The position numbers and the translations under genes were made by a program. A stretch of 18,623 bases of DNA from Armatimonadota bacterium. Its GTDB lineage: Bacteria; Armatimonadota; Armatimonadia; Armatimonadales; Armatimonadaceae. Location of the stretch: assembly GCA_043754515.1 (NCBI GenBank), contig JAYUUO010000021.1, forward strand, positions 1 to 18,623, given 5' to 3'. This document shows, piece after piece, positions 1 through 18,623 of the stretch; position 1 is the stretch's first letter; every line of letters starts with the position of its first letter. The notes under the pieces are model-generated. The model saw only the letters and a list, made by a program, of their open reading frames with translations. It was not told where the DNA came from and searched no databases.

Positions 1-1
1 G

Positions 2-283
2 ATCCGGTTCCACATCTTCCCTGACACGTGGGACGGCGCGGGCGGGACGCAACCGCGCTTCGGGCAACGGGTCTCTTTCATTCCTGGCGGCGCGCCGTAT
101 GAACTGTCGCTGACCGATCCGGTTTTGAAGCGGCGGCTACGCGGCGTGGGCATCGGCTCGTACTCACCCGCCGACATCGGCCTGCCACCGGGCGAAACGC
201 CGTATCTGGTATGCCGTTTGGGCGAGCCTTATCTGGACGACTGTTGCTACAAACTGGTGGCGGCGGTGCTGTCGCCGCCGTAG
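2..283 (+). CDS. 3' end of a hypothetical protein resembling the dual OB-containing domain family (partial, begins upstream of the window)
   Basis: Frame 2 is open from base 2 to TAG at 281-283 and is absent from the ORF track because it has no start. It translates to ...YELSLTDPVLKRRL...YLVCRLGEPYLDDCCYKLVAAVLSPP*. The Y.LslTDP and LGEP(Y/F)...CYKLVAAV motifs match my recollection of the dual-OB family C-terminus. Confidence 0.6.
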   Translation: MRFHIFPDTWDGAGGTQPRFGQRVSFIPGGAPYELSLTDPVLKRRLRGVGIGSYSPADIGLPPGETPYLVCRLGEPYLDDCCYKLVAAVLSPP

Positions 284-393
284 CCCCCGCGTCTCACGAG
301 TGGGTTGGGGCAAGACGGCGGTCTGCCCCCGGCCCGTCCGGGGTCGCCAATGGGTGGGCGCAACCATGCGTCTCGTTTTTGCGTCTATAAAGC

Positions 394-837
394 ATGAATC
401 TTTTTCAGGTGTTCTTTGGCGCGTTGCTGGCGGGATCCGTCGGGTACACCGTGTGGGGCTACTCGCGCAAATACGGCGCGCTGTCCGGCAAGTCGCGCCT
501 GTTCCGCATGGTCGGGCTGGTGTTGATCAACCTGCTGTTGCTGACGGTGCTTATGTACTTCAGCACCGATTGGAACGCGATGCGTTACCGGATCGGCATT
601 CCTAGCCAAACATCGTCCCGGCTGGTGCTGGCGAGTCAGGCATTGTACGGCACGATCTGGGTACTGTTGTCGGTACTCGCGGTCGGCACGGCGGGGCTGG
701 ACTCGCTGGAAAACTTTTCCATCTACCGTAAGAAGCGGCGTGAGGTACTCGACGAGATGATTCAAGAGGCCATCTCATCGAGCCGTGAAAAACGGGCGGC
801 GGGCGGGGGAAGTGACTCCGGCAGTGTCACTTCGTGA
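394..837 (+). CDS. Hypothetical membrane protein (about 3 TM helices, charged C-terminal tail)
   Basis: 147-aa ORF with three hydrophobic stretches. Its stop overlaps the ribD start (GTGATG), suggesting translational coupling. Confidence 0.75.
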   Translation: MNLFQVFFGALLAGSVGYTVWGYSRKYGALSGKSRLFRMVGLVLINLLLLTVLMYFSTDWNAMRYRIGIPSQTSSRLVLASQALYGTIWVLLSVLAVGTAGLDSLENFSIYRKKRREVLDEMIQEAISSSREKRAAGGGSDSGSVTS

Positions 838-1979
838 TGGAATCGGCGGCGAATGACGCGCGGTTCCTGCGCCGCGCTCTGACCCTTGCGAAGCGCGGCA
901 AGTTCACCCACCCGAACCCCAAAGTGGGCGCGGTGATCGTGCGGGACGGCGTGATCGTCGGCGAGGGCTGGCACCTCGGACCCGGCACGCCGCACGCCGA
1001 GGCGATGGCGTTTTCAAGTGCTGGGGACGCCGCGCGTGGCGCGACGATCTATGTCACCCTGGAGCCGTGCGCCCACACCCATAATGCCGACGGCTCGCCA
1101 CGCGTTCCCTGCGCCGCGCGTTGCATCGGGGCGGGCATCTCGCGGGTCGTCTGTGCCATGCAAGACCCCGACCCGCGTACGGCGGGCCGCGGCATCGAGT
1201 CACTCCAGGTCGCGGGCGTCGCGGTCACGGTCGGCGTCCGCGAGGCCGAAGCCCGCGCCCTCAACCGCCCCTTCATCAAGCACCGCGAGACGGGACTGCC
1301 CTACATTCTCCATAAAGCCGCGATGACGCTTGACGGCAAGATCGCCACGGTCACCGGATCGTCGCGCTGGGTGACGGGCGGGGAGAGCCGCGCGTTCGTC
1401 CACCGCGCTCTGCGTAACACCGTGGACGCCGTGATCGTCGGAATCGGCACCGTGCTAACCGATGACCCTTCCTTGACGACGCGGCTCGCCGGGGGGAACG
1501 CCCACGCCCCGTTGCGTGTCATAATAGATAGCGCGCTACGGACACCAACAGCCGCGAAGGCGGTTGGGCCAGGGACGATTGTCTACGCGAACGACGACGC
1601 GGACACGCGGGCGCGGATTGCGGGCCTGACGGATCGCGGCGCGAACGTCGTTTTGCTCCCGCCCGGCGCGGACGGGCGCGTTGATCTGACGAGCGCGATG
1701 CGGCACCTTTGTGACATGCGCGGCGCGCTTTCGTTGCTACTGGAAGCGGGCGCGGAGCTTGCAGCGGGGTTTTACGGGGCACGGCTAGTGGATGCCGCGC
1801 TCGTGTTCGTCGCTCCGAAACTGGTCGGCGGGCGGGGCGCGCCGACACCGATTGGCGGCGACGGATTGACAAAGGATATGAATCGCGCCCTCAGAGCCGG
1901 TACAATAACGGTGAGGCGGTTTGGCGCGGATATTGCACTCCACGCGGATGTTCTTTACGATGTAGAGGGCGCGGAGTAA
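834..1979 (+). CDS. ribD: Bifunctional diaminohydroxyphosphoribosylaminopyrimidine deaminase / reductase RibD (start may be ATG 837)
   Basis: Motifs PNPKVGAVIV, HAE, YVTLEPC...PC, KAAMTLDGKIA, DAVIVGIGTVLTDDPSLTTR and FVAPKLVGG. Confidence 0.97.
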   Translation: MMESAANDARFLRRALTLAKRGKFTHPNPKVGAVIVRDGVIVGEGWHLGPGTPHAEAMAFSSAGDAARGATIYVTLEPCAHTHNADGSPRVPCAARCIGAGISRVVCAMQDPDPRTAGRGIESLQVAGVAVTVGVREAEARALNRPFIKHRETGLPYILHKAAMTLDGKIATVTGSSRWVTGGESRAFVHRALRNTVDAVIVGIGTVLTDDPSLTTRLAGGNAHAPLRVIIDSALRTPTAAKAVGPGTIVYANDDADTRARIAGLTDRGANVVLLPPGADGRVDLTSAMRHLCDMRGALSLLLEAGAELAAGFYGARLVDAALVFVAPKLVGGRGAPTPIGGDGLTKDMNRALRAGTITVRRFGADIALHADVLYDVEGAE

Positions 1980-2009
1980 ACGACACGGAAGGCGACATAC
2001 AAAAACATA

Positions 2010-2762
2010 ATGTTTACCGGAATAATCGAGTCGGTTGGGAAAGTAGCGGGTATCGAGCGCGGTTCCGAGTCCGCGCGTCTGACGGTAACGGCCGGCAAAA
2101 TCGCCGAGGATGTCGCCCCCGGCGATTCGGTGAGTATTAATGGCGTTTGTCTGACCGTGACAAGCATTTCGGCTCCGCGCGTGACATTCGACGCGGTATA
2201 CGAGACTCTGCGCAAATCCACGCTCGGCGATCTGGGCACGGGCGATCCCGTGAATATGGAACGCGCGGTGCCGGTCGGCGGGCGGCTCGGCGGGCACGTC
2301 GTACAGGGACACGTAGACGGCACGGGGCGCGTCGCGTCCATCCGCCCTATAGGCAACTCCTGGTTTGTGTACATTGACGCCGCGCCCGAACTGATGCGCT
2401 ACATCGTGACCAAAGGCTCTGTGGCTGTGAACGGCATTTCGCTCACGGTGGCCGAGTCCGAGGACCGAACGTTCGCGCTTTCGATTATCCCGTTCACCTG
2501 GGAAAACACCACGTTGCACAACTTGCGTGCCGGGGACACTGTGAATATCGAGACCGATATTCTCGGCAAATATGTCGAGAAGATGCTCGGCGGCTACGGC
2601 GGGAACAGTGCCGCGTCACCGACCGATCCCTATTCGGAGCGCACCGGGCGCGAGCGGAGCGGCAACAACGTCTCGATGGATCTGCTCACCCGCAGCGGCT
2701 ACGTCACCGCGACCGCGACGGACGAGTCGCGCTACGGGGGGTATGGCTCCGAACGGGAGTGA
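2010..2762 (+). CDS. ribE: Riboflavin synthase (alpha chain)
   Basis: N-terminal MFTGII, plus GDSVSINGVCLTV, GGHVVQGHVDG, KGSVAVNGISLTV and VNIETDILGKYV. Confidence 0.97.
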   Translation: MFTGIIESVGKVAGIERGSESARLTVTAGKIAEDVAPGDSVSINGVCLTVTSISAPRVTFDAVYETLRKSTLGDLGTGDPVNMERAVPVGGRLGGHVVQGHVDGTGRVASIRPIGNSWFVYIDAAPELMRYIVTKGSVAVNGISLTVAESEDRTFALSIIPFTWENTTLHNLRAGDTVNIETDILGKYVEKMLGGYGGNSAASPTDPYSERTGRERSGNNVSMDLLTRSGYVTATATDESRYGGYGSERE

Positions 2763-3349
2763 GTGACGCCGTGAATGTCGAGATGAGCACGGAACCTTAC
2801 TTCGCACACGAGGCTTTTCGCCGGGCGCGGCTTTCCGGAATGTCGCGCCGTCAGTGTCTGTTCTTCACGGCATGGTGTTGCGATCGGCTCTGGGTTGACC
2901 TCGACGAACCGTATCTGGCCTTGATTGGGGCGGAACGCGCGGCGATCTTCCGGGACGCGTATAGGGATCTGTGGGACGGCTTGATGACGAGTCTGCCGAT
3001 CCCAGCGGAGCGATTCGGTGCTCTTCCTCCGATCCTTGAGGGCCTGGCCGATGAGCACGGGAGCTACAGCATCGCACTCGACAGCAGTGAGCAAGAGTCA
3101 ACGTTTTCCTGCTACTACCATCTTATGCGGTGCGCGGCGGATGTGACGGATCAGGGTGCCTTCCACGCTGGTGCTGTACTCGCTGAGTTGGCTGACTTTC
3201 ATTGCAACGGCGACATGACCTCCGTCCTATTTCGTGACGAGGTGCGACGTCAAAGGGACATGATCGAGTGGCTGTCGTCTCATGCCACATTTGACGCGGC
3301 CAGTCGGTTCCTATACCGGGAAGATTCCCCATTTTGGAGAAACCAGTAG
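2759..3349 (+). CDS. Hypothetical helical protein, DUF416/YjaG-like (tentative)
   Basis: 196-aa ORF with a GTGA overlap with the ribE stop. LSGMSRRQCLFFTAWCCDRLW and the C-terminal FRDEVRRQRDMIEWL resemble DUF416-like proteins. Confidence 0.55.
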   Translation: MSDAVNVEMSTEPYFAHEAFRRARLSGMSRRQCLFFTAWCCDRLWVDLDEPYLALIGAERAAIFRDAYRDLWDGLMTSLPIPAERFGALPPILEGLADEHGSYSIALDSSEQESTFSCYYHLMRCAADVTDQGAFHAGAVLAELADFHCNGDMTSVLFRDEVRRQRDMIEWLSSHATFDAASRFLYREDSPFWRNQ

Positions 3350-3449
3350 CAGTTCGTGATCGAAACTACGCCACGTAATCTCGTCCTGTAAGCGGCCTTG
3401 CAATTATGGTAGACGGGATCTGGAAGTTCTCTGACGTTCCATAACGCTG

Positions 3450-3610
3450 ATTTTGACAGTAGGATTTATGTGACGACTCCGCCAGATAAATCAGGCGGCT
3501 TCTGGTGCGAGGCGAACCTCACAGCAGAGAACGGAACGTTCTGTCCGCGTCTTCTCACGCGGCGCACAGAGCCACCTCTTACGTTAGCGCGTAACGGCTC
3601 CGTCCGAGCC
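3450..3610 (-). ncRNA. TnpB omega-RNA (reRNA)-like scaffold (about 3610-3470) plus flank-derived guide (about 3469-3450, AUAAAUCCUACUGUCAAAAU)
   Basis: GGCUCGGACGGAGCC hairpin, then CGCUAACGUA, then AGAAG plus the terminal hairpin and GAGUCGUCAC. This is the layout I recognise from IS605 tnpB 3' ends. Guide length and 5' boundary are inferred. Confidence 0.75.
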
Positions 3611-3984
3611 ATGATTTCGCCGAGGCGAACCCAGATGTTTAGAAAAAAACCCGTGTCTGTTGTCTCAATCGCATGGCAGAACCGCCTGAATCCGCGACGT
3701 AACTAACACTTTCATCATCGGGGCAGAGCGGCTCGCTTCACCTAAAATCGAGGAAATTTTACGCCGCTAAACAGCCTGTTGGCTTTCTTATTGACGACCT
3801 TATCGTACACCGAGAAAGGATGGAAGGCAAGGAGAAACGGCGCGGTAGACGCGCCTGAAGTCGCGCTTCGCGCGACGCGGCTCAGAGAAATCGTTCATGC
3901 GATTTTCTTGTATTCCACAAGACCGCAGCGGTTTGTGTGATTTCCCTGCCACCTAAAGGAGACACTCCCCTTGTCGCATTTATT
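3470..3984 (-). mobile_element. Non-autonomous IS200/IS605-family element (PATE-like, 515 bp, no intact tnpA or tnpB)
   Basis: The minus strand reads CCAT | AATAAATGCGACAAGGGGAG-TGTCTCCTTTAGGTGGCA ... GAAG-CCGCCTGATTTATCTGGCGG-AGTCGTCAC |. The left hairpin (3947-3964) and right hairpin (3479-3498) both have a TTTA loop and a T-T mismatch at the same position. Removing 3470-3984 restores AGGA-TTTAT-ATG in front of the Uma2 gene. Confidence 0.88.
3802..3830 (-). promoter_or_regulatory. Sigma70-type promoter inside the element, pointing toward the omega-RNA
   Basis: TTGCCT (3830-3825), 17-bp spacer, TACGAT (3807-3802). Predicted start at G3795 (GUCAAUAAGAAAGCC...). Confidence 0.65.
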
Positions 3985-4676
3985 ATGGCTACAGCGACTC
4001 TCGAAAAACATTCCGAAACGCAGACCGCGCTCCCGCCGTCGTTTTCGCACACGCCGTCCTTTATGACTTTTGAGCAGTTTCTCAGTTGGGCGAGTGAGGA
4101 CACTCCGCCGAATGGGTAGACGGAAGGGTTATATTTTTGTCCGCATCAAATCGGCATCAGCTTATCGTATCGTTCCTTCTATCGCTCTTCCGCTTGTGGA
4201 TAGACACACAAGAGGTGGGCGGTTAGGTGACGACGGCACCGTTCGTGATGCGTTGCCGCGTCGGGACACCGGGCCGCGAGCCGGATATCTTGCATCTGCG
4301 GGAAGAGAACTTCGGGCGACTGCGTGAGAACTACCTGGATGGTCCCGCCGACCTCGCCGTCGAGATCGTCAGCCCAGAGAGCGTGCGGCGTGACCGCATC
4401 GCGAAGTTCACGGAGTATGAGGCGGGCGGCGTGGGCGAGTACTGGATAATAAACCCCGCCGATCGCACCGCCGAGTTCTACGTCCGCGACTTCGGCTCGT
4501 CCTCCTCCCGCCGGGCACCTGTCGAGGGACTGACCGAGGAGAGCGGCGGCGTTTACACGTGCGCGATGCTGGGCGGTCTGGTCGTGAACGTCGCCTGGCT
4601 CTTTGCTACCTCGCTCCCGTCGCTGGCTCCGATCGTGCGCGCGTGGCAAGCCGTCCCCGAACCTAACACTCCCTGA
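3985..4676 (+). pseudogene. Uma2/DUF820 family PD-(D/E)xK endonuclease, disrupted
   Basis: MATATLEK...MTFEQFLSWASEDT, then a frameshift at about 4105 into AEWVDGRVIF..SNRHQ.., then an in-frame TAG at 4224-4226, then REPDIL..GPADLAVEIVSPES..RDRIAKF.EY..GVGEYWIINP. It is also separated from its RBS by the inserted element. Confidence 0.9.
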
Positions 4677-5012
4677 AGTTCGGGGGCACTAGACTTTGAG
4701 CCTCTCCCCCACAAATAGTGGCGGCGTTCACGATGATCCACGCGCTACTGTGAAGCCACCGCTGAGAATCGGCCTGCAATGTGGAACGGACTGTGACACG
4801 CGGGCGCGGTATGGCGGTGGCTGGCCTGGCAAAAGCGCGTATCAATCGTCGGCAAAGCGAGCAGGATCGGAAAGAAATTACCGCTTATGAGCGACATCCA
4901 GTACCTGTCGTGTGGGGCGGTGGGCGTGTGGCTAACCCTGGAGTGCTACCCGAACCGCGTGCCACGGCGAACGACTGCCTCCCGGCAATCGAGTAACGGT
5001 TCGGGGAACTAG
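4654..5012. repeat. Pair of related imperfect palindromes (REP-like, degenerate)
   Basis: CCCCGAAC (4655-4662) pairs with GTTCGGGG (4678-4685), and CCCGAACCG (4949-4957) pairs with CGGTTCGGG (4997-5005). Each is followed shortly by ACTAG. Confidence 0.35.
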
Positions 5013-5055
5013 GTATGACGCGCGTTGTAAAACCTACAAAGGATGCCGCGCGATT

Positions 5056-5733
5056 ATGAGTGTCTCACACAATCTTAGTCCCCCAAACGAACCGGAGGAT
5101 GCGTTCGGGCGACCCGAGGATGTGGACTTCGTCTACGATCAAGTCTTCCGGGCTACGCTGGACCGCCCCGGATTCGTCTCCATCCCGCTCGCGCCGGGCA
5201 CCGACTCGCGCGGTCTGCGGAGAGCGATGCTGGCCCTCGCGCGACAACTGTCCGAGCGTCACCCCGAACCGCTCGACTTGCAGTGGGTGTTGCGCTTCGA
5301 TCAGCAGATAACCAGCCGTTTCCACCGAGACGCCGCGCTAGATGAGTCGTATCTGCTCCTCGGCTAAGAGCCGTCGCCGGTAGTAAGCGAGGTCGCAATG
5401 GCAGACTTCTCCCGCGCGGCGCGAGATCTGGGCATCACGCCCGCCGAATACGTCGCCCTGTACAACCCGATGTTCCCCGCAAACGCCGACCGGCTGGGGC
5501 CATACATAACGCGCCTCGCGCCGTTCGATCCGCGCCTTGCCCATCTGCTCGTCATCAACAACAGCGTGTCGCGACCGGGCGTTTTCCATCAGGCGACTGT
5601 GCCGACACCCGTTTCCGGAGCGCGGCGGGTGATCAACTCCGTGCTTCTCGCGCCGAAGTCGCTCGCGGACGAGAAGGTGCCATCTACTGATCGCGAGGCG
5701 TTTCTCAGCACGGATACCGTTAGTGGCGGGTAA
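5056..5733 (+). pseudogene. Hypothetical protein with 2OG-Fe(II) oxygenase-like HxD...H...R signature, interrupted by a nonsense codon
   Basis: ORFs 5056-5367 and 5398-5733 are in one frame, separated by a single TAA (5365-5367): ...FHRDAALDESYLLLG*EPSPVVSEVAMADF...VFHQATVP...RRVINS. The TAA plausibly derives from a Tyr codon. Confidence 0.75.
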
Positions 5734-5848
5734 GGTCAGGGCGGGGTGGGCGGCCCCGCGCCGCGCGGCGGGTGAATCCGGGTATAGTTTCGCCAGTGGT
5801 TGGCGAATCGTCATGTGGCCCCGCGAGGCGGACAAAGAAAATAACTGT

Positions 5849-6823
5849 ATGAAAGCAATGGTGATCGCGGCGAACGGCGGGCCGGAAGTGTTCGAGGAGC
5901 GCGAGATGGACACGCCGGTTCCGGGCGCAAATGAAGTGCTGGTGCTGGTGCGGGCGAGTTCCGTGAATCCCGCCGATGTCGGGGCGCGGCGCGGGATGTT
6001 CGGGCCGCACGCGATGGCACTTCCCGCAGTACTCGGCTTCGACGTGGCGGGCACTATCGGGCAGGTCGGGCCGGGCGTGACCGGATGGGTGGTTGGGGAC
6101 GACGTCTACTACGCCATCCCGGCGGACGCGGGGCACGCGGGCGGCTACGCCGAGTTCAACATCGCGCCCGCTTCTATCCTGGCGCGGAAGCCGTCAAACC
6201 TCTCATTCGCGGAAGCGGCGGCGGTACCGGTCGCGGGCGGCACTGCGTGGGCGGCACTGATATCGCGTGCCGCGGTCCGTGTGGGCGAGACGGTGCTGAT
6301 TCACGGCGGGGCGGGCGGAGTCGGCTCTTTCGCGGTGCAAATCGCGCGGGCGGCGGGGGCGTTCGTGTTCGCCACGTGCGGCGCGTATGACGCGGCCCGC
6401 GTGCGCGAGCTGGGCGCACATCGCGTGATTGACTACCGAACCGAGAAGTTCGCTGATGTCGTTCTCGCGGAGACGGGTGGCAAGGGGGTTGACGTCAGCT
6501 TCACCACGGTCGGCGGTCCGCTGCTCGCGGAAAGCCTACTGGTAACGCGGATGGGGGGGCGCGCCGTTACCGTTACCGGTCCGGCGGCGGGTCTGGAAGG
6601 GGCGCAGTTCGCGGCCATGATGCGCAACCTGACGATATACTTCGCCCACCTGGACGAGGCCGCGCCGAAACTCGAAGCGTTGCGGACGCTGATCAAGCGC
6701 GGCCAGCTCAAACCCCTGATATGTGCCACGTTCCCGATGACGCGGGTGGCGGACGCGCACCGGCTTCAGGAACAGGGCGGCGAAACTGTGTACGGCAAAA
6801 TTGTTCTGGAAGCCGTGCCGTGA
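5849..6823 (+). CDS. MDR-superfamily zinc-independent oxidoreductase (NADPH:quinone reductase-like)
   Basis: MKAMVI start at 5849, then GGPEV, ASSVNPAD, LGFDVAG and Rossmann VLIHGGAGGVGSFAVQIA. No Zn-cysteine cluster. Confidence 0.92.
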   Translation: MKAMVIAANGGPEVFEEREMDTPVPGANEVLVLVRASSVNPADVGARRGMFGPHAMALPAVLGFDVAGTIGQVGPGVTGWVVGDDVYYAIPADAGHAGGYAEFNIAPASILARKPSNLSFAEAAAVPVAGGTAWAALISRAAVRVGETVLIHGGAGGVGSFAVQIARAAGAFVFATCGAYDAARVRELGAHRVIDYRTEKFADVVLAETGGKGVDVSFTTVGGPLLAESLLVTRMGGRAVTVTGPAAGLEGAQFAAMMRNLTIYFAHLDEAAPKLEALRTLIKRGQLKPLICATFPMTRVADAHRLQEQGGETVYGKIVLEAVP

Positions 6824-6827
6824 CACG

Positions 6828-7925
6828 GTGAATATCTATAAAGCAACGGCATCCTACGAAGCGTGGATTCAGAACCACATCCCGCTCCTGAAAGATGACC
6901 TCGACCTCAAGCATCAACTGATGGCGCGAGACCCGTTCCTGTTCCTTCGCGGGACATACTATCGTTGGGCACAGACATTCCCCGCGCTTTGTCTGGAAGC
7001 GAACTCTGCGCCGACCATCCTCGCGGTGGGCGACCTTCACATCGAAAACTTCGGGACATGGCGAGACGCGGAAGGGCGGCTGGTCTGGGGGGTGAATGAC
7101 TTCGACGAAGCCGCGCGCCTTCCCTATACGCATGATCTGGTACGCCTCCTCGCAAGCGCGGAACTAGCGGCGGAGGCCGACGACCATTTCGGTTTGGGGA
7201 AAGGCGCGGCGTCTGAAGCGGTCTTGAGCGGCTACCGGGCGGGGCTGTCCGAGAACGGCGAGCCGTTCGTGCTCGAAGAAGAGCACGGGGATCTGCGTGC
7301 CCTAGCGAGCGGTGTGCTACGTGACCCGGTACGTTTCTGGCAGAAGATGAACGCGCTCCCCGATCTGGACAAGTCGCTCATCCCGCCCGCCGCGCTGGCC
7401 GCCCTGATCGCGTCCTTCCCACCCGGCACAATGCCCACCTCGTACAAGCGTCGCGTCGCGGGCACTGGAAGTCTGGGACGCCCCCGCCTCGTCGCGGTCA
7501 CGCGCTTCGACGGCGGTGGCATCGCGCGTGAAGCGAAACCGCTCGCGCCCTCGGCGGTAGTCTGGGCGGGGGGCGCGGACGTGCCGCCGCTGTACCAGAC
7601 TATTATTGCCGGGGCGGTAAGAGCGCGTGACCCGTTCCTGGCATTCCACGACGGCGGGTGGATGACCCGTCGCCTCGCCCCGTTCTGTACCCGTATCGAA
7701 CTCGCCCGCTTAACCGAGGCGAAGAGTGAGACCGATTTGCTATACGCGATGGGCTACGAGACCGCGAATATCCACCAGGGCGGTCTGTCCGGAGAGCAGC
7801 TCGCGGCGTTGCGCTCTGACCTTGAGGCGCGGACGCGTCGTGACGCGGGGTGGCTCCGCGCGGCGTCGGAGACTATGCGGCAATCGGTCCGTGCTGATTG
7901 GGAAGAGTGGCGACGCGGGGCATAG
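6828..7925 (+). CDS. DUF2252 family protein (kinase-like fold)
   Basis: PFLFLRGT, GDLHIENFG, NDFDEA and RRVAGTGSLGRPR motifs. GTG start chosen 4 bp after the upstream stop. Confidence 0.88.
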   Translation: MNIYKATASYEAWIQNHIPLLKDDLDLKHQLMARDPFLFLRGTYYRWAQTFPALCLEANSAPTILAVGDLHIENFGTWRDAEGRLVWGVNDFDEAARLPYTHDLVRLLASAELAAEADDHFGLGKGAASEAVLSGYRAGLSENGEPFVLEEEHGDLRALASGVLRDPVRFWQKMNALPDLDKSLIPPAALAALIASFPPGTMPTSYKRRVAGTGSLGRPRLVAVTRFDGGGIAREAKPLAPSAVVWAGGADVPPLYQTIIAGAVRARDPFLAFHDGGWMTRRLAPFCTRIELARLTEAKSETDLLYAMGYETANIHQGGLSGEQLAALRSDLEARTRRDAGWLRAASETMRQSVRADWEEWRRGA

Positions 7926-8020
7926 CCCCGTCGCCATCTTCTGATCGTTTCGCACACTTACGAGCCGACCAACAGAGTGTGCCAGCTGATCCCGCGTGGG
8001 GCTCATCGCTAGCACTTCCG

Positions 8021-8704
8021 CTAAGCCTGTTCGCGCACCGCTCGCTCGCCATGAAATAACTCCCGCGTTACCAGCGCGCCGATCACTGCGAGTGGTAGCC
8101 AGAGCAAGAGCGGGACGACTATCTTCGGCAGGGAAAGTACCCAGCCGTAGTCCGAAACCGTTACAAACATCATCAGTGGTATCAGACAATAGGGGAGGGT
8201 ACAGAAAACCGCGATCAACATGTCCCGCAGGGAGGATCCGCGCGACAAACGGTAGCCCATCCATCCCCCGGCGAGAAGAGGTGCCACAAACGGGAGTGTT
8301 CGGCCCGCCGTCATGAGGCCCGCGTGCAGGCTCTCGCTTCCGGTCTCGGAGTAGATCAGGCAGACGATACCTAACCCCGTGAAGCAGAGGAAGACGGGCG
8401 TGATTAAGTTCACGAAATTTCCGCGAAACGCGCTCCATCTATGGCCCTTGTTTGCCTCTTCGCGGAGGTGAAACCCGAGACTCTCCGCCGCGCCGAAACG
8501 TTCTATAGCCAACGTGACCGCTTCGGAACGGCCATAACCTAACTCCTCATAGGCCCGGATCATCGCCTCCAAGTGTTGTGATGCTTCGGTGCGCCACGGC
8601 TCCCGCTCCGCTTCGGGGAGCGGCTTCGAAACATCGTCGAGGTACCGGTTCAACCGATGACGATGTTGACCGTAGTCATTATTGGACTCAAGAGAGAGAG
8701 GCAT
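8021..8704 (-). CDS. Membrane protein with N-terminal permease-prefix/HAAS-type helical domain
   Basis: YLDDVSKPLP..ER..WRTEASQHLE...G....EAV..AIERFG followed by about 4 TM helices. It overlaps the 3' end of padR. Confidence 0.82.
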   Translation of the reverse strand: MPLSLESNNDYGQHRHRLNRYLDDVSKPLPEAEREPWRTEASQHLEAMIRAYEELGYGRSEAVTLAIERFGAAESLGFHLREEANKGHRWSAFRGNFVNLITPVFLCFTGLGIVCLIYSETGSESLHAGLMTAGRTLPFVAPLLAGGWMGYRLSRGSSLRDMLIAVFCTLPYCLIPLMMFVTVSDYGWVLSLPKIVVPLLLWLPLAVIGALVTRELFHGERAVREQA

Positions 8705-9059
8705 CTGGTATTCTTCCGGGCAGAACACGGTCAACGGCGTCGGCGAACGCGCGCCAGTTATGCTCGCGGCGCAGAAGCTCGCTTCTGCCGGAAGTCGTTA
8801 GATTGTAGACGCGGCGGGCCGGGCCGGAGGGCTGAGGTTCCCACTCGCTGGTGACGAAGTTCTCGCGTTCCAGGGTACGGAGCACGAGGTATAAAGACCC
8901 CTCGCCCAGCGAGAGCGTGTCCGCGCTTCGCTTCTCGATCTCGCGCGCGATGGCGTAGCCGTGGAGTGCCCCGCCTTCGAGCACGGCGAGGATCAGTGTC
9001 GGAGTGTTGCCCTTAAGCAGTTCGCCCATCCCGCTGGCACCACCAGTATGTTTTCTCAT
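8688..9059 (-). CDS. PadR family transcriptional regulator
   Basis: LLKG, LILAVL, LHGYAIAREI, EGSLY.VL..LE and RRVYNLT.SG motifs. Confidence 0.93.
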   Translation of the reverse strand: MRKHTGGASGMGELLKGNTPTLILAVLEGGALHGYAIAREIEKRSADTLSLGEGSLYLVLRTLERENFVTSEWEPQPSGPARRVYNLTTSGRSELLRREHNWRAFADAVDRVLPGRIPDASLS

Positions 9060-9094
9060 GTAGTCATACTACATCACAACGATATGTATATCAA
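9058..9094 (-). promoter_or_regulatory. Sigma70 promoter of padR (leaderless) with an overlapping inverted-repeat operator
   Basis: TTGATA (9094-9089), 17 bp, TAGTAT (9071-9066), 6 bp, ATG (9059). Perfect inverted repeat ATGTAGT-cat-ACTACAT at 9058-9074. Confidence 0.72.
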
Positions 9095-9288
9095 TAAAAA
9101 ATGTAGATGAATCAGAAAATTCGTGCGCGAAGTCAAACCGCTTGCGGAGCGCGGACGCGGCGCGACGGGAGGTGGCTCCGCTCGCCGTCGGAAAAAATAT
9201 AAGACTCGTAGTATGACGATTGTGAGGGATGGCGGTGTGGTGTCTAGCATCATAACCGGCTTGTGCGACTTGTAATACCCGATGCGTG

Positions 9289-10509
9289 CTAGCCGACGTT
9301 GGGAGACGGGGAATCCCGCGTAGGTACGCGACCGCGCGAAAGCCACGGCGGCAAGCCGCGCAGGAATGGCGTCTCAACCAACACTGTCAGTAACCCCGCG
9401 ACAGCGATGGATGCCACCCACGACATCAGGGTGTACGCAATCTGCCAGCGAAGGTCGGTGTGCGGATCGGCGGCATGAGAGCGCGGCAGGTGCCGCGCCA
9501 TCAGGAAGCGGGCGACCATCTGATGCCAGAGGTACAGGTTGTACGAAACCGCCGAGAGGAACAGCAGTATTGGGTTCGCGATCACCTTGCCGAACGGGCG
9601 CGGCGCGAGGCACCAGCCGAGTGTCAGTAGGGCCAGAATAACAGACATCGGGAGGCGACCCTGCATGTAGGCGTCGGTCAGCGAGATCTGCCAGCGCGAG
9701 ATCACGTAGCCATGCCGCATCCCGGCAAGCAATGCCGCGAACGATACGACCGCTAGTAGCGCGAAGAGCGGCGCGACGCGCGCCACCCACGCTTTACCGC
9801 GTAGCCAGATCAGCAGGTACGCCGTCGCCATCCCCGCCGCGAATGTGTCGAGACGGGCGGGCAGTTGCGCGTCACGCCATATCAGCAACATCTCGTCGTG
9901 GTCGTGGTGATACCGGGCGAAACTCGCCGCCCGCCACGTGAGTGCCGCGATGAGCATTACGCACACCACCGCGATAGGGTGACGCCGGAATACGAGGAGC
10001 AGGAGTGGCAACAGAAAATAGAACTGCACCTCGGTCGCGAGTGACCATAGCACACCGCCGATTGAGTTTAGTGACTCGAAAAACAGGTTGTGTATGAATA
10101 ACAGGTGGGTCCCGATGTGGAACCAGAGCCTATCTGGGGGGATACTCGTGTCCGCGTGGAACAGTAGTAGCAGAACGAGAGCGACCCAATACGACGGCAG
10201 GATCTTCGCGGCCCGCCGCCCGAAGTGGTGTCCGAGCGTCGGCGCGGGTCCACCTTCGAGCCAGTGTCGCGCATATGGGAGCGTGAGGCAGAATGCGCTG
10301 AGGAAGAAGAACAGGTCAACGCCGACGAAGCCCATTCCGGGCATGAATGACAGGTCAACGGGGCTGTGCAACAGCGCGGTGTAATCGAGCCACGAGATCT
10401 GCCAGACGTGAAACAAGACCACGAGACAGACCGCCAGCCCACGCAAACCGTCCACCACTTCCACCCGCCGTTCCGGGTTTGTTGATGTGTCTCGCCCTGC
10501 CAAAGTCAT
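9289..10509 (-). CDS. Acyltransferase family 3 (OafA/YrhL-like) membrane O-acyltransferase
   Basis: DGLRGLA..LVVLFH, GVDLFFFLSAF, RRAAKILP.YW, LWSLATEVQFY and SYNLYLWH motifs, with multiple TM helices. ATG 10509 preferred over TTG 10515. Confidence 0.93.
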   Translation of the reverse strand: MTLAGRDTSTNPERRVEVVDGLRGLAVCLVVLFHVWQISWLDYTALLHSPVDLSFMPGMGFVGVDLFFFLSAFCLTLPYARHWLEGGPAPTLGHHFGRRAAKILPSYWVALVLLLLFHADTSIPPDRLWFHIGTHLLFIHNLFFESLNSIGGVLWSLATEVQFYFLLPLLLLVFRRHPIAVVCVMLIAALTWRAASFARYHHDHDEMLLIWRDAQLPARLDTFAAGMATAYLLIWLRGKAWVARVAPLFALLAVVSFAALLAGMRHGYVISRWQISLTDAYMQGRLPMSVILALLTLGWCLAPRPFGKVIANPILLFLSAVSYNLYLWHQMVARFLMARHLPRSHAADPHTDLRWQIAYTLMSWVASIAVAGLLTVLVETPFLRGLPPWLSRGRVPTRDSPSPNVG

Positions 10510-10602
10510 GTACAATTGTACCGGATTCGGGTGAGCGAGGGAACCACGCCCCGTGTCGCGCCGTTAAACCAGACAGATTATAGTCGCCGGAGGATTACCC
10601 CC

Positions 10603-11190
10603 ATGTCCCGTTTTGCTCATTACGCGCCCGCCGCGTTCGCACTCGCCGCCCTGCTTTCGCTAACAACCGCCGCCCGCGCCGCACCGGTCAAAAGCCCGCT
10701 CGATCTTTCCGTGACAAATATTGACGGCAAGTCGGTCCCGCTGTCGCGCTACAAAGGGAACGTGACCCTGATCGTCAACACGGCGTCGCAGTGCGGCTTT
10801 ACGCCTCAATATGCGGGTCTCGAAACGCTCTACAACCGCTACAAAGCAAAGGGTTTTCACATCCTCGGCTTCCCCGCGAACGATTTCGGGGGACAGGAGC
10901 CGGGCAGTGACGCGCAGATCAAGCAGTTCTGCACCGCGCGTTTCAACGTCACGTTCCCTATGTTCTCGAAGATAACCGTCGCACCGGGTAGCAAGCAAGC
11001 TCCGCTGTATCGGTTCCTCACGGGGAAGGATACCGACCCGAAGTTCGCGGGGCCGATCGGGTGGAACTTCACGAAGTTTCTGGTGGATGATAAGGGACGG
11101 GTGATCGCGCGGTTCGACTCGGGTAAGGAGCCGCTGTCACCGGAGGTGACGGGGGCGATCGAAGCCGCGCTCGCGAAGAAGGGGAAGTAG
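10603..11190 (+). CDS. Glutathione peroxidase family protein (Cys-type) with signal peptide
   Basis: NTASQCGFT, GFPANDFGGQE and WNFTKFL motifs. GGAGG RBS upstream of ATG 10603. Hydrophobic N-terminus ending in ARA. Confidence 0.94.
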   Translation: MSRFAHYAPAAFALAALLSLTTAARAAPVKSPLDLSVTNIDGKSVPLSRYKGNVTLIVNTASQCGFTPQYAGLETLYNRYKAKGFHILGFPANDFGGQEPGSDAQIKQFCTARFNVTFPMFSKITVAPGSKQAPLYRFLTGKDTDPKFAGPIGWNFTKFLVDDKGRVIARFDSGKEPLSPEVTGAIEAALAKKGK

Positions 11191-11226
11191 TATCGGCTGA
11201 GGGTGGGAAACCCCGTTCCCAGAACC

Positions 11227-11982
11227 ATGAGATGGAAAGAACCATTGATTTACAACCGCAACACCCGCGAACTACGCACGAACGACGGGGAACTACTCAA
11301 GAAACTGGATTGCCCCCTTCATAAGAAATGGGATGATTTGGTGATGATAGTCGGCGATGGCCGGACGCGACATTGCGGATCATGCCGCAAGTCCGTCGTG
11401 AATCTAGCGGACAAAAGTGATGACGAGGTCGTCGCGTTGCTCCGCGTATCGCCGAAGTCCTGCGTATATCTGGCTTCAAACGCCGCGAACGTGCGCGTCG
11501 AAGGCTTCCGAACGCGAGAACTGCCCGACCCGTGCCCGTTCCGGCGTATCCACACGGCGCGTGGGCTTTTAGCTATTAACGAAGGGGTCAAGAACGGATT
11601 CTGGCCCCTCGTGAAGAAGGTAGAGCCGTCTCCGAAGTTGACGACATGGGTGGCAATCGCCCAGAACGAGACGACGGGTGAGATCCAGGTGCTAGGAGAC
11701 CACAGGGCGCGTGTTCGTCTCGTCCCGCCGTGGAGGGAAGTTATCAAGCCCTACACTTTCTATCCGTATGCCATCGAACACCGGGTCGCGGCCTATTTAT
11801 TGCCGGATGGCTTAATGAACGGCGAGCGCGTCTTCCTGATGGATTTGATCGAGGATTTGGTGGGTACGTTTGGCAACCAGAATCACACGATGCGCCTGGA
11901 CTCAGCATACGCGGTCTGGAACGGTACCGACTTCAAAATCGAGTGGAAAGAAGAAAGAGACGCGGACCGCTGGATCGGATAG
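11227..11982 (+). CDS. Hypothetical protein with Cys-containing N-terminal region
   Basis: Long ORF filling the gap between the peroxidase and ABC-F genes, with CP..W..L....RHCGSC.KSV...C pattern. Start uncertain (11203, 11227 or 11245). Confidence 0.75.
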   Translation: MRWKEPLIYNRNTRELRTNDGELLKKLDCPLHKKWDDLVMIVGDGRTRHCGSCRKSVVNLADKSDDEVVALLRVSPKSCVYLASNAANVRVEGFRTRELPDPCPFRRIHTARGLLAINEGVKNGFWPLVKKVEPSPKLTTWVAIAQNETTGEIQVLGDHRARVRLVPPWREVIKPYTFYPYAIEHRVAAYLLPDGLMNGERVFLMDLIEDLVGTFGNQNHTMRLDSAYAVWNGTDFKIEWKEERDADRWIG

Positions 11983-12012
11983 CGCGCAACGCGAACAAAA
12001 TGCGACATCCGT

Positions 12013-12041
12013 TTGCCAACCGGTCTATACCGCGTGATAAT
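12013..12041 (+). promoter_or_regulatory. Putative sigma70 promoter of the ABC-F cluster
   Basis: TTGCCA (12013-12018), 17 bp, GATAAT (12036-12041). GGAG RBS before ATG 12080. Confidence 0.5.
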
Positions 12042-12079
12042 AGAAGGGGCGACGTTGCTCGGGAATACTGGAGAAATCT

Positions 12080-14050
12080 ATGAGCATACTAACCGTTTCC
12101 AACGTCGCCAAAAGTTTCGGGTCCGAGCAACTGTTCAGCGAGGTCAACTTCACGCTCGCCGCCGGACAGAAGATGGGGCTGATCGGGCGCAACGGGGGCG
12201 GCAAAACCACGCTCCTGAAGATCATCCTCGGGCAGGAGACGCCCGACCCGTCCGTCGTGAATAACATCCCACTCCCGGCCCGCGTCGCGCTCGCGACCGG
12301 GCGGCACCTCGGCTACCTGCGGCAGGAAGCACCCGTCTACCCCGAACACACCATCGGCGAGGAGATTGACTCCGCGCTCGCCCCGATGCGGGCGATACAG
12401 GCGCGGATTACCGACGCCGAACACGCGATGAGCGACGCCAAGAATGATGCCGCGATGGAGCGGGCGATGGAGAACTACACCGCGGCGCACGACGAGTTCG
12501 AGGCGCGCGGCGGCTACGCGATAGAGGACGAGCGCGACGCGGTTCTGCTCCGCCTCGGGTTCGGCCCGGAGACGCTGGGCAAGCGCGTCGGCGCGTGCTC
12601 CGGCGGGGAGCAGACGCGGCTCGCGCTGGCAAAACTGGTGCTGACGCGCCCCGACCTGCTCGTCCTCGATGAGCCGACGAACCATTTGGACATCGCCGCG
12701 ACCGAGTGGCTGGAGCAGTTCGTCAAGGAGTATCCCGGCGCGGTGCTTCTCGTGAGCCATGACCGCTACTTCCTCGACGCCGTGACCGACACGACCGCCG
12801 AACTGGAGTTCCAGAGGCTGACGATCTACAAGGGCAACTACTCGCACTACCGCCGCCAGAAGGAAGAGCGCATAGCGGTGCAACAGGCGATGTACGAGAA
12901 CCAGCAGGCCGAAATCGAGCGGCTAAAAGGGCTGATCAAGCGCAACATGGGCGCGGACGCGAACGCGAGCAACATCCGCCTGAAGACGATCGGCCGGATC
13001 GAGCGGATGGACAAGGTCGAGGCCGTTCGCACCGATACGACGCGGGTCAAGGCGCGCATTGACGCCGCCGGTGCCGGGCGCATCGGGCGCGAGGTGGTGC
13101 GTCTGACCGATGTTTCCAAGACGTACGGGACCCGCACGCTGTTCCGCCACCTGAACGCCGCCGTGGAGCGCGACGACCGGATCGGGCTTGTCGGCCCGAA
13201 CGGCACGGGAAAAACGACGCTGGTCAAGATCCTGCTTGGGGCGGAGACGCCGACCACGGGCGAGGTGTCGTTCGGCAACAACGTCAAGGTGGCTTACTTC
13301 TCGCAGCACGCGACCGACGACCTTGATACCAATATGACGGTGCTGGAGTGTTTGCTCGAAGAGGCGATCGGCTTCACCGAGACCGAGGCGCGCAACCACC
13401 TGGCGCGGTTCCTTTTCACCGGCGATGATGTGAAGAAGCGGGTGGCGATGCTGTCCGGGGGCGAGAAAAACAAACTCGCCCTGTCGCGTCTGCTCCTGCG
13501 CCCGTGCAACCTGCTGATCCTGGATGAGCCGACGAACCACCTCGACATCGAGTCGTGCGAAAACCTGACCGAGATGTTGACCGGGTACCAGGGCACGCTG
13601 ATGCTGATTAGCCACGACCGATACCTACTCAACGCGGTGACGACCAAGACGCTCGGGTTCCTCGGCGACGGCAAATCGCTCTTCGTCGAGGGAAACTACG
13701 CGGCGTGGCGCGAGGCGCAGTCGGTGCCCGTCGCGCAACGCGCCGCGTCCGTGCCCCGTCCGAAGATGGAGATCGCCGCGCCGTCCGCGTCGGTTGCGCC
13801 CGTGCAACGGGGCAACTCCCGCGAGCAGAACAAGGCACGCGCCCGCGCCCAGGAAGCGGTCGAGAAAGCGGAGCGGGCGGTGCAGGGCGCGGAATCGAAA
13901 CTCGCGGTGGTCGAGGCCTCGCTGTCATCGGGTGATCCGAAAGCCGACATCGTCGCGCTCGCCGCCGAGCACACGCGCCTCCGCGCGGGCGTGGACGCGG
14001 CGATTACAGTCTGGGAACGGGCGGTCTCGGAACACGAGTCGCTGGGGTAG
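12080..14050 (+). CDS. ABC-F family ribosome-associated ATPase
   Basis: Two ABC domains (GRNGGGKTT, CSGGE, LDEPTNHLD, VSHDRYFL; GPNGTGKTT, LSGGE, LDEPTNHLD, ISHDRY), no TM segments, C-terminal coiled coil. Confidence 0.96.
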   Translation: MSILTVSNVAKSFGSEQLFSEVNFTLAAGQKMGLIGRNGGGKTTLLKIILGQETPDPSVVNNIPLPARVALATGRHLGYLRQEAPVYPEHTIGEEIDSALAPMRAIQARITDAEHAMSDAKNDAAMERAMENYTAAHDEFEARGGYAIEDERDAVLLRLGFGPETLGKRVGACSGGEQTRLALAKLVLTRPDLLVLDEPTNHLDIAATEWLEQFVKEYPGAVLLVSHDRYFLDAVTDTTAELEFQRLTIYKGNYSHYRRQKEERIAVQQAMYENQQAEIERLKGLIKRNMGADANASNIRLKTIGRIERMDKVEAVRTDTTRVKARIDAAGAGRIGREVVRLTDVSKTYGTRTLFRHLNAAVERDDRIGLVGPNGTGKTTLVKILLGAETPTTGEVSFGNNVKVAYFSQHATDDLDTNMTVLECLLEEAIGFTETEARNHLARFLFTGDDVKKRVAMLSGGEKNKLALSRLLLRPCNLLILDEPTNHLDIESCENLTEMLTGYQGTLMLISHDRYLLNAVTTKTLGFLGDGKSLFVEGNYAAWREAQSVPVAQRAASVPRPKMEIAAPSASVAPVQRGNSREQNKARARAQEAVEKAERAVQGAESKLAVVEASLSSGDPKADIVALAAEHTRLRAGVDAAITVWERAVSEHESLG

Positions 14051-14055
14051 CGGGT

Positions 14056-14349
14056 ATGGCGACGAGCGGCAACCATCTTCAGGGCGGGAAGTTCACTGCG
14101 GGACATACGACCGTGATAGACGCGGCGCGCGAACCCGCCCTCGCCGCCGAGAAGCTCGACTGTGTAACGAAGGTATCGCTTGGTATCATCAAGAAGTTGC
14201 CCAACGGCCCCGTCTCGGTCAAGTACTCGGACGAGAGCGAGACGTGCCTGCTGGCGAAGATACGCGGCATCGCGTTTTTGCAGGAAGTGCGCGTTTACAC
14301 CAGCGACAAACAGCGCGCCAAGGAAGCCATGTCCCGCGCCTTACGCTGA
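14056..14349 (+). CDS. DUF2103-like small protein
   Basis: GHTTVIDAA...VTKVSLGII...QEVRVYTS pattern resembles DUF2103. Starts 5 bp after the ABC-F stop. Confidence 0.65.
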   Translation: MATSGNHLQGGKFTAGHTTVIDAAREPALAAEKLDCVTKVSLGIIKKLPNGPVSVKYSDESETCLLAKIRGIAFLQEVRVYTSDKQRAKEAMSRALR

Positions 14350-14369
14350 GCATCAGGCTTACACGTTTT

Positions 14370-14960
14370 ATGAATCAACCTGACCAGTCCGACATCCCCG
14401 CGCGGGGGAAGATCCGCCTGGAACGCCGACCACTGACGAGCGCGGAAGCCGATCGTCTTCATCACGAACTTAAAACGACGCCCAACATCCTCGGCTACAC
14501 GCCCCGCGAACTGCTCGCGTTCGGGAGCGGCTTCGTCGCCGTCGTGGATGACGCCTCGGATGATGTAAGCGGGGCGACGTTCGCCGGTGCGTGTCTTAGC
14601 AAAGATCTGCTCTGGAACTGGACCGACATCGCGCTACTCTACGTGCTACCGGCGTTTCGCGGGCGCGGGATCAGCACCACGCTCTTCACGGAGGCGTTCG
14701 CGGACGCGCAAACGCGCGGGCGGCATGTTTTCACGCTAAGCCGCACGCCGCAGGTGATCCATCTCATGGAGCGTCTCGGAATCGCCACGACACGCACGAG
14801 TTGGATGGCACCGCTCGCTGTTCACCTCGACATGAATTGGCACATGATGAGCCTGTATCGGTGGCGCGAGGCGTTCCGCAAATCCCCGATGCGACGCGTA
14901 GACGGCCAGCGGTTCGTCGCCGGGATGAAGCGGTTCGCGCGCCCCGTATCACCGCCTTAG
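14370..14960 (+). CDS. GNAT family N-acetyltransferase
   Basis: Motif A LYVLPAFRGRGIS. Real start taken as ATG 14370, because the 13794 start overlaps two other genes. Confidence 0.85.
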   Translation: MNQPDQSDIPARGKIRLERRPLTSAEADRLHHELKTTPNILGYTPRELLAFGSGFVAVVDDASDDVSGATFAGACLSKDLLWNWTDIALLYVLPAFRGRGISTTLFTEAFADAQTRGRHVFTLSRTPQVIHLMERLGIATTRTSWMAPLAVHLDMNWHMMSLYRWREAFRKSPMRRVDGQRFVAGMKRFARPVSPP

Positions 14961-14979
14961 ATCGGACGGTCGCCGCGCC

Positions 14980-15005
14980 CGCCGCGCGTTGCTCAACGCG
15001 CGGCG
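14980..15005. terminator. GC-rich inverted repeat at the junction of convergent genes (possible terminator or stabilising hairpin)
   Basis: CGCCGCGCGTTG-ct-CAACGCGCGGCG, overlapping the M28 stop codon. No U-tract. Confidence 0.35.
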
Positions 15006-16366
15006 ACCGGCACCGTCGGCAGGCTCCGCGCTCCCGTCTTGCCGACCGCGCGAACCGCGAACAGGTAGTCGTCCTTACTGAACGAGATCTTGGTGCGTGT
15101 TGTGTTTGCGGGTAGCCGTAGCGTGCGCTCCCAATCGGCGGCGGTGGTTCGGCGGATCAGTAGTTCGTACCCGACGACCGGCTCGCCCGGCGCGGCGGCA
15201 CCCCACGTAAGCGTTGTTCGGGAGGACAGGTCGCCGGTGAGTTGCACGCCTGCGGGCGACGCGGGCGCGGACGCGAGATCGGCGACGACGGCGGCGTTCA
15301 CACGCGCCACATCACGCAGGTACCCGTAGTCTACGAACTCCGGCAGGTCGCCGTAGCGCGTGCCGTTCTCAACGCGGACGTCCTGGTGCTGGTGCCGCCA
15401 GTCCTCGTTCGGTTCGGTCACGCGGACTGCGGACGGGTAACCGTTCGCGAGGAACGACGAGTGGTCGCCCCCGCGCCCGTAGCGGTCGTTGCGAAATACC
15501 AGGTCCACGCCGAAGCCGCGTGTGTAACGGCTCGCGGCGTCGCGGGTCGCGCGGGCGAGGAGGCGGGCGGGCGAGTCGGCGTCGGTGCCGACGGCGCGTT
15601 GCCGCGCCAGAGCCGCGCCGTCCACCGCCGGGTCGTAGCCCGCCGAGAAGACGCGTACATGTTTGTCGTCGCGCTTCCCGTCTTCGCCGCGTGAGTTGCC
15701 GACGATGTCGTTCGTGAACATGGCGATAACCGTCTTGCCCTCCGCTTTGAGTGACTTCGCCAGATGCGCCGAGCCATACAAGCCCTGCTCCTCGCCCGTC
15801 ACGGCGGCGAACACCACGGTGGCGGGAAACCGGACGTTGCTGGCCGCCATCGCGTGCGCCACTTCCAGCACCACCGCGACTCCGGAAGCGTCGTCGTTCG
15901 CGCCGGGCGCGACCCCGGTCGCGTTCATCACGTCCGTCACGCGCGAGTCGTAGTGCCCACTGATCACGATCACGCGCTCGGGGGTCGCGGTGCCAGGGAG
16001 CGTCGCGATCACGTTGGTCAGTTCGGCGGGCGCGGCGATACGGGTACCGGCCGGTTCGATCCAGGTCTGTTTCTCAACCTGGAGTCGCCCGCCGCTCGCG
16101 GTCGCGACTTCTGAAAACCGGGCTTCGAGCCAGGAAGCGGCGGCGTCCGCTCCGATCGCCCCGGACAGCGTGTGGCGAGTCGGTAACGCCGCGAGCCCGC
16201 GTACGGTGGCTTCGAGGCGGGCGCGGTCAATGCCGCCGACGATGTTTCGGACGGCGGGGTCACTCGCGGGCAGGTCGTCCGCGCTGGTTGTCGCGGCCAG
16301 CGCGAGGGCGACGGCGCAAGAGAGGGATGAGAAGGCGGCGACACGGATAATATCTTGGCGGCGCAT
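14993..16366 (-). CDS. Secreted M28 family metallopeptidase with C-terminal FN3-like domain
   Basis: Signal peptide, ISGHYDS, GANDDASG, GEEQGLYGS, TNDIVG and GGDHSSF motifs. C-terminal beta-rich LTW...GYELL...YLFAVRAV segment. Confidence 0.93.
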   Translation of the reverse strand: MRRQDIIRVAAFSSLSCAVALALAATTSADDLPASDPAVRNIVGGIDRARLEATVRGLAALPTRHTLSGAIGADAAASWLEARFSEVATASGGRLQVEKQTWIEPAGTRIAAPAELTNVIATLPGTATPERVIVISGHYDSRVTDVMNATGVAPGANDDASGVAVVLEVAHAMAASNVRFPATVVFAAVTGEEQGLYGSAHLAKSLKAEGKTVIAMFTNDIVGNSRGEDGKRDDKHVRVFSAGYDPAVDGAALARQRAVGTDADSPARLLARATRDAASRYTRGFGVDLVFRNDRYGRGGDHSSFLANGYPSAVRVTEPNEDWRHQHQDVRVENGTRYGDLPEFVDYGYLRDVARVNAAVVADLASAPASPAGVQLTGDLSSRTTLTWGAAAPGEPVVGYELLIRRTTAADWERTLRLPANTTRTKISFSKDDYLFAVRAVGKTGARSLPTVPVAAR

Positions 16367-16733
16367 GATGCGATGCTTAGTCTCTTTTCTAAAGTGCCTA
16401 GATGCCCGGTATAAAGACGGTGTTGGCTCGACTTGCTATAGTCTACGTCGGACCATTGCGCTGTGACCGGTTGGCCATCACGATTCTACCGCCGAAATTC
16501 TTGGGCGCACACTCTACTACTTTTCCGCTTGCACATAGCGAGCTCGCGGGAACCGCATCTCGTGGCTTCGCGTAATTGGCACTGTGCCTTTCAACCATTT
16601 GTGTACGAGGACGTACCCACTTACTCTTAAAGTTAGCTTAACGATCGTGATCAATCCCAGAAGCTCTTGGTCTTTATCTCGCGTTGCTTCATAAGCACCG
16701 TTCTGTTATATGGGAAACTTAGGAGGTAGGTAA

Positions 16734-17384
16734 GTGATGAGAGACGATGAGCCACGCTCGCAAGGGCCCTTCGGCAACGAAGAAGTAGTGGTATCGTGCG
16801 CCCCGCGCTGCAGGGCTCAAAAGGGGCATGATCGGGCACGTCACCAGCGACAATGGGATGTTGTCTTGACGCAGGCGCGGCGAGTAGCACATGATGGTGC
16901 TTTACGGGATGGCTTGTCGCCCTCTGACTCCGACGACGTAGCTTCACTCTTCGTCCTCTGCTTCCTGCGACGTGGAACGGGCTGGGGGAACGACGGGAAC
17001 ACGAATGCCCCCGACCAAGACGCCGATCCACGGTACCTGCTACCCTTGTTTCTGCGTTGCCAAATCAGCCGCTTACGCGCCCACATCCAGCGCGAAGTGA
17101 CTTGCCTCAATGCGGATGCCAATCTTTCGGACGTTTCATGCGCTTCATCGGTTCAGCAATGTGATAGGACCGTCGAACAGCGAGCCCTGTGGGGGGCGGT
17201 TGCCGAAGCGGTAAAAAATCTTCCGTCACTCCAACAGGACGCTCTAGTCGGGCGCGTTCTTAACGATGAGCCGATTTCGGAGATCGCCGCGCGGCATAAC
17301 GTGGGTGAAGCCGCCGTTCGGAAATCCTCGTACCGCGCCCAGATCACTCTGAGAGTCAGGCTTCGTGACTGGGAGGAAAAATAA
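16734..17384 (+). CDS. Divergent ECF-type sigma-70 family factor
   Basis: AGGAGGT RBS at 16721-16727. Region-4-like AVKNLPSLQQDAL...EPISEIAARHNVGEAAVRKSSYRA and a weak region-2-like DSDDVASLFVL. Confidence 0.72.
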   Translation: MMRDDEPRSQGPFGNEEVVVSCAPRCRAQKGHDRARHQRQWDVVLTQARRVAHDGALRDGLSPSDSDDVASLFVLCFLRRGTGWGNDGNTNAPDQDADPRYLLPLFLRCQISRLRAHIQREVTCLNADANLSDVSCASSVQQCDRTVEQRALWGAVAEAVKNLPSLQQDALVGRVLNDEPISEIAARHNVGEAAVRKSSYRAQITLRVRLRDWEEK

Positions 17385-17495
17385 GTCAAAAATCTTCCGA
17401 CTTCTGTGTCCTATTTACGCGACTGGCTGAACTTATAAAGTGAGGGATTGCGGTGGATTGCTACTCCGCGACTGCGTACCAACAGGGAACACTGG

Positions 17496-18536
17496 ATGAA
17501 TCAGAAAATTAACTCCAACCTCATATCTCTCGTTATAGTGATCGCGTGTATCTCTGTCGGTACCGTCGCGGCTCGGGTGGCCTACCGGCTTGTGACGCAT
17601 GCGCAAGACGTTCCCATCACTGTGTATCCGAAGTCGATCTGGTTCAACAGGCTGGTTGAAGGTGTCGTCGGCGAGGAAACAGTGTATTTGACTAACAGGG
17701 GTGACGCTCCTTTGCAAGCAGATCGGATCGTTTCCTCATGCGGTTGTACAACAACGGAGGGGCCGAAGGTTATCTCACCGCTCGGTCAGGGGAAATTTGT
17801 CGTCCACTATGACTCGCACGACCGACGTGGCAAGATAAACCAATCGGTGAGCGTGTACTTTTCAGGACACCGAGATCATCCGGTCTCAGTTCCTGTGGCT
17901 GGTAATGTTGAACGCGATATCGAGTTGAATTCGCCATTCGTTTCCCTGGCAAATGGCGCGGGAGAAATAACCATGAAGCGTCTTGATGGGGAGCCATTGC
18001 GGCTGACCGTGGTATCAACACCGGATTCCATCAAAGTTGTGTTACAGGAGTTGTCACCGGAATCTGTCCGGGTCAGGTTCACGACGACGCTACAGGCGAC
18101 TGCGGGAACGCACCAAGAGGACGTGGTCATCGGGATAAATCATCCGGGGTTACCACAAGTAACCATTCCAGTGTCGTGGACATCCGCTGGGAAGTATAAA
18201 CTCGTACCGGATACTTTAAACTTCGGCTTGGTGCCTTTCGGAGCAGAGAAACAAGGCGCAGTGCGCATCACTGGCCCATCCGTCAGTGGGTTGCGCTTAA
18301 TCTCTTTGCCACCCAGTTTTACAGGCAAAATCAACGCCGATGGGCCAAACACTGCGGCCTTGAATGTGCGCTGGTCTGGGAAAGGGGGGAAACGACTGAT
18401 ACACGCGAACGTAACATTGTCCACGGGTGATGTAACGGAGCCGCGTCTTGTGATACCTGTCTACGCTGCCGTTAACTATACTGCGGCAGATGGTGGTTGC
18501 ACGGCTAAATTGCCTTGTAAATCCGCCGATAACTGA
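17496..18536 (+). CDS. DUF1573 domain-containing (Ig-like) membrane-anchored or secreted protein
   Basis: N-terminal hydrophobic helix, LTNRGDAPL...SSCGCT...ISPLGQG motif, then further Ig-like repeats (PDTLNFG). Confidence 0.85.
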   Translation: MNQKINSNLISLVIVIACISVGTVAARVAYRLVTHAQDVPITVYPKSIWFNRLVEGVVGEETVYLTNRGDAPLQADRIVSSCGCTTTEGPKVISPLGQGKFVVHYDSHDRRGKINQSVSVYFSGHRDHPVSVPVAGNVERDIELNSPFVSLANGAGEITMKRLDGEPLRLTVVSTPDSIKVVLQELSPESVRVRFTTTLQATAGTHQEDVVIGINHPGLPQVTIPVSWTSAGKYKLVPDTLNFGLVPFGAEKQGAVRITGPSVSGLRLISLPPSFTGKINADGPNTAALNVRWSGKGGKRLIHANVTLSTGDVTEPRLVIPVYAAVNYTAADGGCTAKLPCKSADN

Positions 18537-18557
18537 CTATCTCGAAAGGTTCAAACC

Positions 18558-18623
18558 ATGTCTTTTCAAACGATTCGCCAATCTCTGGTCAAAAAGAGCG
18601 TCCTTCTCATCGCCGCCCTGTCT
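18558..18623 (+). CDS. Start of a probable secreted protein (partial)
   Basis: GAAAGG RBS, then ATG 18558 MSFQTIRQSLVKKSVLLIAALS..., open to the window end. Confidence 0.55.
   Translation, partial: MSFQTIRQSLVKKSVLLIAALS

Follow-up and report, generated by a model that had tools for sequence, protein, structure and literature searches.

The minus strand of an Armatimonadota contig carries a 515-nt element (positions 3984→3470) that holds no protein gene and is best explained, with good probability, as a non-autonomous PATE or standalone omega-RNA element of mosaic make-up, inserted by a TnpA acting in trans and carrying the scaffold of a CCAT-type TnpB, in a copy that would be old and probably without a working guide. 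This explanation draws on the anatomy, boundaries, homology, covariation, and decay of the element.

RESULTS AND DISCUSSION

Setting and anatomy of the element

The window, i.e., the whole stretch of DNA that was analyzed (18,623 nt), is the entire contig JAYUUO010000021.1 of the source assembly (contig C21 of G000 in our analysis). The element lies between an ORF without known family (2759-3349), which follows the riboflavin genes, and a Uma2-family gene (PF05685) that starts at 3985, and its GC content is 0.54 compared to 0.62 for the whole window. The ORF (196 aa, plus strand, no Pfam match) stands between the riboflavin-synthase gene and the element and is missing from the syntenic locus in the same-genus genome G002. 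Elsewhere in the window, 16734-18536 (plus strand) encodes a sigma-70 region 4 protein and, after it, a DUF1573 Ig-like protein. Judged from sequence comparison, the element is a protein-free member of IS200/IS605 whose ends were correctly delimited. Its parts run in the order CCAT and left end, promoter slot, TnpB omega-RNA scaffold (3610-3470), and right end closing with TCAC, as listed here.

3985..3988, minus strand: TAM and left cleavage motif CCAT, outside the element (ATGG, the Uma2 start, on the plus strand); five other left ends are homologous up to this point
3940..3984, minus strand: left end with guide tetramer GGGA (3969-3966) and TnpA-type hairpin (3964-3947), homologous to L019 and G000:C283
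3880..3939, minus strand: small hairpins, ~60 nt, missing from autonomous relatives, where L019, L020, and L028 join the left end straight to 3879
3800..3879, minus strand: palindromic stretch and promoter region common to the autonomous family (56/81 nt identical to L019)
3672..3790, minus strand: conserved, structured 5' module (model R1), 73-77% identical to L014, L021, and L032
3611..3671, minus strand: variable linker, with 3655-3611 common to L012
3470..3610, minus strand: predicted TnpB omega-RNA scaffold, by alignment with the 3' ends of tnpB-bearing elements, covariation, and a model score of 63.6 bits
3470..3502, minus strand: right end with guide tetramer GAAG (3502-3499), hairpin (3498-3479), and cleavage motif TCAC (3473-3470)
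3450..3469, minus strand: putative guide, derived from the flank
3985..4676, plus strand: Uma2-family (PF05685) pseudogene, separated from its ribosome-binding site by the insertion

End hairpins, tetramers, and promoter

The original prediction described two minus-strand hairpins of one geometry, TGTC-T-CC-TTTA-GG-T-GGCA at 3964-3947 and CCGCC-T-GA-TTTA-TC-T-GGCGG at 3498-3479, and both were found in place. This bulged-TTTA geometry, a pattern chosen post hoc, occurs five times in the 5.13-Mb assembly, with two of the occurrences within the element and an expectation of 0.0005 per 515 nt. Folded alone, the right hairpin is modest (z -2.0), and the left one is not the minimum-energy fold (z -0.4). 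CCAT (3988-3985), TCAC (3473-3470), GGGA (3969-3966), and GAAG (3502-3499) also stand where they had been claimed and match the IS608 pairing pattern. The IS608 rule includes pairing at the fourth guide position. With TAM anchors set by eye and five offsets permitted, 20 of 21 left ends obey an IS608-type tetramer rule, and the guide tetramer covaries with the TAM (CCAT-GGGA, TCAT-GARA, and TGAC-CAAG). Small palindromes are inserted in the TTTA loops of the end hairpins, and in the interior, of four elements (L058, L060, L083, and L112).

The proposed promoter, TTGCCT-17-TACGAT, is present (-35 at 3830-3825, -10 at 3807-3802) but weak, agreeing at 8/12 positions and unlisted by a consensus scan; the corresponding slot of homologues holds stronger promoters (TTGACT-17-TATAAT in L066 and TTGCTT-17-TATAAT in L049). 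The noted lack of tnpA and tnpB holds as well: the best tblastn match obtained with 12 TnpB-like and 6 TnpA-like ORFs had an E value of 0.008 and lay on the opposite strand, and searches of the genome with the Pfam TnpA and TnpB profiles gave no match on this contig. A reading of the interior as a TnpB remnant ("FPRF" and "LNIW" in one frame) was rejected, as tblastn gave nothing significant and the stops are not conserved, and a small plus-strand peptide was dropped since its frame is not conserved.

Boundaries and the Uma2 target site

Homology to other elements, in differing flanks, ends exactly at both predicted positions. The left end (3940..3984) is identical at 42/45 nt to L019, a same-genus tnpA-tnpB element, and at 40/45 nt to G000:C283, while at the right end conservation stops at TCAC in 20/20 alignment rows and 33/36 nt are identical to L012. 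The motif CCAT is the reverse complement of ATGG in Uma2, and the Uma2 start codon was the insertion target. Removal of the element in silico restores AGGA, 5 nt, and the ATG of Uma2, i.e., a natural ribosome-binding site, which supports both boundaries independently.

It is hardly credible that this DNA is a domesticated host RNA gene or the normal 5' region of Uma2. The element is fixed at the site in the four runs examined, as such a gene would be, but the syntenic Uma2 homologue in G002, which lies ~15 nt after the riboflavin-synthase gene (84% identical) in a rearranged locus, is without it, and this locus largely refutes the reading. Moreover, its relatives sit in unrelated flanks, and Uma2 here is a pseudogene, with a frameshift near 4105 in the source strain and an in-frame stop at 4224-4226 for which the run covering it lists no variant.

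Related elements

Further copies were expected in the source genome, and neither the DNA search nor the omega-RNA model returned any. The only significant DNA match in that genome is C283 (88% over 3940-3988), a 1122-nt tnpB-only element that begins after CCAT, ends in GTTGTCAC, and has a broken tnpB with stops in all frames. Eight of the 41 genomes searched, G000 included, match the element region. In G002, the same left end heads an intact 157-aa tnpA and then tnpB (L019 and L023) or tnpB alone (L028), with homology ending at CCAT in all three. Also as predicted, a complete tnpA+tnpB element with related ends exists: L044 (1732 nt) shares TAM, end motif TCAC, and omega-RNA type with the window element. 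Used as a DNA query, L044 revealed no close CCAT-family autonomous element in G000 and short matches in 4 of 32 family genomes.

A pattern built from the 3' part of the element retrieved 28 genome loci and 4 viral loci, of which 5 have tnpB upstream, 3 have less than 300 nt of upstream DNA, 1 is a chance match, and 23 have no tnpB match in upstream DNA checked up to 1.6 kb; the pattern derives from protein-free elements, which biases the tnpB-free ratio, six loci duplicate DNA already in the set, and two viral loci are identical. The taxa include Armatimonas, Capsulimonadales, Dehalococcoidia, Ardenticatenaceae, Chloroploca, Rubrobacteraceae, and Actinoallomurus. Protein-free elements with both bounds measure 199 to 515 nt, and the family is multicopy in other genomes. 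L033 and L048 are chance matches.

Several relatives differ in their interiors or ends. L026 (1501-1870, plus strand) shares the CCAT left end, behind which an ORF with what we take to be a LAGLIDADG-like motif stands in place of tnpA/tnpB. L018 (1066-1550, minus strand; 485 nt) is protein-free and combines a window-type left end with another interior and a CAAG/TGAC right end. L012 (1501-1710, minus strand) has the omega-RNA and right end nearest to those of the window and begins after CCAT, with no left-end hairpin seen. L066 (2442-2640, minus strand, viral contig) is a minimal element of 199 nt consisting of left end, near-perfect promoter, and an 89-nt omega-RNA.

The omega-RNA scaffold

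The scaffold comprises a hairpin (3610-3596), a stem (3594-3555), a ~55-nt insertion (3550-3505), and the right-end hairpin, with a pseudoknot between GACG (3604-3601) and CGTC (3475-3472). Its start was set at the 3610 hairpin because the promoter of L066 directly precedes the equivalent hairpin. It aligns with the 3' ends of the tnpB-bearing elements L040, L044, L047, L054, L028, and L001. When 20 rows were aligned, six tnpB-bearing ends among them, pairing was 100% in both the first hairpin and the pseudoknot and 99% in the long stem, although the rows are non-independent kin and the hairpin is partly fixed by the search pattern, so that its conservation is partly built in; the overall figure of 88% pairing is lowered by four innermost pairs named out of register. 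Five of the 6 long-stem pairs change on both sides, and 0/500 shuffles reach the omega-RNA helix score. Scored with a model from which it had been left out, the window reaches 63.6 bits; 15 other full matches rank higher (75-109 bits, some of them nearly copying training rows) and one ranks lower (52.4). In G000, only C283 and the window match.

For the putative guide (3450..3469), no CCAT-plus-guide target of 8 nt or more was found elsewhere in the assembly. Within 3463-3492, the guide is complementary over its first 7 bases to the loop region of the right-end hairpin, and the target resembles the first bases of the left end, both probably by chance. A viral contig (L069:2441-2660, minus strand) holds two tandem omega-RNA scaffolds with differing guides behind one tnpB.

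Mosaic origin and 5' RNA modules

By its sequence identities, the element is a mosaic, its left part coming from the autonomous family and its module and omega-RNA from a protein-free family; both this origin and the conserved 5' module had been missed in the original prediction. Positions 3880-3800 and the left end match the same-genus autonomous L019 (56/81 and 42/45 nt), whereas the module (3790-3672) matches the protein-free L014 (81/119) and L021 (79/119) and at most 13/119 of same-genus tnpB elements. Similarly, the omega-RNA matches L012 at 51/60 nt and same-genus tnpB elements at no more than 16/60. Run X5 contains a high-depth contig with the same skip of ~60 nt (3880..3939) as the autonomous relatives.

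These identities bear on the reading that a tnpA-tnpB element simply lost its middle by deletion, in which case the interior would be only decayed coding sequence. The left 185 nt do resemble L019, and published PATE-like remnants retain a tnpB tail (PMC7290912), but the element has no tnpA/tnpB similarity, its module and omega-RNA find their matches in protein-free elements from other genera rather than in same-genus tnpB elements, and the module displays compensatory changes; we therefore regard such a deletion as very improbable and keep to a mosaic element.

The R1 module is a long irregular hairpin of ~120 nt between promoter and omega-RNA that is common to three other protein-free elements. 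Across the 4 sequences, 95% of cells pair and 4/16 named pairs change on both sides, scores that 7-25 of 500 shuffles also reach (for pair types, 119 of 500 do), and the compensatory changes are thus only suggestive. The R1 model found no genome beyond its training set (3/71 in the class and 0/151 in another phylum, searched with no positive control), and two metagenome matches to the module pattern were discarded as chance hits inside unrelated coding DNA.

In other protein-free relatives, the same slot is occupied by a second motif, R2, which consists of GGUU, a 7-bp hairpin, and GUAAAA within a longer hairpin. All 7 of its pairs covary in 10 sequences (92.5% paired vs 52%), the motif having been selected with a pairing filter. 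Its model gave 59 matches in the 5 genomes that supplied training rows (up to 24 per genome), 3 new matches among 151 genomes of the phylum, and no match on the window or its three closest relatives. None of 33 R2 loci lies beside tnpA/tnpB; a right-end pattern occurs in 23 and a left-end pattern (a loose expression) in 18, and several omega-RNA types are found downstream. The R2 loci, which have no Rfam match, are as follows.

L039, L045, L049, L050, L053, L061, L062, L065, L068, L074-L076, and L083-L112

With Rfam 15, nothing reached gathering score on the window, and nothing fell over the element modules at E values up to 5 (8 loci) or 10 (11 loci). A putative link between R1 and R2 by circular permutation (GUAAAA/G in both) was considered by eye; the register differs. 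Presumed likenesses of the modules to hammerhead, twister, pistol, hatchet, RNase P, and raiA were weighed and dropped.

We tentatively consider that protein-free IS200/IS605 elements might be more than deletion remnants, namely RNA genes under their own selection, with dedicated 5' RNA domains (R1 and R2) that would serve TnpB capture, processing, or stabilization in trans, or 5' self-processing, a possibility we rate well short of even.

Decay, helpers, and activity of the window copy

By analogy with published systems for mobilization, transcription, TnpB loading, and cutting, a Y1 TnpA would act in trans to paste the element 3' of CCAT, parting Uma2 from its ribosome-binding site. The helper would most likely come from the same-genus L019/L023 family, of which G000:C283 is a broken, tnpB-only member. 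The promoter is placed to yield one RNA of ~330 nt plus a flank-derived guide, with the structured 5' module ahead of the scaffold. A CCAT-type TnpB would then load the scaffold in trans and cleave the unoccupied site, so that the filled allele would have to serve for repair.

The original prediction was of an RNA-only parasite that borrows TnpA to move and TnpB to guard its site. Comparative evidence supports its identity, boundaries, TAM CCAT, omega-RNA, and need for TnpA and TnpB in trans. Present activity is another matter, as the copy is single, no intact cognate helper was found, its omega-RNA is degraded, and neither an empty site nor a circle junction was seen in assembled contigs of 4 runs. 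With neither these traces of movement nor a second copy detected, the mobility of the window copy is putative.

The signs of decay lie in the omega-RNA. An AACG/CGTT helix keeps 2/4 pairs in the window copy vs 4/4 in 16 and 3/4 in 3 of 19 relatives, and its inner two pairs have a predicted probability of 0.0 compared to at least 0.8 in 19/19 relatives. The canonical stems of the window copy are likewise predicted at 0.0, displaced by perfect local hairpins, by folding programs that disregard pseudoknots and bound protein. At 3550 and 3562, the window differs from 19/19 relatives, whereas sister strains X5 and X8 keep the family base; these strains depart at the invariant position 3555, so both lineages drift, and their alleles also fold poorly (0.0-0.3). 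The window alleles make a perfect hairpin at 3562-3545, as would be expected from template-switch mutation of quasi-palindromes.

Contigs from three other studies (X5, X6, and X8), mostly 95-99% alike, have the element at the same site, and X8 bridges both the right (3281-3942) and left (3948-4119) junctions. No joint skipping the element was found in contigs of 4 runs (of 20 listed), from which assembly drops rare variants. Of 4 Y1 matches in G000, all partial, only the C244 fragment resembles an IS605-type TnpA, and among 5 TnpB-domain matches a full frame occurs only in C123 (L006). The latter (G000:C123:6430-7720), the sole full-length TnpB of the assembly, has a TCAT left flank and a TGAC right end, and its ends and omega-RNA belong to another family than those of the window; pieces related to the L006 TnpB lie at four contig ends. 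Intact cognate tnpA and tnpB are present in the same-genus G002.

Could the element nonetheless still be active, as a transcribed RNA-only parasite that loads on a TnpB the assembly lacks and guards its site? The ends, tetramers, first hairpin, and pseudoknot are intact, the element is kept at its site in the sister strains, and the assembly is incomplete. Against this, the only intact TnpB found goes with other ends and another omega-RNA, the C283 tnpB has stops in all frames, IS605-type tnpA survives only as a fragment, the run that may be the source contains just one other left-end contig, and the omega-RNA helix is broken. We judge this unlikely. The window copy may still be active, the assembly being 92.7% complete and the ends and pseudoknot intact, but it is probably an inactive, old, and stranded copy that is not a working guide any more.

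Comparison with known systems

Measured against the criteria for PATEs, the element has subterminal imperfect hairpins homologous to an autonomous element, fixed-tetramer insertion without target duplication, no tnpA/tnpB coding, and a TnpB-type scaffold with a pseudoknot abutting the right end. As for helpers encoded in the same genome, a further criterion, no cognate TnpA or TnpB in intact form was found in the 92.7% complete assembly, where TnpB pieces lie at contig ends.

Group I introns require a terminal G. The window element ends in C, and no Rfam match to a group I intron core was found between the ends at gathering score or at E values up to 5, both of which set it apart from IStrons. 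The likeness to IStron PATEs lies in IS605-type ends, the lack of an ORF, and a structured RNA inside (10.1101/2023.11.20.567912).

IS608 ends have subterminal hairpins with guide tetramers (AAAG/TTAC and GAAT/TCAA), the first two guide bases pairing crosswise (PMC5934647), and in the ISDra2 omega-RNA a 5' loop forms a pseudoknot with the bases that immediately precede the guide (PMC10097598). The window ends are hairpins with tetramers of the IS608 type, and the window pseudoknot is of the ISDra2 loop-to-3'-end type (PMC5934647 and PMC10097598). However, IS608 and ISDra2 encode TnpA and TnpB and the window element neither, and the 5' 115 nt of the ISDra2 omega-RNA are a dispensable coding overlap, whereas the 5' part here is non-coding (PMC10097598).

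Standalone omega-RNAs are mobilized without effector or transposase and work in trans, and their role is stated to be unknown (Altae-Tran et al., PMC10691335). The window element likewise contains neither effector nor transposase, but published standalone omega-RNAs have an effector-bearing locus in the same genome (PMC10691335), and none intact was found in G000. The 5' domains offer a direct handle on that role and may serve as guide-stabilizing parts. The element points to unnamed structured 5' domains confined to protein-free elements and to a CCAT-TAM TnpB family whose 89-nt minimal scaffold is defined by the natural 199-nt L066. Among the titles and abstract openings listed for PATEs, standalone omega-RNAs, and TAMs, none describes such a 5' domain.

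Meers et al. describe minimal ORF-less PATE-like elements in which an omega-RNA, acted on in trans, is often encoded (PMC10055086). Those of Geobacillus stearothermophilus resemble the window element in having no ORF, both ends, an omega-RNA, and a need for TnpA and TnpB in trans, and covarying guide and cleavage motifs are common to both families (PMC10055086). The window element differs in its TAM CCAT and end TCAC, the 55-nt scaffold insertion, its mosaic origin, and the conserved ~120-nt 5' module, a module of this sort not being described for the G. stearothermophilus elements in the accessible text (PMC10055086). The original prediction overrated the element in that its kind is already published (PMC10055086 and PMC10691335): the concept of an ORF-less omega-RNA element is known from PATEs and standalone omega-RNAs, and what merits testing is the unexplained 5' RNA domain.

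Follow-up and report, generated by a model that had tools for sequence, protein, structure and literature searches.

An insertion between the ribosome-binding site and the start codon

The locus raises the question whether a mobile element found exactly between the Shine–Dalgarno (SD) sequence and the start codon of a gene came to lie there by chance and, if not, what lets such insertions survive. The window, the whole stretch of 18,623 nucleotides analysed here from an Armatimonadota genome (G000), contains a minus-strand insert of 515 bp (3470–3984) that sits between AGGA at 3461–3464, with its 5-nt spacer (3465–3469), and the ATGG at 3985–3988 of a Uma2 gene. The initial annotation had placed the insertion between SD and ATG and had read its CCAT target as the reverse complement of ATGG; the sequence and the boundaries of other copies agree with both statements. 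With near certainty, 3470–3984 is a non-coding, non-autonomous IS200/IS605 (IS605-type) element at the Uma2 ATG. Both tnpA and tnpB are absent from it, and G000 has one copy. On the minus strand the order is CCAT, the element start, GGGA at +16 to +19 and a hairpin, followed further on by GAAG, a second hairpin and the terminal TCAC. The features are listed below.

3450–3469, minus strand: host leader, which would serve as omegaRNA guide; by geometry it is antisense to the 5′ UTR of Uma2, no genomic target
3461–3464, plus strand: native weak SD AGGA; 5 nt separate it from the insertion
3470–3984, minus strand: IS200/IS605 element, 515 bp, no tnpA/tnpB, single in G000
3470–3473, minus strand: right-end cleavage tetranucleotide TCAC; dozens of relatives end alike
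3479–3502, minus strand: right-end guide GAAG (3502–3499) and subterminal hairpin (3498–3479); supported by fold (z −2.5) and relatives
3503–3612, minus strand: omegaRNA-like scaffold, in common with tnpB-element 3′ ends, and an extra segment of about 50 nt in common with non-autonomous relatives in G008 and G009
3683–3778, minus strand: conserved non-coding interior segment, also found in non-autonomous elements from a different genus (G008, G009)
3829–3834, plus strand: outward SD-like AAGGAG, −8.4 to −8.5 kcal/mol; about 150 nt from the ATG, displaced by extra hairpins
3880–3945, minus strand: extra segment of about 65 nt where relatives have the outer left-end stem's 3′ arm; joint 3879–3954 in run X5, depth 286
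3947–3969, minus strand: left-end guide GGGA (3969–3966) and subterminal hairpin (3964–3947); the hairpin covaries in 45 relatives, window copy left out
3985–3988, minus strand: target tetranucleotide CCAT, the Uma2 ATGG start on the opposite strand; CCAT in 108 of 120 metagenome loci among the matches listed
3985–4676, plus strand: broken Uma2 (PF05685) gene; frameshift near 4105, stop at 4224–4226

The element boundaries were set by comparison with other copies. CCAT lies immediately 5′ of the left end in all six copies that share the window left end (the window, G000:C283 and four in G003), and run X2 and X5 contigs of other copies diverge from the window sequence exactly past 3988. On the minus strand, the 20 nt beyond the right end form the predicted guide, the reverse complement of 3450–3469. 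This guide is indeed antisense to the Uma2 leader, as had been pointed out; any CCAT insertion at an ATG imposes that orientation by its geometry, so that the antisense relation adds no separate evidence. The right-end hairpin folded better than shuffled sequences (z −2.5), and the window copy's own left hairpin was not favoured in the minimum free energy (MFE) structure (z −0.1). The native AGGA is weak (−4.0 kcal/mol) and short-spaced: AGGA at 5 nt occurs in 8 of 1,397 G000 leaders, the mode being 9–10 nt. In G000 leaders generally, −10-like hexamers peak 6 nt upstream of the ATG, which suggests that many genes of this genome may be leaderless.

The interior segment at 3683–3778, about 95 nt long, comes after a promoter-like stretch and had no Rfam match; other non-autonomous relatives have different structured interiors. 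Elsewhere in the window, 5056–5733 is a single frame cut by an in-frame TAA at 5365–5367 (103 + 121 codons), and neither half matched Pfam.

Relatives and family membership

Judged from sequence comparison, the element belongs to IS200/IS605 on all features that could be tested. A fixed 5′ tetranucleotide without target duplication was found (108/120 metagenome loci among the matches listed, 6/6 close copies, and a clean empty leader at cmk, described below), and subterminal hairpins with a guide tetranucleotide at the 5′ foot are present at both ends. Relatives with the same ends carry the transposon genes: in the congener G003 the same left end stands ahead of tnpA and tnpB, and a second copy of the left end in G000 (C283), which also ends in CCAT and TCAC, leads into a broken tnpB. 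The right end adjoins a putative omegaRNA scaffold, whose profile matches the 3′ ends of tnpB-bearing elements and of G000:C283. This scaffold recurs in G030, as a right-end piece, and in gene-free relatives from G008 and G009; the latter also have the interior non-coding segment. Gene-free, non-autonomous IS605-type derivatives are a known class (bioRxiv 2023.03.14.532601, PMC3597680).

An Rfam scan of the element gave no match at E ≤ 1, to omegaRNA families and group I introns alike, and the exact left-end 18-mer occurred at 11 loci in genome contigs, one of them a genuine end. IS605 ends follow a guide–target pairing rule, and guide and target covaried among the elements compared here (GGGA/CCAT, GAAA/TCAT and AAAG/TTAC). 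The guides of IS608 are described in PMC3597680.

The relatives varied widely in form. Minimal elements of 47–48 nt, with the left hairpin directly joined to the right end, were seen at L075, L092, L127, L128, L148 and L152. At L032/L177 (G066) a CCAT left end is followed by a non-coding region finishing in GTTGAC, which we take to recall HEARO/IscB omegaRNA, and the element at L023 (G003:C327) has, between its tnpA and tnpB, about 150 nt of inserted sequence bounded by terminal inverted repeats. In G008 (L319–L353), a recent non-autonomous family is represented by 15 left and 15 right ends and has no SD close by; an ORF resembling Uma2 follows two of its copies, L325 (identified by Pfam, as L186) and L333 (judged by eye). 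Run X5 contained related left ends up to depth 286 and one contig with a second right end beside the interior segment at 3741, a pattern that suggests a family of high abundance in which copies are nested or have recombined.

Enrichment of insertions at host start codons

The short targets of IS605 elements are usually regarded as arbitrary. It is nevertheless very likely that surviving insertions of the CCAT lineage are strongly enriched at host ATG codons and that the window site is no coincidence. The left-end motif, which includes neither CCAT nor flank, matched at least 120 metagenome loci, and CCAT lay 10–16 nt upstream of it in 108 of 120 among the matches listed. The 12 motif matches without CCAT and duplicate sites were dropped, as were 26 of 125 sites with flanks below 243 nt. 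An ORF of 80 or more codons opened at 48 of the 99 usable sites among the matches listed, compared with 242 of 761 background ATGG sites. The far flank told the same story independently: a native SD was present at 29 of 46 right-ended sites (among the matches listed) vs 274 of 1,223 background sites. At 25 of 37 sites (among the matches listed) a long ORF had this ATG as its first, vs 121 of 982.

For a set with both ends defined, viral and tnpA-anchored loci were added, giving 52 usable of 64 sites (12 with flanks below 150 nt were dropped). By ORF heuristics, and with sites that are phylogenetically non-independent, 30/52 were start-like vs 94/888 in the background, about fivefold; 8/52 vs 538/888 looked intragenic, and 14/52 vs 256/888 fell in neither class. 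The 52 sites include the window, scored as non-start, and the cmk insertion, scored as start. Without the intragenic sites the start-like fraction was 30/44 vs 94/350, and start-like sites had an odds ratio of 11.5 when the model also took in AT content, GC and folding. The initial annotation had proposed that CCAT elements land on start codons and that the fraction of copies doing so be counted; the count over background ATGG/CCAT sites came out stronger than it had proposed. Insertion sites were also more weakly folded than the background (AT and MFE terms, p = 5e-7).

Subsets of the data behaved as follows. With one site per left-end cluster (85 clusters), 53% had long ORFs. The tnpA-anchored and viral loci gave a similar size (20/37, a count that holds five spurious TCAT calls); six regex false positives, five TCAT and one TTAC, were later removed. 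Viral loci were found by TnpA alignment and end motifs. At the new viral sites, long ORFs occurred at 8/16 vs 95/291 (p = 0.18) and start-like sites at 4/8 vs 22/303 (p = 0.002), two of these rows being one insertion. The single-genome test in G008 gave 7/15 vs 30/115 (p = 0.13), and TCAT elements gave 7/15 vs 53/207 (p = 0.13). G008 copies showed no excess of SD (5/15 vs 37/144). The family occurs in Thermus too; the Thermus records provided one usable left end, ahead of a 53-codon ORF.

Individual starts were checked against protein families and annotation. Pfam matched 27 of 76 ORFs behind insertions, and the profile start coincided with the ORF start for YdjM, LysR, FMN reductase, GT2, a baseplate hub and cytidylate kinase; two Pfam-matched ORFs (PIN and Uma2) look internal. 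On a Gloeobacter plasmid, a RefSeq-annotated start lies at the CCAT. Open reading frames preceded by insertions also include those of FBPase, single-copy cmk, an HslU-like AAA ATPase and, in phages, baseplate and tail proteins.

Another such case comes from the window's own genome. At L001:552–1860 (G000:C123), a TCAT IS605 element, its tnpB frame 379 codons long, is inserted at the ATG of cmk, which is single-copy and intact (229 codons) and whose orthologues start at the same residue. In the congener G001 the cmk leader is empty and matches the far flank of the G000 insertion. This leader is short and has no SD. The left end of the cmk copy has an outward AAGGAGG that is folded into its own hairpin, and this hairpin is terminator-like on the opposite strand.

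An outward SD beside a conserved outer stem

Many of the left ends themselves carry a candidate ribosome-binding site (RBS). AAGGAGG faces the host gene at about +51 to +58, and among the matches listed 37 of 115 ends have it within +45 to +90, as against 6.3 in shuffles. A strong outward SD (dG ≤ −9) was found in 49 of 144 ends, vs a shuffle mean of 13.8 and maximum of 21. Counted over distinct ends by target, it occurred in 49/137 CCAT, 1/15 TCAT and 2/38 TTAC ends; 88 of the 137 CCAT left ends, two thirds, have no near SD. The difference between CCAT and TTAC ends was seen when ends without a second hairpin in between were taken (43/71 vs 2/34), after GC matching (44/79 vs 2/21) and by cluster (15/55 vs 2/30), with TTAC controls that are AT-rich (GC 0.31 vs 0.54) and whose hosts may use SD less.

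The SD adjoins an outer stem that is conserved by pairing. In 45 SD-bearing ends, 7 of 7 pairs changed on both sides and 95% of positions were paired; 0/500 shuffles did as well, and slid controls were far lower. The tract reads as a perfect SD and keeps one position, while the adjoining stem letters vary freely. The far foot of this stem lies about 7 nt from the ATG. Folding would reduce the SD–ATG distance from 53 nt in the linear form to a median of 9 nt, a spacing partly built into the helix search. The SD is predicted to be mostly unpaired in 21 of 49 ends. In relatives, models place an SD and a start codon, separated by a conserved stem-loop, at a working distance after folding; the window copy has no such arrangement. 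The outer stem occurs in TTAC ends as well, and for this reason it is probably a transposition feature in second use.

The SD was as common at sites scored as starts as at the others (18/64 vs 18/63); an inherited SD need not track the start status of each site. Two other origins of the tract were considered. It is not the remnant of a divergent tnpA, as tnpA is co-directional with tnpB wherever it was found. An anti-SD guarding the transposase RBS is unlikely: in 96 elements, one of 31 long ORFs lying 4–9 nt past a −10-like box has an SD, so the motif has little to sequester. Outward sigma-70 promoters showed no excess over shuffles, and the single match in the window overlaps the ATG and is within chance; hence any mRNA reaching the host gene must cross 0.4–1.7 kb of antisense element.

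A proposed split ribosome-binding site and its alternatives

The explanation that best accounts for these observations as a whole, with a probability of about 0.5, combines CCAT targeting, a split RBS in the left end, escape from the purge of harmful insertions, and target access. In this scheme, read-through mRNA from the native promoter would cross the element, the stem-loop would loop out about 45 nt and rebuild the split RBS, and the protein of a gene hit at its start codon would be intact and expressed. Start insertions would escape the purge that removes intragenic ones, and the bias would gain from preferential insertion into open single-stranded DNA with little folding. In the window copy the outer stem would have been lost, leaving the SD-like tract 150 nt off while Uma2 decays. 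For the narrower claim that RBS replacement is part of the cause of the start enrichment, we would put the chances at even or slightly below.

More tentatively, this widespread IS605 lineage may be an RBS-replacing transposon, its left end a portable hairpin-bridged RBS with which it colonises gene-dense genomes and phages. If so, insertion would be possible even before essential genes, with the protein unchanged and its translation rate reset, and besides IStron splicing there would exist another way of making insertion harmless. A functional SD would explain persistence in compact genomes, would be a means to retune the translation of host and phage genes, and would constitute a natural 50-nt split RBS. 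Annotation calls for caution, as the leaders of genes beside such elements are shifted by 0.05–1.7 kb.

A less probable account dispenses with rescue and explains the pattern by access and purging. Here TnpA would prefer weakly folded single-stranded DNA at starts, perhaps at promoter-stalled forks; intragenic hits would be purged, start hits would fall mostly on dispensable genes, and the CCTCC tract would serve the element as a top-strand terminator or end structure, not the ribosome. The weak folding of the sites speaks for it, but the start-like excess stands with folding in the model and without the intragenic sites. Dispensability sits poorly with the genes actually hit, among them cmk, the HslU-like AAA ATPase, FBPase and the phage baseplate and tail genes, in open frames. 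A tract that serves the element is in line with the terminator-like fold of the cmk copy and with the absence of an association between SD and start status; against it stand the perfect SD fixed beside a freely varying stem and its near absence from TTAC ends of the same build. The SD-less families (G008 and TCAT) lean to starts as this account would have it, though not significantly (both p = 0.13). Promoters can induce fork stalls. According to PMC5027513, stalled forks and lagging-strand templates attract IS608. Access may contribute to the RBS-replacement reading too, given that the sites fold weakly and that IS608 favours stalled forks.

It is improbable that the transposon targets the RBS directly, with its ends pairing with or selecting the anti-SD a few bases past CCAT. 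The presence of a native SD in the far flank at 29 of 46 sites (among the matches listed) and the purine-rich GGAG/GAGG stretches in both ends would suit such targeting, yet 10 of the 30 start-like sites have no SD, the cmk leader is short and has none, and G008 shows no SD excess. Equally hard to credit is an enrichment produced by ORF heuristics, related loci and motif-based sampling. Most loci lack curated annotation, lineages overlap among samples and the G008 test was non-significant; against this, two independent flanks both give the signal, the search motif has neither CCAT nor flank, cluster resampling, the tnpA-anchored and viral loci and the new viral sites agree in size, and individual starts are borne out by Pfam, RefSeq and orthologues.

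The state of the Uma2 locus

In alignments with Uma2 orthologues and paralogues, the ATG at 3985 falls at their N-termini. The reading frame behind it is broken by a frameshift close to 4105, which the X5, X6 and X7 contigs do not show, and by a stop at 4224–4226, a place at which the differences listed for the covering X5 and X7 contigs, an incomplete listing, include none; both lesions had escaped the initial annotation. The 12 listed strain differences in Uma2 comprise five silent changes, six residue changes and one stop (in a single low-depth X5 contig). The G000:C281 (L017) Uma2 paralogue likewise has an in-frame TAG, and G002:C42 (L012) has two tandem Uma2 genes past ribE.

Contigs from three other studies, about 97–98% alike, span one or both junctions of the insertion. 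The joint of 3469 to 3985 expected of an empty allele was seen neither in the congeners nor in the contigs of any of the four runs compared, of which X2 may be the window's source and in which assembly loses rare variants. Relatives at the ribE-adjacent locus are element-free but have different leaders and a start codon without the following G; the exact empty allele is not recoverable from congeners because their leaders are too diverged. No intact IS605 tnpA was found in the G000 assembly (92.7% complete), in which four Y1 transposase matches were inspected.

That Uma2 is off in the window copy, as had been suggested, is plausible in view of the frameshift and stop; the reversibility ascribed to this state is unsupported. 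We give about even odds, along with the explanation as a whole, to the window copy being a stable knock-out of a dispensable, decaying Uma2 gene and not a switch. It does not have the outer-stem geometry, the 3′ arm being replaced by about 65 nt and AAGGAG lying 150 nt from the ATG. The lost geometry together with the decay of Uma2 would fit a loss of rescue, as well as simple dispensability.

A reversible switch, in which excision restores the gene and the guide silences paralogues, is very improbable: the insertion geometry permits it, excision by TnpA is scarless (bioRxiv 2023.03.14.532601) and TldR repressors use comparable guides on promoters (PMC10705468), but four runs hold no empty allele, the insertion is common to three other studies, no intact IS605 tnpA was found in the G000 assembly, the cognate tnpB at C283 is broken, Uma2 has further lesions and the guide has no targets. 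Among 30,039 CCAT sites in G000, the longest run of consecutive guide bases matched was no more than 5, and guide pairing upstream of two Uma2 paralogue matches (−11.9 and −9.0) was no better than the random-DNA median (−10.25). TnpB, moreover, cleaves the donor joint left by excision, as the same preprint describes, and would for that reason oppose lasting restoration.

Comparison with known systems

In full-text searches of a set of open papers, neither start-codon enrichment nor an outward SD in IS605 ends turned up. The element resembles IS605/IS1341-type elements and PATE-like non-autonomous derivatives (IS608, ISGst elements) in its left tetranucleotide target, its guide hairpins, the lack of target duplication and a putative right-end omegaRNA scaffold with the flank as guide; gene-free derivatives are known among them. 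It differs from known IS200/IS605 members in that CCAT is the opposite strand of an ATGG start, in the start enrichment and in the outward SD behind an extended left stem. IS1341 is said to boost its downstream gene via an outward promoter. That IS elements drive neighbouring genes is a general case treated in PMC3196728, and the likeness is that an element end affects the neighbouring gene; here there is no promoter excess, and the proposed signal would be translational.

TldR systems (PMC10705468) are alike in that TnpB-derived guides match promoter or leader DNA. Here, by contrast, no TldR-like protein is tied to the element and the guide has no second target, and we rejected a TldR system, as no CCAT site in G000 had more than 5 seed bases. 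IStrons, which join a group I intron to IS605 or IS607 (PMC4227781), may be alike in that the host gene is spared harm from an IS605-type insertion. In contrast to them, no intron was detected here, the element lies antisense before the ATG, and the proposed rescue acts at translation initiation, not by splicing; an IStron was rejected on the grounds that Rfam gave no match at E ≤ 1 and that the element is antisense to Uma2. A further parallel is the split RBS of T4 genes 38 and 25, where a stem-loop shortens the SD–start distance from 22 to 5 nt and from 27 to 11 nt, respectively (PMC3014915). The likeness lies in a stem-loop that brings a remote SD to working distance, whereas here the predicted change is from about 53 to about 9 nt and the SD, carried on a mobile element, would serve any gene hit.
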